The notes under the pieces are model-generated. The model saw only the letters and a program-made list of their open reading frames with translations. It did no database searches and was not told where the DNA came from. Below are positions 1 through 64,000 of a DNA stretch of 64,000 nt, piece after piece (position 1 is the stretch's first letter; every line of letters begins with the position of its first letter). The position numbers and the translations under genes are program-made. The stretch comes from Octopus vulgaris. Taxonomy: Eukaryota. Location of the stretch: assembly GCA_951406725.2 (NCBI GenBank), contig OX597825.1, positions 49,476,001 to 49,540,000 on the forward strand. The letters are read 5' to 3'.

Positions 1-39
1 AGCTCTGTGTGTTTTGGATATGTACTGTTGTCTGTTGTG

Positions 40-2435
40 ATGTTTTTATTTCTACTGAATTGAAAGTGTTATAGGTAGGATGTGTGTGGTCCCTAATTGC
101 GATATCTTCTGTATGTTATATATACTTGTTAGTTCTGGTGTTTTGAAATGTGTTTTTCGAATATTCATTTTTTCATACTTTATGCACCTACTATGATAGG
201 AATTCTTTTGTTTTTAGATTCCACATTCGAGTTATCTCTATTTCCAGGTCGTTGTATTTTGAAAGTTTCTCCATTTCTTTTAGAGACACGTTGTCATCTG
301 TTGGTATTGATACATCGATTAGAAAGCATAATTTTCGTGATGACCTCTGACAACTTCATATCTGTGTATTGGCATACCCCATAATATGGTTGCTTTCTCA
401 TTTTCTGTGACATTTTCTGGTGTATGCCTATACCATTTTTTCTGTTGTTATTCCAAAGTGTTGGCATAGCTTCCAGTATATATAACTTCCAACTCTTTCA
501 TGTTTGTGACTATATACCTTCATAACCAGGACTGGGCAGTCAGAGACAATATGGTTTATTGGTTCTTGTCCACCTCCACATATTCTGCGGTTACCTTTGT
601 TTCTTTTCATTATATAGTTTTGGTCATTTTTGGTGAGGTGGCTTTGGCATTGTGCTGCAATAAAAATTCTTCAGTCTCTATCAAGAGTTCTGAGCCCCTT
701 AGCCATTGCTGGGATTTTGCTTTGCCTATTTGTTTTGCGTTTAGTTTAACCCAGTATTTGCCATGACGGGGCTTTTCTTGCCATCGTCTATCATGATCCG
801 TTGCTGTTCCGGTTTTAGTTTCGATTCCAGTTGTTTTACAGATTTTCTTTTCTTCATAGCTGTTTGGTACCATGACTTCCTTTTTGTATTTATCAGCTTC
901 CCTAATGACTGAAAACTGTTATCCTCTTACATCCTGTCATTCTTCTTGTTTTCCTATCTATTTTGATCAGTTTATTAATTTCCAGTTAAGGATATTGTAG
1001 CTGTAACTTATAAATGGGTCGGCTATTATCTTGTTTTTTGCATTTAACTCGGTTTTCATTATAATCTAACTCGCCTGTAGTATTATTTTTTAATTTTCTC
1101 TTTCATTTGTGTGTGTAGGATCGTATCTAGTTCATTGATGCCTAAGTATTTGTACGACTGGCCTAATGCTCTTATTTCGTTTGCTTTATCTAGTGTGAAT
1201 TTGCTACTCTTAAATAGTTTTCTCTTATCAAGGTTGCTTTGGCACATTTTTCTAAACCAAATTTCACGTCTATTTTTTTTGTAAATCCATGTACTGTCTG
1301 TAGCAATGTTTCCAGCTGTTTGTAGCGTACAAATTTAGATCATACATATATAAGATGTGCTTAATTGTTTTCTCGCAACAGTTATATCCACATCCAGTTC
1401 TATTTAGTATGTCAGATAACGGTGTCAGTACCAAACAGAAAATGAGTGTTGAGGGTGTGTCTCCCTAGAATATTCCTAATCTAATGGGGATGGCTTTGAT
1501 TTTTATGAGTCTCTCTTTTAACTGGAGCTGTAGCACTGTCTGCCGTTTATTCATGGAATGTTTTATGTATTTTATGATTATTGGTGTTACTTTCTTCATG
1601 GGTAGTGTTTCCAGGATCCATGTGCGGGAAACACTATCAAAAGCTTTTCGGTAAACGATGTAGGCCATACTTAGACGCTTCTTTCTGCGGCTGTCTTCAG
1701 TTATGGTTTTATTGCTCAATAGCTGATGTTTAAAGCCGTATGAGCTTTTGAAACATCCCTTCTGCTCTTCTGGAACCAGGTTGTTTTCTTCCAGATACTT
1801 TTTCTTTCTCTGCGACATAATAGCAGTACAAGTATTGTAAATTGTAGGGAGACAAGTTATCGGTCTGCAATTTTGTGGATTTGCTGTTTTAGTGGATTTG
1901 GGAATTAGGATAGTTTTCCTTTCTGTGAGTCATTCAGGCAGTCTCTGGATCAGATAGAGTTTCATGAAATTTCTCAGCCTGCTTTTTATGTGTTCCTGTA
2001 ATATATTTTAGCCAGCAGTTGGGGATCTTATCATGCCCGGGTTCCTTCCAGTTGCTTAGCTTTTGCTGTACCTGGGCGACCTCTTCTCAGTTGTTATAGC
2101 GGTCCAGATTTGTTCAGGTGCTGAGTTCTTTATTTTGATAAAGATTTTCTGAGGTTGTCCCTTCAACCACCATATTTCTTTCCAAACATCTTCCACTTCC
2201 TCTTGCTGTTGATGCTGCATTCATCTCTACCTTAGAGTTACTTATACCGGCGGATTCGTTGTGCTTTGGCGAGGATATCTTGCTTTAGCTGTTCTTTTAT
2301 CTCAGGTATTTCGTGTTCTGTAATTTTGTATTTACGTAATATTTTTCTTCTCTTCTTGTTGCTTTTTAGTGTTGATTGTCTTGTAGTTTCATTAAGGTTT
2401 GACAGATCTTTTTCTCTTTGGGTAATTTTGCATTT
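40..2435 (-). mobile_element. Degenerate non-LTR retrotransposon, RT + CCHC + RLE endonuclease (R4/Dong-like)
   Basis: Minus-strand fragments include the RT motifs EEQKG...YRKAFDSV (1465-1818), GIF*GDTPS and ILYMYDLNLYA. They also include the zinc knuckle RICGGGQEPINHIVSDCP (428-610) and an RLE region LIDVSIPTDDNVSLKEMEKLSKY...IPIIVGA. Many stops and frameshifts; boundaries approximate. Confidence 0.85.
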
Positions 2436-2642
2436 TTGACCTTTAGTACTTTAAATATAGTTGAAATGTTAAACAGAAGATGTTGTTTATGTTCTTGCAT
2501 TTAGCGCCCCCAATATGTCATAAAACCAACTTCTTCTATCCTTTAACATTTACTTGTTTCACTCACTGGACTGCGGCCATGAATATTTTAATGGAACAAA
2601 TCGAAATTTGTACATTTTTTAAAGCCTAATACTTATTCTATA

Positions 2643-4206
2643 CTAGCATTATGACCCGGCGTTGCCGGGTGATAGTGCCAGTGCATGTATATATGTGTAT
2701 ATATATGTGTACAATATTACATGTACATCTATATATATACATCTACACATGAAATACAAAATACAAAGTTATATCTTGATATCGCTAGTGATAGCAATAC
2801 TCAAAATATATAACAGACTGGAATTGTAGGCCCGTCTCTTGCAATTTCGATCAATTGTATCTTGTCCTCCCTCTTATATAGAAGTGTGACTACAATCCAG
2901 CTAATCTCTACGTCTGGGAGGACATTTTAAAATTTTATCCGGGACATCCTACGTTGCAGATATAAAGGTAAAAATAAAATATTTCCACTTTGCAAGGTTC
3001 GAGTCGAGTACTCCCTTGCACGCTCCGTTGACTCGAACCTTGCTTCTATTGTGGCGAATTTACCGCCTCTGGTTAGATACTTGATATCTTTCATAGTCGC
3101 ACCAAGACACTTTTCGATGGTGCTTTCCTCCAGGTGATCAAATCTTTTTTTTTCTACGTTGTATACTTTATAGACAATAGTCTTTTCTTTAATTTAATTT
3201 TTTATTTTGTTTGGTGGTGTTATCCTAGATTCACCGTCTTTGTCGGGGATCAATCCGAAATAGGTTTGTATTTCTTCCATTTTAATTTTAATGAGTTCGC
3301 GCCCGCTGACGGCTGCAGCGAAATTCATTTTTGGACTTTCTACTATCGAAGGCATTTTAACAAAAATGCTTCCGTATAAAAGTGAAAATATTGTCAATTT
3401 CCCCAAACAGGGACACAATTCAATTTTTAAATAATAACCAAATCTCCTTCTCCCAAAGGGGGAGGGTTACGGCTTACAATTATTTAACAAATGCAACACA
3501 ACAACGTTTCCCTTACGAGGAACCAACAAACGCGATAACGATAGTTAAATAGTAATAATAATAACAACAAACCTTACGGTGAATCAAAAAGCAGTACGCA
3601 GTTGAATCTATAGTCCTTTATATATAAGAAATAAACCAGCAGCAGTACTCAGTAGAAGCGGCTGTTCGAGAAAACATACATTACATACAGCCAAACTTCA
3701 TATAATAGCTAAATAGCTGTGCACAGCTCCATCTGGACTATTCCATTTCTGCACACTAATTTTATTTTTAATTTATTCCCATTCATGTGAAACCACTTAT
3801 TCAAGTTCAAGTCATTGATGCAAGTATACCAATTGCTATTTTTACTTTTAATTGTTATGTTACGATTTAATTATATTACACTTTAGTTTGATTTTAATTA
3901 TTACTTACTACATATAATTCAATTGTTATTATTATCTCTAATTTTTATTGTTAAAGTGAAAGTATCTGACATAAAATAAAGAAATGTTTTTGCTCCACTT
4001 TTAACACGTAATACTGAAATAGTGGAGAGATATGATATTGCTATGGGCTCACCCTAGGCAAGAAGTTGAACATTTTTTGCCCCTGAAACTACATGGACCC
4101 TAAGTAAGGCATGTGTAAAATTTGAATAAAATTGGTTGTGTAGTTCTCAAGTTTTAGGGAAACACAGACAGACAGACACACATTCTCAGTTTTATATATA
4201 GAGAGA
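2643..4206 (-). mobile_element. Non-autonomous Helitron
   Basis: On the minus strand it starts with TC (TCTCTCTATATATAAAACTGAGAATGTGTGTCTGTCTGTC) and ends with CTAG. A perfect GC hairpin ACCCGGC-gtt-GCCGGGT (2654-2670) lies 7 nt from the CTAG, and the element sits between A and T. Confidence 0.85.
2815..3670 (-). pseudogene. 5'UTR and ORF1 N-terminal fragment of a Tx1/L1-like LINE, inside the Helitron
   Basis: Minus-strand translation RFDHLEESTIEKCLGATMKDIKYLTRGGKFATIEARF...LPLYLQRRMSRIK aligns by eye to ORF1 at 33811 (RFKHFEKNTIEKCLSPIWKDIVYVARGRAYGTVEVRF...LPSYRGRRTSRVR). The 5' boundary is approximate. Confidence 0.8.
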
Positions 4207-7179
4207 TTATTCTATATATATATATTATTCGACGAAACACTAAGTTATAGAGACGTAAACACACCAACACTCGTTGTCAAGTGGTAGTATGGGACAAAGA
4301 TGCATACACATAGATATAGGTATATATTTACGATGGACATCTTTCAGTTTTCGTTTACTAAATCCACCCATAAGGATTTAATCAACCAGAGTTTATAAAA
4401 TAAGACGCTTGCTCAAGATGCCGCGGGGTGGGTTCACCAGAAATCAAATGTTTTGCAAACAAGACTATTAGATAAATCCGTATTTCTTATATCCCCCCCC
4501 CCCATTATAATAAAGATCGAAAATACATATCCACAGTCATACATGTTATATAATGACAATTTTGTACTTCACGGAATTTCACAGTATATTCAGTCGTAAT
4601 AAATATTTTATATTCTACTCTGTAATTAATAGTTGTCAAGGATTACAAGACAGCGATTTTTCCTATTTTTGTTATTATATACAAAATACTCTGACCAACA
4701 GGCGCAAGTTTCCCTTGCACCTGTTGCTTTTCATAAACATATTGTCCGAATTTGTAAAGGAAAATCTATTAAATTCTCTAATATTTAGAATCAATCTCTA
4801 CAAAAATGTAAGTAAAATAACAACGAGTTAAAAACAAAACAAAAAAACACACGAAAAGACAATGATCTATGGTATACTACTGTCCAGGTTTTATTTTTTT
4901 TAAAGCAAATGTGTAATTACTTTCGAAAGGTTTTATTGATCTCTGGTTTTATAGTCGTATCCGCAAGTAAATGAATGTCAAATATTCATTTATATTTACG
5001 CTTTTATAAATTCAAAATTGTTTTTATTTTTGACCTTTTAATGTCAATATTTGCTATCTTCAACCATTCTTATAACACACAATCGTTTCTAATAACAGCT
5101 AAATATGTTATAATAAACAAGTACAGCATAGTAGAAAGTGATAATTTTATCTGATTTATAATTCTTAGCTACAGAACTTTGTCTATGTATATTTAATATT
5201 CAAGTGGCACAGCTGTTCATTGTTGAAGACAAAATCACCATCCTCACAATTGTCTTTAGATTTTAAATAGTTCACTTACAATTATATTCGAGATAACTTT
5301 CTTGCTCCTTGTTGTTTGTGCTTAGGTATCTAAGTAGTGGTAGAGGCCCTCACCATCTAACCTTCATGAAAGCAAGAGGAAGTTTTTGTCTTCTGGCTGC
5401 TTCAAATGAAAGATTTTCTACTCGCTATATTATATATGAGAGAGCTAACCCTATACTTAATGTATTAGTAGAACAATACGTGCTGAGTGCATACATATGT
5501 GCATAAATGAATTGCAACTGGCCTGTAACCTTCAATCCCACTTAATGTATAGACTTAACTCCAGAACATCGGAGATGGATTTATGAACATTGTGACAAGA
5601 ATTCACATATCACCTGAAATATAACTTCACGAAGACTAATTTTGGAAGAAATTACTACACTAAAACATATTAAAGAAGATTCATTGAATGTGTAGGAAAC
5701 TGCGAGATATTTTCCATATTTTAATTTCAGTTCCTAAATTTTTCGATAAACTTTAACATCTGTTTCTTATAGGAAGTGAAACAATAAATTGATTTTTTTT
5801 CTAAATATTAGTTTTACTACAAGCTAGTTCATTTTATATATTATTGTAAACTATTTCTTTTTTATTGATTGTATGTGGTGATTAATGTCAGTAAAGGTAT
5901 TTTTTCCGTTTTTTCTTATTTTTCCGTAATTTCTTACTGAAGCATATGCTTGTTAGATATACCAACATCAAACAGACAGGGACTCTACATAGAAATTCAA
6001 AAGAATAGCAGAAAAGAATCTAAATCCTGACACTGTTTTTCATAATCCTGACTCGCATGTAAGTGTATTGTAGATATTCCACGTTTTGATATATTTATCA
6101 GAGAAAAATTTTCCCAGGCTACTGAGAATGGAATTTATGATTTATTTCTCTTTCTATACTTAAATGGGAGAAATAACGAAAACATTGCTAAAAGATTGGC
6201 TAACAGTATACACAAATAAGTTATTCAATTAGAAAATTGATTTAGATATTCTCAAATACATCGTTATAGCAATTCCAAAGAAAGCGTAACGGAGACAAAG
6301 GTAGCTGTATCAAGAATAATATATCTTCATGCTCATCCAACATCACTAGAATATGAATAGATCTATTAATTTCACCATACGCCTAACATTATTTTGTATT
6401 TAGATTGTTGTGAGACACCACTTTCTCTCCTACTTCTTTCACTTTTCCTAATGTCTATTGTGACAAAACAGTAGTTATACAAAACACAACGGTTGGTGAG
6501 TGGTCACAGATGAAACACACAAGTTCTAGGCAAAGCGCAACAAATCAAGAACTGAGATCGAACTATAAGCAGTTAGTGTCAGAACTTGTGTAAAGTTATG
6601 CAAATTTCCAGGTTTTATGAATTACATTATAAACATTATTATTATATATAGCAAACTTTAACTGAATCTCTGTTGCAAATTCAAATTGCTGATACGCATT
6701 TTGATATTACGATGAATTGATAGTGAGACTTTACTGAGATTATTTTCCTTTACCTATATTAAAATTGCCAAGTTCAAATAAATCCTATGCAATTTTGATT
6801 CTTTTGTGAGTGTATAAAACTTTCAGCCCTAATATTACACAATATTTTAAAAAATCAGATATTCTTACGGCTATGATTACAAATAGTTCTATGTAAATTA
6901 TTTCTGAGAACATTAACAATGTGACTAGTAACGCATTGAATCAAGTCAGAAAATTGACATATAAAGTTTACAGAATATGGTTTACATGTTTTAATACTTT
7001 GGACAGTTTTTTGTTCGTTTTATGCATAATATAAATTCCGATTGGGAAAGAGTAAAATTAGAATAGATTGTTTTACATCCAGACTGGTGTATATTATTAC
7101 TGGATGGGTGCCTTGTCTTTTCAAGAAACAAAAACACAAAAACTTGACCACGTCTGGATTTATAGCACATAGATTAGAA

Positions 7180-7510
7180 TATCAATACATCGTTAAGTTC
7201 GGTTTTCTAACGTTTTTAATAACCTCAACGACCTTATATTTATAAGAATGTGTTGGAGAAATATCTGTGCAACAAACGTCACAAAACCACTCATGAATTT
7301 TCTTATCAGCAAATAACACGTGGAGACCTTGAAAGAAAGCGAATGAATGCAGATTTATTTCGAGCAAAAATATTTGATATAGAAGTGTATGAAGATAGTT
7401 TTTGCTTTCATATTACATTCGAAGACAAGAAAAGAAATTATTTTTCATGCAATTCTGCCATAGAGAATTTGTTTCTCTTATATGGGATGATAGAAAAACT
7501 ACATCAGTGA
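7180..7510 (+). pseudogene. Possible degenerate PH-domain coding fragment
   Basis: Across frameshifts: IVKFGFL / WRNI / EFSY...ADLFRAKIFDIEVYEDSFCFHITFEDKKRNYFSCNSAIE...MIEKL. This resembles the PH-domain strand order and C-terminal helix; judged by eye only. Confidence 0.3.
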
Positions 7511-9379
7511 ACAATTTAGATGTAAATGTTCCTCACTTATCGTAAAGAACTAAATGCTGGCTTCAATAAATGTTTTCTACAGAACACAAAATGCCGAATA
7601 CGGATGGACTATAACAAAGAATTAAAGACTTTCCAAATAAATAATTCCATCGATTAATAGCATGAGAATTGCTGCAAATTCTTCTGATGTAACTAAATAA
7701 AATAGGACAGAAGTACACAAAAGAGGCTCTCATTAAGATAAATAACAGGCATAAAAATATTCACAACACATATACACATATACATTTACGTGGGAGGGTT
7801 TCCGACCTGGGACTTCTTGTTTTATTATTTCCTGTAACATATATAATTACATTCACACTCTGATCGAATGGATTGTGTTCTGTAGTTCAATTCCATATTA
7901 ATCATGTCTCTCAAAACATATTTATGTCTATGTCCCTTTTACACTGAACCTCATCTTCCCATACGTATTATTACGATATAAGCATATATGTGTATTTTTT
8001 GTATGATATCTGTATATACGAATGTATATATAAATGTGCTGATAAATGTGTGCACGCGAGTGTGTTTGTATGTGTGTGTTTATTAATGCATAAACTGATA
8101 AGGAATTTAAACAATAAAGAACAATGAGAAAAAATGAAAGGACTATGTGAACACAGAAACTATATGCTTTGGAATGGAAGCATTATAGATTACAACTCTA
8201 TGTAACATAATATGTTTGCTTCTGGCTATCGTAGAGTGATTTATATTCCAGTATGTACGGATATGTATATGGCAATGAGATATTTTCAAAGTATATTGAC
8301 ACAAAAGCACTATGACCTTTCAATATTAGCAACAAGTTAACCTGAAACTTTGTCCCATTCACACTCTGTTAATTTCTACAGGGAAGTAATATCTCAGAGA
8401 AATGTGATAAAAGTTACGTGTTTTTCTTACACTTTTGTGCAATTACAAAGTTAAAATTTTATTTTGAATGATATAATTTAATCTTGACCGAGAAAAATTT
8501 CCTAATCCTCTCTGCAACACACGATAAACAATCGGGTCGATGGTTACTTAAATTTTATATGGCGATAATTAAATAAATAACAAACCAGACATTCTGTTTA
8601 CAAAGTATATATGTCACACATAGCTTTCAATGCGAGAACCAATACGTAAAGAGTTCTACTTTCTTCTGCCGCATACTTTGTATTTTGGTCCAGGATACAA
8701 CGTATTGTTGCTGATACGACACGAAACGTGGAAACCTCATCCGAGTTCTTTCTATTATTTTTCTACTCACAACTAATTCTTTGTTGCACATGGAAAGGAT
8801 TCATTTATTTTATGAAGAAAAGAGCAGATAGTTAATTCGGAACTATCAAACCTGAAAAGAGATTTGCAATCGTGGCTCATTTCATTATATCTATACGATC
8901 AAATGTATGACACAGTGAATATGTCCTGTAAAATGCATAAAGTAAAATGTTTGTATTGTTGGGCTCTAAGACAAATACTAACTTCATTTTTGTGTGGAGC
9001 CGATGGCTTATTTGCTGTCAATCGATTCACGATCAGAATATGAAAAGTTCTAAATATAATGTAGCAATTTTTTATAATTACTATTTTATAATACACCACT
9101 CTGCTTCTAAAAGCGCGATACCATTATTCTATACGTTACTCAATAGATTTCACAAATCTACCACTATATTTTAAGTCAATCTACTGATATCATTAAGAAA
9201 CTATACCGTTGGATCCATCACCCTACCGATACTATGAATTCACCTCTAGTCTTTTCGATAGGTTACCAGTTCTTTTAATGAGAAGAAACCAAATGAGAAG
9301 AAGCCAAGCAAAATTAAAACAAGTGTATTCTCGCTAAATCATAATTTATTATCCTTACAAATATACATAATATTTTACA

Positions 9380-9415
<36 letters not shown>

Positions 9416-9590
9416 CACGCAGAGGTACGCATATATATTATATAGGTAGGGTAAACTCCTAGCTACGTTCTTTTGAAGTACATTTGCCTGTTCCAATATT
9501 ACAATTCAGTATGTAGATGCTGTCGTTGATGCATTGATTTAAGATAGATGTTAGGTTAGAAAATTTTCGGAATATTGCTTAAAGATTTAT

Positions 9591-9879
9591 TATACAACAA
9601 AACAGGAATTTGAAAATCTTTTGATATTATTTATTTACTGTAACACTAGTTTCATTTGCTAATAAAAAACTACAAAGTTTTATATGTTAGATAAGAATTT
9701 AAAAAATTTCCAACGTGACACAGAAACAAATATTAGATGTTTTTCTATCTAAAGAAATTGTAACAGGAAATTGCTGACATGTTTATCTAACATGTAAAAG
9801 TTTACAATTCCTGTTAGCAAATGAAACATGTATAATGGCGAATACCAAGCAATTTTCCAAATTCCTGTTTTGTTATATA
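9591..9879. repeat. MITE-like imperfect foldback
   Basis: Arms of about 125 bp: aacaaaacaggaatttg...gtttcatttgctaa...atgttagataa versus ttatctaacat...ttagcaaatgaaac...caaattcctgttttgtt, with TA-rich flanks. Confidence 0.7.
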
Positions 9880-11499
9880 ATTATATAATTTATACACAGG
9901 TGAAATAAATTGGACGAAGTGTCATCAGGATATATTTGGCTTCTTATCAATCAATATTCATTGTTATAAACATATATCAGTTATATATGTTTGGCATAGA
10001 TTCTTTTATGTCAAACGCAGACAGCCTCGTATTTTCTTCTTTCTTCTGATTTGCAGATAAATTGTTAGGAATTATATATATTTTCTCTCACGATATGAGC
10101 AACATTGATGCACATAAAAAAATGCTTGAGTTTGACAAAAGAACAATTGTTTATATGGACCGATACATTTGCATTCATCAGATTCATTTTATTATTGCTT
10201 GTTATTTTATCAATTTTGCTGTGAATGCTGAAAATGAGATCAGAAAGCCATTAACATGTTTAATCTTATCTCAAGAAAAAATTTGAAACAAATTATGATT
10301 AAAAGCTTTGAGAAAGTATTTCCGAATTAACATTAAATATTTCTGGATTGTTTTTCATGAAAATAACACGATGTAATACATACATAAAATCATACATGCA
10401 TTCAAATACACATACATATATACATACAGGCATACATATTTATGTATGCATGTATGAATACATATATATATATATATATTTATATATGATACATGCATAT
10501 ATATTGACATGCATATACATACACATATGGGTGGGTGGGGTGTAAGTGTGCGTGGTTTTGTGTGTGTGTGTGTGTGTATACTCATGCATATACTTCAAAT
10601 TGACACCAATGCAACGCACTTTGTTACCGACGTTAATATCAATAATTTGACAATGCACTTTTGTGCATAGACATTAGATTTGCATCGAACATCGGAGTAC
10701 AGGACACAATCGATGTAGAGAGGGACCATAAATATGTGGTCCCTCAGCTTTATGAGGTAAATAGTAAAATTTCAAATTCTATGACATATATACATATTCT
10801 ATTCGATGTTTTTTCCATACATTCAATACCATCTTGAATGAAAGAATTTGCTGGTTAAATTGTTTGAAACTAGAAGCAAAACAAATTTATGTTGAAAAAG
10901 ATTTCAGTATTATGCTATATTTAAAATATATACGATGTCGGTAATATGAAATGCTGACTTTTGTGACCGTATAAAATTGTCACTGATGCTCATTAATAAG
11001 TAGGTTAATGAATCGTGTTAATTAGTAGATTCACAAATGAGGTTATTCAAAATTCTAATTTTTTTTCAGGTTATTGTTTGCTTTCAAATTCAGTGAAGAT
11101 TCAAATTTTTATCTTCTGTGATTGTCATTCCACTTTCTGTGCTATATTGCTTTTTTGAGCATCATCATGTCGTTTATATATATGTGAAAAGCAATACAAA
11201 AGTTAATTGTGGGTCTGCTATGCTACGGAAATTACGGTCACCTAGTACAGCTTAATCACAATAGAATCCTATCACCTAATTCGCGCAGGTATAAAGACCG
11301 TTTATAAAATCAAACTCCATCAGAAGTCTTTGGAAATAGATTTATTCAATGAAATCACGAGACAGAAAGATTCAGGTCGAGGACGAGATATAATACCTTA
11401 ATTTCTTCCGTAAATACGAGTGTGAAAAAAAAGGAAAGAGTGTCAGTGTTAATTCTCTCAGTTACTTTAAGGACACTGTATAATTCTTGAATAGTAATC

Positions 11500-12430
11500 G
11501 TGGATGCTATCAGGTGGAGTTGAAAATTTTTTTCGTAATTGAAGTTTTAATTAATAGTTCAAATAAGTTACATACGTAAAACGTTTATTCCTCAAAGTAT
11601 ATTTGACCCTATTTTGTTCTCTGCTGCTGTCGTTTTGCCAGAAGCTCAATTCTATATAAATACCTTTAGATTGGTTTAGAGGGGAAACATTCTCTACACT
11701 CGCTTATAACATCATCCACATTGTTGAACCTTTTTCCTGTAGTCAAATCATTACATGTCTCATCTGCGGGTAGAAAATGAGCGATAGCAAAGAAAAGGTG
11801 GTATTCTGCTGGTGCAAGAATCTGGACTGGGGGCAGTGTGAGGGAATACTTCCAGCCCATCAAGTTGCTCGAGTTTGCGCTTGAATACAGTGGCAGTGTG
11901 TGTGTTCACGATACGATTGACCAATGCCAAGTAGTGAGCTTTCAAAGCAGCATATGCCTGCTTCAGTTGTTGAGCATTTAGGTTAGCTTTCATTGCGTGA
12001 CCTCTGGGATAAGATCAAAGTGCAACACCCACTCGAAATTATACCAAGCATACAGCATGGCCTCCAGTTCAGACCGTCTTTATTTGACACATGGTTCTGA
12101 ATTGTCGGAACTAATAACTTTTAAGACGATTTTCTTCCCCAGTTACAATTCGACGCAAAAAGGGTATCACAACAATTTGGCAGCAGTTGTTTGCAAATGT
12201 TCACATTACATTGAGTTGGTTCATGCGGAGCTTCTCTAAGTATCTCTTAAAAAGGCAGAGCTTATGGAGGTGTCGATTGATTGTAGTTTGTAAAGAACCA
12301 AGTTCTGCCGACAATATAAGTGTGTTTGCGCTTGGATGTTGCCTAACCATTTCAAGCAGGGTTTCAACATTCACAGCTGATTCTCAAAAATGGGGCCATC
12401 GACACCATCCTCCAAAACATACCCTTACTA
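11500..12430 (-). mobile_element. mariner transposase relic
   Basis: Fragments LEVFPHTAPSPD / LAPAEYHLF / GKRFNNVDDV match the mariner C-terminal YSPDLAPxDYHLF region. Boundaries approximate. Confidence 0.75.
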
Positions 12431-12446
12431 AAAAAGAATTCACAAG

Positions 12447-12650
12447 GACCTCGAACCCACAAGAGTAAGCAAGAGTGAGAGAGACAGATAGTAACAAGGA
12501 AAATGCCACTTGTATTTAAATACTATACAAATATTCTTTTAAAAAAACTTTTCTTTTAATTTTTCTTAATTTTTCTAAATATAATTATCTAATTGTTACA
12601 GTTGAAAAAGTCTCAATGACTGAAACCGTACTGAAATGTTTTTATAAAAT

Positions 12651-12658
<8 letters not shown>
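12447..12658 (+). repeat. Short interspersed repeat with a hammerhead-like motif (second copy at 45340-45545)
   Basis: Both copies run gacctcgaacccacaag...aacaaggaaaatgccactt...tatacaaatattctttt...cagttgaaaa...gaaacc(g)gtactgaaatgtt...ataaaattatttt and are followed by (TA)n. Confidence 0.85.
12599..12633 (+). ncRNA. Type I minimal hammerhead-like motif, U3-A8 core
   Basis: cag-TTGAAAA-agtc-tcaat-gact-GAAAC-c-GTA-ctg. Confidence 0.55.
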
Positions 12659-12696
<38 letters not shown>

Positions 12697-12774
12697 AATA
12701 ATAATAATATTAGGGAATAAATCCAAACTTACAGGGAAAAATTAGATTTAGGATTAAATCCAATTTTATAGTAT

Positions 12775-13105
12775 AAATATATTATATTATATTATATTAA
12801 ATTAGAGATAAAACCACTATTAGGCAAATCAAACAGTGAAAGACATAAGCCAATACATAAAATTAATTTAAAAATGTAAATGTTAAAAATAAATATATAT
12901 AAAATTTATAAGTTTAAATTATTTAAATAATTTTTTATTTTTAACTTTTATATTTTTAAATTAATTTTATGTATTGGCTTATGTCTTTCACTGTTTGATT
13001 TGCCTAATAGTGGTTTTATCTCTAATTTAATATAATATAATATAATATATTATGTCTTTCACTGTTTGATTTGCCTAATAGTGGTTTTATCTCTAATTTA
13101 ATATA
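12775..13105. repeat. AT-rich inverted repeat with a partial tandem re-duplication
   Basis: attaaattagagataaaaccactattaggcaaatcaaacagtgaaagacataagccaatacataaaattaattt (~12795-12870) has its reverse complement at ~12958-13033. About 50 bp of that arm repeats again at 13052-13104. Confidence 0.9.
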
Positions 13106-13116
13106 AATAAAACAAG

Positions 13117-13154
13117 TCTTTTACGTTTCGAGCCTACGCTCTTCAACAGAAAGA
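13117..13154 (-). ncRNA. Minimal hammerhead-like motif with a variant core
   Basis: Minus strand reads tcttt-CTGTTGA-a-gagc-gtag-gctc-GAAAC-GTA-aaaga. Confidence 0.5.
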
Positions 13155-14289
13155 TACACAGAAAAGAAACACAGAGAGAAACAAGGAAAGAAAAAAATGC
13201 GTGCAGAAGCTAGCGATTCAACATGGCGATGTATATATATATATACTGTGTACATTTAGAGGTATCAATCATAGGATACCTGGCACGCTAGAAGGTATAG
13301 TCAAAATCCAAACAGCTATTAGAGATAAATTTCGAAGGGAATGAAAAATAAAAACATTTACCATCTATTTCCTGACTTCAAATTAGCAAATTTATTTGCT
13401 AATTTAAAGTCAGAAACCATGTTAGTAACACTTTCTAAATTTGTTCTTACCCTGATATTATTAATTATATATATATAAATATATATGTATGTACGTATAT
13501 ATGGATTTATGATGCTAGGTAATCTAGCAAGATAATATGGTGCACATTGTTCATAGCCTCGTGTTAAACCACTATAGCTATTAATATATATTTTCAAACA
13601 GAATATATCGATATGTGTGATCAAAGTGAATTTTAACTGAATAGTTTGAACCTCCGGATATTGGTTGAATGTTTCGCGTATAACACGGTATACTCTTAAC
13701 TTTTTGACAAAATTTCATATTTTAGAAGTTATTTCGTGTTAAATTTGTTGTAGTTGTGTAATTTTAACCAATTAATGACATGTATTCAGCTGAAGAAAAT
13801 TACTGCTGTTTGCAAAAATAATCTAAGAGCAACAGTTTCTAGGTCATATGTTGTTAAATTCATTTTTGAACCTCGTATGGTTTATTCGTCTTGTTCATCT
13901 TGGCTGCTGTATTTTTGGATATTTTTGCTTAGTGCCTGTAATTATTTTCACCACTGTTTTATTTTAATTTGGCTTAATGTTCACCAACTTTTGTTTACAT
14001 GCCTGTTGTATTTTATTTTTTTCTATTCGCAGTTATGGCTGCAGCCAAATCATATAGCCTTTGCAATTTACCGTTCTATGATTGAATTCTGTCTCTCCGA
14101 AATTATGAGGCGGAGAGGATACGAAAAGTGCGATCTTTTCGAAAAGTTATTACAATGCATTGCAAGATTTTCAAATCTTCTTTAAATGTATTCGTGTATG
14201 TGTGTTTCTTGATGTATCTCTACATATTTATTTGTTATATCTGCCTGCTTTTTCTTCTATTTCTGTTGCTTATTTCCAATTATTAGTCC

Positions 14290-14560
14290 AGCCCGAATTT
14301 ACTATGCTTCTCTGCCTGCACTTTGTGCTGCTATGAAATCTTACAGTGTATTTCAAAGTGTAATATCCTGCATCAAAATTGAGTTAATCTCTGTTTGTAT
14401 CTTTCAATGTATCCTCTTCTATGTGCTGCACACCTACCCAATTATTATCTCATATGTACCTCTGCCCGAACTGTGTATGTACTGCCATGAAATCTTACAG
14501 TGAATTTCAAAGTGTAATATCCACCATTACAATTGATTTAATCTTTCTCCGTTTGTATTG
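14290..14560 (+). repeat. Diverged local tandem duplication followed by degenerate TTAGGG-like units (14598-14628)
   Basis: atgaaatcttacagtg(t/a)atttcaaagtgtaatatcc occurs at ~14334 and ~14488, followed by gagttaggttagggttagagctatggttta. Confidence 0.7.
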
Positions 14561-16099
14561 TTTCCTTTTGTTTACATCGTGTTCATATCTCGTAATGAGT
14601 TAGGTTAGGGTTAGAGCTATGGTTTAGAATGAAGTGTAAATGGCCACGTATACTGTATGCTAAAGTGGCACTAAAGATTAATTGAAGCAGATTACCTATC
14701 AGAAATTAAGTCATGAAATGGTTAGCAGCGTCAGCACACTTTACTTCACATTTCTATGTTTCTGGGAGTAATAAAATAAAATACTAGATAAGTAAGTACT
14801 GGGTCAATATAGGTGACTAATTGTGTCCTCCTATAAAATTTCTTGCTGTGTGCTTTTGTTAGAAATTCTTGTCAGTACTATTATATAGTGCGACCAAGAG
14901 TAAAAATGGTGTTCAGAGAATATCTGAAGGCTTTCCCAAATTGTTAATGTGAATGTAAATGATGTTTTTTTTTTTTCAACTTCTGTAAATTAACGGCCGA
15001 AGAAAAAGTGATTCCTTTTAGAGGTTACCATTCTGGAGGGAAATGATTGGATAAAATATTTAGTATAAGGTTTGAGCTGTGATACGTTAAAGATGATGAT
15101 GTAGGCTCTGTTTGATAAAGTATAGAGCTTATCAATTCATAGGAATAGCAGCGGGTGTTGTGTTTTTAGTTCTTTTCTGTTTTATTTGAACAATTTGGCT
15201 GGACAAAGGAGCTGCTTGGCTTTTGCATTCCTTCTGAGACGAAAGGCAAAAGCTATGCCTATAGTCTTTCCATGCTAATAAAAACTGGTAAGATTGATAC
15301 AGCTGATCTTGAATAATACCATGTTGAAAGCTACAGAAGAAAAAACATGGGCAAAGGAATTTCATAAGGCTGACAATCTGGTCAGAAAGGATTTAATGCT
15401 TGGTCTACAGGTGAAAAACAACCTACGTGAGCTTCGAACCTCTTGTCGTCAGATGCTGTAACTATTGGGATAATGGCCTACGATACACGGTACCAGTGTG
15501 ATACAATAGCAAGATAATGCAGTAGCAATAAGGACGCAACAATCCAACCAACTCTCACGAATCAACAATAAATATTCCAAATGAATAAACCAACCGACAC
15601 TTTCCAACTTCACTATGAAATAACACCAACTTCTACGAACCATATAATCCCTCGGTTCAGTCCATTCCTCACAAGAGGGTATCGTGACTCTCATCACAAC
15701 ACTAGATTCTAAGAGGTGACTTGCGGTTACTAACTCTGGGTTTGAAGGAGTATCCTGTTCCACCACATATTTCCATTTATTTATTCTTACGGTTCTGTTG
15801 TTGTTGTCGTTGCTCTTGTTACGGCTGGAAACCATCTCTACCTGGCACTGGCATTTATATGAACAAGATAGACAAAGATAATCATCAATTTTTTTTTAAT
15901 TAAAATTATCTTCAATTGTAGAAATATCATAATTACCAAATGGTGATCGATTAGCGTATTCAATATTCAAATATACCAGAACATATTAAGAATGAAGTTC
16001 ACATTTTGACTCTCGCTATTCCTTGTGTACACAATGATGTATCAACATTTGAGAAATACCACCACAGATCAACAAACCGTTTCTGGTGTCTCTGCTATC

Positions 16100-17225
16100 A
16101 TTACACACACTGCAATACTCCTCATTTGTCTACAACCCTTGGTTTACTGAGTATTCTTTGAATTCACATTTACTGTATATAAGGTACTTGCCTCTAGTGC
16201 TGGTACAATGACAGAGAGCACCCACTCTATGTTCCATCGAGAACGAACTGTTTGACATAAATCTGGCTAGCAGGGGGCTGTTCAGACTACAAGTGTGTGT
16301 TGTGGAATAGTTTCTATGATTGAATGACCTCCCTAATGCCAACTACTTAACAGTCGTACTTTTTACGTGCCACTGGCATGGGTGCATTTACACAGTACCA
16401 GCACGGGTACTTTAATGCAGCACTGGTATGGGCACTTTTTAAGTGGCATCAGCAACTGAAAGCACAAACCCCTCTCTAGGGCAATGGAAAAGTGTTATAT
16501 ATATATATATATATATAATTATATATATCAGTCATTGTTATCATTTAATATCCGTATTCCTTGCTGGTATAAGTTGGATGGTTTGATCAGATCTCACAAA
16601 TTGGAGGGTTTCACTGCGTTGTGGTTGATGATAATTATCAGTATAGAGGGAAAGCTATACTGTAATTTTCATGCTGTTAAGGATACCTTCTATTGCCTAC
16701 TATATTACATTTTTAATGGAAATCATACATTAATAATTGTGACATCATTGTGATGAGTTTTAACTTGTTGAGTCTAGAGAAAGGGACAGTGCCTTTGACG
16801 TTTGGAAAATGTCTATGAGTGACTTTATATCGATCAGTTAAATGGCCCTTTCTGGAGTGATAGAAACGTCAACTCTGAACTATGAAGCCATAATTATGAC
16901 ACATGTGAAAATTATGTCATTGTTATAAGAGAAATCTTGCAACTACGATAACAACAATGTTAACAATGACAATGATGACAAGGAAATGATATCAAAGATA
17001 ATGATGATGGTGGTGGTGGTGGCGGCAATGATCACGATGTTGGGGGTGACAATGACCATGACGATGACAAGCTATTTCTGGTCATTCTGCTGCCATTATA
17101 CACTTTGCAATTCTCCCCCTTTGTCTACACACCTTGGTTTACTGAGTATTCTCTGCATTCATATTTACTGTATACAAAGTACACGCCTCTGGTGTTGGTA
17201 CAATGGCAGAGAGCACCCACTCTTA
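16100..17225 (+). repeat. Two diverged ~125-bp direct repeats (16100-16230 and 17094-17223) flanking minus-strand RTE-tail SINE relics (~16305-16600)
   Basis: ccttggtttactgagtattct...catttactgtata...ggtacaatg(a/g)cagagagcacccactct occurs twice. Between the copies are tttacgtgccactggcatgg tandem units and catttaatatccgtattccttgctgg. Confidence 0.7.
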
Positions 17226-17655
17226 ACGTCACTTTTGTTAATTGACTACGTCACAGATATGTTATTAATTATTCGACAATGGAGAATGCTATTATTATCC
17301 CCTCTTTATTTTCAGGAAAACCATAAAACGTAATTGCTAAGAAAAAAAGATATTCATGGAAATGAATAGTTTAGGAAATTTCAAATATATTTGCATGTAA
17401 TCAATTAACTGTGGCATATTTATGATTTCATTTCAAAGAAAGTTAAGTACTTAAGAATTGTCCCTCCAACAACTGTAAGTACTTAATAAATGACCAGTAT
17501 TTACACTCCAGTATTTTCGAATGTGTTTAGAATAGTGGGTATGTAGATTAATTATATAATCCTTTCTACTAAAAGCACAAGGCCTGAAATTTTGAGGAAA
17601 GTGTCAAAGGATGAAACACAAAGCTGATCTCGCCTGAATTTGAAGTTTAATTATA

Positions 17656-18967
17656 CAGGGTGTCCACAAAGTTTCTGTACAATTTCAAAAAATGATTACA
17701 AAGCAATTGATGGTTTATGTTTACCAAATTTGTTTTTTGTACTCTGTGGTTACTAAAGTTTTTAACCACATTGCATTTGTATTTTTCAGGTACTCTGTTG
17801 ATGGAAAAGATTCTGTTAAATGAAACAATGGCTACTCCTGAAGAAAAGGCGCAATGTGTATCGTGGTTTATTGAAACAAAATCGGACATGCAGGCCAAGC
17901 AAAAGTACAGGTTCAAGTATATAAGGCATCTACCATGATATCCGTCAATTTGTGCAAGACACAAGTAATTTATGAAAACAGGAACAGTGTTCGATAAAAG
18001 GAGGAGTGGACGACCAAAATTATCTGAGGAAAACATCGATAGTATAATACAAGCCTTCGCTAGTTCTCCTACAAAGTCCATATGTAATGCTGCCAGACAG
18101 TTATAGCTATCACATTTAACAGTGAGTGCACTAAGTCCTACACAAGAACTTGCGATTATATGAGTACAAAGTGCAACTCTTACATTTGAACCAAATGATA
18201 AACCAAGGCGAAAAGCGTTTGCAATTAACATGCTGGAACAAATTTCTGAGGATGCAGCATTCCTCACCTGAGTTTGATTTAATGACGAGGCAACTTTTCA
18301 TGTTTCGGGGAACTGAACCCACATATTGTGATGATCTAGGAATCAGAACAAGCCCATATAACTAGGGAACTTCACCGAGCTAGTCCAAAGGTTAATGATA
18401 TGCACTTGAATCAGTGGTCCATTTTCTTCACAGAGAGATCAATTTCTGCAAATATTTACCTGGACTTTTTAATTGAGTATGTGGCACTACAACTGGATGA
18501 CCGTCAACTAATCATCATATTCTAGCAGGATAGTGCACCACTACTTTGGGGATTGCATGTTCGTGGATTCCTAAATCAGACATTTCCAGACCGTTGAATT
18601 GGAAGATATGGCCTATGTCCCAGGCTATCTTGTTCCCTAGATATCACTTCTCCTGAACTTTTTTATATGGGGTTATGTTAAAGACATTCTATATCGGACA
18701 AAGATACGGGACATCAGCGATCTGAAGCAAAGGATCACTGATGCCATTGAGACCAATGATAAGGCTGTGCTACAATGAACATGGCAAGAAATTGATTACC
18801 ATCTTGATGTACTTTGTGCAACTAATAGTGCCCATATAGAAATATATTGAATGAGGCAAAAACTTCAGTATCTACTCCTTATTTTGTAATAAGTTTCACA
18901 GATTTATCTATTTATTTGCTTTTGTGAGAAATGTTTCAAATTATAAAGAGACTTTATGGAAACCCTG
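17656..18967 (+). mobile_element. Full-length but dead Tc1/mariner-superfamily DNA transposon (DUF4817-type N-terminus)
   Basis: TIRs CAGGGTGTCCACAAAGTTTCTGTACAATT and rc CAGGGTTTCCATAAAGTCTCTTTATAATT, flanked by TA on both sides. Transposase relics MATPEEKAQCVSWFIETKS, RSGRPK, F*QDSAP, WGYVKDI. Confidence 0.92.
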
Positions 18968-19725
18968 TATAATAACAAGATGAAATAAAGGTTCTGCTCG
19001 GAAAGTATTAACTTGTTTTAGTAACAACAGCGGCATGGAGAGCGTCATGAAAAGCGCATTCTTAGATTTTGAAACCTGGAAAAAGATATGGAATAGTGTT
19101 TCTGTTGCTTAATCATTCACCAGCTATACCATCAACGGTGTTCCAAAAGATTCATGATCAATAGCTTTCAGCTGAAGCCATCTAGTCTGTTTTTATATGA
19201 TACAATAAACGTGTATTGTCAAAAGTATTCTTCACCGTTTAAGAGGATTGAACGTGAATTCAACAGCCATGCATAACATAGCGTGATATTATGTAGAAAT
19301 TCCAAGTTTGGAAAAAAATCTAATACTGTTGGTGCCATAGAATTATACAGAACGGTTTTTGTGTAATATTTAGTTATAGAAGACATCTGTTTAATCTGAT
19401 AAGTGTGGTTTTATACGTGAATCTAAAAATATCTGAAAACTGACTAAATACAACTGCCATACTTATCTTCTATAACAACCCATTTCATAATACTGCAATT
19501 TCTTAATATTCTAAATATAAAATATGTTTCTTCTTTATTTAGAATTTCAAAATATAAGTTTTCAGGATCGTGTGTATTGAAGTATTACATTTTTGAAGTA
19601 ATAAAGCTGAAGTCTAATGAGGTGGAGGATATGATAGAGTTCAATAGTGCGACAGAATAAGCCCAATTGCTATAAAACTAGCAAAAGCTTTAAACGATAT
19701 AATTTAACGGCAAACTGAAAAGATA

Positions 19726-19778
<53 letters not shown>

Positions 19779-19849
19779 AGAGATATGTGTCTGTCTCGTG
19801 TGTGCGCGTGTCTCTTCGCACGTGTCATATCTATCTATCTATCTATCTA

Positions 19850-19890
<41 letters not shown>

Positions 19891-19901
19891 ATCTATTTAT
19901 A

Positions 19902-19940
<39 letters not shown>

Positions 19941-19970
19941 ATACATACACAAATACACATGTACACACAT

Positions 19971-20005
<35 letters not shown>

Positions 20006-20091
20006 GGGAGAGAGAGAGAGAGAGAGAATGAGAGAGAATTGATATAAACAGCAGTGTTTTAGCAAAAAGGAGAATTATAATTGTCTTTAAA

Positions 20092-20342
20092 TGTGACTAG
20101 GGTGTTAGAAACCTCTATATTGCTAGAAATAAGAGCTAAATTCATTACAGTTGTAGTCAATACACAGGAATGTGAATATATACACTAACAGGGAATTTAA
20201 TTGCATTTTGCGGACCATTAAGTTAGTGTATATATTTTCATGCTAGTTTACTACATGTCAACATGTATGTTGACTACATCATTAGACCATATTATCTCTT
20301 ATTTCTAACAATGCTAGAGTTTATAATACCCTAGTTACACAT
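20092..20342. repeat. MITE-like foldback
   Basis: Terminal arms atgtgactagggtgttagaaacctctatattgctagaaataagag / ctcttatttctaacaatgctagagtttataataccctagttacacat, plus inner arms aatatatacactaac / gttagtgtatatatt. Confidence 0.75.
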
Positions 20343-21336
20343 ACGTGCACGCAAACACACAAACACGCCTATATTACAGATAAAAGCGCAATAGTAAAAA
20401 ATGGGTATTTAATCTCTTATGCTATATCTTCGAGGAAGATTTTGTGCAACAGATAAAATTCCGTCTTTCATATTTGGGCAACTGTCTGAAACGTACATAC
20501 GAAATGCGTGCATGATATCATTACAGCTTTAGATTCCATTTCTAAACATCATACGAATCTGCATCCTTTATAAGCTAGCCAGTCGAAAATCCCTTCACAC
20601 GGGTACCATAACTAGGATATGGAGTGGTTTGTCCTATTAGATTCGGGGTTAAAATCATGTTAACGCGTACACACACACACATGGAGTGTGCGTACGTGTG
20701 TATGTGTGGATATACTTCTAATCAAGCTCACATTGAGATAAACTCAAATATAATATTGGAATAGTCAAAATTTTAATTTCTAGTCCGTGCTCAAATTTTA
20801 AATAAATGAACGGAGTGGAAACTGATGGGCTACCTCATAATATTGAACCGAATGTAGAATTAAGATTAACTCTAATCCCCACAATTTACATCTTGCATAA
20901 GAAACGAGTGCAATATTTCCTTATAACAATCTATCTAAAATATTTTCTCTAGAAAATGAATCTCCTTGAGAGAAGTATTTCAGTAAAATCAAGCAACGAG
21001 TTTTCTATTTAATAAAGTTTTGCATACATAGTTTCCTATTAATATGGCATTCTTAAGATTTCCAAAATTATTTCCATACATTTAACTTGTTTGCTTAAGT
21101 TTTTCGGTCAGAGTAACGTGTCATTAACCACTTTCCACTATAGACAAGTGTGAGAAGCTAGGTATATATCTACAATAACCATATTAAGCAGAGAAAATAA
21201 CCAATACATACATACATACATACATACATACATACATACATACATACATACATACATAGATATATGCATGCATGGATGCGTACATACATACAAACATGCA
21301 TACATACATGCATACATACATTCATGCATACATACA

Positions 21337-21370
<34 letters not shown>

Positions 21371-21429
21371 CACACACATATACATACGTACATACGTACG
21401 TGCATTCTAGACTCACTTGTCTTAGACGA

Positions 21430-21705
21430 CCTGATTAGGGTTCAGCAATTTCTTACCGACCAACCTGTACAAATGATTCGTTATTCAGTGATCAAATGTT
21501 TGTGTTGTGCGTTAGGTTATATTCTCTATGAAATCGATATTGCCTGTACAGATGCACGGTGTGAAACACTTCAGATGTTCAAGTAATCGCAGAGCAACGT
21601 GGAATGAGATGATTTGCTAAAGGACACAACTAAACTCAATGAGAGAATCGAAACCATGATCGCATGATCGTGAATGCAACAATCTAAGCACGAGGACTCA
21701 CATCT
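21430..21705 (-). mobile_element. Degenerate tRNA-derived SINE
   Basis: The minus strand has gcttagattgttgcattcacgatcatgcgatcatggtttcgattc...gttgtgtcctttagcaaatc...cacgttgctc, similar to the head of the SINE at 54213. Confidence 0.6.
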
Positions 21706-21866
21706 TCACACATCACGTATACATACATAGAAACATATGTTCACATACAGAGACGCACACACACGTACACGTATGTACATATACATACACATACATACAT
21801 ACATATGTGTGTGTACGTGTGTTTGAGCGTGTGTTTGCGTGCATATAAGTAGATAAATAGATAGTT

Positions 21867-21913
<47 letters not shown>

Positions 21914-22328
21914 TAGAGAGACAGACAGACAGAGATGGACAAACAGACAGACAGATAAGCAGACAGAGAGATTGCTTGATTGCGGGACTGATTTATTTAT
22001 TTAATCATTTTTGATATGCTACTTCATTTGCGAACACCACCAACGAATAGAACGTCATCTGTCCAATAGGAAATCAATTACTATAGATTTGGAGAGGATA
22101 AAACCTTCTCAAATTCAAGAATTAAGCTCAAAGATTGTAATATGCTAATTATTTTGATACACAACATCATTGTAAAACACGCCTATCGCTTAAATTCTTA
22201 TAATTCTAGCGATTAAATCTTTGTCTAAAAGTTATCTATTTAATTGTTGCATAAAAGTGAATTTATTACAAATGTTGACGTTCTATTTAGATTCAAAACA
22301 TTGCTTTTGAGCAGACGGTTGATATATT

Positions 22329-22474
22329 CTTTTCTACTCTATTATAGGGAGAGGGACAGTCGATTAGATCGACCTCAAGACGCAACTGGTAATTAATTTA
22401 TCGACCCCGAAAGGATGAACGGCAAAGTCGACCTCGGCGGAATCTGAACTCAGAACGTAAAAACAGTCGAGAAA
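22329..22474 (-). mobile_element. Truncated SINE with a 14-bp target-site duplication
   Basis: Core tttatcgaccccgaaaggatgaacggcaaagtcgacctcggcggaatctgaactcagaacg, with ACGGTTGATATATT at 22315-22328 and 22475-22488. Confidence 0.85.
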
Positions 22475-22599
22475 ACGGTTGATATATTACGATAGACATA
22501 AATGAGCACGCTCACTATATCCTTAAAATCAAACGTTTGGTTTCTTCACAAATCTTGGGCTGATTTTCCTTAAAGGAAACTACATTTTATTGTTTTAAG

Positions 22600-24150
22600 A
22601 TCACCACAATACCGAATGCTATTATGGGTTATCTGCTGCTTCGAAGTAAATTAATCACAGAACACGTGTTCAAATTGGCGTTGAGGAAGAGCTGAAGGCA
22701 GTTGCATTGACACTGTTTTTGTACTTTGCTGTGTTTAGGTTTAATATTTTACTAATTGCATCACAGTGAGAACATAACTTTAAAAGAAACATTGGAATTG
22801 TTCAATCACTTGTTCCTCCATTAAAGAGAAAACATACGCTGTGCAGAAAAGCAAACTAACTTTAAGCAAATTTTCTTTTTTCTGAGTTCCAAAATGATGT
22901 TCTAAATTTCAAGATTTTCATGTACAAAATAATTGTTTGACAGCAATTCGTTGCAATACATGCTATCGCTTAGTGTTTCGTTCAACATTTGATGTTTAAT
23001 GTAGTGGTCATGAGCTCACGCACGACAAAAATTATTGGATTTGTTCACATTAACACAAAAAATAGAAATGCAAGTACTCTTTTGACCTTATACAGTTCAA
23101 CGGAAATGCGGTTGGCAATATTCAGATAATAATGAGCTCAAAATTTGTAGCGGATAGAGTTTTATTGAGAGGCATTTGTTCGTAATTTTATCGTAATGCT
23201 ACTTATAAGATCAACTGTCAAAGCTTTCACAACGAATTTGCATAAAACAAAACAAAAAAAGAAAAGAAAAACTGGGAAGAAATATTTATAAACTGATAAC
23301 GATAGTCTAAACTTAGTATGGGGTAATGCAAGAAGTCAGGAAACAACAGTTTATATCAGTTTTAGTATAATTAAGTTGATTTATCTTTTCCCTTCGTTAA
23401 CCACCTGAATGGCACAAAGTGGAATAAGAGTTTTAGACTTCCGCTTAGTATTAACCAGTAACACGGTGGAGTAGAAAAGAAGTGACGAAAATATTACATA
23501 TGTACTATTAAGGATATTAGAAAACTTAACGAAGATTTGCAATGTGGCTGAGATAAAATATAAAAATCAACAGTGAAACAGCCACAGATGTTTGTCATTT
23601 GGAAATTAAATTCCTGGAATTTAAATCTGGAAAGAATAAATGTGAAACATATTAATTGATGTCTGAAAGAATACACAAACGGTATAATCGGAAACACTGT
23701 GTCAAAGCAGTTAACGTTGCATTGACTGCGGCACATCAAGTAGAATGTTAATAACTGCTTGATTTCTTCACGTTAAAAAAATGTCAAGCAAATTATTATT
23801 ACTTACTAGAGAGCTGCCAATTCGATATCGATGAATCAGAATTTCAAAGATAAGTTCATGCTATAGAAAGTTGATCAGTTGAAGAATGCAGATAGATCGA
23901 TTTTCCACTTGATTTGCCAACATAGAAATTCATATCTTTAAGATGATTTTCAAAATTCGAGAATTACATTGAAAATTTTGCTAATAAATGAAACTTTTCT
24001 TGCTAGTCCTAAAGGATCCTGTAGCAATCTAATTTTACTTCTAACTTACTCCAGTATCTCGATGATGATTCAAGAAAGGCTTGGCAACTTGGCAATAGCA
24101 AGAACACCAATAGTGAAAAAGTAATTCATGTTTATTCAACAGCGAAAAGG
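22600..24150 (+). mobile_element. Highly degraded hAT (ZMYM1-like) transposase relic
   Basis: MMIQERLGNLAI at ~24062-24098 resembles the hAT dimerisation motif STMxQERLxxLAI. FKDKFML..DQL lies upstream. Boundaries uncertain. Confidence 0.45.
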
Positions 24151-25984
24151 CAGAAGTTCCATATATAACGTAATCCTTAGTAGGAGAATATTAACTGTAC
24201 AAGATCTTGTTAAGTATATGGTTTCAATTAAGAAATGTGGTTCTTTCGAAACTGAAAATGTATTTCTTCAGTCTGTTTCATAATCTAGGTAGGATGCAAA
24301 CATTATTTTCTTATAAAAAGATCTTTTCCACCTGAAGTACATACCATTCATTTTAGTTTACAATATTACACTAGTTGTAATACTTTAGAAAATATAGAAT
24401 TAAGTATGCATGAAAATTGTTTGTAAAACATGTAAATTCAGCACATAAGCTATCCTTTATTACCTTCAGTAGTGATTTTATATTACGATTTTAGTTTTAG
24501 CCAACTCGGGTCGGGTGGAAATAATCTCTTTATTTGGACTATTAAATTGACAATAAGTAAAAAAAAAACCGAAATAGTTTAAGTATTTCGGTGTTAGAAA
24601 AGTCAAATAACGCTGAAAACTCTTGCTGCACCAGTACAATTCAGTAAAATCAAAATATGTTTTAAGTTGTTTAAATGCGTTCACAGATGATCAATAATTG
24701 CTTCATGAACACGGTAAAATAATTTATTCTGAAGGACAACCATTTAACAAGTAAGGTATCAATGTATGCTCAAATTATTAACTAAAAATAATGTAAAACT
24801 ACATTAAACATTTAATTAGGTAAAAGTCAAATTGTATTTTATGTTAAATATCAAGTTTAAAGAATATTCCATTTGTAGATCGAAAAAAATGCAATCAGAT
24901 AAATAAAGGGGAATGTTTAACATTTAATTTATTAGGGAAAATGTTTAACATTTTATTTACTATCAGAGAAAAATCTATTTGATGAGGTTCTACACAAGGA
25001 AAAGCATCAAATATGCAACTAAAGCTGCATTAAATAAATTTATGTTGAAACAAACCGACAGTTTAATGTTTTTAAATATATAGAATGCACCAATTAATTT
25101 ATTAATTATATAGAAATCTATAGAATTCTATGTATAACAATGTTTACTATTTCATATTACTTTGTTTTTATGTGATTTTTATATCACTGTGAACCTTTGA
25201 ATCTGAGTTCTTTTGGAATGCTTTAAAACATTATTCTAAAGTGAACCTTACTTCAAGTAACTATCCGGGCTTAATTATCTAGCAACAATGCCAAGAAGTT
25301 ACATCTACAGTCAATATTAATGAAATATAGTACACGAGATTGCACTTTTATGGACTATACACAAAACAGTTTTCGGTACACACTCCACATCTGTACTTTG
25401 CAAATTGTAAAGTGCACAGTTGTAACCTGTATCTATGATTTTGTACATAATCATTGTATGCTATAACTATCAGTTCAGTGCATATGCATATTCATTGCAT
25501 TTTGACATTTAAGGATAACTTAGAGTTTTGAAAAGAATTAACAATTCATAGAACGAAATAACTACCTGTTCCATAACGCAGTAGAACCAGAGGAAACTAG
25601 CGAAACTTGTCTATGGCAAGCAGTAATCTTCATATACATTACCTGAAGTGAAGTTATCAGTGTGCTAGGGCTTATTTTCTTTCAAGTCTTTGGGAAGACG
25701 GACTTCAGTGTATCTATGTTTACCATCATCAACATGAGATGTAATTTCTTTTCTGACACTATTATATAAAACAAAAGTGCAGTCTTTGAGTATGCATATG
25801 TGGTTGGTGGTACCGATTGAATTTCAGATGAACAGAATATAATGATCATAAAAAAATTTGATTTGTGTTCGGGCTCATTCAAAACGTTTTTAATTCTACA
25901 AAATGAATGTAGAGACTAATAAGTGTATATAAACAAACAAAATGTGAGAAAGTACATTCACATGTCAATACATGCATACATACC

Positions 25985-26815
25985 CACTTTAAAGAGTATG
26001 CATTTGCAATCCAGGAACAGGAAATATCAGTCAAATACCTGATGCACTAAAGGGATAGAGATGCAGGTAAAGCCATAAAATGTGACAACGCGTGCAAGCT
26101 TTGTGGAGTTCACACTGAAGATATCACCCACATTATAAGCAGTTGTCTGAAAATGCCATCACGGTATTATCTACCGATGAGACATGAAGTTGTAGCTAGG
26201 ACACTCTACACTAAAATCCATCAGAGGGATAATCCCGAGGACATAGAAATAAGAACTCATAATATGGTAGAAGCTATAGCCACTCATAATAAAAAAGAAT
26301 ACTGGTAGAATGTACCAGTAAAATGCTTAATAAAATGTAAGCTCAAAAAATCTGATATAATGATTCGGGATACAGAAGAGAAACTGTGCACAGTTGTGGA
26401 AATGAGTTGCCCAGCAGAAGTTAACAGAAAACTGAAGATCAGTGAAAAAGAGAACACCTGTGCTGAACTATTGAGAAATCTGCTGTTACTCTATCCAGAT
26501 TACAGGTTCAGGTTTATACCTGTAATTATTGGAGTCCCAGGATATGTAACGCACTGCCTAAATACAAATCTTGAGAAAATAAGGCTTTTCAAAACCAGAA
26601 AAGAGAAAGCTAACACAGAAATTACTGATCCAATCAGAAGTTAATCATTTAAATATATATGAGTATGTATAGATATGCAACTATATGCATGAGGATACAT
26701 ACATAAAGCAAACAAAAATACCGTTGTTGATGTTGAAATTTCACCGAAGGAGGCTTCGATCTAGGTTACAAAGTGGTTCTTTCTTTATTGGCAAAAACTC
26801 TTGAAAGAAACAGAA
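25985..26815 (+). mobile_element. 5'-truncated RLE-type non-LTR retrotransposon (R4/Dong-like) 3' end
   Basis: FAIQEQEI, the CCHC motif CKLCGVHTEDITHIISSC...RHEVVA, and an RLE region SDIMIRD...VVEMSCP...KISEKEN...FIPVIIG. Ends in a TA microsatellite. Confidence 0.85.
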
Positions 26816-26869
26816 TGGCATACATATATGCATATATATATAGGTACATACATACATATATAATATATA

Positions 26870-26891
26870 CATATATATATATATATATTAT

Positions 26892-26936
<45 letters not shown>

Positions 26937-27015
26937 TATACATACATATATATGCATATATATACATACATAAATATATATATATGCATTCTCTATAATA
27001 TATATATATATATAT

Positions 27016-27065
<50 letters not shown>

Positions 27066-27127
27066 TATACATACATATATATGCATATATATATATACAT
27101 AAATATATATATATGCATTCTCTATAA
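26870..27127 (+). repeat. ~129-bp tandem duplication of a compound TA/TACA microsatellite
   Basis: Both units end in ...acataaatatatatatatgcattctctataa (26998 and 27127). Confidence 0.8.
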
Positions 27128-30100
27128 GTGTCATTATAACCATTTGACATTAACCTAGTTTTCCTAATGCTAAATCTGTTTACCAAATAGTAGTAATCGG
27201 CATTGTAATCTGACAATCCTTTTCTACGTACCTAAATTTCTTTATATGGAACTTTGACATCTATTTCACCCCTATTTGAAATCTTTGTTGTCTCCTTTCA
27301 TTTGTCCATTCTTCTCAGAACCTTCTAGCAGTTCAGAGCAACTGAATATTATTCAGTCAGTTGATAAACACCACTACCTTAAATGTTCTTAGAATTTAAG
27401 TCCACATCTTTGTCTATATATCTACCTTCTCTATAATGTTATCACTTGATATGAAAATTATGTATTAATGGAAAACCTCTATTAATGGCTGATGAGTGCT
27501 CAGAATTTTAAAACTCTTGAAATTCTTACAACATTTAATAAAATGATGTAGTGCGAAACGATCGTACCAAATTACCGAAGTTATTCTTGTTGCTTATTAT
27601 GATTATAATCACGCCATGGATTTATATGGATAACACCATACAAAATTCTGGTGCATCTAACTTAAGTAACATATTCATTTGAATCTAAATTTTGCTGTAC
27701 ACACACACACACACACACTCACACACACACATATATATATATATTTTTTATAAAAGGTAAGCAGATTTAGCGGTTGTAGTAACTGACTAAGGAATAATCT
27801 ACTGATGTAGTTCAATTTGTTTGTTTATTGATCAAAAATTTTCTCCGTTTTCTGATTATCTAAATTATATGTGTGTGCGTGCGAGTGAGTGAGTGTATGT
27901 GTATGCTATGTATGTATACATGCATGATTGTATGTACTTATGTCTATATATGCATTTATGTGTGTGTGTGCATGTGTATACGAGTCCCAGGTTTAGCTCA
28001 GAACTTGGATTATTCTAGCTAAAGTGCTTCAACAGTATCTGCCTGGATATATCATCCCTATCTATTCATGTTCATACATGTACGCTCACACATACACACA
28101 CGCGTACCGCACACACATACACAAACACACGCATTAGTATCTGTCCCCCACTGGCCCTGCGCCCCCCGCTTCCTAACTTATCAAAAGAAACCAATGTAAG
28201 ATTCTAATTGAAATCGGGGCAATAACAACAGTCCTTTCTAATATGAAAGACATCATCATAGAAATCGATTGATAGAAGAGGAGTTAATTTCTCTAAGGAA
28301 TAATCTATTTGAACAACCTCATAAAGTTCCAATAGCTGTCACATATCTGACAAATACACAGTTGGTAACTGGTCTATAAACAGCTTTGCTCGAACTGAAG
28401 CCGGCAATATGTATATTTAACATTTACAGGTGTTAATTAAAAGATGTGCATTATCAGAGTGTCAAAGGAAAACAAATTCAACTCTGCTTGTTTGTTTTAT
28501 CGAGCAAGTAATCTACGGTGAAATTCATAACTACTTGGACAATGTTTCTTCTTTGTATGTCTTCTAAATGAGATGTTTACAACAGATTAAATGACAGACT
28601 TCCATCATACTGTATCCGCTCTTTAGGTAAATTGAAACTTTTCATTAAATAAAGACAAATTGAATAAAAACAAATAAAAATATAACTACTTTCCTGAAAA
28701 TATATATCAAATTACCTGTTAGTACTTCAAAAACCAAACGGATAAATTTTGAAATGTGAAACTGAAGTCTATATCTTTCAGATGATATCAAGTACGAAAA
28801 TTTCAGCATGGCAGCACTATTATCCGATTGTGTATCCTAACAGAGAACGTCATTTTTTGTAATATTTCTAAATAACTGTACCAGTACCTAGGGCAAAGAA
28901 TAAGGAACAAAAGAATAAATGTAAATGAATTATTAGGTGGTTGGCCGTGGTGTTGATGATGAACCAAGAACTCCTGAAATGTGGCATATATACCCAATAC
29001 TTATTTCCCCATCATCGATAGCATTGGCTTTCATATTAGACCTATTCGGATACCAAACGTTGAAACAAATCAGTAGCATAATTTTATAGAAAATATATAG
29101 AATAACCTTAACAAGTGATTTCATAGCACTGCTAACACAGTAAGATACAGTATAGACTTTCAATATTTAATATAATTTGTTGTATGTTATGATTGTATAA
29201 CAAAATACGGTGTCCCTACAGTACCAGTTATAATGTTCACGTTGAATGAGATGTGAAATAACTACCCACTGACGCCTCAATATCGGTGAAGGAGACAGAA
29301 CTAAAGTAGTGTAAAACAGAATCCATTTCAGCAGTACTGTATTGTGGAAGTTGCAGGATTCCCAAGAGATATATAAATGGTGTTTTAATACTGAGGTCTC
29401 AGGTCCGATGACGATATATTGTAGAAGTATTTGAAAAGAAAAAGAAGGAGGTAGTGGAGTAAATGAGGTGTAGTTAAATCAGATCGAAGATCGGTACGTC
29501 ATTGTTAGTGAGAGCATTTTGTGATAGCAGAGAAGATGAATAAATAATAGGTTTAAGTGTAGGATATAAACTATGTTGTTTGCTGCAACGGAAATAATGT
29601 TGGGGTGATTAAATATCAGAAAAACAGTAGTGGTTGAGTATATCAGGAGCTGCGATATTTCGGTAAATGTAGTTCACAACAAAGATTAAACTCCTTCTCA
29701 TATATAAGATTTGTGCATGTATGCGTATGTTGGGGTAACGCTATTTAATTTTGCAAACTATCAACTCTTATCTATTGCATCTCATTTCATGAATTAGCGA
29801 AGAGGAAAGTCGAGATCTTCGCTGAATGACATGCAAATGGAACAACATTTTACACTCTGCTGCAGTAATAGCATCTCAAAATATCGAGTAACTTCTTTTG
29901 ACCAGAAGTAAGATCTGAACACAGTTTAGGTTCTACAAAATTCGCTCAGATCTCAGATCTCAGCTTATGTCTATCCTACACAAACAAATCAGATCCATTT
30001 GACGAGCTTTTGTTCAATTTCCATGTTCTAGGTTGCATACAGAATTCTAAAGCAATATCCTGGTGGGAGACATTTGCTCATCTCATTGTAATAAACAGAG

Positions 30101-30700
30101 TCAATTTAGAACGCAGGCGATTGACATAATTTACTTTGTTTTACATAAGCGATAATGTAAATAAGTAAGTTGCAACTGAAGGATCTAGAATAGATTAAGG
30201 GGATAATATAAATTTTCTGGAACACAGGGTCAAAAATCAAATAAAGAGAGGTGATGAAGAAAGTGTTAAGAGATGCAGAAAATATAAAAATGAGAAGCAG
30301 CAGTGACAAACCAGGATGCTGTTTTTATATATACTTTTGTAATTGTTATTACTAATTTCATATAAAATAAAGAAATAAAAAGACAATAACTTTTCTTTTA
30401 ATTAATTCCCAAGTATATTCATTGATTCTGAATTCTTATCGTCTACTCAAATATTTAAATGAAAATATATGCAACAAAGTTAACCGCTAAAATAGCCGTA
30501 ACAAGAAATGAATTTATTCATCCCCATTCTTGCGAATCGCGTCTAGTTTGCTTCAGTAAAAATATTGAAAATGATCATTAGTATAAAAATTCAAATATCA
30601 AACATTAAAATCCCTTTTAGCCCAGTTGCACATCAGTGATAGTTTCATGGTACATATGAATATTAATTTTAGCAACTTCGCCAAGGAGGTTAGATACATT

Positions 30701-30784
<84 letters not shown>

Positions 30785-30792
30785 ATATATAT

Positions 30793-31204
30793 ATTCTTCT
30801 ACTTCTTTACTTGTTTTAGTCATTTGATTGCGACCATGCTGGAACACCGCCTTTAGTCGAGCAAATTGACCCCGGAACTTATTCTTTATAAGCCTAGTAC
30901 TTATTCTATGTGTCTCTTTTGCCGAACCGCTAAATGACGGGGACATAAACACACCAGCATCGGTTGTAAAGCAATGCTAGGAAGAGAATCATGGACACAC
31001 AAACATACATACACACATATATATATAAATACATATATTCGATGGGGTTCTTTCAGTTTCCGTCTACCAAATCCACTCACAAGGCTTTGGGCGGCCCGAG
31101 GCTATGGTAGAAGACACTTGCCCAAGATGTCACGCAATAGGACTGAACCCAAAACCATGTGGTTGGTAAGCAAGCTACTTACCACACAGCCACTCCTGTG
31201 CCTA
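30793..31204 (-). mobile_element. Full-length tRNA-derived SINE (Octopus-type)
   Basis: Head aggcacaggagtggctgtgtggtaagtagcttg with A-box and B-box-like (ggttcagtcc) motifs, an internal microsatellite, and the tail catggtcgcaatcaaatgactaaaacaagtaaagaag. Same family as 33350/38618-39050, 50380 and 51860. Confidence 0.9.
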
Positions 31205-31280
31205 TAAAATGATAAAGAACCTTATTCAATTTTCAAACTTTACTGGGTTCTCATCGGAGGCTTCTACCTCATTCTGACAG

Positions 31281-31332
<52 letters not shown>

Positions 31333-31615
31333 CGATAAATTTTGAGCGTTAGACAATATACCAGAAATCCCTAGTTTTTGGACGTTCTGAGTCTGCCAGA
31401 TCTGATTAGTTAGAGAGAGCAAATCATTAGACATGCTTCTAGTGAGTTATGATCTCAGACAACAGGGCTCTTACCGATGAATTATCTGAGCAAATAAATT
31501 ATCTTTATTGCTGAAAGAACGAAACTGCAGTCTAAGAGGAACCGAGTTAGTAAATGTTTTTATCTTCATTTCACTAAATTTATCTAGCTTCTGTATTTCT
31601 AACATATTTCGCTTA

Positions 31616-31651
<36 letters not shown>

Positions 31652-31655
31652 TTGT

Positions 31656-31689
<34 letters not shown>

Positions 31690-31696
31690 TATATAA

Positions 31697-32780
31697 TAGG
31701 TTGTTTCACAGGAAATGTCGTGTTAGAAAGGTAACAATAAAATGTTTCAGAAGAGTTAGAGAACTGATTTATTTAATCAAAGTATGATTCATGTTCATTT
31801 ATGACGTTCATCAAACGTTTCTCTATGTCATATATTCTATCTATTAAAAAAAATCATCTTTTGCTCTGATAAACTGTCCGAATGCGTAAATATGTGATGA
31901 TCAGTTGAAGATATATTACGGGAATAGGGAGGATATCTCAAAATCCCGTAATTCAGGTTTGCGACTTTTAGACCATAGATTGAGGTGTGTGAGGACGTGC
32001 ATTGTCATGGAGCAAAATTGGGTCATCTATATTCACTAGTCTGGGTTGCTTCTTTTTCAAATCCTCATACATACAATAAATTTTCTGGCAATACAGTGTT
32101 GCTGTTACAGTGTTTCAGTTTTAGAAAAATGAATAATGAACAACTCCCTTTGCAAACCACTCTACAGTGATCACTAACTCTTTACAATACAATGGCGAGT
32201 TTGGGTATTGTTTAGATGACTCTCCTTGCATTTAATCACTATTCTCTTCTCTTGTTGTTCTCAAAGAATATCCATTTCTCATCCCAGGTAATGATATGTT
32301 GCAAAAATGGTCTTCATCCACTCCGGAAAGAAAGAAAGAGCATACTTCAGGGCGTCCATTTCTTTGAATCTCTTTCAGTTGTTTTCTTGACTTTTCCAAT
32401 TTTTTACAGGTATCCAAACAGTTGTGCGAGATGCTTGGAGTTCTGAAACTTTTCACACCTTTGTTCTCGGATTTTGTTCAACCAAAGTATTTAATGCATC
32501 ATGCTGAATAACTGATTTCGGCCTACCCCTTTGTTTATTTATCAACTCCTAAACGAGAGCTTTGAAACTATCTCTGAACTATTCTGATGTCAACAAAAAC
32601 ATTGATATTCCGTAGAGCTTCTGCGGCTGGGTGATCCAGTTTGTACTTATATGAGAAAATCACTCAGAATAGTTTAGTTGTTATCATTTCTATAAGGTAT
32701 GTGGGTACGAGATTTGTATACGAATATTTTGGTGAAAGAAAAAGAGTCAAGATTAGATGCACGGTATACATAATTGAGTT
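31697..32780 (-). mobile_element. mariner transposon relic
   Basis: Minus-strand PFLQHIITWDEKW (~32270-32310) and PILLHDNARPH (~31987-32021). Boundaries approximate. Confidence 0.85.
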
Positions 32781-32807
32781 TTTAAATGACTCGATAATGT
32801 ATACCTT

Positions 32808-32945
32808 TCGTCGAGCAAATCGACCCCAGGACTTATTCTTTGTAAACCTAGTACTTATTTTACCGAAAAGCTAAGTTACTGGGATGTAAATACATCACCA
32901 TCGGTTGTCAAGGGATGATGGTGGGAGAAACACACATATATATAT
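32808..32945 (-). mobile_element. SINE 3' fragment
   Basis: gtcgagcaaatcgaccccaggacttattctttgtaaacctagtactt...catcggttgtcaag, same family as 30793. Confidence 0.8.
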
Positions 32946-32974
32946 ATATAATAAATAATAAATAATATACATGT

Positions 32975-33330
32975 ATATATGGGTACGGAACATCATCAAC
33001 GGTGCGAATGTCATGAAATACATAAACAAAATGGAAAACAGGACAAGTTACAACAGAGAAAGGACCCTTCATAAGTTTTCGGCTGTCTATCTACTCCTCA
33101 TTTCGAGCATTCAACGACAATATGAAACATCAATGACAGTTTCTCCCATGAATTCAAAACTAAAATTTTGGATTTATGGAGGGTCAAAGTTGGGAACAAG
33201 AAAATGACAGCGAAGATAAAAGGAAACTGAGTGAAAACAAAAATGGGGCGTTAGACGAGAACGAGAGGAAAATAGTGAATGCTGGGAAAAACATTTCCTT
33301 TTGGAGGAAAGTTAGAAGGCAGAGAAAAAA
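32975..33330 (-). repeat. Interspersed repeat family A, purine-rich, with a permuted hammerhead-like motif (copy at 41115-41600)
   Basis: Shares cggctgtctatctactcctcatttcgagcattca...aattcaaaa(c/a)taaaattttggattt...gttagac(g/c)agaacgagaggaaaatagtgaatg with 41230-41470. Confidence 0.85.
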
Positions 33331-33810
33331 TATGATTTATATTATCTTTAGGTGCAGGGGTGGCTGTGTGGTAAGTAGCTTGCTAACCTCACTGACTGAA
33401 GAGTGAATTTGCTTACCGTACTACGGTTTGGACGCGTTTTCTTCCTGGTAAGAGTTTTGCTGTGTTGTTAATATTACTTCGTACCATCTGGAACTTGTTG
33501 AATTTTACTTCTGAAAATTTGTTTTTGATCATTGTTGAACTGTTCTCTGGTTTTCCCGGGGAATAATTGGATAATTTGTTACTGTTGAACTGTTAGCCAT
33601 TGTGGCTTTTTTATCTACGTGACTGTATATAGTCTTGCCAGACTAATTTCGTGCCCCTTCCCCGAATGGGGGTGGGAATTGAAATTTTTGAACTGCTTTT
33701 TACCACTCATTGAACTGCTTTGGAAGAAAAACTTTTTATAGGTTTCCCAGTTTTGTAGGAAACCGATATTTGTAATTTTTGTGTTGTCTATTACTAATTT
33801 CAACAGAATA

Positions 33811-34999
33811 ATGTCTGTGGAGATTAATCACGAAAATAGTGCTCTTGAGGAGAGCAATGTTGATAACTGTAGTAAAAAATTTTCTGCGGTAGCCGCATTG
33901 GCTACCGAGAACATTGACATCAATGTCAATTGGCTCGTCGAGCTATTTAAAAGAATGAAAGAGGAGGGTGGTGATGTTAAAATATCACCCTCCGCCAATA
34001 TCGTGGAGACCGAGAAGCGGACCGTAGTGTTTAAAACTTTCTGTCCACAAAGCAGAAGGTTCAAACACTTTGAAAAGAATACTATCGAGAAATGCCTGTC
34101 CCCGATTTGGAAGGACATTGTGTACGTTGCCAGAGGACGGGCATATGGCACTGTGGAGGTCCGCTTCTCGGGGGAAGAGGTGGCCCGCGGGCATTCTGTG
34201 AATCCCTTAAAAACCAAGGAGGTGGTACTTCTGCCAAGCTATAGGGGACGCAGGACGTCCCGGGTCAGGATTGCAGAAGCACCGCCATAAGTAGATCCGG
34301 TAGAGGTAGTGGCCGCCCTGTTATATAAAAGGACGGACAAAATTAAAATACTACAGGTAACATGCTCTGCCCCTCAATATTGGCTTGGGTGAGACATTAA
34401 TATAATAATTCAAGGAACACCGGAGGACCTGCAGCTCCTTCCTGAGAGGGTGCTCGTGGGCGAGAATGTGGCCCTCAGGGTATAGGTCGAAGGCCGAAAG
34501 CCCACCTGTTACGCCTGCGGCAAAAAGGGCCACATTCGTGTTGACTGTCCAGACAGGCAAAAGAAACCGCAGACACCAGGCCCCTTAGATAATAAAAAAA
34601 ATCCCTACCCTTGCAAACTCACCTACCCCTACAAAAACAAAAAGTCCCACTGCTGCTGTTACGGTGCCAACCTCAAAACAAACTGACAAAAAAACCCAGC
34701 CCTTGCACTCACAAACCCTACATTATTAAAATCTCCCACCCCCTTAAAAACTGCGGCGCCTACTGAACAAAATATTGCTACCCCAGACGATACCGTGGAG
34801 GTATCAGAGGGGGGATTTACAACAGTTCGTAAAAGAATTCGTGCATCATCTCCGTCCACATCCCCTACAAAAAAAAATATACACAAAGACACACCATCCG
34901 GCGTATCGCGAACTTGCCGGACTATCTGAAGAAGGAGGAGAAAGAAGGGGCCCACAAATGTGTGGTGTGGTCGGCCCCAACCTCTCCAACGAAATGTAA
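33811..34999 (+). pseudogene. LINE ORF1 (gag-like, CCHC knuckle), disrupted
   Basis: ATG at 33811 with in-frame stops at 34288 and later. Knuckle PTCYACGKKGHIRVDC at 34501-34548, followed by a Pro/Thr-rich tail. Confidence 0.8.
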
Positions 35000-35020
35000 G
35001 TAGAACTTTTACTTTTTGTA

Positions 35021-38000
35021 ATGGCTTCTCTTAACCTTGGTTCTTTAAATGTGCGTGGTCTGAGTTCGAAGTGGAAGCAGGCTTGTTTCCTCGACGACCT
35101 CAGATCACATGATATACATGTGATGGTTGCTACAGAGACCAAGCTGGACAGGCTACAAACCTTGTCGCCTTTCCTGAATGGCTACGAGAAAATCATGTCT
35201 CCTGGCCAGACCGGAGGGCGAGGGGGTGTAGTGGTACTGATCCGTAAAGACTTGGCTCTGCAGACAAGTACAGTCTATGTGGACCCAGAAGGTGGGCTGG
35301 TCGTCCTTGATGTAACATACAGCAGTAAGGCCTTCAGGTTGATCGGACTCTATGCACCTTGTGCTAGAGGTTTCCAAACTGATTTTTATCGGCGCCTAGA
35401 GGGCTTTCTCGTGACGTCGAAGACTTTAGTGATATTAGGGGACTTTAATGCTATCGTTGACGTACACATCGATAGCGTTGGCTCGATCTATAGGAAAGTG
35501 AACTCACGTCTCGTGGATCTGCTTAAGCGGTTTCAGCTGGCAGATCGTTACAGACTTGACCATCCGAACGTCCCAGAGTGGACCTGGATGAGTGGTGACG
35601 GAAGGTTCAAGCCTTATCTAGACAGGATAGTGATAAGAACTAGAGATAAGTCTAGTTTTAGTCGTCCACAGCTCGTCCAGGTGCCCTATACTGATCATAG
35701 AATGGTCAAGTGTAGACTGGACATAGATAGCACACTTAAGATAGGAACCGGCTACTGGAAGCTGAACAAGTATATTTTGACTCGCGAGGCATACCGTAGC
35801 CGGATTAAGGAGTTAGTGCAGAGGGCGTTAACCGGAGCCGTGGTTAACAACCGGTGGTGGTTCGCCCTCAAAAGAGCCATTCGATTCGAGTCCATTAGAT
35901 TTAGTAAACAACTAAGACTAGATAGGGCTAGAATAGAAGGGCAACTAGTTAAGAACTTAGAGGAGGCGTTGAGGTTGGGCTCTGCATCTCACATTTTAGC
36001 GGCGAGAACGGCATTAGACCGTCACCTCAAAACCAAACATGAGGGATGTAGAGTCCGGGCTAAAGTACGAGCATTGGGCCGTGAGGGAATTAATGTTGCC
36101 GGATAGAAACAGAGCGTGGCAACGATGCCACAATTGGGTCTCTTGTTGATGAAAACGGATGCACGGTCAAGAAGCGGGACGAGATGTGTGACGCACTTCA
36201 CAAGCACTTCGCCGAGTTGTTCGGGAGGTGCGGGACGCTGGATCATGATGAGGCCCTTAGGGACTTCCTGTCTGGTGGCCTGCGTCTCACGATACGAGAG
36301 GCTGAGTGCTGTGAAGGGCCAATCACGGCCGAGGAAGTAATCGAGGTGTGCCCCGGGGAGAAGTCGCCGGGTCTCGATGGTTTGCCCTATGAATTTTATA
36401 AAAGTATGCCAGACTTGTTCGGGCACCTGCTGGCTAGCGTCTACGGCAACTGGCAGCAGAATGGGAGAATTCCCAAGTCTGCGAGCCGGGGGGTAGTGAC
36501 GCTGATCAGGAAGGACCCGAGCAAAGGGGACGAGATAGGGAACTTCAGGCCCATAACTCTGTTGAACACAGAGTTAAAGATTCTGGCCAAGGTGCTAGCA
36601 AAAAGGTTGGCGCGGGTCGTGGACAAACTTGTCGGGGAAGCGCAAACGTGCGCTATCCCTGGCAGAACGATCCACGATAATTTCCACCTTATACGCTACT
36701 CCTTAGAGAGGGTGGGGAAGCTTTCTGGCACAGGTGAGCACTGGTACATTTAGACCAGTCCAAAGCATTTGATAGGGTCGACCATCAGTACTTGGTGGCG
36801 GTCCTCGGAGAGGCTGGCCTAGGCCCGACCTTTCGAGATTGGATCGCTGCTTTGTATAGCCTCATCGAGTCTGTAGTCAAAGTGAACGGTTTCTTTTCGA
36901 AGCCGTTCAGGATCGAGCGTTCAGTTCGTCAAGGGTGTCCCCTGTCCTCGCTCCTATACGTATTGGCCCTTGACCCTTTGCTGCGGAAGTTGGAGGCACT
37001 AGGGTGCGCGCCGCATGATCTATGGTGTGGAAGAGGAGCTACGGCGTATGCGGATGACACCTCCACCATCGTGGCAGACGAAGGCCAGCTTCCAGTGGTG
37101 GAAGAGGCAATCAAAAGCTACGAGGCGGTGGCAGGAGCAAAGGTTAACAAGGACAAGTCGGTCGGTCGGTTTGCAACTCGGCACCTGGAGGGGCAAGCCG
37201 ATGCCGTCCAATGCCGTAGAGCGTTGGACGGAAGTTCCTCTTCAGCTGCTCGGAGTCTGGTTCGGGCCAGACCTCCAGATTGAGAAAAATTGGAGTGAGG
37301 TGGCCAACAAGGTGACCGCTCTAACCCAGACCTGGTCTGGGCGGGCGTTATCCCTGCTAGGGAAGGCGGAGGTGGTTGAGATGTTTATAGCATCAGTAAT
37401 CACCTACCGTCTGACCGTGATGACTTGCCCCGATTTGTGGCTGAACAAGTTGGAGAGAATCCTTTTCCGCTTTTTGTGGAAAGGAGGAAAGCCACTTGTA
37501 AAGCGCTCTGTCTGCTGCCAGAAACCGCTAAAGGGTGGGCTAGGGATGCCTTGGCTGAGGATGCAAAAACTCGCGTTAAGTTTAAGGCACCTCTGGCTTT
37601 ACCTGGATGGAGAGCAGGTGTGGTCACCGCACGTCCGGTTCTACCATCCCCAGTTAACATCCCTAACGGACATCGGTGCATGGATCAAGCGGAGACCTAA
37701 ACTGGTTGAATGGCATTTGGAATGCCGTCAGGCGCCCCAGCTACACTCTCGGGCGGGCAACAGGAGTTCCACCACGGATTTCAATAGCGGGTTAGCGGAG
37801 GTTAAGTCCGAAGGCGCCTTGGGGTAGACCCTGGGCTACGATGAAAATCAGTTGGTCAACCTGTTCCGGAGGACGTTCGGGCCGGGTATCTGGATACTTA
37901 CCAGAAATCCCTGGCCTGGCAGTGTTTCCGTGCGGCTTTCCTGTTCGCGACAAGCTGTCAAGGCTCGAAAGTGCCGGCGACATGCCCGCGATGTGAGCGG

Positions 38001-38385
38001 GATAGGGAAACCGTCTTGCACGCATTCGTGGAGTGTCCGGAGTTATCGGGACTGATAGCTTTTGCCGAACAAACTATTGTCAGTGATGGGAAGAGTACAG
38101 TTATCAGCTGAGTCTATCATTGAGATTGTGCCGCCTCCTTTCCTTAACAGGGAAAGAAAGGCTTGTTTTTTCTGTGTAGTAGCCATAATGAAAGAAACAA
38201 TATGGAAGACGCGTACGAAAGGTATAGTGGCAGGCACCTTTGTCGCCGGCCAGGGGTTGATTAACTTTTTTAGTTACCACCTCAGTAGCAAAATCAGGCT
38301 GGAGAAGAGGTGTCTGTCACGAGATATGTTTGTGAAAAGATGGAAGCCTGTGGCATGCAAGCTGGGTATGTTTGGCACCAGGTAA
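35021..38385 (+). pseudogene. LINE ORF2: APE endonuclease + reverse transcriptase + C-terminal Zn motif, disrupted
   Basis: APE motifs SLNVRGL, LGDFNA, YLDRI, TDHRMV. RT motifs KSPGLDGLPYEFY, NFRPITLLN, DQSKAFDRVDH, SVRQGCPLS, YADD. C-terminal CPRC..ETVLHAFVEC. Several stops and frameshifts. Confidence 0.95.
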
Positions 38386-38757
38386 GTGTGACCGGATCAA
38401 AAAGTAAAGGTTCTATGCGGATGGCTGGGTGTCCGTCCTTCGATATGATCATTAAGTAATATTTTTAAACATTGTCTTCGTAAAATTCATTGGTTATAAT
38501 CTTATCCGTAATTTCATTCGAAAATTTTAACTGTGTTAAGCTACTTCACCCTTTATAATTGTCTGTCCTTGTTTGTCCCCTCTTTGTAAATGCCTAAATG
38601 GCAAATTATATGAAATAAAGTAGCTTGCTAACCAACCACATGGTTCTGGGTTCAGTCCCACTGCGTGGCATCTTGGGCAAGTGTCTTCTGCTATAGCCCT
38701 GGGCCGACCAATGCCTTGTGAGTGGATTTGGTAGACGGAAACTGAAAGAAGTCTGTC

Positions 38758-38839
<82 letters not shown>

Positions 38840-39667
38840 GTGTGTGTTTGTGTGTCTGTGTTTGTCCCCCTAGCATTGCTTGACAATCGGTGCTGGTGTG
38901 TTTACGTCCCCGTCACTTAGCGGTTCAGCAAAAAGAGACCGATAGAATAAGTACTGGGCTTACAAAGAATAAGTCCTGGGATCGATTTGCTCGACTAAAG
39001 GTGGTGCTCCAGCATGGCCGCAGTCAAATGACTGAACAAGTAAAAGAGTATGCAAGTATCTTCAAACAACAAAATGAATTACGCAAGGTTCTGCTGAGTA
39101 AGCATCTGAAAATATGTGTAGAAAGAATACCAAGATCATTCCCTTCTACACATGCCCAAATTATGAGACAAGGTACCGGAAGGCAATGGAATTACATTTT
39201 ATCAAAATAATTCTAACGTATGCTAAACGTACACAAAAATATAAAAAATACATACATGAGGAGTCCTCATTAAAATGTTTGCGCTATTGTTAATAAAATA
39301 ACTGGAAAACTTCACTTAAGCCACACAAAACATACACACACTCTTTCTCACAGGTGCGATTAAGCACACAATCATTTAATAATCTTCCGAAATGTTTCTC
39401 TACATCTGGATAACATCACAACCGACACACACGAAAATCAATAAACCAATAACTAAAGAAAATTGACCTCTTGAACTATCATAAATTTAAACACTCCCCG
39501 AAAAAGACACCTTTCGACAGATACGTAGCATAGAACTGATTAAAAAATGCAATGCAATTTCAGCCATCCAGAAAGGACCCATTTCTTTCTTTCCTCTTCT
39601 TTTTCTCCATCTGACAAAGCCTGTAAAATCCTTCACTCATACTTATATACACATATACACCCACGCT

Positions 39668-39725
<58 letters not shown>

Positions 39726-40088
39726 GATATATATGAGTGTGTGTGTGTGGGTACACCACACACTCATATACATTCAAAGTCACACAATATTCCCTTTCCA
39801 ATTCAACGTCAGATTTTTACAACTTAAATATAAAAAGAATCTTTCCTGGTGACTTCTGAAACAAGATGAAAGTGCTAAATATAAAATGAAAAGGGAATAG
39901 AACATGGCAGCGTTTGATAGTAAAAGATAAGATTAAGAAAAGAAACACAAATCATTTTCCATGAAAACGAGATTGAGCTACGATTAAAATTTAATTACCT
40001 TGAATTTCAAGTTAACTAGTTGTCTGCATGAAGTTCAGTACACACATACATGTATGCTTAGATACATGCATACACAGACACACATCTC

Positions 40089-40179
<91 letters not shown>

Positions 40180-40315
40180 AATGATTAATAATATATTATC
40201 GTATATTCCATCTTCCGTCTTTCATTTGACATATACCTAAATACCTAACGATTACCGTAAAAGTAACCGTGCTTTACCAGTAAGTTACTAGTTGTAAACC
40301 ATTAAATTTTTATGC

Positions 40316-40432
<117 letters not shown>

Positions 40433-41003
40433 GGAATGACCACTATGTGGACAACCATTATGTTAGAAGTAGATCCGCTATGGTCTAACAACTAAGAAAT
40501 GCTTTCAAGAAAATTTAGCAAACATCAGAATGTAAGCTAACAAGACAAATGAAAAGTAACAGATATATAGATTATTCACATACATGTTTTACTATTAACA
40601 GATTACGTACTTTTACTTACGCAGTTAGTCCGTAGATCTTCAGTGTGACTGTCAATACAAATATAATTTGCAGAACTATACAGGAGCACGTCCTCTCGAG
40701 GTTGGACTTGTATCTAGTTCTAACTATCTGTTAATAGTGAAATATGTATGTGAATAATCTATATTTTTGTTATTTTTCATTTGTCTTACTCGCTTATGTT
40801 CCGATGTTTGCTAAATTTATCTTCAGACATTTTCTTAGTGGTAAGACAATAGCGGATCTACTTCTAGCATAAGGGTTTTCCACATAGTGGTCATCCCTCT
40901 CATATGTATATAATACAATTTACTGAACCTTCAGATTTTAATATGCTAGACGACTGTTGTTAAATTGATGTTACTTGAATTAATATCCATTTTCTCACCC
41001 TCG

Positions 41004-41084
<81 letters not shown>

Positions 41085-41114
41085 ATATATATGTGTGTGT
41101 GTATACAAGCATAT

Positions 41115-41600
41115 ATTGGTACAGGACGTCACCAACTTTGTAAACAACATAATGTACTGAAACAAATGATTTTAATACGCAAACAAGGGAAAGATCGAAA
41201 ACAAGATAAATAACACGGAGGACGACACTTCATCAGTTGTCGGCTGTCTATCTACTCCTCATTTCGAGCATTCAGCGAGAATATGAAATTTCAATGACAG
41301 ATACTCCCATAAATTCAAAAATAAAATTTTGGATTTTTGGAGAGTCAAAGATGGAAACATAAACAGGACAGAAGAGAAATACAAGGAAACTGGACGAAAA
41401 CGAAGATGAAGTATCGTTAGACCAGAACGAGAGGAAAATAGTGAATGTTAGGAGAAATATTCTCTTTGAAAAACAAAAAAGATAGAAGAGGGAGATAGAA
41501 GACGTCCAATCCTTAGAACGTCGTGCAGGAAAAGAAAGAAGTTCATGGGAGGAAAAGAAAGATGGGCGATGGTCACTTGTGAGCAACGAGGGAGAGAGAA
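41115..41600 (-). repeat. Interspersed repeat family A, second copy
   Basis: Homologous to 32975-33330 and adjacent to a (TA)n(TG)n tract. Confidence 0.85.
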
Positions 41601-42599
41601 AAAGAGAAAGAGGGGAGTGAGAGATAGAAAACGTTGAAGGGGAGAAAAAGTAAATTAGAAAAGAATGGGGAAGAAAACAGCATAGAGTAGAATGTCATCA
41701 TATTTATTTGTGTGTGAGTGGAGTGTTTGTGTGTGTGTGTGTGCCTGTGTGTGTGACTGTTTGTGTGTGTATGTATGTGTGCCTGTGTGTTGCTGCGTAC
41801 CTTAGTGGTTAGAGAATTACATTCACGATCGTAATATTGTAATGACAACTCGGCATCGTCTCCTCAGCGACCTATATATACACCACAGTATCAAAGAAAG
41901 CTGAGTCAAATGCTAGGACTCGATAAGGATTTTTGATCGATTTTATAGATTTCGAGACGGTATGAAAGAGACACAAACTTATCGAGAGCTAAACTATTCT
42001 TATATAGATCCCCTGACATTCCTGGAATTTAGATTTTAATCTAAAGAGTGGGACAATCTCAGTTTACTGTAGTTTCTCGGTGCATTATATCAGATATCCG
42101 TGATAGTACCGTATGTGTGTATAATATGTCAGTGTCCTTTTTAAAATATTCTCTTTCCGTCCTAATATTGATATGCATTATCTTTATAATTCCCATATAT
42201 CTCTCTTCCCTTTTCTCTCTCTCTCCATATGCGTATATGTATGTATGTATATATATGTATATATGTACGTGTGTGCAGGTGCGTGCGTGTGTGTGTGTAT
42301 GTATGTATATATATATGTATAAATATATATGTATATATATGTGTGTGTGTGTGTGTATGCATGCATGTATGTGCCTCTTATGTATTTCCTCATTTAAATT
42401 CTTCATCTGAAGAAGGGGCTGTTTTTTTTAGCAAATGCAAAGTTCCATCTTTGGAATGTGGATAATAAAAACCATATCAAATTTTAAACCCCAAGAAAAT
42501 TCTTGCATGGTTTTAGTGTTCCACTTGTATTTCCAATATGCGAATCAGTTGGTTGATTTCTATAACTTTTATCGTTCTAACTTACTTCTGTTGTTTACA

Positions 42600-43030
42600 G
42601 CAGTGCTTGGAAAGAAGGTGTGTATCGTGTGATAGTCACATTGACAATGGTTGAGAAAGTTGAGCAGAAAATCTGCCTCAAATTGTGCTAAAAGCTTGGC
42701 GATGTCTGATTAGAGGCCTACAGCAACTTTTCGAAAAGTCTTCGTTGTTCTTGATACAATCAAGGAGATCTTGTGCAACTGAAACTCGAGTGTCCTTTTG
42801 GTTAGCTGAAGTAGTTTGGGCACAAAATTAGCAGACACGTGTCTCATACCCAAATCGTCAGTGATAATGGACTGGACTAAACCTTAACTAACCTGGCCAT
42901 CCTCTGATAACTCACGGATGGTGATTCGGCGATTTCCACTCACAGTTGCATGAACATCTGCGATGTTTTTCACAGGACTGTTGATTGCAGGTCTCCCAGA
43001 TTATTCGTTACTATCAACAATTTTCGGCCA
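42600..43030. mobile_element. Rearranged mariner relic (plus-strand start joined to a minus-strand middle)
   Basis: Plus strand MVEKVEQKICLKLC*KLG from 42647. Minus strand NRRITIRELSED...SIITDDLGMRHVSANFVPKLL at ~42810-42965. Confidence 0.75.
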
Positions 43031-43280
43031 TCTAATATACTAATATACTTAAATTTAACAGGTTAGTTTGTTTGTAATCGGTAACACACTTAGTCGCGTA
43101 AATAAAGGGATGTGTGTTCGTCTCCCACACATATGTTTCTTCATTGTCGAGGGATTACATTCCCCATTAATAGACTATTTTTGTTAGTCATTGCGCGGTA
43201 ATCGCTATCAGCTTTAATCGTATAAAATGCTACTATTATTATTTACAGAATTGTAAAACTCGACATTACTTAATAAAACC

Positions 43281-43312
<32 letters not shown>

Positions 43313-44653
43313 CACCTTATACATATATCTGTGAATGTGCATATTATGCATGTTTATATGTATTTATTATTAGAATGTATGTGTTATGTAATCCTTTAAG
43401 GTACCTAAAGTGAATGCAAGTTTACCGAGTCTCACAATCAAAAATGAGATTACAGGAAATGTTGTAAGAAAACCAGAGAAACATTTTTTTTTAATGGATG
43501 GCGGAAAGTACTACATCATTTCTGTGGTTAAGATGTTTTCCTCTAACACATCACTTATACATTTGGTACAGAGTTTCGTGAAATTTTGTTGCTGAAAAAT
43601 GTCTGCGACATATTCAGCAACTGAAACAATAAGACAGGATGTAATAACCATGGGTAATGCCTGAGAAAGAAGAAAATGGAAAACGTTTGCCAACGATATG
43701 AAAAATATTACTCTTTGAAAATATGTTATGTGATATCTTATGAAGAATATTCATACAATAACATAACGTTTGGAGTAATATGTATACGTTTTTTAAATAT
43801 GTCAAATGTGTTTTACATCTTTAGTGAAACATGGTCATTTCTGAAACTTTTCTTTCATGTGATACACATTCAATATTATATTATGGTGTCTAGCTGTAGT
43901 TACATGTTATATAATACCATTTATTGCATTGCTGTCTCTATCTCTATCTTTCTGTTTATCATATAACCACATGGTGAAGCATAACCTTTTTGGAACTGAT
44001 GATGTCTTGAACTAAGTGAAATATATCCATTAGGATTCCAAGAAATAAATACTACTAACAATATAAGAAAAAAGTAGCATGGAATGGCTACTTGCATAGA
44101 TATCCATGTCTAACACATGGCAATTATGGGAGGAGTCTTCATTTAAAAATCACATAACATCGCATACGAACTGATTATTTGTGCGACTCTCCTGTTACAG
44201 ACATTAGTTAAACGTGTCACATATGAAAACAAAAAAAGCGAAATATGGAATTTAACAAATAACTGAGAGACAATAATAGTAATCTGGAGAAAAACAATTG
44301 AGAGATGTTCAATTATATATAATATACAACGTAGTCCATGGAATATAGTTTTGTAATGTATCGTAAAAGTTACTAGAATATCTAAGTGTATTGGCATTAC
44401 TATACTCCAAATGAGCATACGTCTGATATTGGTGATTGTAGATTGTTTTGGAATTAATATAAACTATGAAATGCACTTTTACTTTTGCCTATATCTACCT
44501 AGTTATATATTTCCATGGACGTTTGTGTTTGTATATAAGCGTGTGTGTATACACACACACACACACACACACACATACACATATATATATATATACACAC
44601 ACATATATATATATATATATAAGTGTGTATATGCATATACACACATATATATA

Positions 44654-45285
44654 CAGAGTGCGTAACATATTTGAGGACAGTTTTATGTTTATAAAAAAAA
44701 CAGATATATAATCACAAATAATAACATTATTTATCAAAAACTGCTATGAGGAGAAAAATAAACCTTCGTTTCTATAATGTTATTCAATAAAGCCACCTTC
44801 AGTTTTAACAACAGGTTCTATAAGAGATCCAAATCATCTACATGCTCGAATCAAGTGACCCTGCTCCATTTTGGATATCACTCTGACTATAGCAGCTTTC
44901 AAAGAATTTTTGGTGTTATGGACGTGTTCATTGACCTCTCTCTTAATAACGCTCCGCATGTAAAAGTCCACTGGATTGAGATCAGGGAAATTATTAGCCC
45001 AAATGTTAGGAGCTATGCGATCATGAAAATTTTCAACAATCTATTCCTGTGTTACTAGAGCCATCTCTGACAGTGCAGACTCTTATTGAAACACACATAG
45101 CCTTCTATTGCATACACTGTCTATTCAGGGCTTACCAAATATTTCCAGGACCTCAATGTAGGCAGCAGAGTTAACTCTAAGGGCTCGTGGAAAGATGTAA
45201 CGAGGCATCACATGCCCTTCATTGCTGACAACACCTAAAACCATGACAGTTACAGGAAATTTTCGTGGACAACATTTCTGATTGT
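44654..45285 (-). mobile_element. Tc1/mariner (maT/DD37D-like) 3' relic
   Basis: Minus-strand PVTVMVLGVVSNEGHVMP.YIFP..LRVNSAAYIEVLE and FPDLNPVDFYM, with a terminal ta-CAG(A)GTG at ~44652. Confidence 0.75.
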
Positions 45286-45339
45286 TCCTTCCGACACATG
45301 GGAATATTGTGTAATTGACCTTATGAACTTTCATTGTTC

Positions 45340-45545
45340 GACCTCGAACCCACAAGTGTAAACAAGAGAGACAGAGAAAGGCAGAAACAAGGAAAATGCC
45401 ACTTATATTTGAACACTATACAAATATTCTTTTAAAAAACCTTTCTTTTAATTTTTCTAAATTTAATTATTTAATCGTTACAGTTGAAAAGGTCTCAAAT
45501 GACTGAAACCGGTACTGAAATGTTGTTTATAAAATTATTTTAACA
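45340..45545 (+). repeat. Second copy of the 12447 repeat; hammerhead-like motif at 45481-45517
   Basis: cag-TTGAAAA-ggtc-tcaaat-gact-GAAAC-cg-GTA-ctg. Confidence 0.85.
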
Positions 45546-45562
45546 TTTTCTATCTTGACTTG

Positions 45563-45644
<82 letters not shown>

Positions 45645-45679
45645 TATATAACTATATACATTCAGGGTTAAACTTATTA

Positions 45680-46518
45680 AATGCTAACCACTAGTACAAT
45701 TTGTACTAGTGGTTAACATTCGTAACAAAAGTTAGAAGACGTAAATATCTCTCCGGCGATTCTATTGACGAGCAACAAATGGTTAATTAATCAATTAATT
45801 GATTTATTTGATTATTAATGGTGAAACCCATGGGTATAATTGTGAAACTCATGGGTATATTTTTATTCATTCAAGTGTCCAGCTTACTTACATGTAACGT
45901 GCTATAAGAATGGTTTTTCGTGGTTGTGATTTGACTGCTCTCTCTAGCTTGCAAGAAGTCCACATGGTTGTCTTCTCTCCGTATATAAATTCTTATACAC
46001 TATTGTATTATAAAGATATTTATGTCTTCTATCTTTTATTACGCACGCTAACCACTGACATAAAATTATTAATTTAATATTTTTACCCTGTATTTATATA
46101 GTTATATACTTAAATTCTTCGGACAGATAATACACGGTTGAATTTATTCACTGCTGTACTACTCTGACTCGGCACTTTCGTTGATGGCGTACGATTTGAA
46201 TTCTTGAAGTATAAAGATGGAACTAAATGCACATGTGTTTACTTTATGCTTTCGGTAGTTTCATAATTATACATTCTTCAGCGACGCTACTGACGAGCCA
46301 TAGACGCTTAATTAATGAATTAATTGACTAATTAATTGATTTATTTGATTATTAATGGGGAAACTCATTGGTGTAGATTTAACTGATATTTTTATTCCTT
46401 GAAGTGTCCATCTCGCTTACAAGCAAAGTGCTCTTTTCGTTGTTTGGGATTTGACTGCCTTTCTAGCATGTAAGAAGTCCACGTGGTGCTCTTCTCTCCG
46501 TGTATAAACTGTCATACC

Positions 46519-46523
<5 letters not shown>
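45680..46523 (+). mobile_element. PLE pseudo-LTR/retrozyme-like unit: 5' hairpin plus two diverged direct repeats (45745-46003 and 46272-46523), each with a hammerhead-like motif
   Basis: Shared attgatttatttgattattaatgg(t/g)gaaac, aagtgtcca, gatttgactgc, aagaagtccac and cttctctccgt. Consensus motif cta-CTGACGA-gccat...atgg-GAAAC-ccatgg-GTA-tag. (TA)n on both sides. Confidence 0.7.
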
Positions 46524-46568
<45 letters not shown>

Positions 46569-46606
46569 TTACATATATATATACATATATATATAAATAA
46601 AATATA

Positions 46607-47512
46607 TGCATACATACATACATATATGTACGTACCTACATCTACATGTATATATACATGCATATATAAATATATATACGTGAGTACAGGACACCACAAA
46701 TAGACGTAGAACTCAACGAGAAACGAAAACGTAAAAACAAACATGGAAACGGACTTTTTTTTAACAACGAAAAAACAGAGTACAAGACAAACAACACAAG
46801 GAAAATTCCCCTTCATCAGCTGTCCCTAGTTCAACTCCATGCGTGTTTCGAAGGTAAGGACAGAACACGACTCGTCTAACTAGCCCTTCCTGCGAAAGAA
46901 TTAAATAAAATTCCTTTGCAGAGGGGTAAAAACAAAGAAAGAAAAAAGTGTGACAAAAACAGGACGTAAAAACAATACAAATAAAAATACAAGTAAAAGA
47001 AACAAGTACAAAATAAAAATACAAATACAAAAAAATACAGTACAAGAAATAAAAACAAATATGGAAACAAACAATGAGGGCCTTTTTTAGCCTAGACGAG
47101 GAAAAATTCAAGAGCGCAGGAAAAAAGCGTGTTCACTTGTAGGAGGCCGCCAGCGAAAGGAAGTTGGTCGACCCGGCTGTGAGAGAGATGAGGAGGAGTG
47201 AGAGAGAGAAAGATAGAGAGGAAAGGAAACCAGAAAAGGTGAAAAATAAGAAGGAGAGAGACAGGCAAAGAGGAAGACAGATAGGAAGGGAGGGAAGATC
47301 AAGCAAAGGGTTATAGAGTTTCGCGTCATAATTATATATAAAAAGTTACTTGGAGAACAGAAAGGAAACGAAACGACGCGAGGGCGCTCCGTCATGCAAT
47401 TTAATAAATAAAATACCTGCTTACATACATACATATATGTACGTACCTACATCTACATGTATATATACATGCATATATAAATATGTATACGTGAGTACAG
47501 GACACAACAAAT
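46607..47512 (-). mobile_element. Repeat family B with ~90-bp direct terminal repeats and a permuted hammerhead-like motif
   Basis: tacatacatatatgtacgtacctacatctacatgtatatatacatgcatatataaatat(a/g)tatacgtgagtacaggacac occurs at ~46611-46700 and ~47422-47512. The interior is non-coding and purine-rich. Confidence 0.75.
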
Positions 47513-49452
47513 CTAGAGTAGAAGTCATCTGCGTATTTGTGTATTGCCATTTTATTATTGCATGTGAATAGTTCAATATTTCGATATCATTTGTAATTAT
47601 ATTTATTTTATTTATAATATCTTAATTTCATAAATAATTTGAATATATAAGTTTATAATATTAACCGAACTGATCTCCCATTTATCACATTACAGTTTCT
47701 GGATGGATACAATTACCAGTTTCCAGAGATTGTATCCCTCATTATAAATATATAGTCTGGCACAGAAATACCAATTCTCCAGCTACAGATATCTAATGGA
47801 TTAAATATCATTTAGAACAAACTCCTTCGACTGTTTTAATAGGTATCTAGTGCAGACATCAACATTTATAAATCGATAAATCGACATTTATAAACCCGGA
47901 TACAATATTTCATTTAATGTTATCAAATATCCTTACACTATCTGTTAATTAATGTGTCATATTTCTCCCCCTTCTGTGTGATATGGTTGACATATGCTGG
48001 CTCTCTTTAATAGACTAGCATTATGACTGTAATAGAGAGCTTAGTATTTTCTTAGTGTACACTTGTAAGCCACGCAGAATTATTGAATTGAAGGTTATGG
48101 CAAATAGCCTCTTTTTCATGCCAGGCTAAACGGCAATAACAACGTTATATAACAAGGAATGTTATTTTCATTAAGACAATGCATAGTTAATAGAGCTACA
48201 TTTTACAGTGTAAGTTTCCTGTGGCATCATTGCTCTCTTTCGTTTCACTCTAAACGCTCAAAGTAAAAACAGCCATTTCTAGCCCCTTTTTGGTAACTTC
48301 ACACATTCTAATCTAAAGATTACACGTGTGGGTCATTAGCAAAATATATGTTTCTTGTTGTGTTTCAAACACAACTTTAATTCATGTATAGGCATGTATA
48401 ACATGTATCGAGCTCAGCTGGAACAATATATTAATATAGCTTGAACGTGTGTATTACAGTATTAAGAATGAGAACATATATCCCTTTGGAACTCTCTTAA
48501 GTATCGATATCAAGTGTGTTAACGTAGGAGGAAAGCCACACAACATATTGACTACTCGATTTGCCTTTCCATGTTTGTTAGTACACCCACATTGCATTCA
48601 GTTACTAAAATATTTAATTTCTGTAATTTTGTTATCACCAATGTTTATCAAGTGTTTACAATTACAGAATAAATTATTTTAAAACTATTCCAGCAATTAA
48701 GGAGTTACTTATGACAGTTAAACATAATGCACTAAATGCTTTCTTTTTTATCTCATAACGTACTAAATTATTCAGGATATGAAGCTAATTTACTATCCTA
48801 TCAATTAGTTATCCTGTACATTACTCGATACAGTTAAAATAGGAAATGGAAAAGCTATGAATTACTGAGAATTTAAATTTAACTTGATTAGATATCTTCA
48901 ATATATCTTAGAAGGTGTTGAATTATCAGTATTCAAGAATTGCTACTTTGGATATCGCTAAGTTGTATAATTGAAATTGGAGTTTGTAGCAGCAACTTCA
49001 AAGAAGATAAAAGAAAATGAAGAAAATTTCTGAATGATAAGCACATTTCATGTTGACAAAAATGTCAAATTGCAATGTAAAATAGAAAAGCACCAAAATT
49101 CTCAAATATTAAAAGTGAAGAATGTTTTTTATAGTCATATAAGTAATGACAAACCTTCGAACATTTAACATATAAACGGGCTTTAAAAGTTCTCTCACTG
49201 TATTCGTATGACATTAACACGCATGAAACTTTAAGTACTATGCAGGAAATTAAACATGTATAACAGAATCATTTATAATGTGTATGATTTCGTTGCGATA
49301 TCCGTAATTACGGAGAGATAGGTGCAGTAACACACATCTTGCAATTTGAAACGTAACATCAAATGATAAACTTACGTTGATGAAATATTAGATGCCCTAC
49401 TTCAAACATATTAGGGAATATACAGGACGACAGATAAATACATTCCTCTTAA

Positions 49453-49960
49453 CGAGAGGTAATATATATCTTAAACTAAACGTGGTTGTTCTGTTAGAAC
49501 AAACTATACTGCAGTAGATATCATGGCAGAAACTCTCATATTGGCTTTTGGTGCGCAATGCACTCTTGTTTATATCGCTAGCGGGTGGAACAATCCCTGA
49601 CATCTCTGGCTCCGAGACCACTAAATCACGGGACTTGGCTCTTCCTTGGTTTTGATAATGATGGACGCTTAACTATTAGAAATAGCAGAGGCTAATTCCA
49701 TCAACTTGCTAGCGATATATGGGAAAACTGCCAGAACAGGCGCTAACGACGGTATTAACCACTGAGCTTGTTAAAAAATGTATATAAGCAATAGAGGCAG
49801 AATTAATACCGAGAGGTAATATTTATTCCCACTTAAACGTCGATGTTCTGTTATAACAAACTATACAGCTGAAGATACCGTGGAAGATGCATATATCGCA
49901 AGCAGGAACATAATTTCCACCATCTCCAGGGCCGAGAGCTTTAGGCCACGTGATTTCGAC
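49453..49960 (+). repeat. Diverged tandem duplication (~357-bp spacing)
   Basis: cgagaggtaatat...taaacgt...tgttctgtta(g/t)aacaaactatac...atatcgc...catctc...ccgaga at 49453-49635 and 49810-49955. Confidence 0.7.
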
Positions 49961-50379
49961 CTTTTTTTGCCTCTTCTGCAACAATTTTTCAATATATGTC
50001 TTTGGTGGCGGCATGAGTCTCTACTAACTCTATCGGTCGAGGTCCATTATTGAGAAGTCAATATCAGAATTTCTCTAATGGAATCTATTACCTTACAGTT
50101 TATTTTAACATAGCATCCACGCTAACGTAGGGATACATATTACCTTTCGCTATTAAAATTGCTCCTGTCGCATTTTGTTTTGTCATTTTGGCTTAAAACA
50201 AAATCAATAACACTTCATGCGCCTACATATAGGTTTACAAAGGCACACACGCATACACTCGCACATGCATATGTGGGTTTGTGTGTATGTGTGTATATGT
50301 GCATATAAGTGTGAAAACTAATGCTGAGACACCCTATGGATATATTTTCAAATATATAATTATCTATATGTACGTGGCT

Positions 50380-50590
50380 TTGTGTCTATTTGTGTCCCCA
50401 TTGCCGCTTCACAACTGATGTTGGTGAGAATACATCCCCTGTATATAGCGGTTCGGCAACAGAGAGACCAATATAATAAGTACCAGGTTTTAAAACACAA
50501 GTGCTGGGGTCGATTCGTTCGAGTAATTTTTTTAAGGTAACACTCCAGGTTGGCCGCAGTCTAATGACTGAAACAAGTAAAAGATATAAA
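50380..50590 (+). mobile_element. SINE 3' half
   Basis: tagcggttcggcaa...aataagtaccagg...ggccgcagtctaatgactgaaacaagtaaaaga. Confidence 0.8.
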
Positions 50591-51859
50591 GATGTATATT
50601 ACCAAGCTAAGGGTGAAATTGGGTGACATTTTACTACTGATTGTATCAGGCAATGTAAATATGAGAAGATTCACTTTTCCAATATTTTCTCTACGTTTTG
50701 AATATAGTTGTGGCAATCATTGTTTGCTATCATCCCCGCACATCACTTTCTGCTTGAAATACTATAAACCAGCTCTAATTACAATTCTTTGTTTCCTAGC
50801 AACCCCAAGAAAAGATGGCGAAATCGCTCTTGTGCGGACTGGATCCTGGGTGAATAGAAAAACTTTTATAGTTTTCTTTCCATAATACTCATTAATTATT
50901 TTAATCATTTTTCATAATAATAGTAATAAAACATTCCATTTCTATTTTTTCCATAATTATTGTGTATGTTGTTTGTCACTATGGTAATAGAACAGTGCAA
51001 CGTCAATCTGACAACCGTGTTTTGTTATACTGAAACAAAACAAAAATTGCACTATATATTGTATGCAGCTGTGTTGCAGGACATAGCAAAGAAATAAAAT
51101 AAAATGGAGATTGGAAAAATGAACTCAAAAATATGAGTGAGATATGGAAAAATATTTACCCATGTATCAAAGTGAAATTAAGTGAATCAATTTATCTCTT
51201 CAGGAAATTATAATAAATTGCTGAAAATGAATTAAAAAAGAAATGAAGCATTATATGTAACTAGAGTTGAATAGGTTTCTACATTGACAAATTGTAGCAT
51301 GGTGAGAAAAATATGCTTTAATAAAGTAGCAGAGACGGAAAAGTACACATACACGTACACGCATACGCACACATAAATATTCTTCACATATTTTCACGTG
51401 TACACTAACCCGCACACATATGCATGAATGCACGCACATATACGCATTGCTGTTATTGGGTATATGTGTGTAACTCTTTGCATGTATAGATTTTAAGCAA
51501 ATGTCATAAGTGAGTTCTGATTATAGACACAAAATTAAGGGTTTTGTGAAATTTTGAAATTTTTTACTACACAAGTGCTTCTCTCGGTGGACTAAGAACA
51601 ATCTTTGATGAGAATATGAAAGGTTGTCTGACGCCTGCTTGCAAAAAATAAGTGATGCACTTCTTATATTTAAAATTGAACCCATGTTATATGACATCTA
51701 ACAGAATACCCGTAAAGTTACCTTGCATTTCAACTCATCGTACACATAGTTATCTTTTATACACACACACATTCTCTCTCTCCCATTCACATATACAAAC
51801 ACTTGCGCCTACACACACACACACATGCACACATGACTATATAGTTTATCTATATACAT

Positions 51860-51994
51860 AGGCGCAGACGTGGCTGTTTGGTAAGAACCTTGTTACCTAA
51901 CCATACGTTTCAGAGTACAGTCTCTCTACGTGCCATCTTTTCTACTATAGCCTTGGGCGGATTAAAGCGTGGTGAGTGGATTTAGTTGTCGAAA

Positions 51995-52000
<6 letters not shown>
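51860..52000 (+). mobile_element. SINE 5' half
   Basis: aggcgcagacgtggctgtttggtaag...tctactatagccttggg...gtgagtggattt. Confidence 0.75.
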
Positions 52001-52031
<31 letters not shown>

Positions 52032-52059
52032 TATATAGAGAGAGAGAGAGAGAGAGACT

Positions 52060-53210
52060 GGACAATATTACCTATAAGTGACTAATAATCAAGGAACTCA
52101 ATGCTAAATATAAAATAACCACGAAAAAGAATCTATTGGACACCAACTTATAAATTAAGAAAATTATGATGGAGTATGACTTGGCAGACAGGACTGAACC
52201 CTTAATACCAAATGAACTAAGGACCATAAAAAGAACTTCCAAGATAATCTTGCTGTTATACTAATTTGCCCGACGAAGTCCGATATAGGTTGACTTAGCA
52301 AATCAATTCTGGATACTATAATACCCCGAATAATCCCTAATCTATCTCTCAAACTATGGTTTGATACGGATGAAGTGATATACATCCAGGTAATTATTCG
52401 TTTATTCAATTCTATATTAACAGTTATTATTCTAGTATATATCCTATTCTTCTTAACAAATTTCTAATTTTCGTAAAAAACCTTTCTCTTATAAATGGAC
52501 ATTATTCTTTTAGCTAGGAAACATATCATAGAATTTGAGGGTAAGCTATGGGCAAGGCTCGATACCCCTGTTATTTTCGATATAGCAATGGACTCGAGTG
52601 ATTCGGCTGAAATCACTAACTTAGTTGGTGCATATCTTTTAAGTTGCCTCAAAGGTGAAATCCCTGAATTGGAAGGAGGTTTATATAGAGATGATGCTGT
52701 ATTCATTATCCCTAGCGATAATAAACCGATCATAGAAAGAGTGAGGAAGAGAATTAGAAAAATTTTTTCACAAGCTTCAACTTACTTATTACGTTTGATT
52801 ATGGCACAAAAGTGGAAAATTTCTTAGACACTACACTAGACATTAACTCAGTATTATACCACCCCTATAGGAAACCAGATGAAGATACGAGGTACGTGAA
52901 CAAATTATCAAATCAACCCCTTAATGATTTAAAATCAGTGATTAAAAGTATTTCTATGAGTATTACAAAATTATCAGCGAATAAAGAAATTTTCAGTACC
53001 CATTCCTACCACCATAAATTTGCTTTTTCTAAGGCAGGATTCGACAATGAAATTACTTTTCTTAGTCCTAGAAAAGCATCCAGCAAATCCATCAATTTGA
53101 ATTTAAAAATAAGTAACAGGAAATTAGGTGTTATATCTAGTAGGAATTTTAGTTTAGATAATAAGGGGAGTGAAGGGAATGGACATGTTGCTCTACCCTA
53201 TAAGGATTAG
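52060..53210 (+). mobile_element. Degenerate Penelope-like (Naiad-type) RT
   Basis: KDHKKNF, ICPTKSDIG*LSK, FDIAMDSSDSAEITNLVG, GGLYRDD and FLDTTLD..YHPYRKP; collinear with the ORF at 60914. Confidence 0.85.
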
Positions 53211-53550
53211 AAAAATCCTGGTAAAAGAATCATATCTAATAACCAAGCCACGATTCTGTAAGGCTTTGAGAGAACAGGTAGATTCCGCCCTTACATATAT
53301 ATATATATATGATTGTTGCCATATTAATGAAGCTAAATCCCACATTGTACACCCGCTTGGCACAAATTGACAGTGAATTCTAATGTTCCTTCCAAGCACT
53401 GCTGTAAACAGCTGAAGTGCGGTAGAACTTTAAAAGTTAGTGTGCATGAACATCAGAGGTGATGGTCAGTCGTTGCCAAACGGCTTCACTCTGCGTGCCT
53501 TAGCTGCATTACTATGCCAACAGTCCAGGTACTTAGTCCTGTATATGTAT

Positions 53551-54532
<982 letters not shown>

Positions 54533-54535
54533 ATA

Positions 54536-54626
<91 letters not shown>

Positions 54627-54636
54627 AAGTGTGTGT

Positions 54637-54855
54637 GGTGGCGCAATGGCCCAGTGTTTAGGGCAGTGGACTCGCCCTCGAAGGGTCGCGGTTTCGATTC
54701 CCAAACCGGGCCTTGTGAGTGTTTATTGAGCAAAAACACCTAAAAGCTCCACGAGCCTGCGGCAGGGGTGGCGTCATTCCAAGGCTAAAACAATGCGAAC
54801 GCATTGTGACCAGCGATGTGTAACAACATCTGATGGTGTGGTCGGTCACGTGATA
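54637..54855 (+). mobile_element. tRNA-derived SINE (third family)
   Basis: A box TGGCCCAGTG, B box GGTTTCGATTCC, then ttgagcaaaaacacct; embedded in microsatellite. Confidence 0.8.
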
Positions 54856-54881
54856 TATGTATATATATATATATGAATTAA

Positions 54882-55392
54882 TTTTTATAATTGCTAGAGA
54901 GCCACTCATAATATATTGTGTTTAATATATATTAATATATCATTGCAGTATCTTCTTGTATTGAGGATATATAACGCTAACTGTTCGAACTTGGCGCTGT
55001 TTAATAACGGTTTCCTATTCTCATTTACTATTACGAAGCAAACTATCTATTTAGCCCTGAGAAGTCGGTAGATTTTTCTAAAGAGAAATTAGACATTGGT
55101 ATAATTTTCGAAATCATTTGACAAAGTATTGTCCAGCTATTTCTTTTTATGAGTTTATCTCGCAAGTGAAAGACCGTTTGTGTTTTCTGTGCCCGCTTCC
55201 CGTAAATATAATGAGATTAGTGCTTTCTGTGGCTTTAAGATTTAATTTTGACTCTTATTTTTAGCAATCACTGGTGCTATTTCGCACCCTTTATTAATCA
55301 ATTCCTTTTTGGTTTTTAATTGCTAGTGAGCCATTCATACGATAATGTGTTTAATATAACTTAATATAACAATATATCATTGTAGTATCTCG
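54882..55392 (+). repeat. ~70-bp direct repeats flanking a ~370-bp interior (possible PLE partial tandem)
   Basis: taattgctag(a/t)gagcca(c/t)tcata...tgtgtttaatata...aatatatcattg(c/t)agtatct at ~54888-54953 and ~55317-55391. Confidence 0.6.
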
Positions 55393-56499
55393 TTGTATGT
55401 GTGTATGTCTGTGTGTTTGTGAGTGTTTGTTGTGAATGTTGGGATTGTATTGTGTGTATATGTGTGTGATTTTTGCTTTTGAGTGTGTAAGATTTTTTAC
55501 TGGTGAACGGGCGTATTGCGATTTTATGTGTGTCTGTGTACACATGTGTGCCTATATACGTATGGGGGGGTGTATTTGCGTGTTTCTGTGTGTATCTGTG
55601 TATGTGTGGGTATGTTTGAGTGAATGTGATTTGTAATTGTCAGAGTGGTCATCATGTCAGATCATATGATGATGTGGCATTAATATATATTATCTGTTAT
55701 GTGCATGCTTCACTTGTGTTTCCACTTGTGTGAAATTCTGGTATGTCATGCATCAGAAACTTGTAATATAGTCATATTTGTCGATGAAGCTCTTTCAACA
55801 TAAATTCATTTATATTTTAAGGCACCAGTTTTTACGTGGGAGGTACTGACCTTATGTAGGCGCTGGATATATAGAAGGGGATGTTAGGTGTGAGGGGCGG
55901 TGAAGTATTATAATTGACATGCTAAATTTTACCTAAGTAGTAATTATATTCTACATGATAACATTTATAATGGCTATTGAAATAAGATTAGATTTCATCA
56001 AATAAAGGAAGTCACTAACTTGCAATCTGCAAATCTTGTTTTTATAAATTTTTTATCATTTCATTATTAAAAGCTTATAAAATCCATTTCTAGAGTAAAT
56101 TTTATAAATTATCATCCGTGTTACGTTAATGTAGTCGTAATACATTGCAAGACACTCAAGTGGGCACTAGGTAGGACAACTACTTAAAATAACAGCGATG
56201 CCAAAAAAAAAAGGTTTAAGAACCATTCGCTAAGCCTTCACATTATTTTATTGATTTCAATTTTAGGCCTTTAAATAGAATTATTATCCTCTAACATGGC
56301 TTTTATCCTCTAACAAGATTTTTATAGTATTGTTCCCGTCAAGACTAATGATTTTCTTTATTGTCTTCTTCAATAATTATTTGTTTAGCAGTTTTCATTT
56401 CTTTGTTTTCCCATTTACATGTTGAAGTTTCATATTTTCATTTCCTTGGTTAGTGGGTTCTTTTAAACAATTTAAATACGTTCTTATATATGTGTGTGT

Positions 56500-57200
56500 G
56501 TATGTATGTGTGTGCCCCAACCTACAACAAGGCTCGGGATTCCTACTCGAACAAGGAGACAGGTTCACAATTAAAACCACTGGTGCTTCCAAGAATCTAA
56601 TTTATGTTATAACTTGCTCAGGTTGTGGTCATAACTACATAGGACAAACAAATGTGACACTGAGATGAAGAACCACACTGCATAAGGAACAGACACGGTT
56701 CCGGCAATACAGACAGATTCATCTGAGTGAACACATAGAGGGATATACAGGTAGTAACCAAACTTCACAGATTTCCCCATCTACCAGTACAAAGAAACGA
56801 TTTCTATACAAGAATGCTTAAATAATGAAAATTTGCCCATCGAGAAATATAGAACGTGTCTAAATATGAACGCATAACTAACTTTGATCTCAGTATATAT
56901 TTTAATTCATAATCACATACCCATTACTATACGTATTTTATCTCAGTACTTAATCTTTGAGCTTTGTATATATTTATCCCCACACCGAGAGATGAAAACT
57001 TACCTCGCTTGTCCCCAATAACAAGATCACCAGTTACCTCTCCTTAGATTTTTTTTCTTTTTGAATTATTAATAAAAAGTTCTCCACACACAGCATGCAC
57101 TAAATTTTTCTTAATAAAATACGAATTTACAATAATTTCAATGTCATCATTAGCGAAGCAAAACAGGTCGACAAACATAATATAAAATATATTTTAAAAT
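56500..57200 (+). mobile_element. PLE 3' fragment with a GIY-YIG endonuclease (Neptune-like) and a decayed hammerhead
   Basis: SKNLIYVITCSGCGHNYIGQTNVTLR*RTTLH...LSEHI, then tgtc-atcatta-gc-gaa-gc-aaaac-ag-GTC-gaca at 57142-57173. Confidence 0.8.
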
Positions 57201-57321
57201 ATATCAAAACTATCTTAAGAGTGTGCATTTTCCTTCTTTCATTTTATATATATATTTTCTTTGCATTACAACTCACCACATGGGTATATTCGAAAATACT
57301 CACTTTGTGATTTATACATAC

Positions 57322-57370
<49 letters not shown>

Positions 57371-57499
57371 CTTGTGACTGAAGGTACCGCGTGTAGGACC
57401 TATATTACTAGAAATATGAGTTGAATCATTTACCTTATATTTCGCTTTGGGATTTGGTTTGCAAGATTCTTTATATGTGCTCGTGTGTTGAAGCATATT

Positions 57500-57660
57500 C
57501 TGTTGTGTCTGAGTCATTTTCTTCTTGTGCCTTATAATGTAACACGCTCACCGGTAAATAAAAATTGGAAAATAAAAATAAGAAATAAGTTTAAATTTTA
57601 CCGGTGAGTGTGTTACATTATAATGCACGGAAAGAAAATGACTCTCCCCAGACACAACAG
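57500..57660. repeat. Inverted repeat (~60-bp arms) between TA tracts
   Basis: ctgttgtgtctgagtcattttctt..gtgccttataatgtaacacgctcaccggtaaa / tttaccggtgagtgtgttacattataatgcac..aagaaaatgactc..cagacacaacag. Confidence 0.85.
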
Positions 57661-57769
57661 TATTTAACATATATTTCTAGTTATTTATGTGCAAACCGAT
57701 ACCGTCCGTCACAATGAGTTACAATTGAATTTTTCCTTTTTGGTTTGATATTGCGTATAGCTGTCTTCG

Positions 57770-57820
<51 letters not shown>

Positions 57821-58399
57821 CATAAATACATACATACATATACATACATGCATATATATATATATATACATATACACACATATATATGTAAATATATGCG
57901 CATATACATACATATAAATATACATGTATATATGTGTGTTTATATTATATATATATACATGTATATATATATATATAGAGAGAGTGTGTGTGTGTAAGTG
58001 TCTGTGAGAGAGAGAGAGAAAGAAAGAGAGAAATTGAGAAGTTTAATTTTGTAACAAGGATAATTAAGTATTTCATCATAAGGTAATCACTGTACTATCG
58101 GACAAGGAATAATGAATTATTTAATATCACATTGGATCATAATCATTTGAGTGGAGGTTAAATATTTATGCAATGTATAGGTCACTGTTTTTCATAAGTT
58201 TAACCACTGTATATTTATATAGTAAGATAATAATCTGAAAATATATTTAGTAGTTTCATGGTTCTGTCAAATTCACCGCAACATGTGTAGCAACATATGA
58301 AAAGTATGAGATAGTTTACATGTTCCTAATGTCCAAAAAGGTGGCAGTAACATTACTGAAATTGAAAGAATCAGACATGTTTCGCTTAGTTCATTGAAA

Positions 58400-58430
<31 letters not shown>

Positions 58431-59419
58431 CTTGTCTTTTTTTCTTTTCCTCCTCTCTCTCTCCCAATGTATGCAAGCATTCGTATATTATTTCAGTTGA
58501 TTAATGAATAGATTATTAAACACCATAATGTATTTTCCGTAAGTATTTGCCTTTGTATTTGGTAGCTAAGATATAAGTTTTAATTATGCTATCATCTAAA
58601 TATAATATAATTATAAGTTATTATTATTATTATAATTAAATTAAATTTAATAATAATAGTATAGAACTGATATTATAAAACGCTCTATTGTGATTAAAAG
58701 CATTTCTATTGTAAGTATGGATTTCCGGAACTATTTTCGTAAGCAATAAATGTATAAATATATAAACATCGATTTACAGTGGTATTTTCCACTGATAAAC
58801 TAAGAAAATTTGTGTTATTTACTTGTTAATAACTAAGAATAATGTTTATATTAGTACGCATAAATAGATTAGAATAATTCTTAAATATAATTATATAACT
58901 GTTTGCATATATGAATATTTCCTGCAGACCCTATAATATTTAGTATATAGCATCATCTTATTTTCTTTCTAACTTATATACACATAAAAACAATGGAAAA
59001 ATAAAACTACTGGCTTACTCTAATTTATTTATTTCTGTAAAACTAAGTAAAATTCTAATAATTTATTTAATCATATATTATCATTTTTGTAAGAAATAGT
59101 ATAGCTTATAATAATCGTAACTATATAAATTTGTTTAAACTTGGCGTATTTTGTAGGAACTTTTGATTTCATGAATCGTTGATTAAAATTATTTTAATGA
59201 ATATAGTGAGTGAACTATAGATTCATGTTTTCGTAATAGGATATAGAAATTTTAGATGAAATATATTTCTTACTCTACCATAAATTCTCAAAATATTTAC
59301 AGTTTATCATATAAATTTTATGATTAATTTAGATTAAAATATCTTTAGATTAATATTATAAAGAAGCATAAGAACATTTCATTTTATGACTGTTGTCAAT
59401 TTCTCATATGTATTTTAAG

Positions 59420-60240
59420 ATCTAAATAAGAACATTTATAAACCTTCTAGAAAGCCCAACGATAGACTTAGATATATTAATATGGGTTCAGCCATCCCCC
59501 ATAGTGTTTTAAAATTTAGTTAAAAACATTAGCAAAAGAATTTATAGTATATCTTCCGATAGGGACATTTTTAATAGCGTTGCCCCAGTATATAATAAGG
59601 CTCTACAAGATAGTGAATTTAGCGAGGAAATAACCTATACACCTGCCACCAGTCCAATAATAAAGAAAAGGGAACATGGGAATAGGAAAAATGTTTGGTT
59701 CACACCGCCTACTCACCCGAAGTACAGGCAAGTATTTCTTGGCATTGATTGATAGACATTTACCAGTCAACCATAATTACAGAAAGCTCTTCAATAGACA
59801 TAACTTAAAAATCAATTTCAGCTCAACTACTAATTTTAAAAATATAATCGCACACATCACACAAAAACCACAATATCAAACCAGTTGTTTATGCAGGGAT
59901 AAATATTTGTGCCCGCTAAACGGAGCGTGTTTGTCCCAGACCATCATGTATGAAGCCACCGCGGACTCTATATCTACTAAGGACACGGTTTCGACGAAGA
60001 AATACGTGGGCCTTACAGAGGGTAATTTCAAGGCCAGGTACAATAATCACAGCTTGAGTTTCGGAAAAAAGTAAAACGACCAAATTATCTGGTCCTTAGA
60101 AGATAAAGGTGGCAGTTACAATATCCATTGGAAGATCTTATCCAAGTAAGAGTCTATACCTCGTAGAATTCATGCTATAATTCCTGCCAAAGTAGGTCCT
60201 ACCGTATATTAAAATAAATTTTCTTGAAATTTTAAAGTGC
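59420..60240 (+). mobile_element. Degenerate Naiad-type PLE 3' part (thumb + GIY-YIG)
   Basis: YKPSRKPND..RYIN, WFTPP, KLFNRHNLKINFS, CLCRDKYLCPLNGACL, IMYEA...KYVGLTEGNFKARYNNH. Confidence 0.85.
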
Positions 60241-60432
60241 TTCCATTATTTTGTTTAACCACTGTATATAATTATTAAATAGGAAATCTGCTATGGATCC
60301 ATAACTACCGCCTCGGATACAAATTTGCAGCCCCAGTAATCCGTTACAACACTTATCTAGCGTGCCTCATCGTTTACATCACCTACGCACTGAACCCACA
60401 TACGTTATATATGTATATGTGTGTGTATACAA

Positions 60433-60490
<58 letters not shown>

Positions 60491-60500
<10 letters not shown>

Positions 60501-60709
60501 GTGAAACAATGGAGTCGAACGACGATTTTAACAAAATTCCTTTATTCTCGACATATGTTTCGAAGACTGCATATATTTAATTCCGAAGGAATAAAGGGTG
60601 CATTATGCCGCCTTCGGAATTAAAAATATGCAGTATTCGAAACATATGTCGAGAATAAAGGAATTTTGTTAAAATCGTCGTTCAACTCCATTCTTTCACT
60701 TATTTATAT
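60491..60709. repeat. Inverted repeat (~97-bp arms, 21-nt spacer) directly upstream of the PLE ORF; contains the 3' half of a hammerhead motif
   Basis: Arms 60491-60589 and 60611-60709. Each carries c-GAAAC-atat-GTC-gag-AATAAA. Confidence 0.9.
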
Positions 60710-60913
60710 TTATAGTTAAAAAAAACAAACAAATTTCCACACGAAAACACGTGATTTCTGCCCCTGGCATGTAGCTTCAACCGTGTTTTCTGACGTGAAT
60801 TTGCTACCCGGGTATCGGTTAACCGAATTGTCCATACTAGGATAATTCATTCACCTACTTAAATACTCTTATACAGTCTCCTTGAGATCCTGCTATCTTA
60901 ACCGATAACGCAA

Positions 60914-63553
60914 ATGGAGTTGTTCGACATTAACGCATCCCTTAAGGACATACCAATACCACCGAAAGAAACCTTCCTTAAGGAAATTGTGAACAAAACT
61001 AATGCATTTATCATCCGCATCAGATGGCTCGCCTTCTTCCATGATAATGAGGACATAAAACGGAACAGTAACGACGTCTCTTTTGAATATAAAAAACTAT
61101 TTAGGTCGAGAGGAACCCATCCACCTAATCCCACACTGAAGAAATTTGAAAATGATCTGTGGGACATCGTAAGGAACAATAAATTTCGTAAATCACCCCT
61201 TAGGAATAAACACCTCAAATACCTCGATAAAGTCGCCAGAGATATAAACAGATTAGACGCTATCCTGGTCCAATCGGATAAAACCGGGGACATATATAAG
61301 CTTGCAAAGGATCATTATTTAGAAATGCTCAAAAAAGAAATACATAAGAATTACAGGACAACAAATAGGAATACACTCAGACAGGCCAACTTAGAAATTA
61401 AGAAAATCATGGAAACGTATGGATTACAAATGAAAACACAACCGCTGAAACCCAGACAACCGAGATTCATCGTTAAGGACCATAAACAGAACTTTCATAC
61501 CAACCCGGCATTAAGGCTCATATGCCAATCTAGTTCCGACATCGGTACCCTTAGTAAGTACATTTTAGATAAATACATACCTATATTAATCAATAAGTTA
61601 AAACTCAGCTTATGGTGTAACTCCACTCAAGTCGTAGAGTGGTTTACTTCTATTACTAATAAGGACAACACAAAATTTATACAATTCGATATATCTAGTT
61701 TCTACCCTTCGATCAACCCTAGTGTACTCAATAAGGCCCTATGGCACGCACATAATAAGAGAGGCCTCTCCAGGGAGGAAATTAATGTGATATTAGCAGC
61801 TAGAAATTCTTTCATACAGTTCGATAATAAGTTGTGGGTCCGCAGAGATACCCCCAACGCATTCGATGTGCTAATGGGAAGCACAGACAGCGCCCAGATA
61901 GCCGATTTGGTCGGAATTTATATTCTCTATGAATTGGCCGACCAATTCCCAGACCTCTGTGGCGGTCTGTATCGAGACGATTGTCTACTTTACCTCCAGA
62001 ATGCTCCGAACAATAGAATACAGAAGATTAAGAAGAGATTAGCTAAATTTTTTAGGAGAATGGACTTAAGCATAGTTTTTGACGATGAATTATCTAAAGC
62101 CAACTTCTTAGACGTTACCCTAAATCTGCAGAATAATTCATACTTCCATTATAATAAACCTTCTACTAATCTTAAATATATCAGCATTTTCAGTAACCAT
62201 GCCAAAACTATTACCGATAATTTAGTTAAAAATATTTCTTTAAGACTGTCAAAAGTATCTGCTAATGGCGACATCTTTAACCAGAAAGCGGAATTTTATA
62301 ACGCCGCCTTGTCAAAAGCCGGTTATAGAGATAATGTATCATACAACGACCTGGCCCATTCTAAACCAATATATGCTTCTCAGGATAAGAAAACTAATAA
62401 CAATAGAAATAGTGAGAATAATGATTTCAGCTCTAACAACGTCAGCACCAATGTACTTAAGAAAAATAATTTACGGACAAGGGGAGGCAATCGACAACCA
62501 ACCCCAATTTTCCAGCACAGAAATATTCCCTTTAATGTAACTAGTAACGCTTTCAGCAATTCTAAGTCTACAAAAAATTATATCTGGTTTGTTATACCTT
62601 TCGGAAAACAAATCAAGTCAAACCTTCCTTTACAGTTCCGTGAAGCTGTAGCTAGGAACTTTCCCAGGAATTCTAGGTATCACTCTACTATCAATTCGCA
62701 TAAGGTAAGGATTGCATTCTCTAACACTAGAAATCTTTCGCAAATTATTGCCTCCGATAATAACAAGCTGCTCAACAAGGATTCTTCACCCGGGTGTTAC
62801 GACACTATTCTTATCAATTCCAACCAAACATACAATAATAATAATAGAAATAGTATTGATAATAGCAACATTCGTAACAGCGTTGGTATTAACAATGGTA
62901 GTATTAATAATAATACTAGCTGGATTAATAACAGTGGTAGTGTTGATGGTAACAACGACAGCATTTCTAATAACAGTGGTAGTGTTGATGATAACAACGA
63001 CAGCATTTCTATAGTCAGGGATATTGCCGGCGATAGTACAATTAATAATAATAACAATAATAGAACTAGTATAGTGGTCAATGCTAGCAATAATATTAAC
63101 AGCAATCATAACAATAAAAACTCCGTCTTAGTCTCGGAGGTAAACCGTTACAGATTAAAGTTCTTGTCCAGTAATTCCAAAATTAGAAATTCTATTTACC
63201 AGTGTAAAATTTCTTCCGGTACCGGTGTCTTCTTCTATATTGGGGCGACTACTTCTAAATTGTCCCAGAGAATTTCCAATCATTATTCAACTTTCCGAGA
63301 TAAGAGAAAACAATAGAGTACAGGACTAAGTAAATTAGTTTGGCGTCTTAAGGACAGCAATATAACTTTCAAGCTGGATTGGTCCATATTGTCCGTATCC
63401 TTTCCTTTTGATAAGGGCAGGAAATATTGTGGCGTCTGTAATTCCGAGCTCTTCTATATTCTTTTCGCCAAATTCCCCTTGGTAAACACAATAATAGAAA
63501 AATCCTATAAGTGCATGCACTGGCAGAAGCACACTTTCCACTCATATGAATGA
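60914..63553 (+). CDS. Penelope-like element (Naiad-type) RT + GIY-YIG polyprotein; 800-aa ORF, a single in-frame TAG (63314-63316), then 78 more codons
   Basis: RT-region motifs KDIPIP, IRWLAFF, SDKTG, KDHKQNF, FDISSFYPSI, FDVLMGSTDSAQIADLVG, GLYRDD, NFLDVTL. Endonuclease IYQC..YIGAT..RISNH, and after the TAG: TGLSKLVWRLK..W.I..CGVCNSE..VN..CMH. Confidence 0.92.
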
Positions 63554-64000
63554 TGATTAATATAGATAGCCTCTTAGAATTTAATAATTTAGTTCCACTT
63601 TTACAACACCGCCATAGACAAATCTTTTCTTATACTCTGTTACATGAAGAGCTACTACCAAATTTCGTTGGGGTATGTTTTACCTCTGTCTCTCTACCTC
63701 CCCCTCTCTCTCTCCCTCTCTCTATCATAAGTACAATCAAACACACAGACACAAATTTGTCACTTCACCTCTAGATGTATTTGTCATGTGTCCCCCCCCC
63801 CACATACAATCACGCACACACATACACACACACAGACACTAATGCAGTTATATACATACACACACATAGGCACTCAAACTCATTAGCAAAAGCAAACAAC
63901 CACGCATCCCCATACATACGACTTGCACCCTGTCCCCTTCCTATTCTTAGAACTTTCTCTTTCGAACCAATTTTGAACTCTTGAACTTTTTAGAACATTC

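Follow-up and report, generated by a model that had tools for sequence, protein, structure and literature searches.

Octopus repeats carrying decayed copies of a hammerhead motif with a non-circularly permuted block order and a predicted split stem II

Results and Discussion

Repeats and other elements in the window

The stretch of DNA analysed here (hereafter the window) comprises 64,000 nucleotides of Octopus vulgaris (assembly GCA_951406725.2, contig OX597825.1, positions 49,476,001 to 49,540,000), and it is AT-rich animal DNA with many microsatellites. The two copies of a hammerhead-like motif which an earlier reading of the letters alone (hereafter the sequence-only reading) had placed at 33064 and 41226 both exist, on the minus strand, and are 81% identical over 279 nt. 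The second one belongs to a near full-length, non-autonomous repeat of ~615 bp (41085..41700, minus strand), delimited by blastn with real full-length copies (L337 and L454) and by the discrete 5' start found in other copies, and terminated by a (TA)n tract at 41005-41057; this repeat probably represents the pLTR/3' UTR part of a Penelope-like element (PLE), mobilised alone. The first copy lies in a repeat of the same family (family A), which is 5'-truncated when compared with full-length copies (32965..33330, minus strand). In general, the family A element is ~600 bp long and non-coding, ends in (TA)n and also occurs as tandem or inverted pairs, and a DNA search of the 2.8-Gb genome returned 2626 candidates, of which 40 were scored.

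A second family (family B), with the same layout and different stems, is present as a young repeat (46655..47415, minus strand; copies 95-97% identical) and as a second, tandem piece upstream of it, which is a 3'-end fragment (47404-47527). The putative ribozyme of the former (46808..46926, minus strand, core at 46819) keeps its core and 24/24 scored pairs intact, with a predicted cut after GUU (46864/46863), and is the best assay candidate within the window.

Several other elements surround these repeats. A frameshifted, GC-rich LINE (33742-37827, plus strand), with an ORF1-like frame, an AP endonuclease and a reverse transcriptase (RT), is located a short distance upstream of the family A copy which is truncated. 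On the same strand, an 804-aa frame (60902-63316) corresponds to a Penelope-like RT with the start of a C-terminal GIY-YIG domain, and a separate GIY-YIG fragment is found at 59664-60074; the motif described below is attached to neither. Members of an abundant and unrelated SINE-like family occupy 30800-31180, 32803-32980, 38618-39050, 50340-50584 and 51858-52037. Finally, within the repeat pair at 45783-46542, a palindrome bears CTGACGA (46290) on one strand and CTGAAGA (46281) on the other, and is possibly a minimal or dimeric hammerhead. In other loci (L248, L250 and L511) we saw repeats with the core in the ordinary order, an extra base after CUGANGA and some inverted pairs, which are likely canonical type I hammerheads of PLEs.

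The family A motif in the window

The ribozyme of the near full-length repeat would extend over 41225..41346 (minus strand, as are all its parts). From 5' to 3', a first upstream strand (U1, 41341..41346) is predicted to pair with the bases directly after CUGAUGA (41229-41225), forming helix X; a hairpin with a U-rich loop (H, 41307..41340) links U1, with zero unpaired bases on either side, to a second upstream strand (U2, 41302..41306), which would form stem II with the five bases preceding GAAA (41270-41266). There follow, at 41288..41300, the 5' strand of an additional helix (P4, pairing with 41248-41244) and a G/A-rich internal loop, which extend stem III and have moderate support. The three conserved blocks come next: block S (41277..41287), with the 3' strand of stem III, U16.1, A17 (41282) and the 3' strand of stem I, and with the predicted cut at 41282/41281; block G (41258..41270), with the 3' strand of stem II, GAAA (41265-41262) and the 5' strand of stem III; and block C (41225..41242), with the 5' strand of stem I, CUGAUGA (41236-41230) and the 3' strand of helix X. 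The structure reaches ~65 nt farther upstream than the intervals proposed before (33064-33121 and 41226-41283), and the triplet lies at their 5' edge.

In this copy the core is intact, as had been reported for CTGATGA, the third pair of stem I is a C-C mismatch, and helix X and hairpin H have a single mismatch each; the ribozyme is probably impaired. The other copy (33063..33185, minus strand; the cut would be at 33121/33120) does read CTTATGA (33075-33069), a change of G5 to U at 33073, and its stems I and II contain a mismatch each. It is predicted to be a dead ribozyme, since G5 mutants abolish cleavage in the work of Eckert et al. 2023 (PMC10085705). Both family A copies named by the sequence-only reading are fossils.

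Block order and cleavage triplet

The unusual order of the core, with GAAA upstream of CUGAUGA, was correctly noted for both copies, and so was the pairing of CGACAA, which directly precedes CUGAUGA, with TTGTCG in the 5' segment; this pairing is stem I, and it also passed the covariation check proposed for it. The further claim of a type II order (GAAA-NUH-CUGAUGA) did not survive: a type II (GSC) descriptor was passed by 0/30 family A loci, against 13/30 for a descriptor with the order S-G-C (SGC descriptor), when the loci were chosen by similarity. When they were chosen by the G and C blocks alone, the SGC descriptor was passed by 8/30, and the loci that fail it are decayed or truncated. 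The GTA after 'tgagga', which had been taken as the triplet, could form at most 1-2 pairs of a stem III, is not followed by a stem I strand, and is absent from families B and N. The actual triplet is within CTCAT-A, directly preceding TTGTCG: ATGAG (the five bases after GAA) pairs with the upstream CTCAT, which is followed by an A and then by TTGTCG, so that these elements correspond to stem III, position 17 and stem I, the order becomes cut site, GAAA, CUGAUGA, and the family A cut is predicted after AUA. Judged from the sequence, the family A order is S-G-C, a non-circular permutation, which can be drawn as neither type I, type II nor type III. A type I reading starting from CUGAUGA was rejected, given that no GAAA lies downstream in any family A copy examined.

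Rfam searches found no hammerhead, neither in the window (among 119 matches at E up to 1) nor in four loci scored with Rfam models (0 matches at gathering score), as is expected for a permuted order. When 464 kb around the window were scanned with the SGC descriptor, the strict setting gave 1 match versus 0, 0 and 0 in three shuffles, and the loose setting gave 2 matches versus 2, 1 and 0; with counts so near the shuffles, the local scan alone proves little.

Copies and lineages throughout the genome

A pattern made from the GAAA and CUGAUGA blocks of family A only matched the genome 1033 times, versus 0 for its reversed control, which places the block arrangement of this family far beyond chance. 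Two further patterns of G and C blocks gave 2615 matches versus 0 and 3574 versus 63, the last set including a few per cent of chance matches or type I repeats. Since the three patterns do not overlap, there are ~7,000 copies genome-wide with both blocks exact. Using the linker sequence, 237 distinct instances were sorted into 12 subfamilies of four lineages (A, B, C and N), with 50 left unassigned. Additional subfamilies with the permuted motif, lying between A and C and showing new compensatory changes in stems I, II and P4, were seen at L517:2140-2270 (plus strand) and L174.

The majority sequences of 11/12 subfamilies passed the SGC descriptor (C2 failed through one stem I mismatch), and 11 majorities were scored for the features that follow, B4 (one copy, truncated upstream) being excluded. 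All 11 have the hammerhead core CUGANGA, GAAA and UH (H being any base but G), with A, U or C and never G at position 17, and U16.1-A15.1 and G10.1-C11.1 are invariant, the latter being G-C under either of the stem II models discussed below. Taking the block order, the conserved core and the copy numbers together with the covariation described below, we regard the S-G-C fold as very probable.

Individual copies are in a different state of decay in each family. When copies are picked by the 3' end alone, the core is retained, and no helix has more than one broken pair, in 12 of the 38 family A copies which span the motif (70 in total) and in 35 of the 46 spanning family B copies (90 in total); an intact family A copy occurs in L443. 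Decay in family A is nearly even (identity of 0.947 in the core, 0.921 in the stems and 0.914 in the rest), which points to selection on the master elements, with most copies not under selection.

A predicted split stem II and four-way junction

The strands on both sides of the core find partners upstream in the four lineages. U2 and the bases before GAAA pair as GAGCA/TGCTC in A, GAAGG/CCTTC in B and C, and GACAC/GTGTC in N, and U1 and the bases after CUGAUGA pair as ACCCT/AGGGT, CCCCT/AGGGG, CCCCG/CGGGG and TCCCA/TGGAG, with hairpin H joining U1 to U2 without any unpaired base. Modelled on these pairings, stem II is predicted to be split, each of the core strands that flank it pairing with an upstream strand of its own, in a perfect four-way junction.

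In the majorities of A, B1, C1 and N (in which the U1/U2 anchors of A and N were initially picked by eye), 94/96 positions of helices X, H, II, III and I are Watson-Crick, and, of the 24 permutations of partners among these four, only the true one reaches this value (full swaps average 50, with a maximum of 57). Over all 11 majorities, 256/264 positions of the five helices are paired and 0/5000 permutations match, these controls, as well as the shuffles, being run on lineages which are related by descent. In an unedited MAFFT alignment of 15 real B and C copies, 98.3% of 359 cells are paired and 10/24 pairs show two-sided changes, matched by 0/500 shuffles, while slid controls reach 42-47%. 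With family A added (19 copies), X, H and the split stem II have 96.6% of 266 cells paired and 8/14 pairs with two-sided changes (2/500 shuffles match); family A was counted in these helices only, given that MAFFT moved its block S by two columns, and lineage N, which MAFFT misaligned, was excluded from the tool counts. Stems I and III, which flank the cut, covary both in the copies and in the majorities.

The sixth helix, P4, pairs the G-to-C linker with a strand located upstream of block S. When compared with shuffles, it is clear in B1, B3 and C2 (3/11 majorities), borderline in A and C1 and weak in the other six, and it shows compensatory changes among the B subfamilies. The G/A-rich loop between P4 and stem III, judged by eye, is presumably kink-turn-like in B and N, and a kink-turn or a loop E in A and C. 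The U-rich loop of hairpin H (TTATTT-like; e.g. 41320-41330 in the window) is kept in the four lineages despite the changes in its stem, and could make a tertiary or protein contact. Nested folding, which cannot represent pseudoknots, does not favour the model (modest z-scores of -1.5 to -2.4).

Stem II can also be drawn directly, by pairing the bases that follow CUGAUGA with those that precede GAAA, and this is the basis of the main rival of the split-core model, in which the active form would be a plain SGC hammerhead (one extra base after A9, then G-C, G-U and G-U/G-C) and U1-H-U2 would act as a cage which holds the strands apart, keeping the ribozyme off until displaced or absent. The first two pairs of this direct stem are possible in 11/11 majorities, and four pairs in 10/11; the stem is 100% paired in the 15 B and C copies; and the invariant GG and UC, found after the core and before GAAA respectively, are compatible with it too. 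Moreover, an off state would let templates through uncut, which would fit the family B copies that run through the site (see below), and the hammerhead of one PLE did need protein for cleavage (PMC11167929). Nevertheless, the direct stem has only two Watson-Crick and two G-U pairs (in lineage N, one Watson-Crick pair, with a break at the third pair) and no two-sided change, whereas U2 gives 5/5 Watson-Crick pairs, three covarying positions and a G opposite C11.1, and a junction with zero unpaired bases exceeds what a mere blocker needs. We consider the caged switch unlikely and hold the full split-core model to be fairly probable.

Possible traces of cleavage in the ends of the copies

If the RNA of these elements were cut, some copies should start at the predicted site, and this is what is seen in family B. 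Among the 90 copies picked by a 3'-end pattern, 21 of the 71 at risk start at -1 to +23 of the predicted cut, versus 2 of 50 in the adjoining upstream stretch of 25 nt (Fisher p 3e-4) and 4 of 75 on the downstream side; the best 25-nt window in the whole scan begins at -1, and 0/500 constant-hazard simulations match it. Such a sharp edge at the scissile bond is the trace expected of a cleaved template, and it constitutes indirect evidence for cleavage, read from the copies themselves. Given that 50/90 copies run through the predicted site uncut, cleavage must be incomplete. A further cluster of family B starts, at -226 to -202, is likely due to subfamily divergence. In family A (69/70 copies mapped) there is a weaker and non-significant trend: 10/57 copies start in the same region versus 6/47 upstream (p 0.59; p 0.015 versus downstream), 317/500 simulations match, and 12/69 starts fall at -3 to +10, a window which was chosen afterwards. 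Copies that start at the cut do not have a clearly higher rate of tandem arrangement (3/7 versus 6/23, and 3/6 versus 12/24). Family B is also present as contigs in four runs guessed to be RNA, a type of data that cannot show ends, strand or level. Inverted junctions inside the ribozyme, via its own complementary strands, were seen in L315, L324, L325, L359 and L231, the one in L315 being exactly at the predicted cut.

An RNA derived from a hammerhead that no longer cuts, and that serves the PLE protein as a signal for binding or packaging, could also account for part of these data, the 5' ends then being generated by RT stalling or by a second transcription start. In its favour, the anole PLE inserts in vitro without hammerhead cleavage and with no reads ending at the site (PMC11167929), the truncation test of family A is non-significant, and the RNA contigs have no common ends (a weak point, given the nature of contigs). 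This reading does not explain why the letters of the core and the absence of G at position 17 are kept across four lineages with changed stems; furthermore, at -1, the position at which the pile-up of family B ends, the RT has no helix left ahead of it on which to stall, and full-length copies already have a discrete start ~480 nt upstream. We regard it as rather improbable, and the catalytic activity of intact copies as probable.

It would be very surprising if the strands had instead to assemble between two RNAs or two tandem copies, as in minimal PLE hammerheads: a second piece does lie within 3 kb in 12/24 and 6/23 loci, and dimer cleavage by PLE hammerheads is in print (according to the title of a reference), but stem III here has 5 bp plus P4 and is not palindromic, and the linkers (~3 nt and 13-17 nt) fit the published layout of SGC hammerheads acting in cis (PMC10085705). 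The type II, circularly permuted hammerhead cutting after GTA can be practically dismissed: family A does have GAAA, a GTA and CUGAUGA in succession, but the covariation of stems I and III is with the upstream block, in addition to the failure of the descriptor and of the triplet described above.

The candidate parent element

In 19/50 RT loci (including 6/20 of those with RTs only 40-54% identical to the query) and in 5/9 loci of a separate set, a PLE RT is followed on its own strand by lineage N. The RT that precedes it is decayed and Naiad-type, the N-terminal endonuclease of these elements being taken from the published Naiad consensus, and lineage N matches by eye, at near identity, the 3' ends of the Naiad_Obim and Naiad_Ovul consensuses (PMC8557442). 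Families A, B and C were found downstream of an RT on the same strand in 0/50 RT loci, in a search limited to relatives of one RT, and we found no autonomous partner or linked ORF for them. We infer a Naiad parentage for the three from the shared fold, the (TA)n targets and the layout; the relation to Penelope suggested by the sequence-only reading is accepted.

A Neptune-like PLE of 753 aa was considered as parent and rejected (0/30 loci carry the motif), and the family B copy that lies beside one such element is a separate (TA)n insertion. This Neptune-like PLE (L126, L161-L163) is very young, with a 753-aa frame and many near-identical copies (19322 candidates), and the hammerhead in its 3' UTR is type I-like, with a core that is a variant one and a stem III that is palindromic. 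Repeats of A, B and N (e.g. L337, L342 and L454) have a discrete 5' start followed by a splice-donor-like AAGTAAG, which resembles the description of PLE pLTR promoters with an intron.

Other Naiads were compared by eye, in the consensus ends available from publications. The S-G-C order with long stems I and III is found in Naiad_Esco (squid), in Naiad_Smim and in the spider record which precedes it, as well as, with a long spacer after block S, in Naiad-1, -2 and -3_Dst (ostracod), the stem II layout being different or ambiguous in all of these. Naiad_Parc has the ordinary block order, and in the consensus ends of Naiad_Omin, Naiad_Adux and Naiad-1_Skow no such motif was seen.

Comparison with known hammerheads

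Hammerheads with the SGC order have previously been published only from metatranscriptomes, e.g. HRIMA-1 and the SGC variants of Eckert et al. 2023 (PMC10085705); natural ones cleave in vitro, and compensatory rescue was shown. That study assumed an uninterrupted block C and reports no SGC hammerhead in the genomes of known organisms; its supplement contains none of the five animal or Naiad names that we sought. The octopus motif shares with this type the S-G-C order, all core nucleotides, the covariation in stems I and III, the linker of ~3 nt between stems I and II and the two pseudoknots in the core. It differs in that the 5' strand of stem II would come from an upstream strand, through a four-way junction, in that P4 extends stem III, and in existing as thousands of genomic repeat copies. 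For the interaction helix of type-SGC (distal stems I and II), we saw no consistent counterpart by eye, the G-to-C linker pairing upstream as P4.

The similarity with the type I hammerheads of PLEs and retrozymes (Cervera and de la Pena 2014, as cited in PMC11167929 and bioRxiv 10.64898/2026.07.22.740005) lies in the location in the pLTR/3' end, in the tandem and inverted copies and in the existence of non-autonomous derivatives (PMC11167929; bioRxiv 10.64898/2026.07.22.740005). Those hammerheads have the order C-G-S and often a minimal palindromic stem III, whereas the motif described here is non-circular, ~120 nt long and has six helices. For the anole PLE, protein was needed for hammerhead cleavage, and the hammerhead was dispensable for insertion in vitro (PMC11167929), results which temper our functional claims.

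As in the Naiads described by Craig et al. 2021 (PMC8557442), there is insertion in (TA)n, there are partial tandems and inversions, and the elements are decayed in cephalopods. According to that report, Naiads are without a canonical hammerhead, and eight 'half cores' are flagged, including Naiad_Ovul ('HHR_half_core'); here, in contrast, the half cores resolve into a complete permuted hammerhead. Among publications found by combining hammerhead, non-circular permutation and SGC, only PMC10085705 has all three, and searches for hammerheads with Naiad, cephalopod or four-way junction returned no publication on such a fold, in a literature search from which subscription journals are largely missing.

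Proposed fold and mechanism

Taken as a whole, we favour, with fair though limited confidence, the view that the family A copies are decayed members of a repeat-borne hammerhead with a non-circular order and a split stem II, which likely cuts the RNA of the element after AUA. In this model the RNA would fold, from 5' to 3', as U1, hairpin H, U2, 5' strand of P4, internal loop, block S, a short linker, block G, loop, 3' strand of P4 and block C. U2 would pair with the bases before GAAA, thereby providing G10.1, and the bases after CUGAUGA would pair with U1, so that X, H, stem II and the arm of the core that contains A9 and G12 would meet with zero unpaired bases. The core arm presumably stacks on stem II, and X on H, which would retain the usual active site despite the location of A9 and G10.1 on different strands. 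The repeats that carry the motif, ~150 nt away from their 3' end, are short, non-autonomous and inserted in (TA)n, and they likely correspond to pieces of the pLTR/3' UTR of Naiad-type PLEs. Cleavage is likely partial or slow: cut templates would give rise to copies starting at the site, while uncut templates would be copied whole, passing the ribozyme on.

A broader proposition is that animal Naiads and their parasites use an active hammerhead of a new topology, non-circularly permuted, with the core split between strands at A9/G10.1 through a perfect four-way junction, and cutting the RNA of the element in vivo, that S-G-C is the missing ribozyme of many Naiads (in cephalopods, spiders and ostracods) and that the genomic 5' ends are a fossil record of cleavage; to all of this jointly we would give an even chance.

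Significance

If the fold proposed here is correct, this would be the first non-circularly permuted ribozyme found in print from the genome of a known organism (in a search from which subscription journals are largely missing), and it would be available in thousands of copies, as opposed to anonymous environmental RNA. The split stem II, if true, breaks the stated assumption that the CUGANGA block is uninterruptible, and implies that descriptor searches miss whole classes of ribozymes. The claim that Naiads lack hammerheads, as given in PMC8557442, would have to be revised. Finally, the in vivo role of PLE hammerheads becomes directly testable through the accumulation of copy starts at the predicted cut.

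Follow-up and report, generated by a model that had tools for sequence, protein, structure and literature searches.

The window, the whole 64,000-nt stretch of Octopus vulgaris DNA analysed here (assembly GCA_951406725.2, contig OX597825.1, positions 49,476,001 to 49,540,000), carries one copy of a repeat family B and two copies of a family A (Table 1). The family B unit is non-coding and bears a 123-nt terminal repeat, which bears out the original prediction of a direct-repeat-bounded, non-autonomous retroelement. Copies of family B are truncated to varying extents at the 5′ end, occur also as inverted or partial tandem copies, may carry a tail and are flanked by (TA)n, which is the insertion pattern of Penelope-like elements (PLEs). 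These traits, with (TA)n as the target, are given as PLE features in the parts of Craig et al. 2021 (PMC8557442) considered here, and family B shares them with the Naiad clade. Families A and B had been described as unrelated, but they align, and their 3′ ends are ~72-75% identical. The window also holds inverted and direct repeats at 53551-54113 that contain the core of a conventional minimal type I hammerhead (CTGAAGA at 53889, minus strand), as is typical of a Penelope pseudo-LTR tangle; a GC-rich broken LINE at 35000-37827 (+), with an endonuclease/exonuclease/phosphatase domain and RVT_1 pieces in three frames; an 804-aa open frame at 60902-63316 (+) with no Pfam match; a fragment of a C-terminal-endonuclease PLE protein at 56510-56755 (52% identity); and a fragment of a reverse transcriptase (RT) at 1465-1929.

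Table 1. Repeat elements in the window and the predicted parts of the family B motif, in 5′ to 3′ order of the minus strand for the motif.
Feature	Position	Strand	Basis or remark
Predicted stem II 5′ strand, G10.1 first, supplied from upstream	46885..46889	-	copy comparison
P0 5′ strand	46874..46883	-	10 bp in most copies, one private mismatch here
Kink loop 5′ side, GA of k-turn-like loop	46870..46873	-	
Stem III strand (46869-46866), U16.1 (46865) and H17 = U (46864)	46864..46869	-	
Predicted cut	between 46864 and 46863	-	descriptor; 5′-end pile-up
Stem I strand (46863-46858) and 3-nt linker to stem II	46855..46863	-	
Stem II 3′ strand (46854-46850), GAAA (46849-46846), stem III partner (46845-46842)	46842..46854	-	
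Kink loop 3′ side: C, 3-nt bulge, GA	46836..46841	-	bulge 2 nt in about half of family B
P0 3′ strand, directly joined to stem I	46826..46835	-	
Stem I partner (46825-46820) and CUGAUGA core (46819-46813)	46813..46825	-	
Extra A and 4 G: weak alternative stem II strand	46808..46812	-	ordinary type-SGC register
Family B non-coding Penelope-like element	46593..47527	-	~811-nt unit plus partial head-to-tail duplication, ends in (TA)n
Terminal direct repeat, 5′ copy, pseudo-LTR-like	47404..47527	-	92% identical to 3′ copy
Terminal direct repeat, 3′ copy	46593..46715	-	
Family A copy, same architecture	41225..41306	-	decayed stem I
Second family A copy	33064..33145	-	mutated core

The original prediction placed a permuted, pseudoknotted hammerhead in the family B element. 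Its letters lie where they had been placed on the minus strand, and the motif starts at 46889, 25 nt upstream of the start first assigned. Read with a descriptor, the blocks follow the order Site-GAAA-CUGAUGA, and the predicted chain runs II - P0 - III′ - UH - I - II′ - GAAA - III - P0′ - I′ - CUGAUGA. The stem I that had been proposed was confirmed. Stem III differs from the one first drawn: the 5 nt just upstream of the original start pair with the bases after GAA, so that the U-H site comes to lie directly before stem I. Since the strand after GAAA pairs upstream of the stretch first considered, the cut is predicted at 46864/46863. When copies were compared, the strand before stem III paired with the strand just before stem I to form a further helix, P0 (5-10 bp), which a GA-rich internal loop joins to stem III, while stem II was formed by the 5-6 bases before GAAA and a G-starting strand 0-2 nt before P0. 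The G10.1 strand of stem II is located 5′ of all other parts and not after CUGAUGA, and therefore the chain is predicted to be open between A9 and G10.1. In such a fold, the catalytic junction would be connected to a distal three-way junction by stem I, by stem II and by a bent arm made of stem III, kink and P0, giving a closed cage. A decayed CUGAUGA ahead of the upstream stem II strand was sought by eye without success; family C has a look-alike with a single mismatch, which falls at an invariant position. The same layout had been claimed for family A, and it was found in both window copies of that family.

The window had no Rfam match at gathering score, in agreement with the claim that existing models do not cover the motif, and no hammerhead was among the 150 listed of 177 weak matches in 6 loci. 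The nested junction and the orders CGS, GSC and SCG of Rfam types I-III were absent, the order here being S-G-C. Nested folding gave no significant z-score, the pseudoknots lying outside such a model, and the minimum-energy nested fold of this copy is a different fold. HDV-like, pistol and twister layouts were considered by their consensus and dropped because the full hammerhead core fits.

In the layout first drawn, the cut falls after the GTT of the loop, and stem II consists of CCUUC and the GAAGG that contains G8 and A9. All five pairs of this register form in the B, B1, B2 and F majorities, but no more than 3/5 in A and 2/5 in E, and the conserved stem II partner is the identical GAAGG upstream. 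A helix with the core GAAGG would be inactive because it uses up the catalytic G8 and A9, and it leaves no stem III. The loop GTT lies in P0′ and is no constant triplet (of the 57 scored copies, 30 have GTC and 25 have GTT). With these points against it, this layout is very improbable. The GGAGU(A/U)GA element is indeed shared by A and B, as had been stated, although here it makes up the kink strand and the beginning of P0′. Family B carries an exact duplicate of the upstream stem II strand in the five bases that begin with G8 (window 46808-46814); an equally stable inactive fold could form with this duplicate, which may possibly provide an off-state after departure of the 5′ product.

Copies were sought in the same assembly (2.8 Gb). 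The exact 19-nt B motif had 990 genome matches, the exact A motif 1377 and the exact motif of a third family, C, 456, each against 0 in the reversed control, and the general site-GAAA-CUGAUGA pattern was enriched 8-fold (24,657 overlapping matches vs 3,036 in the reversed control). In the window, the block-order pattern matched once, compared to none in 150 dinucleotide-shuffled windows, an enrichment over shuffled sequence that had been anticipated. Within 0.92 Mb of fetched loci, selected for carrying the motif, the four-helix descriptor found 70 distinct sites; 9.2 Mb of shuffled sequence gave none. A metagenome scan gave 1 weak match among at least 118 loci, an uninformative result. At first look there were 2741 family B candidates, the best 40 at 95-100% identity. 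When 60 B copies were taken in genome order, GAAA was kept in 57, the U-H site was present in 49 of these 57, and H17 was U in 51/57. A U at H17 makes a slower cleavage triplet.

We next consider covariation, which had been predicted between families A and B. In an alignment of 38 copies from six related subfamilies, retrieved and picked for an intact core, the core letters (U16.1, C11.1, GAAA, CUGA-GA) were invariant in 38/38. Stems II (upstream), III and I had 94.9% of their cells paired, compared to 28-46% in slid controls, and 11 of their 15 pairs showed changes on both sides, which supports the predicted covariation; for the upstream stem II strand this held for 3/5 pairs. P0 was left out of this count because MAFFT misaligned it between A and B, and its support comes from per-copy parsing. 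A wider set of 255 contexts (40 regions from the first 100 general-pattern matches, plus earlier loci) fell into 13 clusters and 14 singletons, with clusters x8 and x12 and most singletons not fitting the layout. Among the 131 contexts with intact stems I and III, an upstream G-starting stem II of at least 4 bp was found in 111, and the upstream stem II was more stable than the downstream one in 114. In representatives of 10 subfamilies, which are not fully independent, the upstream helix had 5-6 bp in 10/10 (dG -3.8 to -11.6; shuffle p = 0.003-0.095 each), and the downstream helix had a dG of -1.5 or worse. Comparison of copies establishes the four predicted helices and their block order, and about ten subfamilies of the octopus genome share the layout while differing by compensatory changes. 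Two repeat clusters (L122, L123 and L157; L141 and L155) have the GAAA...CTGATGA spacing and do not fit the layout; one of them sits within a LINE-like frame.

The order Site-GAAA-CUGAUGA is that of type SGC, a non-circularly permuted hammerhead for which in vitro cleavage was shown (Eckert et al. 2023, PMC10085705, as far as considered here). Families A and B might be ordinary type-SGC hammerheads, with stem II formed after CUGAUGA and an extra A, and with the upstream strand as a competitor or switch. In both families, this downstream register, mostly of G.U pairs, is 96% paired, with an invariant G93 and one both-side change, and an extra nucleotide at this place is also seen in published SGC ribozymes (PMC10085705) and some PLE hammerheads (PMC4209133), in the examples considered. 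The downstream helix is, however, weaker (dG 0 to -1.5, compared to -4.6 to -6.5 upstream), its register fails in C, D, E and J, where pairing is absent from D and E, and it fails by eye in the published Naiad tails consulted; the upstream strand shows the both-side changes given above. An ordinary SGC hammerhead in A and B is therefore improbable, and the upstream stem II remains our preferred reading.

In this preferred layout, the GA-rich loop reads as a standard k-turn in only 5/10 subfamily majorities, in both orientations. The standard k-turn consists of a 3-nt bulge, then tandem G.A/A.G pairs and a closing pair (PMC5061560, relevant part), and in family B the bulge had 3 nt in 28 copies vs 2 nt in 27. 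In A, B and F, the GA tandem is followed by a Watson-Crick pair, and a k-turn with such a pair would not fold in ions alone according to the part of PMC4382518 considered. We speculate that the k-turn may make ribozyme activity protein-dependent. Outside octopus, the kink is a plain bulge or a side hairpin, as read by eye in the published tails consulted.

If the motif cleaves, 5′ ends of element copies may carry a trace of it. The predicted cut site was fixed before the 5′-end test, and 91 family B copies were taken in genome order, picked by a motif 3′ of the cut. In windows of 15 nt on either side of the cut, the 3′ window held 17 of their 5′ ends and the 5′ window 3 (p = 0.0013). In total, 27/91 copies ended at or 3′ of the predicted cut, with a peak 5-11 nt past it, compared to 4 in the next 31 nt (p = 0.002), and 64/91 extended past the site. 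Family A (70 copies) had a peak in the same place (11 vs 4, p = 0.059), which reached p = 0.006 only when TA microhomology was allowed, and its overall 5′-end rate was not raised (p = 0.40); the family A pile-up is only suggestive. We take the pile-up to mean that, in a minority of events, the RNA that was reverse-transcribed had been cleaved. The ribozyme would cut head-to-tail or read-through transcripts at the predicted site, and some of the RNAs that serve as templates for reverse transcription would be 3′ products, from which such a pile-up would result. About 20 bp (II, P0 and III) would clamp both products, and, more speculatively, this clamp could favour re-ligation or circularisation of unit-length RNA.

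Stalling of RT in a stable structure could also make the pile-up. More broadly, the motif might be a hammerhead-derived element that cleaves barely or not at all and that binds an element protein or stalls the RT. The 64 copies that run through the predicted cut fit this, as do PLE hammerheads, which cleave poorly in vitro in the reports considered (PMC4209133, PMC11167929); in an anole PLE, the hammerhead required protein in order to cleave, and insertion in vitro did not depend on cleavage (PMC11167929, same part). But the edge of the pile-up is sharp at the predicted cut and not at the 3′ edge of the structure, which an RT meets first, and families with unrelated stems have all retained the catalytic letters and the U-H site, from ctenophore to octopus in the published tails consulted. 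We therefore regard a non-cleaving element as unlikely, and it is probable that the motif is a self-cleaving hammerhead with its chain opened between A9 and G10.1, likely the 3′-end ribozyme of Naiad-type PLEs.

The link to Naiads comes from family C, whose motif matches the 3′ end of the published Naiad_Ovul consensus (PMC8557442, part of the supplement). On the strand that carries the family C motif, a C-terminal PLE-type RT lies ~0.9 kb upstream of it, as in the Naiad clade, and the motif also lies downstream of 5/14 further RT copies; the RT is at the C-terminal end of the ORF with the 3′ UTR directly after it. The Naiad clade is further marked by an N-terminal GIY-YIG and a CxC motif, and the family C copies fetched were 5′-truncated. 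Judged by sequence, family C is the octopus Naiad of Craig et al. (PMC8557442, as far as consulted). Naiads were reported there without canonical hammerheads, with 8 'half cores' marked, including the 'HHR_half_core' of Naiad_Ovul; these were not folded in the parts of that paper considered. By eye, at least 10 Naiad consensus tails in the supplement of PMC8557442, from ctenophore to octopus, fit this layout: one from a ctenophore (2-bp stem I), one from a hydrozoan, three near-identical ones from corals (one with mismatches), two near-identical octopus records, two records in part 12 and one in part 19. This survey of the supplement covered 55/62 CTGATGA, 15/23 CTGACGA and 15/25 CTGAGGA places, with CTGAAGA left out, and several tails in parts 17-19, 25 and 26 were not parsable by eye. 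The octopus motif is likely the 'missing' ribozyme of Naiad retroelements, its tail present in about a thousand copies by the sequence matches.

Unlike the Naiad clade, families A and B are non-coding; they would be Naiad-type on three features only: the shared ribozyme, its position and the T-rich tail. The family B unit would be mobilised in trans by a Penelope-like RT/endonuclease. A descriptor scan of 30 GIY-YIG loci, of which 29 are C-terminal-endonuclease PLEs and one is apparently a nuclease gene of the cell, found no motif of their own that would mark an autonomous partner of A and B. The motif was likewise absent downstream of six intact PLE copies of 713-782 aa, and no similarity was found between A or B and either family C or the 3′ UTR of an intact 753-782 aa PLE. 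An RT adjoining the B copy at L186 was rejected as the partner, as the TA-rich sequence between them led us to take it as a separate insertion. Intact PLE families with 753-782 aa frames and many near-identical copies were seen at L462-L467, L067 and L072, and the L462-type 3′ UTR has a minimal hammerhead-like fold with a degenerate core.

Compared with known hammerheads, the motif shares with SGC (HRIMA-1) and CSG the cyclic block order, all core letters, the short stem I-II linker and a further helix, here P0, that connects stems I and II at their distal ends (PMC10085705, relevant sections). It would be, by its inferred geometry, a circular permutation of the SGC/CSG architecture, with P0 as the 'stem I-II interaction' helix. 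It differs in that the G10.1 strand is upstream and P0 is joined to stem III on both strands via a kink; compared to SGC, the P0 partner follows the upstream stem II strand and precedes stem III, instead of lying 3′ of stem II at the motif's 3′ end. In the scheme of Eckert et al., as given in the sections considered, CUGAnGA is assumed to be contiguous with its own stem II strand, and their descriptor (CUGAUGAG or CUGAUGAUG; linker of at most 15 nt) is unable to match family B. PLE pseudo-LTR hammerheads and non-LTR retrozymes are alike in having a 3′-end hammerhead in a tandem-prone, non-coding PLE-type unit, but they belong to type I and often form dimers with a vestigial stem III (PMC4209133; bioRxiv 10.64898/2026.07.22.740005; parts of both), whereas the octopus motif is a monomer that has two pseudoknots and a complete stem III. 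In the pistol-like pseudoknot hammerhead of Zhan et al. 2024 (PMC11300833, relevant part), helix II likewise comes partly from an upstream-strand pseudoknot, but A9 runs directly into G10.1 and the blocks stand in the standard order, so it gives no precedent for the core opening.

The motif had been proposed as an undescribed variant. Non-circularly permuted hammerheads as such have been known since 2023 (PMC10085705, parts considered); the predicted opening of the chain within the core, the kink in the closed arm and the presence of such a motif in Naiad elements of animals appear to be new. A literature search, with subscription journals outside its scope, found no description of a core-opened wiring or of permuted hammerheads in Naiads, including in the parts of bioRxiv 10.64898/2026.07.22.740005 and PMC13725137 consulted. 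On balance, we favour the wider reading that this is a seventh natural hammerhead wiring: a closed cage opened in the core that would be self-cleaving in animals, conserved in Naiads from ctenophores and corals to octopus, present in thousands of copies per genome, marked by a 5′-end cleavage footprint and, with the octopus k-turn, maybe protein-dependent. If so, the view of the hammerhead as three indivisible blocks in six orders would fall, and the apparent absence of hammerheads from the most abundant Penelope-like clade of many invertebrates would be explained. Type SGC had been found only in metatranscriptomes and CSG only in metagenomes, with none from genomes of known organisms in the sections of PMC10085705 considered, and these would be the first non-circularly permuted ribozymes placed in animal genomes within the literature searched. 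The 5′-end footprint would offer a genomic handle on the in vivo role of PLE hammerheads, and an 80-nt construct makes the split-core prediction testable by one in vitro transcription.

At least 6 further Naiad tails, mostly nematode (PMC8557442 supplement, parts 13-16, as far as surveyed), read by eye as a complete type-CSG hammerhead with the same extra helix; type CSG has been published from only two metagenomic examples (PMC10085705, sections considered).
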